DNA of 64,000 bases, taken from NCBI GenBank assembly GCA_963724765.1, contig CAVRVY010000003.1:1-64000 (forward strand). Direction: 5' to 3'. The notes under the pieces were generated by a model. That model did no database searches. It was not told the origin of the DNA and saw only the letters and a program-made list of their open reading frames with translations. This DNA comes from an uncultured delta proteobacterium (GTDB lineage: Bacteria > Desulfobacterota > Binatia > Binatales > Binataceae). Below are positions 1-64,000 of this stretch, one piece after another (the stretch's first letter is position 1; each line of letters opens with the position of its first letter). Both the position numbers and the translations under genes were made by a program.

Positions 1-14
1 GCCGTTCGGCGCCT

Positions 15-854
15 TTAGGGTTGTGCGAGCTGGTACTTGCCATCCTTTAGCTCAATCCATCGCCCGCGATCGGTCACCTGACCGCCAACGTCGATCTGAG
101 TGCGTAGTACGAGTAGCTCTTCTTCCGTCGGCACCTCGAGGACACCCAGCTTGGGAGCGATCGCCGGCTTGAAGCTCATCTCCTCGAGGATCTGGTCAAC
201 CGTGACGAACGGCGCGATCGCCTGCAGCATCAACTGGCAGTCGCCGTCGTACCCGTACATCGCCCATGGTGTATAGACGCGCCATGGCCCGGTACCCGGT
301 GGCAGCCCATGCCGTTCCCTTGCGCCCGGTCCGTCGAGGAATCCCGGCGAGGAAATGAAGTCGACGCGCTCGACGAACTTGCGCTTTTGCTGGTCGGTAA
401 CCAGTACCGTACGCCAGGCCAGGGCCGCGATGCTGTCGGCGCCGCCGGGGCCGCCGAAGCGCCGCCCCTCCCCGCCCTCGTACTTGCCGACCACGGTGGA
501 GTTGATATTCCCGTAGCGATCCACTTGAAGCGTCGCCAGAATCCCGTAGTCGACGTATCCGAGATGCGCCAGGTCGGCCGCGTAGTTCATCGTTCCCCAC
601 TGCAACGCCCGGTAATTCGCACGCGAGCTGATCATCGTCATCAGCGGGTCGAACGGTACCAGCGCCTCGGGACCAACTACGCCGTCCTCGGTCAGGTATT
701 GCAGGTTCGGCGCAGTGATGCGCTTGGCGAGCAGCACCGCGCTCAATGGCTCTCCTCCGCCTCCCACCCAGTAGATGTACTGGTCTTCGACCAGGCGCGC
801 GATCTGGCAGATCACGAACTCGCGCTCGTTGAAATGAGTGGCTGGCGTGCTCAT
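15..854 (-). CDS. Family I CoA-transferase beta subunit (GctB-like)
   Basis: 279 aa; QVDRYGNINST and GPGGA motifs; candidate catalytic Glu in YLTEDG; overlaps the alpha-subunit stop (ATGA). Confidence 0.88.
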   Translation of the reverse strand: MSTPATHFNEREFVICQIARLVEDQYIYWVGGGGEPLSAVLLAKRITAPNLQYLTEDGVVGPEALVPFDPLMTMISSRANYRALQWGTMNYAADLAHLGYVDYGILATLQVDRYGNINSTVVGKYEGGEGRRFGGPGGADSIAALAWRTVLVTDQQKRKFVERVDFISSPGFLDGPGARERHGLPPGTGPWRVYTPWAMYGYDGDCQLMLQAIAPFVTVDQILEEMSFKPAIAPKLGVLEVPTEEELLVLRTQIDVGGQVTDRGRWIELKDGKYQLAQP

Positions 855-1822
855 GACACGTAGCCCTCCCTGATGGTTTCGCGGCGGCGGATCTCGCCGA
901 GCTTCTTCACACCCACGACCTTCTCCAGGTACTCCTCGTGCGAGTTAACCGAGTGGACGTGTTTTTTGAGATACTCGCGGAAATCGCCCGCGAACATCGC
1001 GCCCATCGCCTCAACCACGCCTTCCGGGTCGGACGCATAGTAGCCTTGCACGGTACCGGGGTATGCGCCGAATGGCGCGTGTACCACCGCGTCGACGGCG
1101 AAGTGCGGGATCGAGGTCCGGACCGGATCGCGCCTCAGTTCGTCGGTCGAAACGATCTCTTCCGCCGAGACGATCACCCGCTGCGAAGCAAGCGCGCATT
1201 CCTGATGCGCGATGCCGGTACCGAAAACCCGTGCGTTGCCGTACTCGTCGGCCTGGTGGACGTGGATAATCGCCACGTCCGGATTGAGCGCCGGCGCCAG
1301 CAGGATCGGCTTTTTGGTGTAAGGATCTTCGACGACCTTGCAGCCGGAGTGTTCAAACCCATCTGTGCCGCCAAAGCTGCGCGCCGGCAGGAAAGGGAGC
1401 CCCATCGCTCCCGCCTTCAGCCTCAGCGTCATGATGGCATTGGAGTACTCGTAAATCGTGCACTTCTTCTCGCGCACGGCGCGGGCAATCCAGGGCCCGA
1501 ATCCGATGAAACCGATATCGATCCGATCGGCGCATCCGCCCTCGACCAGCAGCGCACAGGCGACGTAAGTGAACTTGCCGCAGACCCAGAGTTTTCTTTT
1601 GTGCTGGCGGATGATCTCGCGGATAAGCGACGACGGCCCGCGCTGAAAGTAGTTGCAGTCGTAGGCGAGGTAGTCGCCGTCGTGGACGAAACGCTCGACC
1701 GCTTCCTTGTGGGTCGTGAGCTTCGCGACCATCCGATGGGGCTTATGGTCCCGGACGTACGCTCGGTACCCATCGGGATCGACCTTTAGGTAGTCGCTTT
1801 TTCCTTCCTCCAGGATGCGCAT
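851..1822 (-). CDS. Family I CoA-transferase alpha subunit (GctA-like)
   Basis: 323 aa; AGAMGLPFLP, ALNPDVAIIHVHQADEYGN, VDAVVHAPFGAYP; GGAGG RBS. Confidence 0.9.
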   Translation of the reverse strand: MRILEEGKSDYLKVDPDGYRAYVRDHKPHRMVAKLTTHKEAVERFVHDGDYLAYDCNYFQRGPSSLIREIIRQHKRKLWVCGKFTYVACALLVEGGCADRIDIGFIGFGPWIARAVREKKCTIYEYSNAIMTLRLKAGAMGLPFLPARSFGGTDGFEHSGCKVVEDPYTKKPILLAPALNPDVAIIHVHQADEYGNARVFGTGIAHQECALASQRVIVSAEEIVSTDELRRDPVRTSIPHFAVDAVVHAPFGAYPGTVQGYYASDPEGVVEAMGAMFAGDFREYLKKHVHSVNSHEEYLEKVVGVKKLGEIRRRETIREGYVS

Positions 1823-2008
1823 TTAGTCGGCACCTCCTTGGGGACTCACCAGCCGATTCTCAACCTACAAGAAGCCCTCGTTGAATCAACCTTCCGGCGG
1901 CCTTCGTCTCGGATCGTTTTTGCCCGTACGGGAAGCTCTCGGTGGCACTCGTTCAAAGCCCTTAAGTTGTTTGGCTGGAACGCACGCATCGAAACCGCGT
2001 CGCGCGAC

Positions 2009-2368
2009 TCAGATCTGGATGCCGGATTGGAGCAGAATGCCGTTGTGAATCAGGAAGCTTCTGATCGTGTTCCCGCGACGGGCCCGTTCAGCCGAATCAA
2101 CATCTGCAAGCTGGGACTGGAACTGCGCTATCTTTTCCGCCATCCCCCGGCGGCCCTTGATGCTTATCTTGGTCTGGCGCCCCTCCTTTGCCAGCAGGCA
2201 GGCGGCCACCACTTGGTCCGGGTCGAGATTTACGAAGGCACAGAACTCCCCAAGCAGTCTGAGCCTGGACGGGTCGCTTATAGGGTCCACGCCCGACTGC
2301 TCTCGCAGGCCTTTGAACCAGGTCTTTACCGAATCGTATTCCTCGAGCGGGTGCTCCAGTGGGGTCAT
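2009..2368 (-). CDS. Hypothetical protein (119 aa)
   Basis: Co-oriented between nitroreductase and CoA-transferase; start taken at MTPLEH. Confidence 0.6.
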   Translation of the reverse strand: MTPLEHPLEEYDSVKTWFKGLREQSGVDPISDPSRLRLLGEFCAFVNLDPDQVVAACLLAKEGRQTKISIKGRRGMAEKIAQFQSQLADVDSAERARRGNTIRSFLIHNGILLQSGIQI

Positions 2369-2436
2369 TGGTCTTAGGCAGAGGTATCGTAGCAGCGCGA
2401 AGCCATAAACGCCCACGCCGCCGATTCCTCAACGCC

Positions 2437-3225
2437 TCATTCCGGCAGGGCAAACATCCGCGCAAGCGCCCTGATCTCGTCCTTTCGCCACGGCAGCGGC
2501 GCCTGCGCCTGGATCATCTTGGCCGCCTTCAGCTGCTCGGTCACCTTCGGATCGGCTTTGAACGGCTTGCCGTATTTGCCCTCGAAGAAGGTCTCTTCGA
2601 GCGGCGGACGAGGACGCTGTCCACCCGCCTCCCAGGACTCGGCCGGATAGCCTACCAGAAGCACCCAGAGCGGCAGCCATTCGTTGGGCGGTGTCAAAAC
2701 CTTCTTGATCGGCGCGTACACGAACGCCGATAGACAAACTCCAAGACCCTCGTCGACCCCGGCGAGCATGGCCTGGCAAATCGCAATCCCGGCGTCAGAA
2801 GCCGCTGCCGCCGCAACCGAAGGCTGGTTCGCCCCTTCGGCCAAGGGCTTCAGGATGTTCGGCCAGACGAAGTCGTCAACGAACTTGTGACTCCATCCGT
2901 GCGTCGCGTTGAGCGCGCCGACGTCAACCAACTTCTTCAGCCGTGCCTGCGCTCCGAGGTACGCACCCATGTCGACAAAGGTGTAGATGTGCACCGGGGC
3001 AAGCTCGATGTTGAGTGCAGACACAGGCGTCTTTAAGGCGTCGAGCGTCTCGCGGTCGAGATCGTCGCGGAACACCACGATCGCCTTGAGGAAGGTGGCA
3101 TTAACCGCGCACGAGGCCAGCCGTGCCGCCTCCAGCATAATCTGGATCTTCTCCCTTTCGACCGGCCGCCACGACTGGAAATAGCGAATCGATCGCCGCC
3201 GACCTACTACTTCTTTGTATTCCAT
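2437..3225 (-). CDS. Nitroreductase family protein
   Basis: RRRSIRYF FMN-binding start, EAARLAS, GLGVCL, LVGYPA. Confidence 0.88.
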   Translation of the reverse strand: MEYKEVVGRRRSIRYFQSWRPVEREKIQIMLEAARLASCAVNATFLKAIVVFRDDLDRETLDALKTPVSALNIELAPVHIYTFVDMGAYLGAQARLKKLVDVGALNATHGWSHKFVDDFVWPNILKPLAEGANQPSVAAAAASDAGIAICQAMLAGVDEGLGVCLSAFVYAPIKKVLTPPNEWLPLWVLLVGYPAESWEAGGQRPRPPLEETFFEGKYGKPFKADPKVTEQLKAAKMIQAQAPLPWRKDEIRALARMFALPE

Positions 3226-3748
3226 GAATTACCCTCTTGGTTGGAAAGCTGTCATCTCGGTTCTTATCGGATTGGATGGTCGTCAAGGCTCGGCTCGCAC
3301 CGACCATACGGGCTCCGTCGCCACCCAAGTCTGGCGTCAAAGCCCAACCGCTATTGGTGTTCCAAATTCAAGGAGCGCTTTCCCCCTCCTATTGTCAAGG
3401 GAAGCTGTTCTGCCCCCGCTGACCCGCGGCGTTGGACCGCGTCCGCCCCGAAAGCCGGCCATCATCATCGCTGGTGTCAGAATGGCCGGTGGCCACGGGG
3501 AAGGGACCAACGGAAAGATCGTCACCATCCGCGTGCTAGCGCGAGTGCTGCGGGAGGCAAGAAACATGAAGGCGCAGTCCGGTCTCAGACAGCAGCGATG
3601 ATCCGTGCCAATTTCGCCGCTGCCCCTAAGATGCGAACTGTGATAACGAAGGGATTACTTGGCCGGCGGCATTCATCCCGCAGCAGGCCAGGGAGGAGGA
3701 ACGTACGATGTTCTCCTTTTACATCAAGAGAACGTTTGTCGACACCGT

Positions 3749-4843
3749 TGTGCTTAGTCAAAACCTAAACCCTGACATATTGGTGGTGCAGCCCACCCAG
3801 AATTGAAATGGCTGCGATGGGGCCGAGCTTCTGTGGGCGTCGAAAATCCGGCGCATTCTTGTCCAATGAGAGGTGCGTCCGGACCTGGTTGTAATAGGAA
3901 GCGTAATTCTTCAGAACGCGACGCAACTGCGCTTCGTCGAACACGACCAAGTGATCGAGGCTTTCGCGCCGGATCGAGCCGATGAGACGCTCGACGTGGC
4001 CGTTCTGCCACGGTGAGCGCGGCGCAGTCGGGTGATCACGGATCCCCATTGCCCGAATGCGATGGGTGTAGGCTGGGCCGAAGGCCCCGTCGCGGTCGCG
4101 AAGCAGGTGACGCGGCGCTTCGTCCCAGGGAAACGCGTCCGTCACCTGACCTGCGATCCATTCGGCGGTCGGATTGGTAGTGACGCTGATCATGACGAGC
4201 CGCCTGCGGGCGTGACGCAGGATCACCAAGCCGTAGAGCAGCTTGAACGAGACGTGGGTACGACGAACAGATCCAGCGAAGCGATGCCGGCAGCGTGATT
4301 GCGCAGGAAAGGCCTCCAACCTTGGGACGGTGGTCGGCGGCGCCGGACCATATACCTGCCGACGGTTGATTCAGCGACTTCGATGCCAAGCATCAACAAT
4401 TCGCCGTGGATCCGCGGTGCGCCCCACAGCGGGTTCTCGCGGCTCATCCGCCGGATCAGCGCTCGAAGCTCGGTATCGATCCGTGGCCGGCCGCCGACGT
4501 GGCGGGACTTCCAGCGCCAGTAGGCGCGGAAACCACGTTGGTGCCAGCGGAGCACGGTCACCGCCTGGACGATGATGATCGCGTCCAGGAGCGAGGGGTA
4601 CAGTCGATACAGCCATACCAACAGCAGGCGATCGATGTTCCACAGTCTTACGCGCGTCGGGAACTTGCGCCGTCGAACTACCAGTTGTTGGCGCAGGAGG
4701 AGATTCTCGGCCTCAAGCCGCGCGCGCCCCGTGAACCGCGACCGGATAGCAAGCAGCAGCTGGCTCAGAAACGCGACCATCGGCCGCTTCATTACCACAC
4801 GCCTGACCGCGCGTCATCCCGGATAAGGTTTTCGGGAGGCACA
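3749..4843 (-). mobile_element. IS-A copy 1: IS481/IS3-like DDE (rve) insertion sequence with frameshifted transposase
   Basis: Ends TGTGCTTAGTCAAAACCT / (rc) TGTGCCTCCCGAAAACCT; transposase split into 4223-4798 and 3765-4319 (ENPLWGAPRIHGEL, RDRD, PWQNGHVERLIGSIRRE); no target duplication seen. Confidence 0.9.
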
Positions 4844-4989
4844 GCCCCCTACGTCAACACCGAGCCGGTAAGATATCCTTTAATGCTCCTTCTCGCGGAA
4901 CGCCTTTCAGAACGCTAGGACCGCATCTACATTCGATTGGGTTCTCGATGCATCCTGGCTTCGGGAGCGGCTTCGGGAAGCGCTAATCC

Positions 4990-6399
4990 CTACAGCGGTG
5001 GCCGCTTCTCATGCCACCGGGTGTTCCGCTCATAATTATGCGCGACGTTAAGAATCGTGGTCTCGGCGAAAGCTCTTCCCGCAATCTGAAGACCGATCGG
5101 TAGACCGTCAGATGTGAATCCGCACGGGATCGAAATGGCCGGCAGGCCGGAGAGGTTGAATGGTAATGTCAGCCGTGGCAGTGCCGCGTCGACATTAACC
5201 TGCCTGTCGCCCACGGCCGTGACCGTATTGCCCACCGGCGGCGCGGGAATCACCACCGTCGGCAAGGCCAGGACGTCCATGCTTTTCAGCGCCCCAAGCT
5301 GGTCCCGGATTATCATGGTGCGCGCCCGTCCAGCCTGAACGTAGCGACGAGCCGGGATTAACGACCCGGTGTAAAGCAGGGTGCGCATCTGATCGCTGTA
5401 CTGCTCAGGGTGCGTTTTGAGATCCGCGCCATGCAGCGCACTGGCCTCTGGCAGCGCGATTGCGACCAGCGCCGGCGGCCCCAGACGGCTGTGGGGCAGA
5501 GAGACTTCTTCCGTCACAGCCCCCTGGCTCTGAAGAACTTGAACCGCCTTCAGGAAAGCGTCCCGCACCTCATCGTCCATGGCATCCGCCAGGTACTCCC
5601 GGGGCAAGCCTACCCTGAGTCCTTTGATCTGGCCGGTAAGGGCCTCGAGATAGTTTGAAACGGGATGTCCGCTGCAAGTAGCGTCGCGTCGGTCGGGGCC
5701 AGCGACTATCTGGAGCATCAGCGCAGCGTCAGCCACGCTCCGTGTCATCGGCCCCGAGTGATCCAGAGACAAGGAGAGGGGAAGCGTACCGTAACGGCTG
5801 ATCCGGCCGTAGGTGGGTTTCAGGCCCACGATTCCGCACAACGCTGCCGGCAGTCTCACCGAGCCGCCTGCGTCGGTGCCCATCGAACCCAGGCACAAGG
5901 ATGCGGCTACGGCGATTGCCGAACCACCGCTGGAGCCGCCAGGAATACGGTCGCGCTTCCAAGGATTGCGCGCGATGCCGTAGTACGGGTTCGCCGTGGT
6001 GGCGCCAAGGGCGAACTCGTGCATGTTGAGCGTCCCCAGGAACACGCCGCCAGCATTGCGTAGCCGCTCAACCACTGTGCAATCGAGATCCGCTATATTT
6101 TCGGCGAGTAACCTGGAGCCCCCCGTCGTTCTCACTCCGCGGATAGCGAAACAATCCTTCAGCGCCAGCGGAACGCCATGCAGGGGCCCGAGCGCGTCTT
6201 TTCGCATCACCGCCTGTTCCGCACGCTTGGCCTGCTCGAGCGCCGACTCTTCCAGCACGGTGATGAATGCACGCAGCTCCGCGTCGTGCTCGCGAATGCG
6301 ATCGATGCATGCGCGGGTCAGCTCGACGGGTGAGACCGCCCGTTCCCTGACCAGGCGCGCGGCCTCCCGCATCGTCAGCGCCGTCAACTCAGCCGGCAT
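4990..6399 (-). CDS. Amidase signature family protein (GatA/AtzE-like)
   Basis: LHGVPLALKD, GGSSGGSA, GTDAGGSVRLPA (Ser-cisSer-Lys triad); start taken at MPAELT. Confidence 0.92.
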   Translation of the reverse strand: MPAELTALTMREAARLVRERAVSPVELTRACIDRIREHDAELRAFITVLEESALEQAKRAEQAVMRKDALGPLHGVPLALKDCFAIRGVRTTGGSRLLAENIADLDCTVVERLRNAGGVFLGTLNMHEFALGATTANPYYGIARNPWKRDRIPGGSSGGSAIAVAASLCLGSMGTDAGGSVRLPAALCGIVGLKPTYGRISRYGTLPLSLSLDHSGPMTRSVADAALMLQIVAGPDRRDATCSGHPVSNYLEALTGQIKGLRVGLPREYLADAMDDEVRDAFLKAVQVLQSQGAVTEEVSLPHSRLGPPALVAIALPEASALHGADLKTHPEQYSDQMRTLLYTGSLIPARRYVQAGRARTMIIRDQLGALKSMDVLALPTVVIPAPPVGNTVTAVGDRQVNVDAALPRLTLPFNLSGLPAISIPCGFTSDGLPIGLQIAGRAFAETTILNVAHNYERNTRWHEKRPPL

Positions 6400-6637
6400 C
6401 GTCGTCCGCCTCCTCGACCCTGAAGCAGGGCGTTGAGTTACACTCAAAACCCCTCAGTGCATCGAGCTTGACCAAATCACTTGAGATCCCGCTCAACACA
6501 CGGGCGAGTCTTTCCAGCTCCGCCCCGCTCACATCAAACCCTTGCGCCTTCAGCCCCGCTACGATCCAGGTGTTGGCGTCCATCGCTTCCTTCTCGGATT
6601 TCAAGTCGGTAGCTCCTTGTGTCTGGCGGTTCGACAT
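6389..6637 (-). CDS. Small GatC/AtzG-like amidase partner protein
   Basis: 82 aa helical ORF overlapping the amidase start; position and size typical of amidase small subunits (inference). Confidence 0.5.
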   Translation of the reverse strand: MSNRQTQGATDLKSEKEAMDANTWIVAGLKAQGFDVSGAELERLARVLSGISSDLVKLDALRGFECNSTPCFRVEEADDDAG

Positions 6638-6655
6638 AAATGGCTTACACCAAAA

Positions 6656-7343
6656 CTAATTGCGCCGCACTCCCCATTTATTCCACCAGGTCAATTGCCG
6701 AGCCGGGATACGGGGCGCGCTTCGGAATGTCTCCCCGACAAAGTGAGCAACCGGCAGGAGCACGGCCTGCGTAATGGTCGCGGGCAGACCCAGCACTCGC
6801 GCCGCCTTGTCAGCGTTGAGCAGGTGCACCGTGGTCCAGCAGCAACCGAGGCCCCGCGCCCGGGCCGCAAGCATGAAGGGCCACACCGCGGGCATAATCG
6901 TTCCGAAGCTGGTCGCGACTTCGAACAAGGACTCGGGGTTGGGCCGCTCCTCGACGCAGAAGAGTACATGCACAGGTACGTCCTGAAGATGGTCCACGAG
7001 ATAGCGCGCCGATTCGGTCATCCGTACGGTCTCCGCGGCACGGTCCCGCCACACCATATTCGGGCTCTTTCGCCTCTGCCCAGTATTTGTTGAATGATTC
7101 TTTGTAGATCTCGGCCAGTTTGGCACGTACTGCCGCATCCGTCACGACGACAAAGCGCCAGCGCTGCGTATTCGTGCCCGTCGGAGCTTGAACGGCTATT
7201 TCCAGGCACTCCTCGATTAGATCGGCCGGGACCGGCCGACCCAGATCAAGGCGTTTGCGAACTGAACGCGTCGTGGTCAGCAGTCTGTCGCAAACGCTGA
7301 GCTCGAGGCCCGGTTTCACTTCGCGATCCCTCTGCACAGGCAT
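6656..7343 (-). pseudogene. Nitroreductase family protein, frameshifted near 7050
   Basis: N-half TTRSVRKRL..QAPTGTNTQRWRF (6810-7343) and C-half MLAARARGLGCCWTT (6656-7138) are in different frames. Confidence 0.8.
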
Positions 7344-8660
7344 ACGTAGTCAGTCCTTTCGTCGGTCTGCTCTTCAACCCAAGGCCAATCCATCCTTCGC
7401 GCAACAACGGCGGCCGCGCGAGGTGGAAGTCGGTCCGCTGCTGGAAGTCGACGCCCGCCCGGAAAAGTAACGCCCCGCGGATCGAATCGGCCACCAGTTG
7501 AACGCCGATCGGCATCCCGCCTTCGCCAAAGCCGCAGGGCAAGCTGATCGAGGGCATCCCCGCCGCGCCAATGCCTGAAGTAAAGCGAGCCATCGCGCGG
7601 GTGATTTCGATCATGTCGGCGGAATCTTTCCGCAGCGGCGCCACCATCGGAACCGTTGGCATCAGAAGAAGGTCGACCTCCCTGAACAGTGACCACAACT
7701 TGCGGCGCCACTCGACAAGCCATCGCCGCGAGTTCGAGTAATCGCGCCCGCTTATGTCAAGGCCCAGCTTCAGACGGCGCAATACCTCTGCCCCGATTCG
7801 TTCGGGATCGCGTTCCATCTCCTCCCGGTGCACGTCGGCAATCCTTCGAAGAAGAACCGCTTGGGTATGCCGATGCGAACTCCGGCGATGCCGTCATGCA
7901 GGGCCGGCAGGAAATTCTCCACCGGGCGATCGATGCTCGCCGGGTCATCCGGATCGAATCCCGCCATCGCGGCGAACGCGCGCGCGACATCGACGACCGA
8001 TCTGGCCAGTGGACCGATGGTGTCGAATTCGACGGTGAGCGCGAGCGCGTGGGCATTGGACAGCCGGCCGAACGTCGGGCGCAGGCCGACCACGCCGCAA
8101 AGCGCGGCGGGCACGCGGACCGACCCCCCAGTGTCGAAACCGATCGCGATGCGGCACATGTCCGCGGCAACCGACGCCGCCGGCCCGCTGGACGACCCAC
8201 CAGGGATTCGCGCCAAGTCCCACGGGTTGTTGCAATCACCGAAGTGCCGGTTCTCTCCTGTTGCGCCGTAGCAGAACTCGGTCAGATGCGCCTTGGCACG
8301 AAAAACGGCTCCTGCCCGGCGCAGCCGTGCCACTACCGCCGAGTCGGCGCTCGACACATGGTCTGCATACAACCTTGAACCAAAGGTCGTCCTATATCCG
8401 GCGACGTTCAGGCAATCCTTGATCGTAATGGGGACACCGTGGAGCAAGTCAAGCCATTCGCCGCGTACCGCCGCGCACCTCACATTCGTCCGCCTTGCGG
8501 GCCTAGTCCAGTGCAAGGTCGGCGAGTTTCAGCAGGACCGCGTTGGTCTGCGGATTGTACCTATCGATCGCCTGCAAATACGCCTCGGCTGTTTTTTGGA
8601 ACAGTCCTTCACGTGCAGCCATCTAATAATCCCTCGCTACCCCAGCGAAGTTTCAGCCAA
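7246..8660 (-). pseudogene. Amidase, fragmented
   Basis: LHGVPITIKD, GGSSSG, DTGGSVRVPA in 7770-8516; C-terminal GMPIGVQL in 7246-7833; N-terminus has an in-frame stop; both ends approximate. Confidence 0.8.
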
Positions 8661-8679
8661 GGCAAACCTGGTACCGCAC

Positions 8680-9579
8680 TCAGATATATTGATTGAACCA
8701 GTCGATAGCCGCCTGCATGGCCTGGCCGCGTCCCGGCTCCGAGTATGCGCCGGTTTGGCCGAAGGGCATCAGGGCCAATTTCTTGGGTTCGCCGGCCTTA
8801 CGATAGGCCTCCTCGATCATACCGATGGGATGAATCATGTCGTAGCCGGCACAAGCCACGATGCATAGCGGGCGCGGCGCAATCTGATGGATGACGTTCT
8901 CGGGGAAGAATTCGATGATCCTCTCCACCGACTCGAGGACCAAGTCGGGACGCCAGGTTTTTAGGTTACTGCTGGCGTCCTGCAAGAAGCCGACGATCTG
9001 CTCGTCGCCCGGCATAGCGCAGAACTCGCCCTTGTCGCCGCGGCCGCCTACCGGCACCCGCGCGCCTTCACCAGTCTTAAAGCGCCGCATCCGGTCTTCG
9101 TCCAGACGGTCGAGCAGCTCGAGCCATTGCGCGCTGGTGCGCAGCACTCTCATCCAGTTCAGGCCGTTGACCACCGGCACCTGCGCCACCACCGCCTTGG
9201 CGCGCCGGTCGAAAGCTGCCGTGTAGATGACAACCGCTCCACCGAAGCTGGTGCCCCAAATCCCGATGCGCTCGGGATCAACCTCGTCGCGGGTTTGCAG
9301 GTAACTGATGGCGTTGCGGTAGTCCTCGACTTCGTTGAGTGGAAAAAGCTGGCCGCGAGGCTCCCCTTCGCTTTCGCCGAAGGTCCGATAGTCAATAGCC
9401 AGCGAGACGTACCCGGCACGGCTGAAGTAGCCCCCTTCTTCGACCAGCGCCTCCTTCACGAAGCTGAAGCCGTGGCCGATAACTAGTCCCGGGCGTCTTC
9501 CGTGCTTATGGTCGTCAGGAAGATAAAGATCGCCGGCGCAATTCAGACCGCCACTTTTGAACGTCACTTTCTGTACCAT
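8680..9579 (-). CDS. Alpha/beta hydrolase
   Basis: GHGF, DYRTFGESEG, nucleophile elbow WGTSFGG. Confidence 0.88.
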   Translation of the reverse strand: MVQKVTFKSGGLNCAGDLYLPDDHKHGRRPGLVIGHGFSFVKEALVEEGGYFSRAGYVSLAIDYRTFGESEGEPRGQLFPLNEVEDYRNAISYLQTRDEVDPERIGIWGTSFGGAVVIYTAAFDRRAKAVVAQVPVVNGLNWMRVLRTSAQWLELLDRLDEDRMRRFKTGEGARVPVGGRGDKGEFCAMPGDEQIVGFLQDASSNLKTWRPDLVLESVERIIEFFPENVIHQIAPRPLCIVACAGYDMIHPIGMIEEAYRKAGEPKKLALMPFGQTGAYSEPGRGQAMQAAIDWFNQYI

Positions 9580-9945
9580 GACGAATTTCCATCCATTTTG
9601 TACGGTAAATTAGCAGCACCAGTCCACTTTAACTAGGGCGCAGCACAAACGCCGTCACGTCAGATCCGGCCGCTTGATCGAGGATGTATCTTGACGCTCG
9701 CAGGGTCAGGCATTAATCGTGAATGACATTGACTGCGGCCAAACTTGGAAAAAATGTCCGGACCGTCACGAGCAGGTTGGCTACGTCATGAATCTGTTCG
9801 TAGCTGTTAGTGATAAAGAGGTTCGAGGGTCGGACCCCAGCCGAACTGATGCTGAAAGCGAACCCGCGTCACAGCAGAGCTACCTATCCTTCACCGCGCG
9901 TTCCTGCGGACGAGAAATTCCGGGGCAAGGAGCCGCCTCGCCCGG

Positions 9946-10307
9946 ATGGTACGCCCCCTTGACCGCGTAGAGGATGTGGCCGGGTTTGATGCCGACGTAC
10001 TCCAGGAAGTGCGAAGTATCCCCATAGCCCGCGACTCCGCCCAGCCACTCGATCACGTAAAAGAACTAAGAGCGACCACCCACTTCCAGGTCGAAGCAGG
10101 TATCGCCGTCGGTCAGGATGTCGAGTCCGGCCCGCTCCTGCTCCTTGAGGTAGCACGCGACCGTGTCGACGTACTGCTCGCGGTACAGCGAGTCGCACAT
10201 CGTGACCTTGAAGGGCCGCCCGCGCAAGCTCTCGGTGAACCACGACGGCCTGGGAAACGACCCGACCATCGCTGTAACCAACTTCTTGTGCGCGTCGCAT
10301 TCAGCAT
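9946..10307 (-). pseudogene. Cobalamin-independent methionine synthase II-like N-terminal fragment
   Basis: VGSFPRPSW and QERAGLDILTDGD motifs followed by an in-frame stop and truncation; ends approximate. Confidence 0.7.
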
Positions 10308-10623
10308 GGCTGTTGCAACCTCCGAAAACTGATGTCTCGCGCGCATCCGGAACCGGCAAGCTTGGGAATCGTGGAAAGCGGTTCCGGCTTTTGCACGGCC
10401 GAAGAATCAGATGAAGCCTGACTTACAGACTCTTCATATCAGTGCGGAGGCGCGGCCCGCGCTCGAGAGCCGCGGGATTCGAAGTCCGCCGCCTGGCGGC
10501 TCAGGAATCAGCGACGACTCAGCGCAACGGTTTCTCTTGTATACTGTCAAAGACCCGCAGGAATTCAAATGAGAAGTTCCAGGTAATCCCGCCAAAAAAA
10601 TCCCCTGGGGCACGTGTCGTACT

Positions 10624-11133
10624 ATGAGCATCGCTAAAGGGTTGCATTCAAGCCACCTGCATCCTCAATTCGCCGTTGCGCTGGCGATCGCATTTGCCAT
10701 CATCGCCCTCGTGGCTCAACCGCTCACCGCAGCCAGCGGCGTTGCTCCTCTCACCTTGGTGAAGCAACTGGTGGCGCAGGTGCTGAGTATCGTTAAGGAC
10801 AAACAGATGGCTCAGGCGGACAAGCAGAAGAAACTGCGCGAACTGGGCGTCGCGAACTTCGACTTCAATGAGATGTCGCGTTTGGCAATGGGCAGGTCCT
10901 GGCGATCGCTGAGCGCGGATCAGCGCCAACGGTTCGTCCCTGTCTTTACCTCGTTTCTCGAAGACGCCTACTTCAACAAGGTCCAGAATTACTCGGGTCA
11001 GGAGATCCAGATCACCAAGGCTCACGTGACCGACAAGGATTACGCGCGGGTGAGCGGCCATATCGTGCAGCGGGTAACGCTGCCGAACAGTTCGGCGTTA
11101 ACCTTGCGCAGAAGGTCAGCGGCTAGTGAGTGA
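10624..11133 (+). pseudogene. MlaC/Ttg2D-family periplasmic lipid-binding protein, C-terminally truncated
   Basis: Signal peptide, FDFNEMSRLAMGRSWRSLSADQRQRF; similarity is lost after ~11070. Confidence 0.7.
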
Positions 11134-11269
11134 AAAATTTTTAAGTCGATCCTGGCCAACGCCGCCCACGACCTTGGCGCCAGCGCACTTCTCCAGCCAA
11201 TCGAGGTAATGGTCCTCGACGGCCTCAAGCAGGAATTGACGATGCTTGGGGGGGGGCGCAGACTATCGT

Positions 11270-12112
11270 TCACGGGCGGCGTCCCGCCCATCCCACCAGG
11301 CTATTTCCTAACGCGACCACTGCGTCGGTCAATCCGGGGAACAGCGCGGCGAGCTTCTCAGCGACGGCTGCTCCAGGCGGGACATCAACTTCGGCCAGAC
11401 CCAACACGACCGCCGCGAGCACAGCCCACGTTACCCATTGCGGCGGCATCGCAATAAGGTTGTCGGGTAGCCCGGCTTTCTTGCTATTGCTCCCCCGGAC
11501 CATCGGCGTGTCTATGACTCCCGGCATTATCAACAACGCTGTAATGCCGCTGCCATAGAGTTCCACGCGTAGCGCTTCGGTGAGACCAACCACCGCGAAT
11601 TTCGTCGCACAGTACCCGCCGAGCGGCGGTAACCCGCGCCGCCCCGCCAGCGAGGCAATGTTGACGATATTTCCCCTGGATCGGGCGCGCATCGACGGCA
11701 GGACCGCCTGCATAGCATGCACCGTGCCGTAAAGATTCACCGCCATCATCCGCTCGAGGTCCGCCGGGTCCATCGATTCGACATTGTCCGGTATCAGGAC
11801 GCCGGCCGAGTTCACGAGGATATCGATCGCGCCGAAGGTCTCGAGCGTGCGATCCACGGCCCCGCGCACTTCGGAGGCATGGGTCACGTCCGCACCTAGC
11901 GCTAGCGCCCGTGCTCCGGCCGATTCGACTTGCCCCTTAAGCTCATCCAGGAGTGCTTTGCGCCTGGCCAGCATCACGACTTGCGCGCCCATGCGGCTGA
12001 GGCTCATCGCTATGTCGCGTCCGATGCCGCTGGAGGCGCCGGTTATCAAGACGGTCCGATCGCGAAAATAGCCGGCGCCCAGCATTTTCGACCAGTCTAT
12101 TTGCTCAGCCAT
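11270..12112 (-). CDS. SDR oxidoreductase
   Basis: TGASSGIG, NSAG, YCATK. Confidence 0.88.
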   Translation of the reverse strand: MAEQIDWSKMLGAGYFRDRTVLITGASSGIGRDIAMSLSRMGAQVVMLARRKALLDELKGQVESAGARALALGADVTHASEVRGAVDRTLETFGAIDILVNSAGVLIPDNVESMDPADLERMMAVNLYGTVHAMQAVLPSMRARSRGNIVNIASLAGRRGLPPLGGYCATKFAVVGLTEALRVELYGSGITALLIMPGVIDTPMVRGSNSKKAGLPDNLIAMPPQWVTWAVLAAVVLGLAEVDVPPGAAVAEKLAALFPGLTDAVVALGNSLVGWAGRRP

Positions 12113-12269
12113 GATCCACCGTTCTGGAGAGGCGGTCTTGCACTTCCTCTCCCTTGGGACGGCGAAAAGAATCGCCGCGAATCCGGGTAAATTCACGCGC
12201 GTCCAAATAGTTTCATCTCTCGCACGGCTCTCCAGCGGCGGGGAGCATCGTGGAATATATGAAGGGACG

Positions 12270-13328
12270 CTAGCGTCCAGTGGCCGCCGGACCCTTCATA
12301 AACTCGGGCATAATCTTGGTGGCGAAGAGGTCGAAGGAGCGGCGGGTCTGGTCGGCGGTCAGGCTGCCCCAGGCGAATGCCAATACCATGTAATCACATT
12401 CCGACTCCTCGAAGCATTTCGCTATCTGGTCACGTACCGAGGAGACCGTACCGGAGAACGACGCGCCGGCCTGATGGTAGGTCTCGTGTTCGGGCGGAAA
12501 GGCGAGCACGACCGTGTTGAAGTCGCGCCAGAGCTTCTGGATGTTGTGATAGAAGACGCGGTAGGACTCGCACGCCACCTGCTCGGCCTCGTGATCGGTG
12601 TTGGCAATGTAGATGTGGCGAGTCACCCCGATCTTGGGCTTGCTCACGTGCGCGTTCACATTTTGCGGGCTGTTGACGCTCTCTTTGACATGTTCGCGGT
12701 AGACGGCTGTTACCCGCTTCACAAGCTGGATCGGGCCGAGTGAGATCATGTGCATGCCGTGGCGCGCGGCGTGGCGTGCGCTGTCGTCGCTGATGCTCCC
12801 GTACCAGAAGGCCGGATGCGGCCTCTGCATCGGGCGGAGCTCCATCGGGACCTTATCGTAGCGGTAATAGGGACCGCGATGGGTCAGGCGCTCGTTGCGG
12901 AGCCCTTTGACGATGGCCTCGAGCGCGTCCTCGTATATGTCGCGCCTATCGTAAAATGGTATGCGATGCTGGGCGAGTTCGAAGGGCGACACCCCGGCGC
13001 CTACACCGATCTCAAGCCGCCCGCCGCTTAAATGATCGAGCATGCAGATCTCTTCGATCAGGCGAAGCGGGCTATAGAACGGGAGCAGGTAGACCGCCGT
13101 TCCAAGCCGAAGATGGCGCGTGTGCTGGGCGGCGGCGGCTAGAAAGAGATTCGGCGACGGCGCCACCCCGAGCGGGGTCTGGTGATGCTGGGCGAGGTGA
13201 TAACCCCAGATGCCTGCCTGGTCGTAGGCTTTGAGCAGGCTGAGCCGCTCTTGGTACAGCTCCTCCAGGTTCGGGCTGCCACTCGTGCGCTCGATATGAT
13301 CGAAAACTCCAAAGCTCAACTCTTTCAT
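12270..13328 (-). CDS. Luciferase-like (LLM) flavin monooxygenase
   Basis: LRLGTAVYLLPFYSPLRLIEEICMLDHLSGGRLEIGVG. Confidence 0.9.
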   Translation of the reverse strand: MKELSFGVFDHIERTSGSPNLEELYQERLSLLKAYDQAGIWGYHLAQHHQTPLGVAPSPNLFLAAAAQHTRHLRLGTAVYLLPFYSPLRLIEEICMLDHLSGGRLEIGVGAGVSPFELAQHRIPFYDRRDIYEDALEAIVKGLRNERLTHRGPYYRYDKVPMELRPMQRPHPAFWYGSISDDSARHAARHGMHMISLGPIQLVKRVTAVYREHVKESVNSPQNVNAHVSKPKIGVTRHIYIANTDHEAEQVACESYRVFYHNIQKLWRDFNTVVLAFPPEHETYHQAGASFSGTVSSVRDQIAKCFEESECDYMVLAFAWGSLTADQTRRSFDLFATKIMPEFMKGPAATGR

Positions 13329-13371
13329 CGTCGCCCTCTCTGAATCAATTTCATCCTCTGCCTCCGGTGGT

Positions 13372-14492
13372 TCAGAGTTTGGGCACCACCATCACGTGAA
13401 TCGCGTTTTGGCCCTCGACCCGGCCGGCCAGCGTGCGCACGGCGAGGTCGACTTCGTTGAGGCCGAATGTGTGCGTATGCATCTTTTCGAGCGGACGTCT
13501 GCGCGATTCGATGAGCGCCAGTGCCGGCTCGAAGGCGCGCAGGTCCTGCGACCAAACGCCCTTGATGGTCAGCTCTTTTATCAGAAGCTTGTCGCTGACC
13601 AGGTCGGGTATCGTCGCACCGGAACCTTTGACGCCGGCGATGATGATCGTCGCGCCTGGCTTGGCGATCTCGACTGCGTCCGTGATCGGCTGCACCGAGA
13701 CTGCTGTGACGTCGACCACCACGTCGGCGCCTTCGCCGCCGGTCAGCTCACTTACGCGCTCCACCGTGTCCTCCTGGTCGGCGACAATCGTAGCGTCAGC
13801 GCCAAACTCGTGCGCCAGCTCAAGCTTGTGCGCATCCTTTCTGAGCCCCGTCACGATTACGCGCCCGGCCCCGGCCTCGCGCACGGCTACAACACTCGCA
13901 AGTCCCCGCTGGCCGCATCCAAGGATCACCACCGTGTCGCCGATCTTGGTGCCCGGCTCCTGCACGGCCCATCGCATACCCGCGGCGAGCGGTTGGTAGA
14001 GCGCCTACGAGCTCGATCGGAAGACTCGGCGCGACCTTGTGCATCACGGTGTGTGGGTCGAGGTACATGTACTCAGCGTAGCCGCCCCACAACCCCGGCG
14101 CGACGCTGGTCGGGATAAAAGCATAGGAGGCGATCGCCGGTGCCGGGGCGGCCCGTGCGGCAACGCCGGTATGCGCCGGTCAGACACGCCCGGCAATATC
14201 CGCATCCCAGCACCGGCTCAACCGCCACGCGGTCGCCACGCTTGACGCCCCAGTGACTAGCGGCCTCCGTGCCGACCTCCTCGATATAACCGACCGGCTC
14301 GTGACCGGGGATCACCGGGTAACGCAGACCGAGCTGCCTGAAAGCGCCGTCGTATTGCTCGACGTCGCTACCGCACATCCCGCATGCCTCGACCCGCAGC
14401 AGTCCCGCGTCGGGGCCGATCTTCGGCAGTTCGAACTCCTCGATCTCAGTTCGGCGGTCGTCCACCTGCACCGCCGCACGTACTTTGGCCAT
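13372..14492 (-). pseudogene. Zinc-binding alcohol dehydrogenase, two frameshifts
   Basis: CGSD, GHE and CGYCRAC..C in 14073-14492; WGGYAEY in 13820-14092; GCGQRG in 13372-13977. Confidence 0.82.
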
Positions 14493-14520
14493 CGCGGGCC
14501 CTCCCTAATGCGCTGGGCAC

Positions 14521-15291
14521 TCAGCCTGCGGTCAGGCCCGCATCGACTACCAGCGTGGTGCCTGTTATGTAGTCCGCCTCGTCGGAGGCCAGGAAAGTTG
14601 CCGCCGCGGCGATATCGGTCGGCTTGCCCCATCGGCCTAGTGGAATCGTCACGACGAACTTCTGCGCCATCATTTGCGAGTCCGGATCCCTGGGGTTCGC
14701 GTAGCGCTCGGTCATCGGCGTATTAATCAGCCCGGGCGCAATCGCGTTGACGCGGATCCGCTTGGGCGCAAGCTCCAGCGCAGCGACCCGGGTGAGATTG
14801 ATCACGCCCGCCTTTGTTACACCGTAGGCCGCCCGATTTAGAAAGCCGCGAAGCCCGGCGATCGACGCGATATTGACGATCGCGCCCTGAACGCCGGCTT
14901 TGATCATCTCGCTGGCTACCCGGCGCAGGCAGAAGAATGGCCCGGTCAGGTTGGTAGCAAGCGTGTTGTGCCACTCCTCGTCGGACATTTCGACGATGGG
15001 CGAGGCGAAACGGATCCCCGCGTTGTTCACCAGGACGTCGATCCGGCCGAAGCGCTCCAGTGTCTTGGTCACCATTGCGTTGACGTCCTGTAGCCGCGCG
15101 ACGTTGGTCGGGATAGCGAGCGCCTCGCTGCTCGTGGTCTCGGCGATCTGCGCCGCCGTAGCCGCCGCCTTGCGTTGGTCCAGCTCGGCGACAACGACCT
15201 TGGCGCCCTCCGTGGCAAAACGCATCGCGATTCCCTGCCCAATCCCCGACCCCGCCCCGGTGACGATTGCAACCTTGTCCTTGAGCAGCAC
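14521..15291 (-). CDS. SDR oxidoreductase (FabG-like)
   Basis: TGAGSGIG, NNAG, YGVTK; GTG start after GGAGGAGG. Confidence 0.88.
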   Translation of the reverse strand: MLLKDKVAIVTGAGSGIGQGIAMRFATEGAKVVVAELDQRKAAATAAQIAETTSSEALAIPTNVARLQDVNAMVTKTLERFGRIDVLVNNAGIRFASPIVEMSDEEWHNTLATNLTGPFFCLRRVASEMIKAGVQGAIVNIASIAGLRGFLNRAAYGVTKAGVINLTRVAALELAPKRIRVNAIAPGLINTPMTERYANPRDPDSQMMAQKFVVTIPLGRWGKPTDIAAAATFLASDEADYITGTTLVVDAGLTAG

Positions 15292-15619
15292 TGCAAGCCT
15301 CCTCCAGGTGGTTTCGGCGTCGCGGCCGCAAGCCCGTCCGTCTGCGATCCTTGTAGACCTAGTTCGCCGATGAGGCAAAGCCCGTGCGACCGCCTGCATG
15401 GATTAGCCCCCGGAGCACCCCGCCAGCGGGGATCTTCGACCCGACGATCGCGTCCGATCTTCGTCATCGCGCGGCTCGTTCTCGGGTGCTCTTTGCCTCC
15501 ATCTCTGCCATAAATCTGCCACGAGTTTTCACCTCGTTCGACCTGGGCAAGATCGTCGAGTCGTCCGGCGATCGACGCCCGTCAGAAAGTGGCGGTGCTC
15601 ATCGGCGCATTTTGAAGTG

Positions 15620-16114
15620 CTACATCAAGGGGTTACGCAGAAGCGATAAGGACACCGATCTCGGGCTCTCGTACTTGAGCGGGGCGCAAGGTGTCTCTGC
15701 GACCTCCATGGCCAGCATCGTAAGGTCGATCTCCGGCTGCTCATCGATGACTGCGCGAGAGAGAAAGGCCAGATCATTTAGCGAACCCAGAACGCTACGA
15801 TTTGCGGTGGCACCAGTCATAACTTTAGCCATCTCGCGCGCTTCGTGATCCGATGACCCTGGCGGAACTCCAATGCATCGGAGAACTGACTGGACGGCTG
15901 CTTGAAACCGGGGAACGAAAGATGCCGGGTCTTTTGCCGCAACGAATACCCGAAGCAAAGAGCGTTCGCTGACGCAGATGACGAGTCGCAAACGCTCGGT
16001 AAAAAGCAGGTTGGCGTACCAGTCGCCGAGGCAAGTAGTAGGACGAACGCCGTCAGCGCGAATGACGGCGTGAAGATGTTTGAGAAGCTTGCGGGTACAG
16101 TGGAGAGTTAGCAT
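15620..16114 (-). CDS. DUF6933-like hypothetical protein
   Basis: MLTLHCTRKLL..LGDWYANLL..TANRSVLGSLND pattern, recognised from memory. Confidence 0.6.
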   Translation of the reverse strand: MLTLHCTRKLLKHLHAVIRADGVRPTTCLGDWYANLLFTERLRLVICVSERSLLRVFVAAKDPASFVPRFQAAVQSVLRCIGVPPGSSDHEAREMAKVMTGATANRSVLGSLNDLAFLSRAVIDEQPEIDLTMLAMEVAETPCAPLKYESPRSVSLSLLRNPLM

Positions 16115-16273
16115 AGAGGATTGCCTAAAACCTGAGTCTACGGCTTTGCGAGTGCCTGCGCAGACTCCGGTGGAACTGTCGTAGAACCAGTCTCTGCCAA
16201 TCAAGCGGGTAACTCTCCTTTTATTGTTCGGATAAGGCAGCTCGGGAAAGATGGCAATCGGCAACGTTGCTCA

Positions 16274-17197
16274 ATGAATCTTACCGACGAACAGCACGCT
16301 ATTTGCCAAGCCGCCCGTGATTTGGATGTGGGCTCGTCGCTGAAGATTCAAGCCTTTGCCGGCACCGGTAAAACCACCACACTTGCAGCAATTGCTGAGT
16401 CGCTCGTCCAGCGAAAATTTCTTTACCTTGTTTTCAACCGCGCGGCCGCGGATGAGGCAGAACATAAAATGCCGTCCAATGTGACGGTGCGCACCGCGCA
16501 TGCGCTCGCCTTCAGAAGCGTCGGCTATGTCTACAAGTCACGTCTGGCAAGCAGCCCTTGGGCTTGGTTTCCATACCTGAAAGAGAAAATGCCTCGTGCG
16601 CTCGATTCAGTCGTCCGTATGGGAAGAGACGCGACTTCTGCCGGAGCCTTGATAATCCGAATGTTGGAGCAATTCCTGAGAACTACCGACGGCGCAAATG
16701 GGGGCGATTCACGCTCCCTATTGGTGTGACGACAATGTCGCGGCAGCTGCGGGCTATGCTGCCGAGGCCCTATGGAGGAACATTTGTAAGCACAACAGCA
16801 TTGCGCCGGTCACCCACGATTGCTATTTGAAGCTCTTCTATTTGCAGGGCCGGGAGCTCGCGCCGCGGGATTGGACCGTCATGCTCGATGAGGCGCAGGA
16901 CGCGGACCCGGTGATTTTGGGCCTTCTGAACGTCACAAAGGTGCGCGCATAATCGTTGGCGACAAGTATCAGCAACTCTACCAATGGCGGGGAGCGGTCA
17001 ACGCGCTTAGCCGAATGCGTTCGGACAGTGCGGAACTTTCGCTTACGCGAACGTTCAGATTTGGCACGGGTGCGGCTGAATGGGCCAACCGGGTGCTCGA
17101 AATCATTGGCGAGAAATTACGCATAATTCCCGCGCCGCACCGGACCACCGTCCACTGCCGACCCAGGAAGCAAAGCAGCTTGATCAAACGCCCTTAG
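16274..17197 (+). pseudogene. UvrD/Rep-like SF1 helicase, frameshifted and truncated
   Basis: AFAGTGKTT, VFNR, DEAQD, VGDKYQQLYQWRGA, LTRTFRFG spread over three frames. Confidence 0.82.
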
Positions 17198-17591
17198 AGG
17201 AACACGTCTCGCGGTTGCGGAGGTCGCCTTGTCGGTGATGGTAACCGGTCGGACCGGCGCTTTCTCCAAACCTGTCTTGTCCCTGGCCCTCGAGGCCGCT
17301 GAGTTGATCAGGAGAAGGCGCGCGGATTTTCATCAGGGCTCCTTTCAGAGGCCGAATATGTAGCTGCAACCGGCTTCACCCTCAACTCGGCAAACGGCTT
17401 TCGCTCGGGGCTGGGTCCATAAAGGGACCGGCGCTTCGCCGTTTGGTTTGTACTTTTATCGCAGCGTTTGCGAGGATGCGGTCGATCCAGGCCTCGAACG
17501 ATCGGCAGTTGGCGCGCCCGCATTCTCGCAGACGCAGCCTCTGTGCGATTACCGGGGCCGCAAATCGCACAATCACGGTGGAGGAATTCCA

Positions 17592-18473
17592 GTGGAAAAG
17601 CGTACCGTAAAATTCTACAGCGAAAGCGTTCGGCTCGAGGGCGATCTCTATCTGCCCTCCGATTTGAAAGCCGGAGATCGGCGCCCCGGAATCGTTCTCT
17701 GCCACGGGTTTACGGGTCTGCGCGCGTTGATTCTCGGCGACTACGCGAAAGTCTTCGTCGACGCGGGCTTTGTCGCGTTCACCTTCGATTATCGCGGCTT
17801 CGGCGGCAGCGAAGGCGAGAAGTGGCGCCTGATTCCGCTCGAACAGATCGACGATATCCGTAACGCGATCAGCTTCTTCGAAGCGCAGCCCCAGGTCGAT
17901 CCTGAACGAATCGGTCTGTGGGGCACGAGCTTCGGCGGCGCTAACGCGCCCTATGCCGCGGCGGTCGATTCACGCGTCAAGGCGGTCGTCGGCCAGGTCG
18001 GATTCGGCGACGGCGAGCGCTTCATGCTCGACGTTCGCAGCTACGGCGAGCGGGTTGAACTGATGCGCAAGCTGGCCGAGGACCGCCGCCGCCGCGCGCT
18101 CGAAGGCTTCGGCGAGCGGGTCGATCCGATCGACCTCGCGCTGCGCAGCTCGCAGTCGCGCAACTTCCTGCCGCAGGCGCTTAAGGCCGTGCCCGGGATG
18201 AAATGTGATCTCTCGTGGGAGACGGTCGAAAAGACTCTCGAGTACAAGCCAATCGACGTAGTCCATCGGATCTCGCCGCGCGCTCTGCTGCTAATCGGTG
18301 CGCGTGACGACAATGTCTGCCCGATCGAAGGCTACGAGAAACTCTACGCGCGGGCTTGCGAACCGAAGAAGCTCGTGGTGCTGCCGATCGAGCATTACGA
18401 TATTTACGCGGGCAAATGGTTCGACGAGTCGGCCCGGCTCGCCCGCGAATGGTTCGAGTGGTTCCTGAACTAG
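17592..18473 (+). CDS. Alpha/beta hydrolase (paralog of 8680-9579)
   Basis: CHGF, DYRGFGGSEG, WGTSFGG; GTG start after GGAGG. Confidence 0.88.
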   Translation: MEKRTVKFYSESVRLEGDLYLPSDLKAGDRRPGIVLCHGFTGLRALILGDYAKVFVDAGFVAFTFDYRGFGGSEGEKWRLIPLEQIDDIRNAISFFEAQPQVDPERIGLWGTSFGGANAPYAAAVDSRVKAVVGQVGFGDGERFMLDVRSYGERVELMRKLAEDRRRRALEGFGERVDPIDLALRSSQSRNFLPQALKAVPGMKCDLSWETVEKTLEYKPIDVVHRISPRALLLIGARDDNVCPIEGYEKLYARACEPKKLVVLPIEHYDIYAGKWFDESARLAREWFEWFLN

Positions 18474-18551
18474 GTCGCGTTGTCTGGCGCGCGCGGATTA
18501 ATCCCCGCGCGCGATCATTTCGGCCGGGATTTGCCGGCAGGAGGATCCCTC

Positions 18552-18998
18552 ATGTTGCAGAAGCTGTTTCACGTCAACATCTGCGTCCGCGATATGGAGC
18601 GGTCGATCCGCTTCTACCAAGATCTGGGTTTCACCAAGGTGAAGGATTTCACCCTTGACGATCCGAGCGTCGGCGACGCGCTTGGCCTAAAGGCCAAAAA
18701 GCTCCGCGGCGTCTTCATGCGTCTCGGCGACGATCCTAACTCTCCCGTGCTCGACCTCGTCCAATTCATCGACCCGCCGCCGCAGGGCCAGCCCTACCCG
18801 ACGCTCAACAACATCGGCATCTGCCGCATCGCCTTCACCGTCGACGATATCGACCGGACCTACGCGGCTCTGCAGGCACAGAAGGTCCAATGTGTGCCGC
18901 CGCTCAAGAAGATCAAGGGGCCCGACGGTGCCACGATCGGCGTGGTCTGCTTCAAGGATCCGGATGGCGCGATCCTCGAACTGATCAGCGGAATGTAG
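18552..18998 (+). CDS. VOC/glyoxalase family protein
   Basis: HVNICVRDMERSIRFY ... FKDPDGAILEL. Confidence 0.88.
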   Translation: MLQKLFHVNICVRDMERSIRFYQDLGFTKVKDFTLDDPSVGDALGLKAKKLRGVFMRLGDDPNSPVLDLVQFIDPPPQGQPYPTLNNIGICRIAFTVDDIDRTYAALQAQKVQCVPPLKKIKGPDGATIGVVCFKDPDGAILELISGM

Positions 18999-19028
18999 CG
19001 CGGTAGAAGCAACCACGCGGAGGGAACC

Positions 19029-19745
19029 ATGTCATTGGCGCACAGCACTGTCGTAATTCTCGGCGGCAGCTCGGGTATCGGGCTTGCGACCGCGAAGGCC
19101 GCCAAAGCCGAAGGCGCACGGGTCGTCGTAACCGGCCGATCCGCCGATCGGCTCAAGTCCGCACAGGCCCTGCTCGGCGCAGACGCTCGCACCGTCGCCC
19201 TCGACGTGGCCGACGAGGCCGGCACCCGCGCCCTGTTCCAGGAGCTCGACCGCGTCGACCACGTTTTCATCACCGCCGGCATCGTCGTGCTGGATTCGGG
19301 GCTTGCACCCGACAGCGCTTCGCTACGGCCGGCGCTCGAGACCCGCTTCTGGGGTGCCTTCGCCGCGGCCAAGTATGGCGCCGCCAAGATGCGGGGAGGC
19401 GGGTCCATCACGTTCATGTCCGGGACTACCGCTCGGCGGCCGCTCAAGGGCGCTGCGGTAGCGACCGCCTCGTGCGGCGCGGTCGAAGCGTTTGCCCGCG
19501 CGCTCGCCGTCGATTTGGCGCCGATTCGGGTGAACACAATTCAACCGGGGTACGTGGACACGCCGATGCTCGACGAACTGCTCGGAGAAGCGCGCAATGC
19601 AATCAAGGCAGAGGCCGGCGCCCACCTGCCCGTCAAGCGGATCGGCCGTCCGGAGGAGATCGCCGACGCTGTCCTGTTCCTGATGAAGAACGGATACGTC
19701 AACGGCATTACACTGACCGTCGACGGCGGCGGCCTGCTGGTCTAG
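19029..19745 (+). CDS. SDR oxidoreductase
   Basis: GGSSGIG, IRVNTIQPG, VDGG; lacks canonical YxxxK. Confidence 0.85.
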   Translation: MSLAHSTVVILGGSSGIGLATAKAAKAEGARVVVTGRSADRLKSAQALLGADARTVALDVADEAGTRALFQELDRVDHVFITAGIVVLDSGLAPDSASLRPALETRFWGAFAAAKYGAAKMRGGGSITFMSGTTARRPLKGAAVATASCGAVEAFARALAVDLAPIRVNTIQPGYVDTPMLDELLGEARNAIKAEAGAHLPVKRIGRPEEIADAVLFLMKNGYVNGITLTVDGGGLLV

Positions 19746-20006
19746 GCGCCGACGCGACGGATATTCGGCCGCCCTGCGATGAGAAGTCGCCTCGCCCGGT
19801 CGACGGTAAATCGTTTTAATCAAAGGGGCAACAGGCACCGAAGTGCGGTTTTGAGTCCAAGGCGCTTTGGGCATGAAAGCGAACCGGAGCTAAGTGCTGG
19901 ACTGCCGTTGGTCGAGGTAAATTCGACGGTTTTCTCCGTTCGGCAGTGACTCGGTTCCCTTCGCGAATTGATCTTGACGAGCGCCCATCGCCTCCCAACG
20001 TGGAAG

Positions 20007-20636
20007 ATGAAACTGAATCCATCAGAACTGAAACAAATCGTCGACCTCACCCTAGAACAGTACGAGCGTGGCGCCGATGACTACTGGGAAGGCACGCGCG
20101 ATCACAACGTCAGCCAGAATATCGCGGCGCTGTTGCAATATATCTATGGCGAGCCACCTTTCACGATACTCGATTTTGGCTGCGGGCCAGGACGCGACCT
20201 CAAGACCTTTGCCGACCTCGGTCACATCGCGGTGGGTTTGGACGGCGGCTCGCGCTTCGCCGCAATGGCGCGCATCCACAGCGGCTGCGAAGTGTGGCAA
20301 CAGGATTTCCTCAAGGTCGATCTGCCGGATAACCGTTTCGATGGCGTATTCGGCAACGCCGCGCTGTTTCATATACCGAGCCAGGAGTTGCCACGCGTGT
20401 TGCTGGAATTGCGTGCGACTCTGAAACCGGGTGGGGTGCTGTTCAGCTCGAACCCGCGCGGCCGTAACGAGGAGGGCTGGAACCAGGGGCGCTATGGCGC
20501 ATATTACAATCTGGACATTTGCCGCCGCTATATGTCAGCCGCGGGGTTCGTTGAGCTGACTCACTATTACCGCCCGCCCGGCCTGCCCCGCGATCGGCAG
20601 CCTTGGCTGGCAAGCGTCTGGCGCAAGCCATGCTGA
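20007..20636 (+). CDS. Class I SAM-dependent methyltransferase
   Basis: ILDFGCGPGRD motif I, FDGVFGNAALFH, LKPGGVL. Confidence 0.88.
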   Translation: MKLNPSELKQIVDLTLEQYERGADDYWEGTRDHNVSQNIAALLQYIYGEPPFTILDFGCGPGRDLKTFADLGHIAVGLDGGSRFAAMARIHSGCEVWQQDFLKVDLPDNRFDGVFGNAALFHIPSQELPRVLLELRATLKPGGVLFSSNPRGRNEEGWNQGRYGAYYNLDICRRYMSAAGFVELTHYYRPPGLPRDRQPWLASVWRKPC

Positions 20637-20933
20637 AGAACATCGTTTTCCTTGGAAGTTTCATGAATCAAGATTAAGAGCTCCAACAACTGCCGGAATA
20701 GAAATGCCTTTACCAGAAGAAACCGACTATGACGATAACGAAGATAAAAAAAGTGCCGACGTCGCGCCAATTGCGTCTGTTGCGCTGGCGTCTTGCCAGC
20801 AATGACACCGCCTTCTGAGTTCGGTGTAGCGTTCTGACGCCGCGCGCTTACCGTCACCCCTAATGTGGCGCCGAACCAAGCGCGTCGGGGCGGCTCCGCG
20901 CTCGACGCGCGCACGGTGCGGGTCGTCTCGATC

Positions 20934-21638
20934 TCATGGAAGAGAACGTCCCCTTCTTAGCAGGCTTTCACTGATGGGAGCTGTGGTAAGCAAAACTATC
21001 CAGAGCCACCCGGCAGCAAGAATCCAACCGCCAGCCACGTCGGTAGGCCAGTGCACCCCCAGATAGATGCGCGAGGTCCCAACAAAGAACGATAGGGCGG
21101 CGGCGAGCGCCCACAAGATCATCTGAGTGCGCTGACCGAAGGCCCGCAAGCGTGTGGCGAGACAGGCAGCGCCGCCGTAAACAACGGCCGAACGCGTCGC
21201 GTGCCCCGAAGGGAACGACCACCCCGACTCGGAAACGACCATCCATGTTACCGGGGGCCGAGGGCGAGCGATCACGAGCTTCATAACCCTCTCGATTGCT
21301 ACGGCGCCGACAGCCATGGCTACAAGAATCAACAAGGGGCGCCAACTGCCTGTCTGACTGCGCAGAACCGACCCGGCGATGATTACCACGGCCAAAACGA
21401 AGCCGTCGCTGCCGAGCCTGGTAATCTCTCGCATCGCAGCCGTTAGCCAGCCCACTCGATGTGTAGCGATGCAGCTAAGGATCGGAGCGTCAATCAGCGC
21501 CGTTGCCGCGGGCCCCAGCACTTTCCACAGCAGTTCCGTGACTACACAGGCGACGACCAAAAACGCACCCAGTCCGAGGGCGAGTGAAAGACACCACGCA
21601 ACCTCAGACCCTAGGCAACGTTGCACGCCGTTCTTCAT
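20934..21638 (-). CDS. PAP2-family membrane phosphatase
   Basis: K..IARPRP, SFPSGHA, SRIYLGVHWPTDV; start uncertain. Confidence 0.88.
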   Translation of the reverse strand: MKNGVQRCLGSEVAWCLSLALGLGAFLVVACVVTELLWKVLGPAATALIDAPILSCIATHRVGWLTAAMREITRLGSDGFVLAVVIIAGSVLRSQTGSWRPLLILVAMAVGAVAIERVMKLVIARPRPPVTWMVVSESGWSFPSGHATRSAVVYGGAACLATRLRAFGQRTQMILWALAAALSFFVGTSRIYLGVHWPTDVAGGWILAAGWLWIVLLTTAPISESLLRRGRSLP

Positions 21639-21667
21639 GGGACACCGATCAAGCGTTGAATAAGCCC

Positions 21668-22190
21668 TGTCCCTAAACCCGGAAAGCATAGAAAAGTCTA
21701 GCGATTTATCTTGCCCGGCCGTACCGGCCGTAGTGTCACGGGCATCCTCGCATTCATCTTGGCGCTTCTTTCATGGCTCGCTCGTCGGTTTTGCAGCCGC
21801 GCGGAATTGGAGCTCGAGGTCATTGCCCTCCGCCACTGGACTGACAGTACCGCGTCGCCAGTGCGCTGGCCGCACCCGGCTCTCCGCGTTCGATCGCCTC
21901 TCTGGATCTGGCTCTACGGGTCTGGCCGCGTGCCTGAACGTCATAGTGTTGGTGAAAGCCGGCCAACGTGGTCCAGTGGCACCATCTGCGCTGCGCACCC
22001 CAGAGTGCCTTCGCCGACATGGCGTAGCTTCCTGCGCAACGAAGCAATCGGCATCGCCGCCATCGACATGTTCGTCGCCGTGTCGGCCTCGTTTCGACTG
22101 CTCTACGTCATGATCATCCTGGCTCACGATCGCAGAAAGATCGTGCGGTTCGATGTTACGCGGCGTTACACAGCGGCCTGGCTCCAGACA
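21668..22190 (+). mobile_element. IS-B degenerate 5' fragment
   Basis: TGTCCCT..CGGAAAGC..GAAAAGTCTAGCGATTTATC end shared with 48840-50134; eroded transposase. Confidence 0.75.
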
Positions 22191-22348
22191 TTCGGCGAAG
22201 AGTAGGCCTCAATGCGATCATGCTTGAGGCTGTTCCCGCAAATGAGAAAGGTGCGGCTCCGTTGCGACAGTGCAACGTGGTCGTGTTCGAGGATGCTAAG
22301 CCAGGCTCAGAAGAGGCCAAATTCTTCCAATTAGACGAACAGAGTTAA

Positions 22349-22364
22349 CGGCACATAACATGCT
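22349..22364 (+). promoter_or_regulatory. Putative sigma-54 (-24/-12) promoter
   Basis: CGGCACATAACATGCT = GG-N10-GC, ~40 bp upstream of the bactofilin ATG. Confidence 0.6.
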
Positions 22365-22405
22365 CACATTTGCTCCCTGGATCATATTAACAAGGGGAAT
22401 GAGAA

Positions 22406-22954
22406 ATGGCGCTCTTCAAGAACGAAGCCGAGAAGAACGTTGGACCCGAGTCGTCGATGAAACCCCAATCGCCGCCCTCGCAGGGCGTCTCGGTACCGTC
22501 GGCACCCGCCGCCGCGGCCAAGATTGTGCTGCCACGTCAGGCCGCTCATGAGGGTCGCACTTATCTGGCCCACGATTGCAGGGTGAGTGGCAAGCTCAAC
22601 TTCGACGGACCGGCGCAGATAGACGGTCAGATCGACGGCGAGATAGCGGCCAAGGACAGCATCGTGATCGGCGAGGGCGCCGTGGTCACAGCCCAAATCA
22701 CGGCAGCGTCAATCGTCGTAGCGGGCATCGTGAAGGGCGAGGTCACGGCCAGCCAGCGCATCGAGATACGACCCTCGGCCAGAGTCATGGGGAATGTCAT
22801 TTCACCGGTCCTTGTCGTGCATGAGGGTGCGGCGTTCGAAGGCCATTGTGCGGTACAGTCGCACGGAGCGCGGGAGGACCGTAAAGTCACTGTGCTTCCA
22901 AAAGAGGATCGCACTGCGCCTCATTCTGGAGAAAGTCAGAGACAGGCTTCATAG
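22406..22954 (+). CDS. Bactofilin (polymer-forming cytoskeletal protein)
   Basis: IDGQIDGEI..IGEGAVV..GIVKGEV..EGAAFEGHC beta-helix repeats. Confidence 0.88.
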   Translation: MALFKNEAEKNVGPESSMKPQSPPSQGVSVPSAPAAAAKIVLPRQAAHEGRTYLAHDCRVSGKLNFDGPAQIDGQIDGEIAAKDSIVIGEGAVVTAQITAASIVVAGIVKGEVTASQRIEIRPSARVMGNVISPVLVVHEGAAFEGHCAVQSHGAREDRKVTVLPKEDRTAPHSGESQRQAS

Positions 22955-23136
22955 TCCGGCCGACGGGCGATCTCGATCGCCGTGGGGAGACACCGCTCCG
23001 CGTTGGCAACAATGAAGACGAATAGCTGCCGCAACGAGAAAATGCTGAAGATGGGAAGTGCTGAAACGTAGATTGTTGAAAGTCATTAGATGAATGGGAC
23101 GCGATACGCTGGCGTCCATCAAAGGAGGTTGGTGGG

Positions 23137-23694
23137 GTGGGAGCACAAGATCTGGTGAGGCAGGAGCAAGGGGCGAAGATACCAGAGAAGGAAACACTGG
23201 ACGAAAAGCTGCCGGGATTGTTTGAGCCCGACACGCTTTTGCCGGTCCAATACTTCGAGGCGATGCGCCGCAAGCATTTGCTTGAGGGCGAAAAGCGCTT
23301 GGTGCTGAGCGTGCTCGAGGATGCGGTCGAATGCTTTATGAAATGCATCGACTCGTCCACCAACAAGGGCCAACGCCTGTTCCGCGAGGCCGAAGGATGG
23401 ATCAACCTGGAAGACAAGAAGTGGGTGTTCTCCTTCGACAACGTCTGCGAGATGCTGAACGTTAATCCGGAGTACCTGCGCCGCGGATTGCGCGAATGGA
23501 AGATGCGCAAGCTCGACGCGATCGAGCGCGCCCGCATCGTGCGCGCCAAGCAGGCGGCTTTGGCCGCGATACAGCCCGCCGTCGCGGAAGTTGAGGCCCC
23601 GGTGACCAAGGTGGAGATCGTCAAGCCGGTGGCCAAGGCGGCCGCTCCCAAGTCGGTCGCCGCGCCAGCCCCTGGCCGACGCATGCGAGCGTAA
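23137..23694 (+). CDS. Hypothetical protein with Ala/Pro/Lys-rich tail
   Basis: GC3-rich 185-aa ORF with an AAGGAGG upstream; core GEKRLVLSVLEDA..FSFDNVCEMLNVNPEYLR. Confidence 0.75.
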   Translation: MGAQDLVRQEQGAKIPEKETLDEKLPGLFEPDTLLPVQYFEAMRRKHLLEGEKRLVLSVLEDAVECFMKCIDSSTNKGQRLFREAEGWINLEDKKWVFSFDNVCEMLNVNPEYLRRGLREWKMRKLDAIERARIVRAKQAALAAIQPAVAEVEAPVTKVEIVKPVAKAAAPKSVAAPAPGRRMRA

Positions 23695-23829
23695 CTTCGG
23701 CGCCCCCCTATTATCACTTCCATCGCGCCCAGCTGCTCGACGTTGTTTCTGTGGCGGTGCCGGAAGGCGTGCTTCATCTTGACGATCGATGCGTCGGATT
23801 GACCGGGCACGAGGACCGTGTCGAAGTGC

Positions 23830-24143
23830 ACTTGAAGATGCTCAACGTCGAATGCGCCAGAGTCCGAATTCCGTGCCGCTCAAGCTCCTGGCGACTCCGA
23901 TAAAGCTATCGCTGATTTCATCCGGCGAAACTGCGGCACCATCTGTCATCCCGTGGGCACGGCGAAGATGAGGCCGGACTCCGATAAAGAGTCGGTGGTA
24001 GATCAGTACTGCCGCGTCGCGGAGTCGAGGGGCTGCGCGTAGTCGATGCTTCGGTGATGCCTAACATCGTGCGCGCGAACACCAACCTGACGTGCATCAT
24101 GATCGGCGAACGCGTCGCCGACTGGATGCGCGCGCAAGATTAG
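23830..24143 (+). pseudogene. GMC oxidoreductase C-terminal fragment
   Basis: HPVGTAKM and [31 protein letters not shown] read by hand across a frameshift; start approximate. Confidence 0.75.
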
Positions 24144-24419
24144 AGGACGACCATCGCCGCCAACCGGCGACTTCCTGGTTGGGAGCTCGACTCAGAGCGG
24201 GGGGAAACTCGACTTAGCGAAGGACGTTAGCTCACTAGCAAACTGGCGCGGGGGTATCATGGTGATTGGCGCAACGACTGCGCCGGCTGCAACTTCGTCG
24301 AAACGAGATCGAAGAGATACATCCATTACATGTACTCGCACCAACCGACCGCTACGTGCACGTTATTTACCGCCTATCTGGCTTAACCAAGACGGCCAGA
24401 ATCGAACAGGTGATCGCTC

Positions 24420-24800
24420 CGCCGGAAGCTCGCGGCCGCCTTGAACCAACTCCAGGGTCCGGACCCGGCCGAGGGCGTTGTTGAAACCGCCGCCGTTCGC
24501 TTCGTATCCGGCCCCAGCCGCGACTTCCTCTTTCGTGAGAACATCAGGATACACCCGGCTCAGCTGGCCTGCACCCCCGGAAACCCCGCGCTATGAGGTA
24601 GCGTCCGTCTCCTTCCCGTGACGGACAAATACTGCGGAGCAGGTTCAGCGAGGAGCAGATTATCGGCATCTTGCGCGAGAGGAAGCAGGCGCGGCGTGGG
24701 TTGCAGCTCGCCATTGGCGCAAACAGCAGCATGTCCACGGCCTCGCGCAGGCTTGCGAACTCGCCCTCGTTGTCGAGCACGACGGTCTGGATGCCCGCCC
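24420..24800 (-). pseudogene. Fragments of a HerA/DUF87-like ATPase
   Basis: VVLDNEGEFASLRE and AGYEANGGGFNNALGRVRTLEL pieces flank an IS3 remnant. Confidence 0.4.
24570..24697 (+). mobile_element. IS3-family left end and orfA start (remnant)
   Basis: SRFSEEQIIGILRE motif at ~24638-24680. Confidence 0.6.
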
Positions 24801-24945
24801 CGTAACGCGACGCCATCACAACACTTGGATGTACTTCGCGCCTCGCTTTTGCCCGCTGAAGCCTTTGACGCGACATCTCCCAATTGAACGGGTTTCGCCA
24901 CAAACTGGTGTGGTTCGAGCGGCTCGAATTTCTCGCGAATGGCAG

Positions 24946-25341
24946 TCATCGCCGACCGCCGCCCGTGTGACCGTTGCCGAAGCCTCTCATCCCGCCGCCG
25001 AAACCGCCAAAGTGTGAGGATCCCATCGGCTCGTGATGCCGATGCCATCCGCCGGGGAAGTAGTAGACTGGCACAGGATACCAATAAGGCGCAAACCAGA
25101 ACGGATCGATCATGAACGGGTCGTAAGGACCGTAGGACGCGTACATATACGGGCCGTCGTTGCTACCCTGTGCGAGGTAGTCGTCGAGAGACTCGACCGC
25201 GGGCAGGTTCTGACTCTGCGCTTCCGGCGTGCTCTGATTCTGCTGCGTGGAGCATCCCGGCGTGACCATCGCGACTACTACGAAGACCGCTGCCGCAACC
25301 CACCCGCTTAAAATCTGTCTGAGCTTTCGGTGCCGAAACAC
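24946..25341 (-). CDS. Putative lipoprotein with Tyr/Pro- and Gly-rich tail
   Basis: Basic N-terminus, hydrophobic stretch, TPG-C lipobox-like site. Confidence 0.55.
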   Translation of the reverse strand: MFRHRKLRQILSGWVAAAVFVVVAMVTPGCSTQQNQSTPEAQSQNLPAVESLDDYLAQGSNDGPYMYASYGPYDPFMIDPFWFAPYWYPVPVYYFPGGWHRHHEPMGSSHFGGFGGGMRGFGNGHTGGGRR

Positions 25342-25804
25342 ACTGGCCGCCCGATTGAAACGCTAGCCCCGCCCTTGCTCCGAGGCAATGTGGAGACCCT
25401 CTTTGCTCTAGTCATCCGGAATTTTCATTTTCAATCCTGAATCGGATTAGCACCGAAACCGGGCGTTTGGCACCCGATGTTCGAGTGGCTGAAGCTGTCA
25501 GTGCTAAAGCATCAACTGCTGATCCTTCCAATCCCGCGGTAGCGCGAGGCGCCCATCCACCAACATTTGCAGGTTAATCCCAGCGGGCGCGCGACCTGTC
25601 TCTACCAAATATCTCATCTAAAAAAGAATAGAAACAGGTGAAGAAGCCAAGAACGGCCGAGTCGCGATGAAATGACGTGCGCGCAGGCTGAACCATAGGG
25701 CCTGTCGGGTGATCGAGATATACGCATTTCGGATTCGAGGGTCCGCGGACGAAATGGTACCGGCCGCCGCGCGTTCAAATTGTAGAGAAGTAGAATGATG
25801 CTGC

Positions 25805-25895
25805 CAGGCCGCGAGGCGTTCGTAGCGATGATGCAAGCCACCGACTTGCGGGATGGCGATAACCTTGCCGCGTGCGGCTGGCTGGACGGGAGCGA
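25805..25895 (-). mobile_element. IS-B-like transposase 3' fragment
   Basis: VIAIPQVGGLHHRYERLAA matches the C-terminus at 49041-49100. Confidence 0.65.
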
Positions 25896-26119
25896 TTTGC
25901 ACACATCATACTAGCGCTTCTGATGAAACAACGAGGACAGTGTTTTCACTGCGAACGAAGATTCTACTGAATGTCCTCCGAGGCTATAGTAATTGCCCGC
26001 CGTGAACTCGAGGACTACTATCATTTTCGCGACTGCTATATAGCCTGCTGTGACTGTGCCGAACGGATACCGCTCAAAGGTATAGAGGTCGGGGTACCGC
26101 TACCGAGGCGAGGACAACC

Positions 26120-26952
26120 ATGATTTTTAGTCACCGTGGCTTTGAAGTGCGGCAGACCGCCGATACGTCTCTGCGGTTCATAACTCTGATCGCGCCAGCG
26201 GAGCAAGTGATTCAGTGGGCCCACGCCGACAATATCGAAATCGATCGCGAAGGATTTCAGCGAAGCCTTACCGAGTCTAGATGGAAGCAGATCACGAAAT
26301 TCTTTAATTCGGATGTCAACAATGTAATTCCGAGTAGTATTATTATCGCGTTCGATCCCGAAGTTGTGGCAGTGGATGAGGTTGGACACCTGATGCCGGA
26401 CTCTAAGCAGTTTCATCTTGAGCGCCTTGATCATGATAAGCTTGTGAGGATCAGTTTCGGTCACGGCGTTCGGGACAGTTCTTACATAATAGACGGCCAG
26501 CATCGCTTAAAAGGAATGCCTGTCCTCGGTTTCGACGTTAGTGTACCAGTGTCTCTGTTTCTTGAAATGCCGGGCCTGGAACGTGCGTTCCAGTTTATAA
26601 CTATTAATAACAAGTCGCACAGAGTGCCAACAAATAACATAAAAGCGCTCATCGCAAACTTCGAAGCTATCGAAAGCCGATCTTAAGGAGCGACTGACTA
26701 CGGCGTCGATTACGGCTGGTGAGTTCGCCTCTGTAATTGATGTGTTTAATGAGGATGAAGAGAGCCCGTTCTTTGGCTGCGTCGACTGGGTGAATAATCG
26801 GTTTCCAGACACTCCGCGGGTAGTGACGCCTCAAGCAATCGAGAACTCAGTGAAGGCGTTGGAAAAGGCGTTTCGGGAATATCTAAGGGAAGACGACCAG
26901 GATGCCATCGGCAACATGATGGCGGTTATCTGGCGCGCCATTAAAGAGCAGT
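26120..26952 (+). pseudogene. DGQHR-domain (DndB-like) protein, frameshifted and IS-truncated
   Basis: GFQRSL, IIDGQHRL, FITINNK; continues in another frame after ~26675; lower GC; cut by IS-A copy 2. Confidence 0.8.
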
Positions 26953-28050
26953 TGTGCTTAGTCAAAACCTAAACCCTTACATATTGGTGGTGCAGCCCAC
27001 CCAGAATTGAGATGGCTGCGATGGGGCCGAGCTTCTGTGGGCGTCGAAAATCCGGCGCATTCTTGTCCAATGAGAGATGCGTTCGGACCCGATTGTAATA
27101 AGAAGCGTAATTCTTCAGAACGCGACGCAACTGCGCTTCGTCGAACACGACCAAGTGATCGAGGCTTTCGCGCCGGATCGAGCCGATGAGGCGCTCGACG
27201 TGGCCGTTCTGCCACGGTGAACGCGGCGCGGTCGGATGATCGCGGATCCCCATTGCCCGAATGCGATGGGTGTAGGCTGGGCCGAAGGCCCCCGTCGCGG
27301 TCGCGAATCAGGTGACGCGGCGCTTCGTCCCAGGGGAAAGCGTCAGTCACCTGTCCAGCGATCCACTCGGCAGTCGGATTGGTAGTGACGCTGATCGCGA
27401 CTAGTCGCCTGCGGGCGTGACGCAGGATCACCAAGCCGTACAGCAGCTTGAACGAGACGTGGGTACGACGAACAGATCCAGCGAAGCGATGCCGCCAACG
27501 TGATTGCGCAGGAAAGTCTTCCAACCTTGGGACAGTGGTCGGCGGCGCCGGACCATATACCTGCCGACGGTTGATTCAGCGACGTCGATGCCAAGCATCA
27601 ACAATTCGCCGTGGATCCGCGGTGCGCCCCACAGCGGGTTCTCGCGGCTCATCCCCGCCGGATCAGCGCTCGCATCTCGCAATCGATCCTTGGACGGCCG
27701 CCGACGTGGCGGGACTTCCAGCGCCAATAGGCGCGGAAACCGCGTCGGTGCCAGCGGATCACGGTCTCCGGCTGGACGATGGTGATCGCGTCCAGGAGCG
27801 ACGGGTACAGTCGGTACAGCCATACCAACAGCAGGCGATCGATGTTCCACAGTCTTACGCGCGTCGGGAACTTGCGCCGTCGAACTACCAGTTGTTGGCG
27901 CAGGAGGAGATTCTCGGCCTCAAGCCGCGCGCGCCGCGTGAACCGCGACCGGATACCACACAACAGCTGGATCAGAAACGCCACCATCGACCGCTTCATT
28001 ACCACACGACCGCCCGACCGTCATCTCGGATAAGGTTTTCGGGACGCACA
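26953..28050 (-). mobile_element. IS-A copy 2 (multiply frameshifted)
   Basis: Both TGT...ACA ends present; transposase spread over four ORF pieces. Confidence 0.9.
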
Positions 28051-28315
28051 AGTAACTGACTACCCCACACCAGTGTAACACTAATCCTCAACAGTACGCG
28101 GATCAGCGTGGAACAGGTGGCGGGTAGCTTTGTCCTTGGCGGCTCGACTGGCCGTGTTATCGCAAGCATCTGCGACGGATTAAAATATGGATTTCGAAGA
28201 AGATATTCGTCAATTCGTGTTGGCGAACCTCCTTGGCGATCCCAAAGTCGCGCAGGATCTGGCGTATAAAGATGCATATTCGCTTCTCATCATGTATCGA
28301 AATTGGGGATATCGG

Positions 28316-28908
28316 TTAGATTCCGTCGAGCGCGCGGTTGAGATCGAGCACGTTGACTCGCGGCTCCCCGAGAAAGCCAAACTGACGGCCCGTCGTGTGC
28401 TGCGCGATCAAGGCCAGCACCTTGTTGAGCGGCAGGCTACGCGCTTTCGCGACGCGCGGTGCCTGGTAGAGCGCGCCTTCCGGGCTGATGTCTGGATCGA
28501 TCCCGCTCCCGCTCGACGTTACGAGATCCATCGGGACGGGGATCGTCGCGTCGGGATTCTCTTTCTCGAGCGCCTCGATCGTCGCCTTGGTCGAGTCGAT
28601 CAGTCGTTTGGACGTCGGGCCATCGTTCGTGGCGCCGGTCGACGTCGGATCATAGCCGTTCTTCCCGGCGGCCGACGGACGGCCGTGGAAGTACTGCGGC
28701 TTGGTCCACAGCTGGCCGATGATCTCCGAGCCGATCGGCTTGCCGTTCACGGAGACCATCGAGCCATTGGCTTGATGCGGGAGGACGAGCATCGAGATCC
28801 CGGTCATCACCAGGGGATACACGAAGCCAAGTACGATCATGGAGCCGATCGTGAAGATGACGGCCGTGCGCAGGTACGGAGCGTGCTGTCCTTGATTTTC
28901 GAATCCAT
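28316..28908 (-). pseudogene. kdpC: K+-transporting ATPase subunit C, apparent 1-nt frameshift near the N-terminus
   Basis: QANGS, GSEIIGQ, YFHGRPSA, DLVTSSGSGIDPDIS, GEPRVNVLDLN; ATG with GGAGG RBS at 28908 is out of frame (593 nt). Confidence 0.85.
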
Positions 28909-29238
28909 ATACCTCCTACATGCCGATTCGATCGACCGTCACAGCCTGTCACACAGCCGATCACGTAGCGATCGGATGCGTAAAACGCCAGTACGCTCAA
29001 AGGGACGATCCCGATCTCCAACAGCATCTCCGGTGCCTGGCAGTCACAGATCGTACGTCTTCTGGAGCGGCACTCGCCAGACATCCAACGGATGATCCGT
29101 TCGGACGATCCGGTCCGCGAAAGATGGCCCCGGCCTCGGATGGCAGCGACGATGGCGGTCAGAGTTTTCGTCTAACCGATGGATGTCCAAAAAACATGAT
29201 CGTGCTAGCGTCGGTCCCGTGAACCGCTATCGGGCACG

Positions 29239-30939
29239 ATGAGCACCTGCGCACTCGGACAAGCGATCTTCTTTTTTGCAATATTCACATTGCTCGTGAA
29301 GCCGCTGGGCGGCTACATCCTGCGCGTCTTCGCGGGTGAACGCACCTTGCTCTCGGCACTCTTTCGCCCGATCGAGGTCGCGCTCTACCGGCTGGGCCGC
29401 ATCGACCCGAACGAAGAGATGCACTGGACGAGTTACACCTATTCGGTACTCGCGTTCGGGCTGGTCAGCGGGGCCGCGATGTATGTCCTGCTGCGCATGC
29501 AACAGTGGCTACCGCTGAACCCCCAGCAATTCGGAAATATGGCACCCGACCTGGCATGGAACACGGCCGTCAGCTTCATCACGACAACGAATTGGCAGTT
29601 CTACTCGGGCGAGAGCACGCTCAGCTATCTCTCGCAAATGGCCGGTTGCGCCTGGCAAAACTTCATCGCGGCAGCGACGGGATTGGCCGTCGCGATCGCC
29701 TTCATCCGCGGCCTAACCCGCGCAAACGCAACGCGTCTGGGCAATTTCTGGGTCGATCTCGTGCGCGGGACGCTTTACGTCTTGCTCCCGCTGTCCGTCG
29801 TCGGAACGCTGCTCTTCGTCTGGCAGGGGGTCCCGCAGAACTTCAATCACTATGCGGAGGTCACATCGCTCGAGGGGTTCAGGCAAACGATCACGGGCGG
29901 CCCGATGGCCTCGCAGGAGGTTATCAAGCTCCTCGGCGGCAACGGCGGCGGCTTCGTCGCTGCCAACTCCGCCTCGCCGAACGAGAACCCGACACCGCTC
30001 ACCAACCTCTTTGAGCTGTTGGCGATGTTCTTGATCCCCGGCGCCTTGACGTACACCTTCGGCAAGATGGCGGAAAACACACGCCAGGGCTGGATCATAT
30101 TCGGCGCGATGGCACTGCTGTTCGCGGCCGGTTTCGTGACCTCACAGCTTGCGGAAGCGGCGGGGAATCCGCTGATCCACCAGCTCGGCGTGAGTGGCGG
30201 CTATATGGAAGGCAAAGAGGTGCGCTTCGGGATCGACGGCGCCGGACTCTCGCTGACCGTGGCGACCGATTCGGGCGCTGGCGCCTCGAACTTCGCGTAC
30301 GATTCGCTCTCGCCGATTGGCGGCTTCGTCGCGATGGTCAACATGCAGATCGGAGAGATCATCTTCGGTGGCGTCGGAAGCGGCTTGTACGGGATGCTGG
30401 TGCTCGTGGTGCTGACCGTTTTCATCGCTGGCCTCATGGTCGGCCGGACGCCGGAATACCTCGGCAAGAAAATCGAGCGCCGCGAGATCCAATACGTCAT
30501 GCTCGCGGTTCTCGCAGTCCCACTGGTCGTGCTGGTCCCGGCATGCTTCGCCGTCCTCACACCAGTCGGGCTCGCGACGCTGGCGAACGCCGGGCCCCAC
30601 GGCTTCTCGGAGATCATGTACGCGTTCAGCTCGAGTGCGGTTGGGAACGGCAGCGCGTTCGCCGGCTTGGGATCGAACACGTTCTACAATATCGTCCTCG
30701 GGCTTGTGATGTTGGCAGGACGTTACCTGCCGATGATCCCCAGCCTCGCGCTGGCCGGAGCGTTCGCTGCCCAACCGCTGCGGCCGATGACGCAAGGGAC
30801 GTTCAGGACCGACTCCGTACTCTTCATGCTCTTGCTCGTCGGTGTCGCGCTCATCGAATCCGCGTTGATCTTCTTGCCCGCCGACACGCTCGGGCCGATC
30901 AACGAACAGCTTCTCTTGGCGGCGGGAAAGACGTTCTAG
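29239..30939 (+). CDS. kdpA: K+-transporting ATPase subunit A
   Basis: 566 aa; NWQFYSGE, LGNFWVDL, NGGG, MEGKEVRFG, GGVGSG, MVGRTPEYLGKKI, GPHGFSE. Confidence 0.95.
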   Translation: MSTCALGQAIFFFAIFTLLVKPLGGYILRVFAGERTLLSALFRPIEVALYRLGRIDPNEEMHWTSYTYSVLAFGLVSGAAMYVLLRMQQWLPLNPQQFGNMAPDLAWNTAVSFITTTNWQFYSGESTLSYLSQMAGCAWQNFIAAATGLAVAIAFIRGLTRANATRLGNFWVDLVRGTLYVLLPLSVVGTLLFVWQGVPQNFNHYAEVTSLEGFRQTITGGPMASQEVIKLLGGNGGGFVAANSASPNENPTPLTNLFELLAMFLIPGALTYTFGKMAENTRQGWIIFGAMALLFAAGFVTSQLAEAAGNPLIHQLGVSGGYMEGKEVRFGIDGAGLSLTVATDSGAGASNFAYDSLSPIGGFVAMVNMQIGEIIFGGVGSGLYGMLVLVVLTVFIAGLMVGRTPEYLGKKIERREIQYVMLAVLAVPLVVLVPACFAVLTPVGLATLANAGPHGFSEIMYAFSSSAVGNGSAFAGLGSNTFYNIVLGLVMLAGRYLPMIPSLALAGAFAAQPLRPMTQGTFRTDSVLFMLLLVGVALIESALIFLPADTLGPINEQLLLAAGKTF

Positions 30940-31696
30940 CGAACAGAAACGAACGAACGCACGAGTCGAGTAGCGTTCCGCAAAGCGCAAAGAGCACCGT
31001 CTAGTAGCCCGCGCTTTCGTCTGCGCAAGGCGGCGCAACGGAGTCAGCGCGAGCGACGAGCGGCGCGGGCTATCAGCGTACACGGACACTGCCTGGTCCC
31101 AACACTCGGTCCCGAACATCGTCAAGGTGCATGACGCTTGGCGGTCTGACCGGTCAGCAGTCGATTCCCATTTCGCTCCCTCCACCCCGAGTCGCTCGCG
31201 GGTCGTCACTCAAAGATAAAAGCGACTAACGTGTGTTCGGCAATGGCTCCGTTTCGGCGATCCTGCAGCCAAGCCGCTCCTGTGCGCAAAGTCGGAGCTG
31301 CAAGACGCCTTGCTGGATGGAGATTCGTGGCGCAAGCTTATCTACGTTGCTTACTGTATGAGAGGGCGCTATGTTCTTCTCCTTATTGCTGCAGAACCAC
31401 GACTGGCTCTGTGACTTTGATTGTCTCGATCAATTTGTATTTCTGCTGGAGAGCTACGTTGTAATCGCGATGCGGATCGCCTTGCCCTCGTCATAACCCT
31501 GTGCCGCGAAATTCCCGCCTGTGCGCGCCTCCCCTTCGCGGCAGCGATTCAATGAATGGGCAGGCCATTTTGCCCCGGTCGCTCCCAGCGACCCTAAAGC
31601 GCCCTAGAAATGCGCTGCGGGGCGATAGCGCTTTGCAGTTCGTCTCGATGTCGCAAACTTAACCTGATGCTGTCGTCTGACTGTTTACAAATCGGT

Positions 31697-32564
31697 TGTG
31701 CCTCCCGAAAACCTTATCCGGGATGACGCGCGGTCAGGCGTGTGGTAATGAAGCGGCCGATGGTGGCGTTTCTGAGCCAGCTGCTGCTTGCTATCAAGTC
31801 GCGGTTCACGCGGCGAGCGCGGCTTGAGGCCGAGAATCTCCTCCTGCGCCAACAACTGGTAGTTCGACGGCGCAAGTTCCCGACGCGCGTGAGACTGTGG
31901 AACATCGATCGCCTGCTGTTGGTATGGCTGTATCGACTGTACCCATCGCTCCTGGACGCCATCATCATCGTCCAGCCGGAGACCGTGCTCCGCTGGCACC
32001 GACGTGGTTTCCGCGCCTACTGGCGCTGGAAGTCCCGCCACGTCGGCGGCCGGCCACGGATCGATACCGAGCTTCGAGCGCTGATCCGGCGGATGAGCCG
32101 CGAGAACCCGCTGTGGGGCGCACCGCGGATCCACGGCGAATTGTTGATGCTTGGCATCGAAGTCGCTGAATCAACCGTCGGCAGGTATATGGTCCGGCGC
32201 CGCCGACCACCGTCCCAAGGTTGGAGGCCTTTCCTGCGCAATCACGCTGCCGGCATCGCTTCGCTGGATCTGTTCGTCGTACGCACCATCTCGTTCAAGC
32301 TGCTCTACGGTTTGGTGATCCTGCGTCACGCCCGCAGGCGGCTCGTAACAATCAGCGTCACTTCCAATCCGACCACCGAATGGATCGCAGGTCAGGTGAC
32401 GGACGCGTTTCCCTGGGACGAAGCGCCGCGTCACCTGATTCGCGACCGCGACGGGGCCTTCGGCCCAGCCTACACCCAGCGCATTCGGGCAATGGGGATC
32501 CGTGATCATCCGACTGCGCCGCGCTCACCGTGGCAGAACGGCCACGTCGAGCGCCTCATCGGCT
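31697..32564 (+). mobile_element. IS-A copy 3, 3'-truncated
   Basis: Left end TGTGCCTCCCGAAAACCT; open frame 31742-32566 ends abruptly at VERLIG. Confidence 0.88.
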
Positions 32565-33000
32565 GAGAGACCGCCATCCAGCGGCTGCCGGTGATCAGGT
32601 GCGCGACTTCGGAGAGCGAACGATACCGCTTTCCGCGAAACAGTACTCCCCTCTCCAGCACCGTGACCTGATGATCGACACCACCCCATTTGCGAAGCAG
32701 CACGGTACCCGCCGTGAGTTTGCGCACCGGCGCAACTTTCACGGGCCTTCGTGCATGAGCATCATCGTCGGCGACGCGCTCGAGCAGGCGGCGGGTGGAT
32801 GGTTTGAGACCGCCGAGCGCACGTTCTTGCAGCCGATATGCCGCCGCGTATCTCAGCAAATCCGGCTTCATCCGCGCCGGCGCTTCGGTTCCGTATACCG
32901 TCTTCCAACGCACTTTCAGTTCAGTGTTGTTGAGGGCACTGAGCTGTCCGATTTCAGCGATAAGTTTTTGGCGATCAGCCTCTGCGACATGACGCTTCAT
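32565..33000 (-). pseudogene. DUF2924-domain protein, last residues lost
   Basis: AYRLQERALGGL, GTVLLRKWGG..H.V.V, SLSEVAHLITGSRW. Confidence 0.8.
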
Positions 33001-33585
33001 GACTGCCCACCCTCCCGCGCGGGCAGTCACCACACATCGCTCTGTCCCCCATCTAAAGCCAGTCGGAAAGACCCAAGGAGATTCACCTATTCGCGCTGCT
33101 GAGGCGAAGGTATTTGGCTTCGATTCCGTTCCGCTCTTACTTCGGATCGATGGCGGACTTGCCGGGTGTCTTTTAAGCTCGGATTTCGGCTATGGGCCTC
33201 GCCAAAGATTCGCCCGCGCGACGGCGCCAACGGGGGTTGTCGGAACGCTGTCGCCAATCTTAGGCGATTGGGCACCGGGTCAATGAGCGACAGAGAGAAT
33301 TCCGAATTTAAGCCCTTAGGAGAGTCCTTCGATCGTGCTCTCCGGTCCCCATCGAGTTGCAGAAGACCCCGCACGCGCGCGAATTTCGAACAATTCTCCA
33401 GAGAATGCATATCATCAAGAGACTGCGTGGCGGATGACGCAGTCTGATACGAACTAGTCTCTGGGCGAGACGGCAGTTTATGCCATGCGGCGGTTTATGG
33501 GAAAACGTACCGGAGTTTATAAACTGTGCCCGAGTTTATGCCCTCGGGCGAAGGGGACGCGAAGGGCTAAATGGGGCAATTTTGG

Positions 33586-34230
33586 TCATTTGGAGGCCTT
33601 CTCCTCCTCTTCGACCTTCGTCGCGCTAACCTCGATCGATGGAGCTTCGAGACCAGCGGCTTCAGCCAACTCCTCGACTCTTAGACCGTGTTGAAGCAGG
33701 AGGGTCATCGCCTCTTTGAAAAGCGCCACCGATTGCTCCTTCGGCAGTACTGACGACCAACTAGGTCCAGGCGCAACCCTGACCTCGATCTCAGCCGACT
33801 TGTAACCGTTTATCGCGGCCTTATGGGCGAGCACGCTAACCGCGGCTCTCACGCTTTGCGGATCGCCTTGCCGAATGCCAGGTGTCAGGAAGAGGTACAT
33901 CTCTTCGCAGCGATCGGTATCAAAGCACCGCATCTCATTGGCTTCGAGGGTGGGAGCTCGCCGGAGCGCCCTCTTTACGGCCTTATTACAACCCATCGCA
34001 GTGATCTGGTAATCATGCGGGAAGTGGATGCCTTCCGGAAGTGGGGTCACCGGCACTTTTTGCCCACGGCCCACCTGCGTAATCTGCTCCGCGATAGCCT
34101 CGTAGCTGAAGCCGTTTCGTTTCAGGCGCATCGCCTCCATTTCAACCCATTGTGCACGCAGAGTATCTGCGGACACCACGGTAGGTTTGTTGTGATTACG
34201 GAAACGGCCGTCCGAATTTCGCGTCGGCAT
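33586..34230 (-). CDS. Phage HTH protein, terminase small subunit-like
   Basis: AMRLKRNGFSYEAIAEQI HTH and GDPQSVRAAVSVLAHKAAING; resembles proteins usually encoded next to terL. Confidence 0.55.
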   Translation of the reverse strand: MPTRNSDGRFRNHNKPTVVSADTLRAQWVEMEAMRLKRNGFSYEAIAEQITQVGRGQKVPVTPLPEGIHFPHDYQITAMGCNKAVKRALRRAPTLEANEMRCFDTDRCEEMYLFLTPGIRQGDPQSVRAAVSVLAHKAAINGYKSAEIEVRVAPGPSWSSVLPKEQSVALFKEAMTLLLQHGLRVEELAEAAGLEAPSIEVSATKVEEEEKASK

Positions 34231-34232
34231 GA

Positions 34233-35480
34233 CTAATTTCTCAGCTCCGGCTTCAATCCAAGTAAAGCCAACCTCTCGAGTCCAACCGCGACATAACTCG
34301 GATCCACCTCGCAGCCGTAACCAACTCGCTTCAACTGGGCCGCGGCCAGGAGCGTCGAACCGCTTCCACAGAAGGGGTCATAAATTATCTCGTTGGGTCG
34401 GCTGCTGTTCTGGATCATGTCGGCGATCAGTGCGACCGGCTTGGTGGTCGGATGGAGTGAACTGAGCGAAGGTTTGTCGATTTCGAAGACCGAACTCTGC
34501 CTTCGGTCCGGCACAAAATAGTGCCGCCCGTTTTCGAGCCACCCGTACAGGACGGACTCGTGCCGGTGCTGATAGTCCGACATGCCTAAAACAAAGTGAT
34601 GCTTGACCCAGACCAGCAGGTGCTTGAACGAGAAGCCCGAGTCATTGAACGCTCTTATGAAGAACGGCAGCGCTGCACCGGACGGCACATTGGCGTAGCA
34701 GGCTGCGCCTCTGCTGGCGAACGACAATGCCTGCTTTAGTGAGTCACGAAATAGTCCGCTGACTTCCTCGGGCGGCAGTGCGTCATTCTCGATCGGTTTC
34801 TGGATGCGATTCCCGCGATCGCTTCGGTTGAGCAGCTCATTCTTAGCGGCGTAATCGATGCCGTACGGCGGATCACACCAGATCGCCCGAAATTTCTGAC
34901 CGCCCTCCCAGAGCCGGCCGACCGTCGGCGGATCGCAGGAATCGCCGCAAACGATCCGATGCGGTCCGACCTCCCACAGTTGTCCCCTGGCCGTGCCGTA
35001 TTTGCTGCGCAGTTCATCGGCTTTGTCGATCTGGGGTTCGGGATCGGCCAGATCCCCTAGTTCCTGAAGGAGTAGGCCCTCCTTAGCCCGGATCCCGTCG
35101 AGCAAAGCCAAAACTCCTGGGTCGTCCGATCGAACTGTGTCCAACAAGTCATTGAGGCGCTGATTGTCGGCCGTGGCCATGGCGGCCAGCGGGTCCAGAG
35201 TGAGCAGCAGACGGTCTGCCTGTTGCTCATTGAGATCGAGGACGAGCACCGGGACCTCCTCGTCCGGCATCGTCTCGGCACGAAGGTGTCCATCAATCAG
35301 CTGCAGGCGTCCGTCGGGAAGCTCTCGGGCCAAAAGAGCATCTGCGATCCCGATCTCGTCCAGCAGTCCGCGCAGGGCATCGGCCTGAACCTTGGGATGC
35401 CGTCGCCAATTCTTGGGGTTGGGTACCAGCTCTCTGGCCCGCACCCGTCTCAGCTCCACTACTCGGTCGCGAATCTCCAT
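34233..35480 (-). CDS. ParB-N-terminal domain DNA methyltransferase (N6A/N4C, beta class)
   Basis: PNPKNWRRH, LIDGHLR; DPPY; HPTTKP; YDPFCGSGST. Confidence 0.9.
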   Translation of the reverse strand: MEIRDRVVELRRVRARELVPNPKNWRRHPKVQADALRGLLDEIGIADALLARELPDGRLQLIDGHLRAETMPDEEVPVLVLDLNEQQADRLLLTLDPLAAMATADNQRLNDLLDTVRSDDPGVLALLDGIRAKEGLLLQELGDLADPEPQIDKADELRSKYGTARGQLWEVGPHRIVCGDSCDPPTVGRLWEGGQKFRAIWCDPPYGIDYAAKNELLNRSDRGNRIQKPIENDALPPEEVSGLFRDSLKQALSFASRGAACYANVPSGAALPFFIRAFNDSGFSFKHLLVWVKHHFVLGMSDYQHRHESVLYGWLENGRHYFVPDRRQSSVFEIDKPSLSSLHPTTKPVALIADMIQNSSRPNEIIYDPFCGSGSTLLAAAQLKRVGYGCEVDPSYVAVGLERLALLGLKPELRN

Positions 35481-35518
35481 GGCCACCTCCGATGGTCAAC
35501 CCGCCTTCGATTTGATCG

Positions 35519-36817
35519 TCACCACGCCCCTGGTCCAAACCGCCGCAAGCCCGTGCGAATCCGCAAATCCTCGTCAAAGCGTCCATCTGTCCACCGCGAC
35601 AGAACGCCATCCCGGGGTACTGGCGTATAGGCGTATTCCCGGCGATGCGAGGCCACGTAGTTGAAAGCGCTGGAGGCCGCATCCCATTGATCATCATGAT
35701 CGTAGAGCTTCTCATCCGGACCCGCCTGCTCGAGCTCATCGACGAAATCCTTGTTCCACTTGCCGCGCACCAGCTTGATGTTGCCCGCCTGCGCGGCCGA
35801 GCTCATGGGCAGCGCGCGAGTGTACTTATCGCCGGTGGGGTGCTCGACCTCAAGCGGGCTGCCCTGGAGGCGGACGACGTCGATAACATAGAAGATCCCG
35901 CTGCGTGCCATCGCCATCAGCACCCCCACGCTCCAGTCACCGCCATCCCGGGTCGCAGCGTCGTCCCACGCTCGTACGACGCCAAATACGTCGCGCGGCC
36001 AGTCGTCCACGATCGCGAACCATTCACGGCGAAATAGGTTGCCGCTCGGCGTAATCTCCCAGTCGCCCTCGAGCAGCTGGCGCCTGCGTACCGCGTCGAG
36101 GTTGGCCAATGAGGCCAGATATTCCTGGCTACGGATGTGTGGATTGTCCTGGATGCGTGCTGGGAGGAAGAACCGTTCGGGAAAATCGCGCTGCAGCAGT
36201 TCGGACGGCTGGCCGATCATGAAGCGTGTCTTGACCCAGTCGTGACCCCTGTTGCCCGGGTTGGATGCCGAACGCATCCGGAGCGGCACCGGGTTGTCCC
36301 TGGTCGTGCGCAGTCGTGAGAATAGATAGGTGTACTGCCGCTCCCTAAAGCTGGTTAGTTCATCGAAGCCGATGTACTGAAATTCGGAGGAGTCGTACTG
36401 ATAAACATCATCCTCTGAATCGAGATTGCCGAAAGTGATCGTAGCCCCCGACGGAAAGGTGAAGCGCTTGTCGGCGTTGTTCCACACCGCGTCGGTGTTC
36501 GCTAGCCACTGACGCGCCCGGTTCATGATCGAGTTCGACTGGTTGAGTTGGCGGAAAGTGCGCCGCAGCAGCAGCGCGCTGTAGCGCGGCTGTTCGACCA
36601 GTTGCAGGGCACCCATCAGCAGACCGTCGGTCTTGCCAGGACCTGCGGCGCCGCCGAAGAAGGCTTCGCTACGTGGACACAGCAGAAAAGCCAGCTGCTT
36701 CGGGGTCGGTACGTGAGGACAGTAGCGCTTGGGCGGAAGCGTCAGCTGCGCGTCTAGTTCCATGTTGACCGGGAGATTGTCAGTAGAAAATCGATCGCGC
36801 TGAGATTTTCTGCTCAT
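35519..36817 (-). CDS. Phage terminase large subunit, probable internal deletion in the nuclease domain
   Basis: GGAAGPGKT Walker A, GFDELT Walker B, SNPG, RAWD, HDDQWDA. Confidence 0.88.
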   Translation of the reverse strand: MSRKSQRDRFSTDNLPVNMELDAQLTLPPKRYCPHVPTPKQLAFLLCPRSEAFFGGAAGPGKTDGLLMGALQLVEQPRYSALLLRRTFRQLNQSNSIMNRARQWLANTDAVWNNADKRFTFPSGATITFGNLDSEDDVYQYDSSEFQYIGFDELTSFRERQYTYLFSRLRTTRDNPVPLRMRSASNPGNRGHDWVKTRFMIGQPSELLQRDFPERFFLPARIQDNPHIRSQEYLASLANLDAVRRRQLLEGDWEITPSGNLFRREWFAIVDDWPRDVFGVVRAWDDAATRDGGDWSVGVLMAMARSGIFYVIDVVRLQGSPLEVEHPTGDKYTRALPMSSAAQAGNIKLVRGKWNKDFVDELEQAGPDEKLYDHDDQWDAASSAFNYVASHRREYAYTPVPRDGVLSRWTDGRFDEDLRIRTGLRRFGPGAW

Positions 36818-37093
36818 CGTAATGAAGCCTCCAGATCATCTAGTTCGGAAAATGCAGGTTCCTTCGGTCCTCAGCGGTTGGTGACCACCCTAGTCGCGGA
36901 GATGACCACTGCTTGCTCGACCTTTGGTATCACACGCTTCCTCAAAAACCGGCTTGCGCCACGAGATTCCCCGTGGTGGTGTGAGTTTCCGGGAACGCAC
37001 CACAAAGCTGCGCAGGCGAGATTCGAGAAACTATTGGGGAGCGATCTTCTCGACTAGTCCCTGGAACTAGGACCTAGCCAGAAGCTTTTTCAA

Positions 37094-37914
37094 TCAAACG
37101 AATTGCTTCGGCGCTTTATATGTCCTTAGAGCTGCCATTTCGTCGTCGGTCAGTCTCCGGGCAGAAAGCAGTGGGACGCTTGGATCGAAAATCTTCTCTG
37201 GCAACGAGTAGATCTCATCCTTGGAGATCAGGGCCTGACGCTGACCGTGTGGCCGGAAAGTGGTCACAAACTGCTCAACGGATCTGGCGACCAGGCAGAA
37301 TGTGCCAAACACGTCATCCTCGTAAATCGCGGGCGGCTTGAGCCAATACTCCATGAAATCTCGGGAGAGTTCATCTTCATAGTGGTGACTCTCGGTGGTG
37401 ACGTATGCCGCGCAGAGGTGAGCGACGGGCTTAAACCGCCGCCAAGCTTCTTTCAGACTGGACTCGTAGACGCTCGGAAACCCGAATTGCCTAAGACCCG
37501 CGTTGCGTTCCTCATCTTTGCCTTCGGTTCCACGGAGCACATAAATGGCCTTATTCAAGCTCGCGCCGACTTGAGGATGATGTTCGTTGATTGAAAATAT
37601 CAGGCAGACCAACTTACCCGTATAAACGATCCCGAACCAGCGGCGTGTCCACTCCTGCTCGAGTGCATCTGCAGAGGGTGAGTCCGTCAGTGCTATAGCG
37701 CTGCCTATAACTCCGCCTAAAGGCTTGAGGAAATCACTGAACAACTTGTCCCTCACCCATGCGGATGGATCAGCAAGAGCCCGGGCGCGTTCCTCCGCTG
37801 ACTTGAATTCGACCCCGCTCAGAACCCGTGTTTGAGCTTCCTTCTTCTTCTCAGCAAACATCCCGGAATACCAATCGGCCAGTTTCGTCCTGAAGGTGAC
37901 CTCACCTGCGGTGG
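37094..37914 (-). CDS. Hypothetical protein, 5' end uncertain (abuts IS3 remnant)
   Basis: Long lower-GC open frame; the N-terminus of the called ORF lies inside IS sequence. Confidence 0.5.
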
Positions 37915-38445
37915 GGTGTGCCGCACCGACAACAACGACTGCTCGACCAGCCGGATGATTTCCAGCTTCTCGGCGGCCGGGTATCTCATGTATCGGACTC
38001 CCCATCCCCGAGCACGCTTTTTTTCAGCAGGCGGTTCTCCATCATCAGCTCGGCCAAAAGCTCCTTGAGCTGATGCGTCTCCGCGCGCAGGCCCTTTACT
38101 TCGTCGCTGGTCGCCTCGCGCGCGGTATCACCCGCCAGCCGCTTCTTGCCGGCCTCCAGGAAGTCCTTCGACCAGCGGTAATAGAGGTTCTGGTTGATGC
38201 CTTCCTTGCGGCATAGCTCAGCGACGCTGTCTTCGCCGCGCAGACCCGCTATCACGATGCGGACCTTCTCCTCCGCCGAGAACTGCCGCCGCGTCGCCCG
38301 CCGAATATCGCGAACCCTCTTCTCCGTCTCGTCCGCGTGCGTCTCCATTTTGGATCTCATCTCCGTCCTTTCGCGGTTACGATGAGCCCTAAACCCTCTC
38401 TTCCTCAATCACGCCCTTTTGTCCAACTTGTGCTGACGGGGAACA
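37915..38445 (-). mobile_element. IS3-family element, truncated (IRL, orfA, start of orfB)
   Basis: TGTTCCCCGTCAGCACAAG end; orfA RRQFSAEEKVRIV..LYYRWSKDFLEAGK; orfB MRYPAAEKLEIIRLVEQS then cut. Confidence 0.85.
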
Positions 38446-38574
38446 ATCAGAATTAGAAGTAAATCTGCATCAAATTGATACGCGAAATTCAAGCGCGCGG
38501 AGCGCCGCGGCTTGCCCGCCGCGCGTCCGGCGCGCCAATCTGATTGCAGCGCTGGCAACGCGGGCCAAAGGAGT

Positions 38575-39819
38575 ATGAGCATGGGGAAGATTTCGTACCG
38601 GGTCAGGCCGGAAACAGCGGTTCTGACCAAGGGATTCGATCCGCAGTTATCGGTCGGATCGGCCAGGCCTCCGGTCTATCGCAGCTCGACCTATGTATTC
38701 TCAAGCCCCGAGGCCGCCGAGCGCGCCTTCGGCATCGTGCTCGGCCGCGTCCGACCGAGCGCCGAGGAGAGCCCGGACCTGATCTATGCCCGGCTCAACC
38801 ATCCGAATGCTGAGATCCTGGAGGATCAGCTTGTACCGCTGGAGCGAGGCGCCGCCGCAGCGGCGGTGTTCAATTCAGGAATGGCGGCGATCTTCACTGT
38901 CCTGATCGGGTTTCTCGAACAGGGCGGCTCGCTGATATACACCCAGCCACTTTACGGCGGCACCCAGCACCTGATTCACCAGGTTATCGAACCGCTGGGA
39001 TTCGCGGTGCGGCCTGTTGCAGCGGGCGACACGCGGGCGCTTACCAAAACGATAGCGCAGACCGACAATGTCAGGCTCGTGTTGATCGAGACGCCCTCTA
39101 ATCCGACGCTCACCATGACCGATATCGCCGCCGCGGCTTCCGCCGTCCAGCGACACCCCAAGCGTCCGCTGCTCGCAGTGGATAACACCCTCTTGGGGCC
39201 GACATTTCAGCATCCCATCGTTCACGGCGTCGATCTGGTCATCTACTCGGCGACGAAGTTTCTCGGCGGTTTCAGCGACTTGCTGGCGGGCGTCGTGATG
39301 GCGGCCGACCCGGAACTTATCCAGAGCCTGCGCGGCTTGCGCGCGATGCTCGGCAACATTCTTCAGGCCGATGAATGTTGGATGCTCAACTCGCGCCTCT
39401 CGACGGTGGCCCTGCGGATGAACCGGCAGAGCAAGAACGCGCAGAGAATCGCCGAACGTCTGGTGGATCATCCGCGGGTAAAACGGGTTTTATACCCATC
39501 CTTGTTCAAGGACGCCGAGCAAATCAGGATTCGAGATAGCCAGACTGACTATCCAGGCTCGCTGCTATCGCTCGTGCTCAACGGCGGAAAGAGTGGAGCG
39601 TTCGATTTCCTCCGCAATCTGCGGATTGGAAGGAACGCCGTCAGCTTGGGCGGCGTAGAGACCCTAGCCTGTCATCCGATGACAACAACGCACAGCGAGC
39701 TCAGTCCGGCAGAACTGGCGACGGCCGGCATAACTGACGACCTAGTGCGAATCTCGGTGGGGACAGAGCATTGGCGCGATCTTCTCGACGACTTTACGCA
39801 CGCCCTAGGCGGCGGATGA
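38575..39819 (+). CDS. Cystathionine gamma-synthase / methionine gamma-lyase family PLP enzyme
   Basis: YARLNHP, NSGMAAI, ETPSNP, DNT, SATKFLGG, AVSLGGVE. Confidence 0.9.
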   Translation: MSMGKISYRVRPETAVLTKGFDPQLSVGSARPPVYRSSTYVFSSPEAAERAFGIVLGRVRPSAEESPDLIYARLNHPNAEILEDQLVPLERGAAAAAVFNSGMAAIFTVLIGFLEQGGSLIYTQPLYGGTQHLIHQVIEPLGFAVRPVAAGDTRALTKTIAQTDNVRLVLIETPSNPTLTMTDIAAAASAVQRHPKRPLLAVDNTLLGPTFQHPIVHGVDLVIYSATKFLGGFSDLLAGVVMAADPELIQSLRGLRAMLGNILQADECWMLNSRLSTVALRMNRQSKNAQRIAERLVDHPRVKRVLYPSLFKDAEQIRIRDSQTDYPGSLLSLVLNGGKSGAFDFLRNLRIGRNAVSLGGVETLACHPMTTTHSELSPAELATAGITDDLVRISVGTEHWRDLLDDFTHALGGG

Positions 39820-40100
39820 GCTGGGCTCAGTATCGTTGCTCGAGCACGCGATGCCGACGCCGCCTGACGAATATCTATCGGCGAGAGACCAAGGCTCGTC
39901 GGTGTGCCCGATCGAACCATCGAAATGAAGTGCGAAACCCGGTTACCTACTCCCCCGCGCCGCCCCGTCAGCGATGGTGTAGGCCCGCTCATCATGGAGT
40001 AAACAGATATCGCTGGGTCGGTACCGGCTGACCCGTCACGGCTATTGAGAACTGGAGACGTAGGGTATCGGATAAGACGACGCATCGGCTGGTTGACGAA

Positions 40101-41165
40101 TCAGCCTTTACCGATCACATACTTCGCAAAATCCGCGATCACTTTCGGCGCTCCCGCGCGAGTGCCGCCGTGCACCGCGATCTGCTTCACCCCCATGCGG
40201 CGCATCGCCTTGACCCTTTTCACTAGCTCTTCCGGGGTGCCGGTCAATGTCGTTTCCTTGAGGATATTCTCATTGACCAGAGGCGCGTGCTCCTGTTTGA
40301 ACTCGTGCACGTAGCCTGAATAGAGATCAAGATGGCGCGTTTCGATTGGGGCATCAGGGGTGCGATAAGCGTCGCGGAATCTCATCATGTCGTCCCGGAT
40401 GTCAGCGGGAAGGTCATTGGGATCCTTCACCGATAGAGCGAAGATGTTGCACTCGGAGGTGACGTAGGAGCCGACCGCTTCCTGCATCTCGGCGAGCTTT
40501 TCCCCCGGCTTTGCCACGTGGAATGCGGTCAGCACGCAGATGTACAGATCCTGGAAACGCTTCCCCGCGCGCTCGGCACCGCGCCGGATGTGGCTCATGG
40601 CGTATTCCAGCAGGCTGTCCCCCACGGCGCCGAACAGGATTACGCCGTCGCCGATTTCGCCTGCCAATTCCAGCGTTTTAGGTCCGCTGGCGGCGACATA
40701 GATGGGCACCTTTTTCTTCAGGTTGATCCATCCGCCAGTCGGATTGAGGAATCGAATCATCCGCCGCCGGCCGGCTTCCTCATAGGGCACCGTCTGCCCG
40801 CCGAGCAATCCGCGACAGATATCCACGTGCTCGCGAAGCTCCGAGAGTTTCGCCGCAGGCATACCAAGCGTGCGCCTGGCCGTATTGCCAGTGCCGATAC
40901 CCATGATCGCCCTTCCCGGAGCGAGCAGGTTCAGAGTCGCGAAATTGTTGGCGGTCACCGGCGCGATCCGCGAGAGCGGATTGGTCACGTTGGTGCCAAG
41001 TTTGATCTTCTTGGTCTTAGCCGCGCACAGCGCCAGGCACTGAAACACGTCGGCGCAGATCATCTGGGTGTCGTACAGCCAGGCGTGGGTGAAACCTTTT
41101 CTCTCGGCCAGCACCACATCTTTGTGAATATCGACCGCAGAAAGAAACGCGAAGCCGTAGTCCAT
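40101..41165 (-). CDS. LLM-class (Mer-like) flavin/F420-dependent oxidoreductase
   Basis: LGTNVTNP, PGRAIMGIGTG, YVAASGPKTLELAGEIGDG. Confidence 0.88.
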   Translation of the reverse strand: MDYGFAFLSAVDIHKDVVLAERKGFTHAWLYDTQMICADVFQCLALCAAKTKKIKLGTNVTNPLSRIAPVTANNFATLNLLAPGRAIMGIGTGNTARRTLGMPAAKLSELREHVDICRGLLGGQTVPYEEAGRRRMIRFLNPTGGWINLKKKVPIYVAASGPKTLELAGEIGDGVILFGAVGDSLLEYAMSHIRRGAERAGKRFQDLYICVLTAFHVAKPGEKLAEMQEAVGSYVTSECNIFALSVKDPNDLPADIRDDMMRFRDAYRTPDAPIETRHLDLYSGYVHEFKQEHAPLVNENILKETTLTGTPEELVKRVKAMRRMGVKQIAVHGGTRAGAPKVIADFAKYVIGKG

Positions 41166-41261
41166 CTTTGCCTCTCTCCTAGACGCGCTGTTGCGGAATT
41201 TTCCTTCTGTGTCTCGACGCTCACCGGCGTCTAGTACAAAACAACATGCTTTCGCAAAATC

Positions 41262-42239
41262 TCACTCGTGCCACACGCGCTTGAGGTACGACACCCAATT
41301 GAGTCCCATTATCTTCTCGATACGAGCGGCGGGCCATCGGTGCCGTTCAAGGGCTGCCGTGAGGTTCGGCGTCTGCTCGATTCTCTCGAAGCCTTTGGGA
41401 TTTTCGATCTTCCCCCACTGGGCCAGTGGACGCCAAAGTCCCTTGTCCCGCACCGCCCATTGGAACCACGCCGGGTCCGATTCGAAACCCTGAATGGAGT
41501 CTGTCCCGAAACCGACCTGGTCCTCACCACAAACGTTTACCATCCACTCAATGATCTCAGCATAATCGTCGACCGTCGATTCGCTCCCCTTGGGTAGAAA
41601 GGGCGGAAACATCGTGACGCTCACCAAACCCCCGCGATCGGCGACCGCCTTGAGCTGGCGAGTTTCCTTGTTGCGTGGATGCGCCTTGAGCTCGGCTGGG
41701 AGCACGTGAGAAAAAACCACCGGGTCTTTGGAAAACTCTATCGTATCGTCGGTGGTCTTAGACCCGACATGCGAGAGGTCCACCGCGATTCCGACGCGAT
41801 TCATCTCGGCCACCACTTCGCGGCCGAAATCCGACAGCCCTGAATCGTGCGATTCATAGCAGCCGGAGCCGATGTAGTTCTGTGTGTTGTACGTGAGCTG
41901 AATAATTCCGACCCCGAGTTGCTTGAACAAGGCTAGGTAGTCGAGCCGATCCTCGATTGGTGAGCCGTTCTGAAAGCCCAGGATGATACCGGTGCGGCGG
42001 CTGGCCTTGGCGGCGGCAATGTCCCGTGTGTGGCGGATCGGCATGATCAGATCGGAGTGGTGGTCGAACCACTGATACCACTGCGCAAGGATGTCGAGGG
42101 TCTTGCGCGTTCCTTCCCAGGCGATACAGGTCGCGTTGACGGCGGTAAGCCCACCCGCACGCATCGCCTTGAACACCTCGGGTCCCCATTTCGCAGCGAC
42201 GAGCCCGTCGACCACGGTGATCTGCTCATGAACATCCAT
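41262..42239 (-). CDS. Membrane dipeptidase (M19) family protein
   Basis: QLTYN, GLSDFG, VDLSH, FSH, HPRNK, GFGTD, KIMGLNW. Confidence 0.88.
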   Translation of the reverse strand: MDVHEQITVVDGLVAAKWGPEVFKAMRAGGLTAVNATCIAWEGTRKTLDILAQWYQWFDHHSDLIMPIRHTRDIAAAKASRRTGIILGFQNGSPIEDRLDYLALFKQLGVGIIQLTYNTQNYIGSGCYESHDSGLSDFGREVVAEMNRVGIAVDLSHVGSKTTDDTIEFSKDPVVFSHVLPAELKAHPRNKETRQLKAVADRGGLVSVTMFPPFLPKGSESTVDDYAEIIEWMVNVCGEDQVGFGTDSIQGFESDPAWFQWAVRDKGLWRPLAQWGKIENPKGFERIEQTPNLTAALERHRWPAARIEKIMGLNWVSYLKRVWHE

Positions 42240-42261
42240 CGCTTCGCTCCTTCTGCGCGCG

Positions 42262-43113
42262 CTAAACAGCCCGCTCGGTGGCGTCGGCGATCTCGCTCAG
42301 CGTTGCGAACCAGGCGCCGCGCTCCTTCATATGGACGATAAGCTCCTCGAGCCGCGTTATCATGTGCGCCCGTCCGATCGACTGCGGATGGACGACAAAG
42401 GCGTAGCAGGCACCTTCCTCGTTGGCGACCGCATAGTCGAAGATTGCTTTCCATCGGTCGAGCAGGTCATGCGCAGGACGCATCCCCTCCTGGAAGCCAA
42501 GGATGAATTCGACTTGCGAGAAATCGGTCAGGTACCACTGTCCGGGAATCTCCAGGATGCGGCCCGGCGGGCCGAACACATTGCCGCGCTCGGCGTGCAC
42601 CTCGACCGGACGAATCCAATAGGGATGAAAATTATTCGCGAGCAGGCTGCTATCGACTTCGAAACCGTAGCGCTCCAGCAGCCCCAGCGTATTCTCACTG
42701 AAATCCCAGTACGGCGCGCGGTAGGTACGAGGTTTCACGCCAATCCGGGCCAGCGCCTCCAGGCCCAGCTCCATCACCTTGATTTCCTCTTGCAGCTTCA
42801 GTGGCTGAGGGTTTTCGTGAGCGTAGCCGTGATGCCCAATCTCGTGTCCCACGGCCGCGACTTCGCGGCACAGCTCGGGCCAGGTGTCGATTGTATGGCC
42901 CGGGATGCAGAACGTGCTTCTGACCTTGTACTTGTCGAACAGGCGCATCAGGCGCGGCAGCCCGACCTCAGCGCCGAATTCGCCGCGCGACATGTAGGCG
43001 GGTGAAGTACGCTTGAGGCATATCCACAGCGACTGGGCGTCGAAATCGCATCCGAGGTTTACCGCTATCTTCTTGCCCGCGGGAATTTTGACCTTACCCC
43101 AAACCTGCGGCAT
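42262..43113 (-). CDS. Polysaccharide deacetylase (CE4) family protein
   Basis: DFDA, HEIGHHGYAHE, YRAPYW, HPQSIGR. Confidence 0.88.
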   Translation of the reverse strand: MPQVWGKVKIPAGKKIAVNLGCDFDAQSLWICLKRTSPAYMSRGEFGAEVGLPRLMRLFDKYKVRSTFCIPGHTIDTWPELCREVAAVGHEIGHHGYAHENPQPLKLQEEIKVMELGLEALARIGVKPRTYRAPYWDFSENTLGLLERYGFEVDSSLLANNFHPYWIRPVEVHAERGNVFGPPGRILEIPGQWYLTDFSQVEFILGFQEGMRPAHDLLDRWKAIFDYAVANEEGACYAFVVHPQSIGRAHMITRLEELIVHMKERGAWFATLSEIADATERAV

Positions 43114-43263
43114 AAAACCCTCCTGCGAATTTCGTCTGTCTTGAAGCCATACGCGCGGCTGGCTCTGATTTGCAAGCGTATCGGAGTGGAGCTTTTAGGC
43201 TTGACGCCATCGACGGGACTGCGATGCAATGCAGCTCTGGTCAGGACACCCTGGGAGGACGCG

Positions 43264-44442
43264 ATGGCGAAAACGGCCGATGTGGTGATTGTCGGCGCGG
43301 GCGTGATGGGCGCCAGCATCGCCTTTAACCTGGCCCAGCGCGGGGTCTCAAACGTGGCCGTCTTAGAGAAGAGCTTCATCGCCGCCGGCGCCACCGGCAA
43401 GAGTTCCGCATGCGTGCGGCAGCATTACTCGACCGAAGTCGGTGCGCGGATGGTAATGCGCAGCCTGGAGATCTTCCAGAACTTCTCAGAGATCGTCGGC
43501 GGACCGGCTGGATTCGTGAAGACCGGCTACCTGATGGGCGTCGGCGAGCGCGACCATAAGGCGCTCAAGAAGGTAGTCGCGATGCAGCAGGCGGTGGGAA
43601 TCAAGACCTCGCTGCTGTCGCCGAAAGAAATCAGGGAAATCGAGCCGCGGGTGTCGATTCATGACCTCGCGGCCGGGGCATGGGAGCCGGATTCGGGTTA
43701 CGCCGATCCTTCGGATACGACCAACGCTTTCATGCGGCGCGCTCGCGAGATGGGTGTTCGTCTATATCAAAACACCCAGGTCACCGGGTTGAAGACGACC
43801 GCGGGAGCGATAGCGGAGGTAACTACGAGCCATGACAGTTTTTCCGCTCCCACGGTGATTAATGCCGCGGGCGTATGGGGAGACCGGATTGGCGCGATGT
43901 TGGGAATCCACATTCCGATAACTGTCTGCCGCCATCAGATCCGGCTAATCAAGCGCCCCGAAGCGGCCTCCGCGCGTCACCCGATGTTCTACGACTTTGA
44001 ACATCAATTTTACTCCAGGCCCGAGGGTAGAGACCTCACCCTTATCGGTACCTTGGACCCTGCCGAGATCAACGACCGGATAGATCCGGACGGCTACAAC
44101 GACGGTGTCGACTCGGAGCAGACTCCGGACGTGGTAGCTGCTTTGTGTGATCGCTTTCCCAGCTTCGAGGCGGGGCATCTGCACAGTGGCTATTCTGGTC
44201 CCTTCGACGTGACCCCCGATTGGCATCCGATTATCGACGAGGCGCCCGGCGTTCGTGGCTTCTATCTCGCGCTAGGATTCAGCGGCCACGGATTCAAACT
44301 GTCGCCGGCTGTGGGCGAGATGGTCGCCGAGCTGGTGATTAACGGCAAGCGAGCGGAGTCCGACGTCAACACGTTCCGTTACAGCCGCTTTGCCGAAAAT
44401 CAGCCGGTGCGCGGCATGTACGATGAAGGGCTCATGGGCTGA
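43264..44442 (+). CDS. FAD-dependent oxidoreductase (sarcosine oxidase beta/DAO family)
   Basis: IVGAGVMG, TPDWHPII, GFSGHGFKLSPAVG; GGAGG RBS. Confidence 0.9.
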   Translation: MAKTADVVIVGAGVMGASIAFNLAQRGVSNVAVLEKSFIAAGATGKSSACVRQHYSTEVGARMVMRSLEIFQNFSEIVGGPAGFVKTGYLMGVGERDHKALKKVVAMQQAVGIKTSLLSPKEIREIEPRVSIHDLAAGAWEPDSGYADPSDTTNAFMRRAREMGVRLYQNTQVTGLKTTAGAIAEVTTSHDSFSAPTVINAAGVWGDRIGAMLGIHIPITVCRHQIRLIKRPEAASARHPMFYDFEHQFYSRPEGRDLTLIGTLDPAEINDRIDPDGYNDGVDSEQTPDVVAALCDRFPSFEAGHLHSGYSGPFDVTPDWHPIIDEAPGVRGFYLALGFSGHGFKLSPAVGEMVAELVINGKRAESDVNTFRYSRFAENQPVRGMYDEGLMG

Positions 44443-45159
44443 GCGAGGGCAAAAACGCATACCAGCCAAGTCAAGAACGCAACCGTCGCCGTTTCCAGTG
44501 GCACACCTCCACGGCCTGGTCATTCCGGACGAGGGTTTCGGTAGGGCACAGCTATACATCACGCGCGTCGGAAATCGCGGTGCCTGGCCGTTCACGGAAA
44601 GCGCAGCAACCCTTGTCAGGGCCACCGATCTGATATGGAGCGGTCATCTGGAGCTCGGACTTCGCCACGCTCGTGGCTCAAAACTTCAGGCTAGCGCATG
44701 GTCGCGCGGGATTTCATCACGCTACCACGTGAAAAACACCTATGCCTCCCGAAAACCTCATCCTGGATGACGCGCGGGTCAGCGTATGGTAATGAAGCGG
44801 CCGATGGTCGCGTTTCTGACTCAGCTGCTGCTTGCTATCCGGTCGCGGTTCACGCGGCGAGCGCGGCTTGAGGCCGAGAATCTCCTCCTGCGCCAACAAC
44901 TGGTAGTTCTACGGCGCAAGTTCCCGAAGCGCGTGAGACTGTGGAACATCGATCGCTTGCTGTTGGTATGGCTGTATCGACTGTACCCCTCGCTCCTGGA
45001 CGCGATCATCATCGTCCAGCCGGAGACCGTGCTCCGCTGGCACCGACGTGGTTTCCGCGCCTATTGGCGCTGGAAGTCCCGCCACGTCGGCGGCCGTCCA
45101 AGGATCGATTGCGAGATGCGAGCGCTGATCCGGCGGGGATGAGCCGCGAGAACCCGCTG

Positions 45160-45229
45160 TGGGGCGCACCGCCACCACCAGCTCGGTCTTGCTCACATCG
45201 ATCCCAACATAGACATCCTCCTCCATCAC
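45160..45229 (-). pseudogene. IS110 recombinase N-terminal stub
   Basis: MMEEDVYVGIDVSKTELVVAVRP: GIDVSK is the first DEDD RuvC motif; AAGGAG RBS upstream. Confidence 0.85.
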
Positions 45230-45429
45230 CCTGCTCCTTACTCCGCGTCCTACCCGTCCTTGTACATGCGGGCTTCTGCCTTGCGCGCGGCCCTGTCAAC
45301 TGTTCGAGCTGCGGACGCTTGAATTAGCGGACGCGACGATCCTGGCTAAACCACGGTCTCTTGCCGACCCAGGTTTTTACGGTCTGCCGCGCCCGCTGCT
45401 ATCTTCATACGCCGATTCTCAGATACAAG
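45230..45429 (-). ncRNA. IS110 left end encoding an IS621-like bridge RNA
   Basis: Starts CT-TGTAT; 12-bp stem 45326-45337/45386-45397 encloses TAAAAACCT and GGTTTAG; second loop has ACAGTTGAC and GTACAAG; exact RNA ends unknown. Confidence 0.85.
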
Positions 45430-45751
45430 GTTTTGACTAAGCACAGGGGTAAACGCTCCAACCGCGAGGCGGAGCCCGTCGAGATGCATCATCATCTGCC
45501 AGAGAAGTCCGCGGATGAGATCACGCGCGGGTCCTGGTCACACCTAAAGGGGGCCGCTTTGGGCGTCGCGTGCTGGACTGGTCCCGCGTGTTGGTCGGAA
45601 CTTTTTTCCCATGGTCGGAAGTTAAAGAGCGGGGTAGCCTACGACGGCGCTGCCGTGAACACTCCAGGCAAATATTGCATCTTCTGGTTTGCTTTAGTCG
45701 CGCCGAAGGACTAGACCGATTTCAGTCGTCTAATTTGGATGTTGTCTGCCT

Positions 45752-47134
45752 TTGTCGATGGAGGTCGCGGTGACTCCGAGCAAGGCTGGCCAGGCGTTCG
45801 TAGCAAGGGGCGTGAGTGCTATGGGACAGTGCCCAAGGGCGCTCGCACTCCTGGCGGTAGCGGTCGCGCTCGTCGCGGCGACCGTGTCCGTACGCTGGAC
45901 GAAGATCAGCACGTCGTTCCGTTTGCCCTTTCCGCTAGCCATCACCGACCCCTCGATGACCGTGATCAGCGCCATGGTCGAGCGCGGCGATCTATGGGGA
46001 GCCACCGCACGGGTTGGAAGCTCTTATCATTTCGACAAGCCGGCGGGCCTGATGGCATTGCGCTCGTTTTCGGTGCTCGTGCTGCGCCGCGGACTTCAGG
46101 AGTACGACCCATACGAGCGCTGCTATGCGACGAGCGCTTTAGCGTCAGCCGGTGACCGGGACGAGATCGCGCAACTGGTGAAAATCTTCCAGAGCACCCG
46201 AAAGCTCGGCCTGCAGATGGCCGTCGCGGACGGGCTGGGAGACGTTGGCGACGCGGACGCGGTGGAGGCGCTGGGTCGGCTTTACAGCTGGACCGCGCCT
46301 TCATACCGACGAATCGTGGTCAATGGAGCCGCGGAGGCCCACGATCCCGGAGCAGTCGAGCTGCTAAGCCGCGCGCTGACCGTATCCGACCGTGCGACGC
46401 GACTGACCGCGGCGAAGGGACTCGGCGAGGTCGGGAACCGCAGCGCCATCCCGGTCCTGAGGCGGTTCCTGGCTACCGCGCAGGACCCTTTCGAAAAGGC
46501 GACGGCCGCTTATTCGCTATTGCGCTTGGGCGACCGCTCCGCGGAGGAGATCGCCGAGCCGATTTTGCGTGGCCATGTCGATGATAATGCCCGGGCGATG
46601 GCGGCGGTGGCGCTCGGTCGTGCGCGCGACCCGCGAGTAGTCGGCCTGCTGAGGGAGGCGATAAGAGATCGCAATATCGACGTGCGAATCGGCGCGGCAG
46701 TGGCGCTTACGCACTATGACGATCCCGCCGGCCCCGAGTACCTGGAGGCGGCCATGCAGGACGAGGACTCGATGACGCGGCTACATGTCGGTCAACTCCT
46801 GGACGAGGTGGAGTTTCAAAACGCGCGCGAGGTTCTGATGGCGGCGGTCGCTTCGCCGGACCCCGAATTGTCAATGCTGGGGATTCGGGCGATCGGCTTG
46901 TCAGGCGGCGCCGGCGAAGTCGGCCTTCTCGTCAGGCTGGCGGACAAAGCCGGGGACCCGATCACTCGCGCCGAGGTGGCGTGGGCGTTGGGCAGAATTG
47001 GCAGTCGTGGCTCTGTCGCGCCACTGATCGCGATGGTCTCGGAGCTTGACCATACCGTGCGTTACACAGCCGCCGACGCGCTCGACCGCACGGCGATGCG
47101 GCTTTTGCAAAGCGAATCGGCCGGCGGCGCGTGA
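45752..47134 (+). CDS. Membrane-anchored or secreted HEAT-repeat protein
   Basis: N-terminal hydrophobic segment; repeated R..AA.ALG motifs; start uncertain. Confidence 0.8.
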   Translation: MSMEVAVTPSKAGQAFVARGVSAMGQCPRALALLAVAVALVAATVSVRWTKISTSFRLPFPLAITDPSMTVISAMVERGDLWGATARVGSSYHFDKPAGLMALRSFSVLVLRRGLQEYDPYERCYATSALASAGDRDEIAQLVKIFQSTRKLGLQMAVADGLGDVGDADAVEALGRLYSWTAPSYRRIVVNGAAEAHDPGAVELLSRALTVSDRATRLTAAKGLGEVGNRSAIPVLRRFLATAQDPFEKATAAYSLLRLGDRSAEEIAEPILRGHVDDNARAMAAVALGRARDPRVVGLLREAIRDRNIDVRIGAAVALTHYDDPAGPEYLEAAMQDEDSMTRLHVGQLLDEVEFQNAREVLMAAVASPDPELSMLGIRAIGLSGGAGEVGLLVRLADKAGDPITRAEVAWALGRIGSRGSVAPLIAMVSELDHTVRYTAADALDRTAMRLLQSESAGGA

Positions 47135-47231
47135 ACTAAGAAAGCGCGGCAGTAAAGGAAAGAGGGAGGAGGATATCGGTTTATGAGTTGAGAAGTCTCG
47201 AAACGAGTACGAGGGAGGACAGCGAAAGGTT

Positions 47232-48692
47232 ATGTCGATCAAACCGAGGATGACTGAGGCGGCGGGACTCAAGTATATGGCGCTGGCAGGGCTGTTGGTC
47301 ATTGCCGCTGCCTTGCTTTGCGTACGTCCCGCCATGGCGCAAGACGTCAAAAGCTATACCCGGGCCACCTTCGACCAGTGGATGGCCAAGTACAAGGATG
47401 CCAAGCCCGACTTCAAAGTGGGCGACGTGTTGACCGCAAAAGATCTCGAGCGCATGCGGCCTTTCATCTTTCCGGGCTACCTCGAGCAGCTCAACTTTCC
47501 CGAGTTCAGGGCGCCGATCGCAGCGCCCGTGGACCACACTCCGCGCAAGGACTACATGGCTTGCACGGAAAAGTACCAGTCGCAGGTAAGGTTGCTCCCC
47601 GACCACACGGTGGGCAACTACGTCTGTGGACAGCCCTTCCCTAATGACTCGATCAAAGAGGGCGACCCGGACTCAGGTTGGAGAGCGGTGTGGAATTACG
47701 AGTACAGATGGCAGAACTTTGGCTTCTCGTGCATGTGCCCTGCCACTTGGGACCGATTTGGCGGCACGCACGACATTCCGTCGTGGGAGCTGCCTCCGAC
47801 CGATTGGGTGGCCAGCGCAGGTTGGGCGGATTCGGGCGTCCATCCGGTGCTGCCGTCGGCGGAGGTGTTGAAAATGATCTATGGCGGCGGCGGAAACTTC
47901 CAGCGCACTCTGGACGCCTTCTATCGAAAAGTCTTTTACACTCACCTCGCGATGCTCGAGAACCATACGCTACCGGTGCCCGGCGCAGCGCAGTTCGAGT
48001 TCAAAGAATTTACCGGCTTCTACTCGCCGTTTGACATCCGCGGCACCGCGTTCATCATCTACCGCTACGCCGACCCGCATCGCGAAGACGACGGCTGGGC
48101 CTACATTCCCAACCTGCGCCGCGTGCGACGTATTTCGGCCGAGGTCAAGTCGGACTCGCTGCTGGGCACCGACCATACGCTGGAGGACTTCTACAGCTTC
48201 TCCGGCCGTGAACTCGAGTGGCACTGGCGTTTCCTCGGATGGAAGGACCAGCTTGCGGTTCTCGATTCCGTGCACGAGTACTCTTATCTGTACGGGCCCA
48301 ATGGGATCATCCCGAATGATACGTGGACGATGCGCCGCTTCGCGGTCATGGAGCGCACCCCGCTCAGCGAGCGTCATCCGTACAAGAGCGTCGTGGAAGA
48401 TTGGGATTCGCAGAACTACGACGCGTGGCTGATGGAGTCTTTCGACCACAAGGACAAGCTCTGGAAGGTCTGGGAATTCCAGAAGAAGTGGAGCGAAAGC
48501 TTCGATCCGAACGGCTGGCAGGCGCCCATCAACAAGGGCGCCTATTCGACCGAGTTCCAGTCGGTCCAGGTGCTCGACGTGCAGAACGATCGCGGCACCA
48601 TCTGGATCGTCCCCGGCGGATTCCCGAACCTGAAGGGACCCGAAGCGGAGAAGCTGTACGACATCAACAAGCTCGAACAGATCCACCGCTAG
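47232..48692 (+). CDS. DUF1329-domain secreted protein
   Basis: Signal peptide, GQPFP, WAYIPNLRRVRRIS, FSG, HPY, DKLWKV. Confidence 0.85.
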   Translation: MSIKPRMTEAAGLKYMALAGLLVIAAALLCVRPAMAQDVKSYTRATFDQWMAKYKDAKPDFKVGDVLTAKDLERMRPFIFPGYLEQLNFPEFRAPIAAPVDHTPRKDYMACTEKYQSQVRLLPDHTVGNYVCGQPFPNDSIKEGDPDSGWRAVWNYEYRWQNFGFSCMCPATWDRFGGTHDIPSWELPPTDWVASAGWADSGVHPVLPSAEVLKMIYGGGGNFQRTLDAFYRKVFYTHLAMLENHTLPVPGAAQFEFKEFTGFYSPFDIRGTAFIIYRYADPHREDDGWAYIPNLRRVRRISAEVKSDSLLGTDHTLEDFYSFSGRELEWHWRFLGWKDQLAVLDSVHEYSYLYGPNGIIPNDTWTMRRFAVMERTPLSERHPYKSVVEDWDSQNYDAWLMESFDHKDKLWKVWEFQKKWSESFDPNGWQAPINKGAYSTEFQSVQVLDVQNDRGTIWIVPGGFPNLKGPEAEKLYDINKLEQIHR

Positions 48693-48710
48693 TTGAGTTA
48701 TGTAAGGCGC

Positions 48711-48738
48711 CCTGCCGGGCCCCCCGCGGCCCGGCAGG
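48711..48738 (+). terminator. GC-rich hairpin after the DUF1329 gene
   Basis: CCTGCCGGGCC-N6-GGCCCGGCAGG 11-bp stem; no strong U-tract. Confidence 0.5.
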
Positions 48739-48839
48739 ATCTTCGACTTGGGTCTGCTCGCGTCTGCGGTCGGAGTCTTACGCGCCCTTATTCGACGGCA
48801 GGGGGATGAACGGCTGAGTGCATCTCGGCCGACGACCCC

Positions 48840-50134
48840 TGTCCCTGCTGAAAATTCTCACCCGACAAAAATCGGAGCAGGTGGCAGAGGCCAAGGACGA
48901 CCAGCTGCGATGAACCGGCGCGCGGCGCAGCCTGTACTATAAGCGGCTATCGCGCCAGATCTAAACTTTATCAATACGAGGATTCCGCAGACCGTGGTGC
49001 CGGCCGCGGCGCAACCAATGGCGGGCAGTAGTTGGTGCCGTCAGGCCGCGAGGCGCTGGTAACGATGGTGCAACCCGCCGACTTCCGGGGTGGCGATGAC
49101 TCGGCCGCTCTGCGGTGATTGTACGCAGCGCGAGTGCGGACAATCCTTGTCGAGTGAGAGATGCGTTCGGGTCAGGTGATAGTAGCCCACGTATGATGAA
49201 AGGAGGCGGCGCAAATGGCGTTCGTTAAGGATGATGACGTGGTCCAGGCACTCCGCCGGATCGAGCCGATCACGCGCTCGACGTAAGCGTTCTGCCACGG
49301 TGAGCGTGGTGCCGTGACGACCTCAGCGATTCCCATCGCGGCGACTCGCTTGCTGAAGACCGAGCCGTAGGAGGTGTCGCGGTCGCGCAGCAGAAAGCTG
49401 GGAGCCGTGCCCCACGGAAACGCTTCTATTACCTGCTGCGAAAGCCACGCCGCCGTGGGATGCTGCGTAACATCGAACTGCACAATCTTTCTGCGACCGT
49501 GAGCCAGGATGATCATCACGTAGAGCAGTCGAAACGAGACCGACACGACGACGAACATGTCGATGGCGGCGATGCCGATTACTTCGTTGCGCAGGAAGCT
49601 ACGCCATGTCGGTGAAGACGTTCCGATTCGTCGCACCATGTACTTTGCGACCGTGGCTTGGCTGACCTCGATACCGAGCTTCAAGAGCTCGCCGTGGATG
49701 CGGGGCGCACCCCACAGCGGGTTGGCGCTGTTCATCTGCCGGATCAGATCACGAACTTCGCGATCTACTGAGGGCCTTCCAGACCTTGAGCGCCAACGCC
49801 AATAGAGCCGGAAGCCTTGTCGATGCCACTGGACTACGGTGGCTGGCTTTACCAACACCATGAGGTTCAAGCACCGTGGCCAGACCCGGTAAAGCCAGAC
49901 CCGGAGTAAGCGATCGAGCGTGGAGAGCCGGACGCGGCCAGGACGCTGGCGACGCAGCACTGTCAGCTGGTGGCGGAGCGCAATGACCTCGAGCTCCAAT
50001 TTCGCGCGGCTGCGAAACCGACCGACGAGCCATGAAAGAAGCGCCAAGATAAATGCGAGCATGCCCGTGACGCTACGGCCGAGCTAGATAAATCGCTAGA
50101 CTTTTCGAGGCTTTCCGAGTTTTCAATAGGGACA
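48840..50134 (-). mobile_element. IS-B: second IS481/IS3-like DDE element, full length, frameshift near 3' end
   Basis: IRs TGTCCCTGCTGAAAATTC / TGTCCCTATTGAAAACTC; transposase 49172-50062 plus 49041-49298. Confidence 0.9.
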
Positions 50135-50418
50135 GGGGCCGCTTGCATGAGCAACCGCGGCTTCGTGCTGGGTCTCGTCCCGCTGGATTCGCGCTGAGTC
50201 TAATTCGGCCCGCCCCTACTCGCGACGGCGCGCCGAAACGGCGTTGCGTTCCGGCCATGCTACGGGCGCTTTCGCAGCACGCGCGCGCCACCGTCGAGAT
50301 GCTCGCGGCCGGCAGCGAGATCCGCCCGTCGTGATGACGCCGTTGAATGCGATATGGAGATAGAATCGGGTCTTAAAGCTAAGAGCCGTGCCGGCTCCCT
50401 CTCGGAGGTAACGGAAAC

Positions 50419-50730
50419 ATGCGGCGTGTTTATCCTAGCGAAGTTGTTCGATTCGTCGCGCAGTATTTCCCCGAAGCGGCGGAGGAGATTGAACCAACAA
50501 CCGTCAAGCATTTCGCTTTGCCATGGAGGAAAAAGGGATTCGTACGCGCACTCGTCGAACTGACCGAGGCGCTACCCCAGGACCTGATAAATTTGCAAGC
50601 CGATTCGTATTGCGCATTGCTCTCTGGCGTCGCTGCCCTTCACACTGCCCTTGAAGGATGGTCGCATCCGGAAGAACACGCGATTCAGTGGCTCGATGGA
50701 ATCGGCAACCCTCTGACCATTATTTGGCGC
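50419..50730 (+). pseudogene. Hypothetical protein truncated by IS debris
   Basis: ORF with GGAGG RBS runs into IS-A sequence at ~50737. Confidence 0.45.
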
Positions 50731-50736
50731 GAGTCG

Positions 50737-50994
50737 ATGCCAGCGGAGCACGGTCTCCGGCTGGACGATGATGATCGCGCCCAGGAGCGACGGGTACAGT
50801 CGATACAGCCATACCCACCGCAAGCGATCGATGTTCCACAGTCTCACTCGCGTTGGAGACTTGCGTCGTAGAACCGCGAGCTGTTGGCGCGGGAGGAGAT
50901 TTTCGGCCTCAAGCCGCGCTCGCCGCGTAAATCGCGACCGGATAGCAAGCAGCTCCATCATCAATACGCCCGAGTTTAGGTTTTCAATAGCACA
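50737..50994. mobile_element. IS-A debris: minus-strand 5' fragment fused to a plus-strand 3' end of a related IS
   Basis: RARLEAENLL..PETVLRWH on minus; LHHQYARV* then GTTTTCAATAGCACA on plus (50953-50994). Confidence 0.75.
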
Positions 50995-51168
50995 ACCCCT
51001 CGTTTCGGTCACCAAGTATCCGTCGTGGGTTTCTCGCCCGGGATCAAGAGGACGGATTCTTCCTCTGCGTGAGCCGCTTCGTCTTCCGGCGGAAGGTCGA
51101 AGACTCCGCATCCTTGCCCGAGTCTTCGACCTTTCCAATAGACGATTGAGCTCTCCTTTCTGCAGAGA

Positions 51169-53448
<2,280 letters not shown>

Positions 53449-53454
53449 TCAGAC

Positions 53455-53979
53455 TCATCGAGGGGTCTCAGATTGCTGTGGTGGGAGCGGTGGGGCGTGC
53501 ATTCGCTTCTCGGCAAGTTGGCACCGCCTGCAGAGAGCATCAATTTCTACCGAACAGCGCAGCAGTGCGAACTGTCCGAGGCTGGTTCTACCCTCGAGAA
53601 GCTTGTCCACTTCGGGTATCTCTACGTCATGCACCCGTCTGCATCGGACGCAAAGGACGTGGTGATGAGGCTCCACGTTGCCGTCATAACGCGCAAAATC
53701 GTGCAGAACCGTTACCTTACGCGCTTCTCCCACTTCGCAAAATTGCTCCAGAATCCGATGGACTGTGGCCAATGATACGTGGGGATGCGTGCGACGTACT
53801 GCCGCACAAATCTCGTGGGGGCTCGGATGGTTCTCCGAAGCGAGCAGGGCCCCTATGACTGCGAGCCGCTGGGGTGTAACGGCAATCCCACGCTTACGAC
53901 ACCGCGCGACGAACTCGCCGAGTCGCTGAACTGAGTACCGCTCACGCGACCGTCGATCCACCAGCCGGAGTTCTCGCAT
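53455..53979 (-). CDS. Fur-family regulator, PerR-like
   Basis: TPQR, ENHPS, SLATV, RYDGNVEPHHH, CVRC and CRRC; directly upstream of katG; start uncertain. Confidence 0.85.
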   Translation of the reverse strand: MRELRLVDRRSRERYSVQRLGEFVARCRKRGIAVTPQRLAVIGALLASENHPSPHEICAAVRRTHPHVSLATVHRILEQFCEVGEARKVTVLHDFARYDGNVEPHHHVLCVRCRRVHDVEIPEVDKLLEGRTSLGQFALLRCSVEIDALCRRCQLAEKRMHAPPLPPQQSETPR

Positions 53980-54308
53980 AAACCGCTCTTGGCCGACCAA
54001 CGACACTGAACGCGACCGACAACCAGCGCCCGAGAAAAAAGGAGATGACGGCTGACAGGTTGGATAATCTGCAGGTTCAGCCGATACCTGCCCTCACCTG
54101 CAACTAACCACTAAGGCCTACAGCACATCATGTAAGAATGTCAACCTTCGGGTCTCAGGTAAACGGTAATGGCCGACGTCGCGACAGCGCCGCGATATTT
54201 TCAAGCATCGATTCGCACAGACGGGGTCCTCGGTGACTTGGCTGCATGGAATCTAAGGGCAGTGAGGGGTATGACTAAGGAATTCACGGGTCTGACGGAG
54301 TGCGGATC

Positions 54309-54486
54309 ATGATCAAGACATTCCGATCTCGTGGCGCCGAACTGCTGTTTGCCAGAAAATCAGTTGCGTTGTTTCAAGCCATTGAGCTGGCGCAAGGTGT
54401 CGAACTGATTGTCCGGAGAAAACTGGCACAATTGAACGCGGCAGCAGAGCTCCGCGATCTGACCGTGCCGCCGGAAAACTGTCTAG
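54309..54486 (+). pseudogene. HigB/RelE-like toxin 5' part, interrupted by IS5
   Basis: MIKTFRSRGAELLF..RRKLAQLNAA.ELRDLTVPPEN. Confidence 0.8.
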
Positions 54487-55760
54487 CAGGATGCGGAAAA
54501 AGGATCGCATTTCTTTTTGATGGCATGTAGAGGAATGGGTAACCGTCGTCGGAGGAGGATGTGGTGATGCGCGGGACGGACCACGAGCAGAGCGGGATGT
54601 TCAGCTACATTTCGGCAGAACGCCGTGTGCCCACGGATCATCCGCTGCGCGCGATTCGAGTGATGGTCGATGCGGCGCTTAAGGAGTTGGGGCCGCGTTT
54701 CGATGCGCTCTACGCCAAGAGCGGGCGGCCGTCGATCCCGCCGGAGAAGCTGTTGCGCGCGCTTTTGCTGCAAGTGCTCTACACGGTGCGCAGCGAGCGC
54801 ATGCTGATGGAGCAGCTTGATTATAACCTGCTGTTCCGCTGGTTCGTGGGACTCAGCATGGACGATGCGGTGTGGGATGTCACGGTGTTCACCAAGAACC
54901 GGGAGCGGCTGCTCGCGGGCGAAGTGGCGCAAGGCTTTTTTCAACAAGTGGTGGCGCAGGCGCAAGCTCAGGATCTGCTCTCGGCTGAGCACTTCACGGT
55001 CGATGGAACCCTGATCGAGGCCTGGGCCGGACACAAGAGCTTCAAGCCCAAGGACCACAAGCAGACTCCGCCGGATGATCCCGGCAATCCGAGCGTCGAC
55101 TTCCACGGTGAGCGGCGCTCCAACGCAACCCACCAATCGACTACCGACCCGCAGGCGCGACTGTATAGGAAGGCCAGCGGCCGCGAGGCCAGGCTCTGCT
55201 ATCTGGGGCATGTGCTGATGGAGAATCGCAACGGTCTGGTGGTGAACACGCGGTTGACCCAGGCGACCGGCCGCGCCGAACGCGAGGCCGCGCTGGCGAT
55301 GGTGGAAAAGCTCCCGGGCTTTGGACGGGTGACGCTCGGTGCCGACAAGGGTTACGACGCCAAAGAGCTTGTGCGCGAGCTGCGCGACCACCGAGTCACG
55401 CCGCAGGTGGCGCAAAAGCCGGCGACCGCGATCGACCGGCGTACCAGCCGCCACCCCGGCTACGCGCTGAGCCAGTGGCGGCGCAAGCGGGTCGAAGAAG
55501 CCTTCGGTTGGCTCAAGACCGTTGCTTTGTTGCGCAAGACTCGTCATCGCGGAGTTGCTCGGGTCGGTTGGATGTTCACCTTCGCCGCCGCAGCCTACAA
55601 CCTGGTGCGGATGCGCACCCTGACGGTGGTCACTACCTGAACAGAGTCGCGAAGCTGCGAGCCGCGGACGCACTCGGCCCTCACGCGCCTCTCGACCCTG
55701 AAAATATCGAGTCGTGGAAACAGAGCAACTCATGACTACTCGGCATTTTTCCGCACCCTG
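54487..55760 (+). mobile_element. IS5-family element with intact transposase (54561-55640)
   Basis: IRs CAGGATGCGGAAAAA / CAGGGTGCGGAAAAA; flanking CTAG at 54483-54486 and 55762-55765; VDGT, GADKGYD, RKRVEEAFGW. Confidence 0.93.
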
Positions 55761-55761
55761 A

Positions 55762-56184
55762 CTAGAACCGGTAACACTCGAGACAACGAGTCATCACAGT
55801 ATTCGAATCAGTCATGCCTGGCAGCTCTGTTTCGAGTGGCGAAGCCATGATGCGTACGACGTTGATTTAGTCTGCAGCAATGTTCCTGGAAATCTGGTGG
55901 TCGCCGAAAAAGAACATGACTTACTACCGCCCATTCATCCTGGCGATATCCTGTTGCAGGATTTCACGAGACCGCACCTGATTAGCATGAATGAACTCGC
56001 CTTGGCGATGCGCTTGCCGCCGACTCAGATTGATGCCGTTATTCATGGGAAACTTGACATCACCGCTGATGCTGCCTTTGGGCTCGGATCTTTCTTCGGT
56101 ACCACCGCAGAGCTATGGCTGAACTTGCAGCGGGACTACGATTTGCAGGTTGCCGAAAGCGCCAAGCTCGCCGCAGTCGGCTGA
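55762..56184 (+). CDS. HigB 3' part in frame with a HigA antitoxin (HTH) domain
   Basis: HSIRISHAWQLCFEW..DAYDV followed without a stop by PPIHPGDIL..ITAD..FGTTAELWLNLQ; HigA could start separately at GTG 55897. Confidence 0.8.
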   Translation, partial: LEPVTLETTSHHSIRISHAWQLCFEWRSHDAYDVDLVCSNVPGNLVVAEKEHDLLPPIHPGDILLQDFTRPHLISMNELALAMRLPPTQIDAVIHGKLDITADAAFGLGSFFGTTAELWLNLQRDYDLQVAESAKLAAVG

Positions 56185-56479
56185 GATATCAATACGCGGA
56201 CCAGCAAATGACTAAGCTGGTTGCCACACAGCAGGTCTGGTCCAGGTATTAGCTGTGCGTGCGCCTCCATGACTGCGGCAGCGATGATCTCGCGCCGTCT
56301 GTCAGGAAGCGACGCGACGCAGGATGCCGCGCTTGCTTCAAGAAACGCTCCTTGATGGAATTGTTTGGTGCCTAGGGGTTTCTCCAAAGTTCACCTCTTC
56401 GGCGAATATAGCATCGGGAGGGCTTGATGCCTCCTGTGCATCGTCTGAGGATTTTATCAGGAGCCCCAGCCGAGGCGGA

Positions 56480-56672
56480 GATGCTCACGAAATCGGCGGC
56501 GCTGGTTGCGGATCAGATGGAGATGCGACTGGCTGCGAAGAAGGTAGCCGACCTGGAACAGGCCGAGCGCAGGATCAGGGAGCAATCCGCCAGGCGAACG
56601 AGGCGCTGGTAGCAGAGCGAGGAGCACTTCCACGACCTTTTCGATGAGGCCCCGATCGCCTATGTGCATGAG
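56480..56672 (+). pseudogene. GAF/PAS sensor fragment
   Basis: AALVADQMEMRL then SEEHFHDLFDEAPIAY in a shifted frame. Confidence 0.45.
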
Positions 56673-57071
56673 CCCAAGTCCGCGCGGAGTTTCTACCTTC
56701 TCCACAATGTAGGGAAAATATACAGACTGGCTGGCGGAGCGAACTGAATTCGAACTGCCGGTACCGGTTTCTAAACTGTCAGACGACAGCGTCGTGTTAT
56801 AATTTCCGACGCTGAGGAGACAAACAGATGCGCTTCAAACCGGACTCGAACTCCGCGTTTGCTAGCCGCTTGGTGGCGGTGCCAATCTAAATCAGGATTC
56901 ACAACGGAAACTCCTGATTACGCCCCGAGCAGACGTGAAGAGAAAGGAGGAGGCCCGAGCGTGCGACTTTTCTTGAACGCAATTTTAAGTAGGTTCGTGG
57001 CGAGCTTCCTTTTGGCAGAGACCCCGGCCGCCGCCGGGACAGCGACAGCCACAATCAACTTAGTCAACGCC

Positions 57072-58167
57072 TGTGCTTAGTCAAAACCTAAACTCTGACA
57101 TATTGGTGATGCAGCCCGCCCAGCATTGAGATGACTGCTATGGGACCGAGCTTCTGCGGGCGACGAAAAGTCGGCGCATTCTTGTGCAATGAGAGATGCG
57201 TCCGGACTTCGTTATAATAGGAAGCGTAATTCTTTAGAACGCGACGCAAGTGCGCTTCGTCGAACACCACCAGGTGGTCGAGACATTCGCGCCGGATAGA
57301 GCCGATGAGGCGCTCGACGTGGCCGTTCTGCCACGGTGAGCGCGGTGCAGTCGGATGGTCGCGGATCCGCATTGCCCGAATGCGATGGGTGTAGGCTGGG
57401 CCGAAGGCCCCGTCGCGGTCGCGAATCAGGTGACTGGGCGCTTCATCCCAGGGGAACGCGTCCGTCACCTGACCAGCGATCCACTCGGCGGTCGGATTGG
57501 AAGTGACGCTGATTGTGACTAGCCGCCGGCGGGCGTGACGCAGGATAACCAAGCCATAGAGCAGCTTGAACGAGATGGTGCGCACCACGAACAGATCCAG
57601 CGAAGCGATGCCGGCCGCGTGATTACGCAGGAAAGTCTTCCAACCTTGGGACGGTGGTCGGCGGCGCCGGACCATATACCTGCCGACGGTTGACTCAGCA
57701 ACTTCGATGCCAAGCATCAACAACTCGCCGTGGATCCGCGGTGCGCCCCACAGTGGGTTCTCGCCGCTCATCCGCCGGATCAGCGCTCGAATATCTGAAT
57801 TGATCCGTGGACGGCCGCCGACGTGGCGGGACTTCCAGCGCCAGTATGCGCGGAAACCGCGTCGGTGCCAGCGGAGAATCGTCTCCGGCTGGACGATGAT
57901 AATCGCGTCCAGGAGTGACGGGTAAAGTCGATACAGCCATACGAACAGCAAGCGATCGACGTTCCACAGTCTCACGCGCGTCGGAGACTTGCGCCGTAGA
58001 ATTACAAGCTGTTGGCGCAGGAAGAGATTCTCGGCCTCTAGCCGCGCTCGACTCGTGAACCGCGACCGGATGGCAAGCAGTAGCTGGGTCAGAAACGCGA
58101 CCATCGGCCGCTTCACAAGCATACGCCCATGTGCGCATCATCCCGGATAAGGTTTTCGGAAGGCACA
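57072..58167 (-). mobile_element. IS-A copy 5 with intact 344-aa transposase (57088-58122)
   Basis: Both ends present, uninterrupted ORF; abuts and truncates an IS-B copy. Confidence 0.93.
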
Positions 58168-58994
58168 GGTGCCGTGACGACCTCAGCGATTCCCATCGCG
58201 GCGACTCGCTTGCTGAAGACCGAGCCGTAGGAGGTGTCGCGGTCGCGCAGCAGAAAGCTGGGAGCCGTGTCCCACGGAAACGCTTCTATTACCTGCTGCG
58301 AAAGCCACGCCGCCGTGGGATGCTGCGTAACATCGAACTGCACAATCTTTCTGCGACCGTGAGCCAGGATGATCATCACGTAGAGCAGTCGAAACGAGAC
58401 CGACACGACGACGAACATGTCGATGGCGGCGATGCCGATTACTTCGTTGCGCAGGAAGCTACGCCATGTCGGTGAAGACGTTCCGATTCGTCGCACCATG
58501 TACTTTGCGACCGTGGCTTGGCTGACCTCGATACCGAGCTTCAAGAGCTCGCCGTGGATGCGGGGCGCACCCCACAGCGGGTTGGCGCTGTTCATCTGCC
58601 GGATCAGATCACGAACTTCGCGATCTACTGAGGGCCTTCCAGACCTTGAGCGCCAACGCCAATAGAGCCGGAAGCCTTGTCGATGCCACTGGACTACGGT
58701 GGCTGGCTTTACCAACACCATGAGGTTCAAGCACCGTGGCCAGACCCGGTAAAGCCAGACCCGGAGTAAGCGATCGAGCGTGGAGAGCCGGACGCGGCCA
58801 GGACGCTGGCGACGCAGCACTGTCAGCTGGTGGCGGAGCGCAATGACCTCGAGCTCCAATTTCGCGCGGCTGCGAAACCGACCGACAAGCCATGAAAGAA
58901 GCGCCAAGATAAATGCGAGCATGCCCGTGACGTTACGGCCGAGCTAGATAAATCGCTAGACTTTTTGAGGCTTTCCGAGTTTTCAATAGGGACA
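58168..58994 (-). mobile_element. IS-B copy, 3'-truncated by IS-A copy 5
   Basis: Near-identical to 49308-50134; end TGTCCCTATTGAAAACTC at 58994. Confidence 0.9.
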
Positions 58995-59103
58995 CCCCAT
59001 GCCCCAAGGGCAAAGCTGCTAACCATTTCTCTCGTGAGATTTGGAGTCCTCGATCGAGGTTTCTGCGATACGAAACCCTTCGATGTATGTGTCACGACGT
59101 GAG

Positions 59104-59300
59104 CCCGTCATCCCAGATCCTACCAACGCGAAGACTTCGTCTTCGATCCGCTTGCACTATCTGGCCTTATTGGAAGAGAAGATCGGCGCGCTCGACCAGG
59201 CCGCGCCGCTGGTCGGCTGGGATCTGCCCGCAGAGTTCGCGACCCTGCGCCGGCTGCTCGAGGCCCGCATGGGCAAGCCCGGCAAGCGTGAGTTCGTCCA
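59104..59300 (+). mobile_element. IS21 IstA internal fragment
   Basis: RHPRSYQREDFVFDP / HYLALLEEKIGALDQAAPL..RRLLEARMGKPGKREFV. Confidence 0.7.
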
Positions 59301-59853
59301 CTTCGAGGTCGTGCGCTTCGTCGAGAAGCCGCCGCTCGAGGCGGCGCGCCGGATGGTCGCGTCGGGGAAGTTTTTGTGGAACGCCGGGATGTTCGTGATG
59401 GATGTCGCGACGCTGGCATCCGAGCTTGAGCAGCACGCTCCGGATCTCGCCCGCGCGATGCGTGAGTTCGCCGGAGCGCCGGCGGCCACGGTCGCGCGCA
59501 TCTATCGCCGCCTCGATTTCGACGCGTTCGATCGCGTGGTTGCCGAGAAGAGCCGCAACGTGCTGAGCGTGCAGGCGCGCTTTCGATGGCATGACGTGGG
59601 AAGCTGGGAGGGGCTCTGGGAGGCGCTCGGCGGGCGCGAATCCAACGTGCTCAAGGGCGAGGTGATCGCGCTTGACTGCGAGGGCGTGCTGGCGCGCGGC
59701 GGCGAGGGACGCCTGATGGTGTTGCTGGGCGTGAAGGACCTGGTCGCGGTCGACACCGGCGATGCGCTCCTGATTGCCGGCCGCAAAAGCTCGCAGGATC
59801 TCCGCCGCGTGGTCGACCAACTCGCACGCCGCCGCCTCGATCGCTACCTGTAG
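59301..59853 (+). pseudogene. Mannose-1-phosphate guanylyltransferase C-terminal half
   Basis: RFVEKP, WNAGMF, WHDVGSW, VDTGDALL; N-terminal half absent. Confidence 0.8.
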
Positions 59854-60038
59854 CCGCGACTTCTTTTTTCCTGTGCGTTAGGACGCCGATGCGCTGAGGA
59901 TCCGCGGACTCGGTTAGGCCGCAGGATCTGCGAGCAGCGGTTCTGAAACTGACCCGGAGCAGATTGCAGATCTGGCATGTTGCTCCGGTAAGTCAACGCT
60001 CGCACAGGCGGCGTGCTCGATCGGTGATACGCAGACGC

Positions 60039-60461
60039 CTAGGTTCTGGCCCGGTTGGTCGCTGTCGCTGCGCTCAATGACGTATCCGAACGGGCTGGAT
60101 GGACAGCTGTCGTCGTGGAGGCAGTTACCGAAAACAAGTGTTTGAGTTTGCCGTTTGTCGGTGAAGTGGTTCGAACGTGTTGGTCCAGCTTGAACACAGT
60201 AATGCTTTCCGGATGCACCAACTCGCAAAGCTGGTGCAGAGTGCTCTGCACCTTGTCATCGAACAGCAAGAACTCGAGCCGTAGGCGAGACAGATCGGCC
60301 GTAAACTCACAGCCTCTGTATAGTTGCTGCCGTCCGCCGGCCAGCGCGCCACCCGAACGGTAGATCTGGACTATATCGAATTCCGAGATTCCGAGCCGAG
60401 GCGCCGCTTCCTTGAACGCGTCCAAAGCCCAAGGGGTGATTACTGCTTCTATCCTTTTCAT
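60039..60461 (-). CDS. Divergent PII-family protein
   Basis: MKRIEAVITP, LGI, YRGCEF, RLRLEF..DDKV. Confidence 0.75.
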   Translation of the reverse strand: MKRIEAVITPWALDAFKEAAPRLGISEFDIVQIYRSGGALAGGRQQLYRGCEFTADLSRLRLEFLLFDDKVQSTLHQLCELVHPESITVFKLDQHVRTTSPTNGKLKHLFSVTASTTTAVHPARSDTSLSAATATNRART

Positions 60462-60529
60462 TTCATAACTCCAGAGCGAGAAAAAGGTACACTCCAGTTG
60501 AGAACCGTGTGCTTCTATCGTTTGAGATG

Positions 60530-60545
60530 AGCAGAAACTATGCCA
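60530..60545 (-). promoter_or_regulatory. Putative sigma-54 promoter of the PII-like gene
   Basis: TGGCATAGTTTCTGCT = GG-N10-GC. Confidence 0.7.
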
Positions 60546-61088
60546 TGCCTAAGGTCCTGTAAGACTAGAGCTTTTTCAGCTCAAGATGATTGGCTTGGTT
60601 TCACTCCTCGGCAGGACTTTGCTGCAATTTGCGATCTGAGTCAGGGTGATCGAGATTGAGAGATTGCTGGCTGGTATCCCTGGGCAATTGGAAAGTTCCC
60701 GAGAGGATTTGATCCAGCTCACTGAGGGTTACTTGCAAGTGTGCGCGCTGCATGCGCTCTCACGCTAATCCTCGAGGAGTCGCGATGGTGCGTTGCGCAC
60801 GGAGCGCCGCCGCGCTCTCAGTGCAGATGGTAGGTCGCGTGCCAGCGCGTGTAACTCAAACGCTCGTGGTCCTAGTGCTCGCGCAGCGCGGGATCTTCGC
60901 TATCGAATCCGCGCTCGCGACAAAAGGCGATGAAATCGGCGTAGCGCAGCAGCCGAACGGACTCGCGCTGTTCCTCGATGACCAGGTCCGCCGCACTCAT
61001 CTCGGCAATCATGTCGTTAACAACGCTCGACTCAAGCTGGTCGCGAAGTCTCATTTCCTTGCACTGCGTCGGTTCTGATCGCTGCTGG

Positions 61089-61583
61089 TTAACCTGGATT
61101 GGCTCGCCAAACCCTCACTTTCCAGGCTCGGCGGCCGGCCGAAATCAATGCAGCGAGGCGTCCTCGAAACGTCTTAAGGGGTGTGACTTCCTGCGTGAGA
61201 CGCGAGCCCGCTGTCAGGCGGCTGAAGACGGGACACGGCCCTAAGCCGAACGTCGCAAGTCTCTCGGCTGCCTCCGAGGTTTGGATTAGACTTCCGTTCG
61301 CGTCCAAAGGGGTCACGGTCACCACAGTCCACCGGTCGTCAACCCTGAAGGCCCATTTGCATCTGAGGCAGTAGTATAGGTGCAGCCGCCGTCCCGAAGC
61401 TGCGTCTGTCTCCAACGCCCAAATCGCAAAATTGTGCCGCATCTCGGCAGGCGAAAAGATTGGAGCGCCCAATGGCGCACGTTTCTGCGAGAATTCCGGC
61501 TTGCGGTGTTTGACCAGCGCCAAGCCGCGAAACGGCGCGTTGCTATCCAGGGCAGTTCGGACAACATGGGATTTCAGTTCCAC
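61089..61583 (-). CDS. Hypothetical protein with CxxC motif
   Basis: YYCLRCKWAF and GPCP; GGAG RBS; preceded by a sigma-54 motif. Confidence 0.55.
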   Translation of the reverse strand: MELKSHVVRTALDSNAPFRGLALVKHRKPEFSQKRAPLGAPIFSPAEMRHNFAIWALETDAASGRRLHLYYCLRCKWAFRVDDRWTVVTVTPLDANGSLIQTSEAAERLATFGLGPCPVFSRLTAGSRLTQEVTPLKTFRGRLAALISAGRRAWKVRVWRANPG

Positions 61584-61627
61584 TGCTGTACTCCGAGAGG
61601 ACCCTACACGATTCCTCTCGTAAGTAG

Positions 61628-61643
61628 AGCATTTCTTATGCCG
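61628..61643 (-). promoter_or_regulatory. Putative sigma-54 promoter
   Basis: CGGCATAAGAAATGCT = GG-N10-GC, ~45 bp upstream of the 61583 start. Confidence 0.6.
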
Positions 61644-61782
61644 CGTGTGGCCCTGTTCAATCTCCCAGTAATTAAGCGGCCACCAAAAAAGGCGGTCGGC
61701 TGAACATTGCAGATTGCAGCAATGGTTCGCTGCGTCTTGAAAGACCTTCGAGGCGACTCTTTCGTTGGCCGACGTCTAGTGC

Positions 61783-63114
61783 CTAGTCGAGCTTGTAGCG
61801 CTTGCGTTTGCGCCACAGGGTAGTGACGTTTATTCCAAGGTTTTCCGCTGCGTCCTGAAGTGTTGGCGACTCGGCCAAGACGCGCATTATCTGTTCGCGT
61901 TCGATCTCCTCTAGACTGGCTGAGGAAAGGGAGCTCGGTGCGAGAGGGCGCTGCTGAAAAAGGGTGTCCGGGAGGCACTCCGGACTGATCAAGTTGCTCT
62001 GGGAGAGCACCGCGGCGCGCTCGACGGCATTGCGCAACTCGCGCACATTACCCGGCCAGCCGTAATTGGCAATTACTACCTGAGCCTCGGGTGAGAAACG
62101 CAATTGCGAGCGGTGGTTACGAATAGCAGCGGCCGAAAGTAGCCGCTCCGCAAGAGGAAGTATGTCTTCGGCATGTTCGCGTAGCGGGGGTACAGGCAGA
62201 GCAATGACGTCAAGCCTATAGAACAGGTCCTCCCGAAAGTGGTGAGCCGCCACCTCGGCTGGAAGATCGCGGTTCGATGCGGCTATGATGCGCGCGTCCA
62301 CGTGAATTGTGTTGTCACCACCGACGCGTTCGAAACGCTGTTCCTGAACGAAGCGAAGAAACTTGGCTTGGAGAGGGGCACTCAAATCAGCGATCTCGTC
62401 GAGGAAGACTGTGCCGCCATTAGCAGCCTCCAGACGGCCCGGCTTGTCCTTAATGGCCCCGGTGAATGCCCCTTTGACATGGCCAAAGAGTTCGCTCTCA
62501 AGCAACTGCTCGGACAGTGTGGTGCAATTGACAACGACAAAAGGCTCTTCACGACGCAGACTCCAACGGTGAATCTGGTGCGCAAGGACGTTTTTGCCCG
62601 TACCGCTTTCACCTGTCAAAAGAATCGCTGCTTCGCTGGCAGCGACACGTTGGGCGTCATGAAGCAAGCGCTGCATCGCAGGACTGCGAGACTCGAGCCA
62701 CGGCCGCTCTTCCAGCGTGTCACGCAATCCACGAACCTCGCCGCGCAGGCTTCGAGTTTCGAGGGCCCGTTCGACGGCGTGTTCGACCTGATCGAGTGAA
62801 AAAGGCTTTGTGAGGTAGTCGTAAGCGCCCGCCTTCATAGCGGCGACGGCGTTTTCCACCGTTGCATACGCCGTCATCAGAATTACCAAAACGTCAAGAT
62901 CTCGATCTTTGATATGCCTCAGTAGTTCGTAACCATTCATCTCTGCCATGCGGTAGTCCGTCAGGACCAGATCGAAACCGTCTTCCTCTGAGAAGCGCGC
63001 GAGCGCTTGCTGGCCGCTTTCCGCAGTGCGCACCTGATAGCCACGCCCTTCGAAGAGTGTAGCGAGATTTACGCGGATGTTTTTTTCATCGTCGACTATC
63101 AGGATCTTTGCCAT
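61783..63114 (-). CDS. Sigma-54-dependent response regulator (NtrC/AlgB-like)
   Basis: REC (ILIVDDE), GESGTGK, ESELFGH, GAFTGA, FLDEI, WPGNVREL, Fis-type HTH. Confidence 0.95.
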   Translation of the reverse strand: MAKILIVDDEKNIRVNLATLFEGRGYQVRTAESGQQALARFSEEDGFDLVLTDYRMAEMNGYELLRHIKDRDLDVLVILMTAYATVENAVAAMKAGAYDYLTKPFSLDQVEHAVERALETRSLRGEVRGLRDTLEERPWLESRSPAMQRLLHDAQRVAASEAAILLTGESGTGKNVLAHQIHRWSLRREEPFVVVNCTTLSEQLLESELFGHVKGAFTGAIKDKPGRLEAANGGTVFLDEIADLSAPLQAKFLRFVQEQRFERVGGDNTIHVDARIIAASNRDLPAEVAAHHFREDLFYRLDVIALPVPPLREHAEDILPLAERLLSAAAIRNHRSQLRFSPEAQVVIANYGWPGNVRELRNAVERAAVLSQSNLISPECLPDTLFQQRPLAPSSLSSASLEEIEREQIMRVLAESPTLQDAAENLGINVTTLWRKRKRYKLD

Positions 63115-64000
63115 AGCGCCTCCGGCTCCGCGGGCAACTCGACCGTGAAGCAGGTTCCCTTGCCCAACGTGCTGTCCACAAAGATTCGGCCTCCATGCGC
63201 CTCGACGATTTCCTTGGCGATTGCGAGGCCCAAACCCGCGGAGCCCGGCTGCGCTCCATTTACATTCCATTGGGCGAAGCGTTCGAAAAGACGCTCTCGG
63301 AGTTCAGCCGCGATGCCGGGTCCCGTATCACAGACCTGCAGTCGAACCGTCCGCGCTATCGTCTGTGACGATAGCGTGATCGTTCCGTCGACGGGCGTGT
63401 AACGCAACGCATTGGCGATCAGGTTTGACACAACCCACGACAACTTCACCGGGTCAGCGCGAATCTTTTGTGCGGACTGGTCGAAGTCCGTTGTGAACCG
63501 AACCGGCTTCTGTTCCGCCTGAAGCGCGAAAGTCCTGGTTACCGTCTTCAGCAGTTGCGTGAGATCGACGGGAATAGTCTGAAGAGTAATTGCCGCTCCC
63601 TCGCCTCGGGCAAGGTCGAGCAACCCATTTGCCAGATTCGTCATCCGCCCCGCATCTTCACGAATCGCACACACCATCGCCCGTTGCGCTGCACTCAAGC
63701 TGCTGCTGCGTTGCAACAGTTCCGCCGAAAGTGCAAGGGACGTAAGCGGCGTTTTTAGCTCATGCGACAAGGTCGCGACTAGATCGGTCCGTGCCTGGTC
63801 CTTGTCGCGCAGATAGGTGATGTCCTGCAGAATGAGGATAGTCCCAAAAGACTGGCCGTTTTCATGTCTAAGCGGCACGGCCTTCAGGACGTAGGTGTGG
63901 TTTCGACCGCGCACGTGAAGATCGACCTCGACTCGCTGCGGCTCCGGGAGTTGCGTTGCCCCGCCCCGCAGTGCAGACCTAACCCGCAGGTAATGAGGAT
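63099..64000 (-). CDS. Sensor histidine kinase (KinB/KdpD-like C-terminus), 5' end outside the window
   Basis: SHELKTPL H-box, NLIANALRY, DTGPGI, GLGLAI. Confidence 0.92.
   Translation of the reverse strand, partial: PHYLRVRSALRGGATQLPEPQRVEVDLHVRGRNHTYVLKAVPLRHENGQSFGTILILQDITYLRDKDQARTDLVATLSHELKTPLTSLALSAELLQRSSSLSAAQRAMVCAIREDAGRMTNLANGLLDLARGEGAAITLQTIPVDLTQLLKTVTRTFALQAEQKPVRFTTDFDQSAQKIRADPVKLSWVVSNLIANALRYTPVDGTITLSSQTIARTVRLQVCDTGPGIAAELRERLFERFAQWNVNGAQPGSAGLGLAIAKEIVEAHGGRIFVDSTLGKGTCFTVELPAEPEALWQRS

Follow-up and report, generated by a model that had tools for sequence, protein, structure and literature searches.

The bridge RNA system of IS621, an insertion sequence of the IS110 group from Escherichia coli, is described in passages of two papers (PMC11208160, PMC11208158) as a recombinase with DEDD and Tnp domains together with an RNA encoded in the longer left end of the element, in line with the IS110 group, where the left end is longer than the right end (PMC11208160). 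According to the same passages, the RNA has two internal-loop modules, each with a left guide, a hairpin and a right guide in this order; the left guides are in top-strand sense and the right guides complement that strand, a CT core stands on both sides of the element and the first handshake position is complementary (PMC11208160, PMC11208158). The core is included in both guides and the donor loop is built likewise (PMC11208160, PMC11208158). As far as these sources describe it, IS621 targets REP elements, and its right target guide pairs over 4 bp in all, with a 7-bp extension having been tested.

In the IS1111 group, the guide RNA is placed in a long right end. Elements of this group have subterminal inverted repeats of 7-17 bp and include IS1383, with its RNA in the right end, as well as IS4321 and IS5075, both with subterminal inverted repeats. 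To our knowledge, the earlier cases of homing of one insertion sequence into another all concern IS1111-group elements. IS1383 inserts into the inverted repeats of IS1384 in Pseudomonas putida H (2001; cited as ref. 13 in PMC11208160), and IS4321 and IS5075 enter the terminal repeats of Tn21-family transposons in a site- and orientation-specific manner (2003; cited in PMC11208160). For the pairs ISEc11/ISXne4 and ISEc21/ISMch6, passages of PMC11187229 describe an RNA scaffold that is kept while the target-matching segments and the flanks differ, and this retargeting was tested experimentally.

Here, we describe an IS110-family element, named IS-B, and its host element, named IS-A, in a 5.4-Mb genome of the Binataceae, starting from a window that is the whole analysed stretch of 64,000 nucleotides (positions 1-64000 of contig C3). 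Very probably, IS-B is an IS110-group element whose bridge RNA is programmed for the sequence TCAAAAC-CT-AAACC in the end of IS-A, and the copy in the window is the remnant of a later deletion. The anatomy of IS-B matches the IS621 system feature by feature: DEDD and Tnp domains, RNA in the longer left end, two loop modules with the same order and polarity of guides, CT on both sides and a complementary first handshake position. It departs from IS621, as described in those passages, in that its target is the terminal repeat of another insertion sequence and not a REP element, and in that the pairing of its right target guide extends over 5 nt past the core. Further, the two left-target positions farthest from the core seem to be specified weakly or not at all, and no junction promoter was detected in the IS-B clade. 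Unlike in the IS1111 group, it is the left end that contains the RNA, and this end is longer than the right one.

IS110-family targeting of the repeats of another mobile element has precedent, and the mechanism is ordinary. IS1383 and IS-B are both IS110-family elements that use the inverted repeat of another insertion sequence, but hosts, partner elements and sequences differ. IS4321/IS5075 and IS-B likewise both insert at a specific site and in a specific orientation within a terminal repeat that belongs to another transposable element, a Tn3-family transposon in the one case and an IS481-like insertion sequence in the other. In comparison with the experimentally tested pairs in the passages of PMC11187229, the evidence for retargeting between the IS-B clade and its relatives is comparative. 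The sequence-only reading had presented the pairing as one it did not know; in the literature outside ISfinder and the papers' supplements, we found no description of the IS-B/IS-A pair or of insertion sequences of Binataceae, but the targeting of insertion sequence repeats by the IS110 family is as such not new, given what is cited on IS1383 and IS1384.

The IS-B remnant and its host element

The element in the window is the broken front end of an IS110-family element. Coordinates refer to the window and are read on the minus strand unless given otherwise. The remnant (45160-45427) holds the first 268 nt of a 1255-bp element, comprising an intact left end of 198 nt and 23 codons. It is preceded by TGTGCTTAGTCAAAAC (45430-45445), the 16 outermost base pairs of IS-A's right terminal inverted repeat, which are identical to those of empty IS-A ends, and the last 7 nt of these, TCAAAAC (45436-45430, direct read), are the left target. 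The CT core dinucleotide of the left junction follows (45428-45429, direct read), present at both ends of full copies, and IS-B starts with TGTATC at 45427 directly after it on the minus strand (direct read), its sequence from there onward being TGTATCTGAG... IS-B has thus entered IS-A at the CT core, 18 bp in from the outer edge of the right terminal repeat. The left end (45230-45427), predicted to encode the bridge RNA, runs for 198 non-coding nt without a long reading frame and is 100% identical to that of the full copy on contig C4. At 45229, a GTG start codon opens a frame that begins with MMEEDVYVGIDVSK, GIDVSK included, of which the first 23 codons of a truncated DEDD transposase remain (45160-45229; translation, and tblastn with residues 1-24).

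In BLAST searches of the element's own genome, identity with IS-B stops at 45160, and identity with the interior of IS-A extends from 45172 down to 44740. The two ranges overlap by 13 nt (45160-45172, minus strand) at a short direct repeat, and in the intact arrangement on contig C4 this 13-nt sequence occurs once in the transposase gene of IS-B and once in that of IS-A. The simplest reading is that about 1.6 kb was lost by a deletion between these repeats. The transposase and the right junction are missing from the window because the IS110 copy ends after 268 nt; the claim that the element was caught at its target therefore holds for the left junction, but what stands there is a deleted remnant. 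The remainder is an orphan yet intact gene for the predicted bridge RNA at its original left junction. Of the host copy, the left 432 bp are found on the plus strand (44741-45172, BLAST), which begin at the left inverted repeat and include the N-terminal 118 codons of the transposase, with the N-terminal part of the reading frame at 44786-45142 (plus strand, reading-frame translation).

IS-A is about 1090 bp long and ends in the imperfect inverted repeats TGTGCTTAGTCAAAACC and TGTGCCTCCCGAAAACC (direct read). Its boundary is fixed by the DNA outside TGTGC, which is unlike in every IS-A copy. The genome holds nine near-full-length matches, seven of them at 90% identity or more, and many fragments (BLAST), and the 344-residue frame is intact in five of the nine copies examined. 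The protein carries an rve_3 integrase core with a score above its cut-off; the best NCBIfam model is transpos_IS481 with 96.4 bits, followed by IS3 with 84.3 bits, and IS-A is classed as IS481-like by this closest model, though its score lies under the model's cut-off of 224. Two empty copies, both on the minus strand, serve as references in the window. One spans 3749-4838, with its right end at 3749 and the 14-mer target TCAAAACCTAAACC at 3758-3771, and the other spans 26953-28050, with the target at 26962-26975; the two empty ends that had been pointed out at 3758 and 26962 are thus both real. Within the right terminal inverted repeat, the target site takes up nucleotides 10-23, and the CT core used by IS-B coincides in part with the stop codon of the transposase gene (3765-3767, minus strand). 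Since CT stands on both sides of IS-B, the stop codon would be regenerated on insertion. Two blocks are common to both IS-A ends, TGTGC and AAAACCT, and the outer 18 bp separated by IS-B retain both of them.

The sole full IS-B in the genome is located on contig C4 (1579273-1580527, minus strand; BLAST) and measures 1255 bp including one CT, corresponding to 1253 bp plus the core. It is 100% identical to the window copy across the first 268 nt. Its right end, ...ACACGGTTG-CT, is followed by AAACCCTTACATATTGG..., which is the continuation of TGTGCTTAGTCAAAAC-CT in empty IS-A, and taking IS-B and one CT out of this copy yields the exact continuous IS-A end of the empty copies. The core flanks both sides and the target is restored without a scar in full copies, in keeping with the IS110 group, whose elements need no terminal inverted repeats. 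The left end, upstream of the recombinase gene, measures 198 nt and the right end 97 nt. The encoded protein of 319 residues matches PF01548 (E = 1.7e-21) and PF02371 (E = 4.6e-17), and scores 213.9 bits with NF033542, 'IS110 family RNA-guided transposase', against a cut-off of 140. Additionally, two partial copies with 91% identity lie head to head on contig C3 (216716-217628 and 218167-217611).

Predicted bridge RNA fold and guide segments

The left end folds, by prediction with covariation support, as a two-loop bridge RNA. The target-binding module (45326-45397), whose two helices (helices 1 and 2) are 97% paired with compensatory changes, has a basal stem of 12 bp (45397-45386 with 45337-45326; 10 Watson-Crick and 2 G-U pairs). 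The stem encloses the left target guide UAAAAACCU (DNA TAAAAACCT; 45379-45371), a distal hairpin (45369-45355) closed by GGTC/GACC (45369-45366 with 45358-45355) and the right target guide GGUUUAG (45352-45346), and both guides vary among relatives and match the flank. The donor-binding module (45245-45318), formed by helices 3 to 5 of the consensus, has an outer stem GCGUCC/GGACGC (45318-45313 with 45250-45245), an inner stem (45308-45305 with 45256-45253) and a distal hairpin (45293-45270), all of them consensus helices. Its left guide ACAGUUG (45303-45297), inside ACAGTTGAC (45303-45295), matches the right end of the element, and its right guide GUACAAG (45265-45259) matches the start of the left end, TGTAT. 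All features in this paragraph were read on the minus strand, and this read confirmed every coordinate of stems, motifs, junction and empty IS-A ends that the sequence-only reading had given.

Folded as a single sequence, the left end forms two stem-loop domains that are weakly better than those of shuffled sequences (z = -1.79). Related left ends are numerous in related genomes, with identities between 99% and about 65%, and in alignments of 16 and then 32 distinct left ends the stems are kept while two short segments of the first domain are free to vary. Compensatory changes affect 9 of 29 pairs in the RNAalifold consensus. The tested structure of 30 pairs was written by hand from this consensus plus the outer stem of the second domain, and over the 32 left ends it is 91.4% paired, compared with 85.3 ± 0.6% in shuffled alignments and 36-45% when partners are slid. 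Changes on both sides occur in 13 pairs, compared with 7.5 ± 1.5 in shuffles, and none of 500 shuffles reached either the pairing or the both-side-change value; related sequences can beat shuffles without any structure, a weakness from which the slid-partner controls are free.

A covariance model built from 23 relatives, with the IS-B clade excluded, and covering 160 positions matched 45243-45405 (minus strand) over all 160 positions with 112.5 bits (E = 2.2e-28), while the next-best matches in the window had an E of 0.57. In the whole genome, the model found the four IS-B copies and three weaker places. Together with the covariation over 32 relatives, this result from a model free of the clade bears out the proposed IS621-type layout. 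A scan of 44800-45800 with Rfam at a permissive threshold returned no family at its own threshold; the best match, sX15, lies on the opposite strand with 22 bits against a gathering score of 55, and was dismissed as chance or an antisense echo of a hairpin.

The target loop, UAAAAAC-CU and GGUUU-AG, had been read as specifying TAAAAAC-CT-AAACC, and this agrees with TCAAAAC-CT-AAACC of empty IS-A ends at 13 of 14 positions, the miss falling on position 2. The C at this left-target position is never matched, as the guide has A or U there in all copies. In the donor loop, ACAGUUG agrees with the right end ACAGTTG at 7/7 positions in L002, L003 and L004, three relatives, and at 6/7 in the contig C4 copy. 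The right donor guide GUACAAG forms six Watson-Crick pairs and one G-T with CT-TGTAT, and at its two bases facing the core the left donor guide has AC, which disagrees with CT. At the first handshake positions, for which we followed the rule in passages of PMC11208158, all 32 left ends have C directly 3' of the right target guide, facing the G at donor position 7 of the right ends read, and all 32 have G directly 3' of the right donor guide, which in 38 of 39 sites faces a C at target position 7.

Agreement between guides and flanks was assessed across the family with loops taken from the alignment of 32 left ends, 39 site rows (one listed twice) and 12 right-guide classes, in which relatives are not independent samples. 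For the right guide, the 5 nt beside the core agree with the right flank at 5/5 positions in 20 of the 24 sites with a called right end and at 4/5 in three (L004, L052 and L065). The remaining site, L016, gives 1/5 with the last candidate right end, which was the one used, and 5/5 with the candidate at element length 1250. Among 498 non-cognate right pairings, six reached 5/5 and 13 reached 4/5. For the left guide, the mean match is 4.95/7 in cognate and 2.99/7 in non-cognate pairs (n = 1338), where the best of three registers was taken for cognate and non-cognate pairs alike, the 5' loop having 9 to 12 nt. When flanks were shuffled among the 27 unique guide sets, the observed sum of 125 compared with 86.6 ± 5.3, and 0 of 20,000 shuffles reached 125. 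Matches of the left guide are uneven across the family, ranging from 2 to 7 of 7, and the two outermost left-target positions match least (13/30 each, with ambiguous register), in a per-position table that is blurred because the best of three registers was taken. A one-nucleotide bulge in the target as the cause of several imperfect left matches was considered and dropped, since the position of the bulge was inconsistent.

Between the IS-B clade and L005, L049-L054, L061-L067 and L066, the scaffold is kept and the guide segments and flanks are changed. The half-sites of the retargeted lineages read AAACC, CTCCC, CCCCC, GCTAG, GAGCG, CACCT, GCACC and TCGAC.

Target use across genomes and rival explanations

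In its own genome, the 14-mer target occurs seven times, and all seven occurrences are empty right ends of IS-A; the inner 12-mer gives the same result. With the comparative evidence, these counts place the match beyond chance. In L002 and L003, with transposases 92-93% identical to the IS-B protein, an IS-A-type right end is split exactly at CT, AAACCC follows the right junction, and the C-terminal codons of an IS-A-type transposase adjoin it on the opposite strand. The predicted arrangement of IS-A ends on both sides of a CT core was thus found in three copies, those of contig C4, L002 and L003. The predicted right end ACAGTTG-CT is exact in L002, L003 and L004, but the copy in the own genome ends in ACGGTTG-CT, one base off.

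For a census of junctions, the 17-nt stretch over the right target guide was searched in collections of species genomes and metagenomes, which gave 11 and 53 matches, respectively; matches without the IS-B left-end motif upstream were discarded as chance hits in unrelated DNA. None of the conclusions depends on G033 and G077, two genomes that are flagged as unpublished. After merging identical flanks and adding the earlier loci, there were 24 distinct left junctions with the stretch, 23 of them in the IS-B clade. Nineteen of the 23 read (T/C)CAAAAC-CT (TCAAAAC-CT in 16, CCAAAAC-CT in three), and the other four have TCAAACC, TGAAACC, AAAAACC and CTCAAAC. A TGT stands 18 nt before the insertion point in 17 of the 23 junctions, one nucleotide further out in two, and is absent in four, and the exact 16-mer of the IS-A end of this genome is present in eight. 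Right flanks are known for nine clade junctions and read AAACC in eight and AATCC in one (L004). Homologues are, accordingly, not scattered over unrelated sites, and the proposal of an RNA-guided element specific to one abundant insertion sequence family is supported by the guides, the seven genomic 14-mers and the clade junctions, all of them comparisons of sequence.

The 24th junction, L091, belongs to a distant IS110 element with the same right target guide and, by its right-end call, adjoins GAGCC, against the guide. At L004 and L038, where the right flanks start with AATCC, membership in an insertion sequence was not demonstrable from the neighbouring genes: only the N-terminal half of an IS-A-like gene is near L004, and at L038 the right flank is followed by an apparent helix-turn-helix fragment of another transposase. 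Flanks starting with TGTCC had been considered as insertion sequence ends in all relatives, an idea rejected for L052, L065 and L016, whose flanks are REP-like palindromes. Because these three sit in such palindromes, homing to insertion sequence ends is a property of the IS-B clade and not of the whole family.

It is scarcely credible that TGTGCTTAGTCAAAAC-CT is the terminus of IS-B itself, or that IS-A and IS-B form one composite in which nothing is targeted. The same 18 bp do stand at all four IS-B left junctions in the genome, but the 16-mer also ends IS-A copies without IS-B, where it continues as CT-AAACCC, and the AAACCC continuation recurs beyond the right end of IS-B in the contig C4 copy, L002 and L003. 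Moreover, left flanks are quite different in relatives with other guides, and IS-B is 100% identical between the window and contig C4 over 268 nt, where the flanking IS-A differs at 4/197 positions. This last comparison also speaks against a history in which IS-B copies were carried passively inside transposing IS-A, with no repeated RNA-guided insertion in this genome; 0/268 against 4/197 differences weakly favours two IS-A copies having been entered separately over the copying of a composite. Passive carriage would suit the location of IS-B inside the outer 18 bp of the IS-A repeat, which keep TGTGC and AAAACCT, so that the IS-A transposase might still use the end. It is nevertheless unlikely in view of the at least 23 contexts across genomes and metagenomes, with IS-A-type ends of differing sequence, and of the composites in this genome, none of which has two usable IS-A ends because every IS-A::IS-B composite is rearranged.

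The site might, on the other hand, be picked by the transposase protein or by the structure of the IS-A end, the stem-loops being a mere leader or terminal structure and the 13/14 match incidental. The unexceptional single-sequence fold and the poor matching of upstream left-target positions in many relatives would fit with this, as would a structural layer of target recognition reported in a preprint for ISPpu10, another IS110 element. Such a choice of site is very improbable, as the guides co-vary with the flanks over 12 right-guide classes on a conserved scaffold, and RNA guidance has been experimentally shown for this protein family.

Insertion guided by the bridge RNA of IS-B is consequently the reading we retain, and the following course is modelled on these data and, for the steps of RNA binding, donor pairing and strand exchange, on IS621. 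The left end would encode a bridge RNA of about 160-200 nt, and the DEDD/Ser recombinase would bind it. The donor loop would pair with the two ends of the element in their circular joint, ACAGTTG-CT-TGTAT, and strand exchange at the CT core would place IS-B in the IS-A end in one orientation. In the window, one IS-A copy would have been hit in this way, and the later 1.6-kb deletion between the 13-nt repeats would have removed the IS-B transposase gene and right end together with the right part of IS-A.

Wider readings and state of the element in this genome

A broader interpretation is that the IS-B clade is a specialist hyperparasite of one IS481-like family in Binataceae, which together with its accompanying readings we put forward as tentative and rather doubtful. 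The clade may home to a 12-14-nt site that the host insertion sequence cannot easily change, because the site is part of the terminal repeat and also comprises the last codons and the stop codon of the transposase. IS-B, sitting just inside the two conserved repeat blocks and with the stop codon regenerated, might leave IS-A mobile and ride along, and guide RNA might even now be provided in trans by orphan remnants such as the one in the window. In sister lineages, the guide may have been readjusted to fit variant ends; the right guide of L066 reads AATCC, a right flank that is also found at two sites occupied by the IS-B clade. The Binataceae relatives are uncultured bacteria from soil and wetland.

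The locus offers a clean natural example of a bridge RNA, in which the two half-sites each of target and donor are legible, as are the first handshake positions, with many independent junctions and several retargeted sister lineages that can be used for comparison. It extends homing of insertion sequences into insertion sequences to an IS110-group element with its RNA in the left end and to an uncultured lineage, and the overlap with the stop codon suggests why the target stays stable and why landing is safe. With regard to engineering, the clade provides natural variants in which the right guide apparently reads 5 nt past the core and the two outer positions on the left apparently go unread, and is thus of comparative use where guide length is concerned. 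What is known of how IS110 elements function is left unchanged.

The only full IS-B copy in this genome is probably crippled. In an alignment of the proteins of 25 relatives, the contig C4 transposase shows the motifs GID, VEATGG, KTD and DDSG, which were assigned to IS621 residues from those named in passages of PMC11208158 and from our own reading of the motifs. It has KTDRIE where the other 24 of the 25 have KTDxxD, with E at the presumed fourth DEDD position, and RRDRR shortly after the conserved DDSG, with D where the other 24 have G. Its right end, as given above, is one base off its own donor guide. The D-to-E change, the G-to-D change and the mismatched donor base are the reasons why this copy may be inactive. 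All seven perfect targets in the genome are unoccupied, and the IS-B family looks extinct or nearly so here, though formerly active in the lineage.

A scan of 45100-45600 for consensus promoters and terminators found none, under rules from which those of the host phylum may differ, and no sigma-70-like promoter was seen in the IS-B clade at the integrated copy or at the junction of the in-silico circle. Contigs from four public runs, which bear on neither excision nor expression, contained no joint of right end and left end; their DNA contigs carry empty IS-A ends and the window's own flank. In two metatranscriptome libraries, contigs with 90-97% likeness cover parts of the transposase gene of relatives only, without the left end. 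Among the ten elements scanned, a TTGACT-17-TATxxx arrangement spans the in-silico circle junction in two, the relatives L016 and L019.

Rearranged and apparently miniature copies of IS-B

In the source genome, the locus at C3:216698-218185 (L012) holds two copies of the IS110-family element IS-B that are 91% identical and arranged head to head, reaching element positions 916 and 554, respectively. Because the 16-mer of the IS481-like element IS-A, followed by CT, precedes each of the two copies, an IS-A right end closes the block on either side, the two in inverted orientation. The copies meet within a GC-rich, partly palindromic stretch, and the arrangement may reflect either a genuine inverted duplication or an error of assembly.

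An internally deleted IS-B derivative of 158 bp was found on contig C134 of genome G011 (L038, about 1443-1600). The deletion took out the transposase and the right target guide but spared the donor loop and both ends of the element, the left one including the left target guide. The flanks are TGTCCCTGGTCAAACAC-CT on one side and AATCC on the other. This derivative looks like a miniature non-autonomous copy of IS-B.

Guides and flanks in related elements

The sister element L066 (contig C68 of genome G126) carries a right target guide that reads AATCC, not AAACC, and its left flank is TGTGGTTCCTCACAAAC-CT; the contig ends short of the right junction. AATCC, as read from this guide, is also the right flank at the sites of the 158-bp derivative and of locus L004, which hints at retargeting of the sister element to a variant end. 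For L091, a distant IS110 element on a metagenome contig, the left end is 64% identical to that of IS-B, and a 17-nt stretch including the right target guide is common to both. According to the right-end call made here, L091 is flanked by GAGCC instead of AAACC, which means either that this copy landed off target or that its end was called wrongly.

Hairpin and bridge-RNA-like sequences beyond IS-B

The right end of IS-B contains a long hairpin (element positions about 1166-1241), which also occurs alone, distant from any IS-B match, in several copies of 89-91% identity in three genomes of the same family (G017, G019 and G020). Either a small palindromic repeat in its own right or the tails of other IS110 elements may account for these stand-alone copies.

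On the plus strand, the Rfam family sX15 (an sRNA of Xanthomonas) gave a weak match (window 45328-45395; 22 bits, E 0.33) antisense to the target-binding module of IS-B, which prompts the question of whether sX15 has its origin in the left end of an IS110 element.

Lower-scoring matches to the bridge-RNA model in the source genome included two left-end fragments (C4:1704565-1704670 and C1:1241614-1241706) of another lineage, with a right guide reading GCTAG; the C4 fragment appears to run into an IS-A-type end. The third such match (C2:510867-510975) lies upstream of a separate IS110-family gene that shares 32% identity with its IS-B counterpart.

IS-A load of the window

The window is dense with IS-A sequence, and BLAST placed copies or fragments at 3749-4838, 26953-28050, 31694-32564 and 57072-58168, as well as fragments within 49143-50953. 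The initial 64 kb of contig C3 is an IS-rich region.
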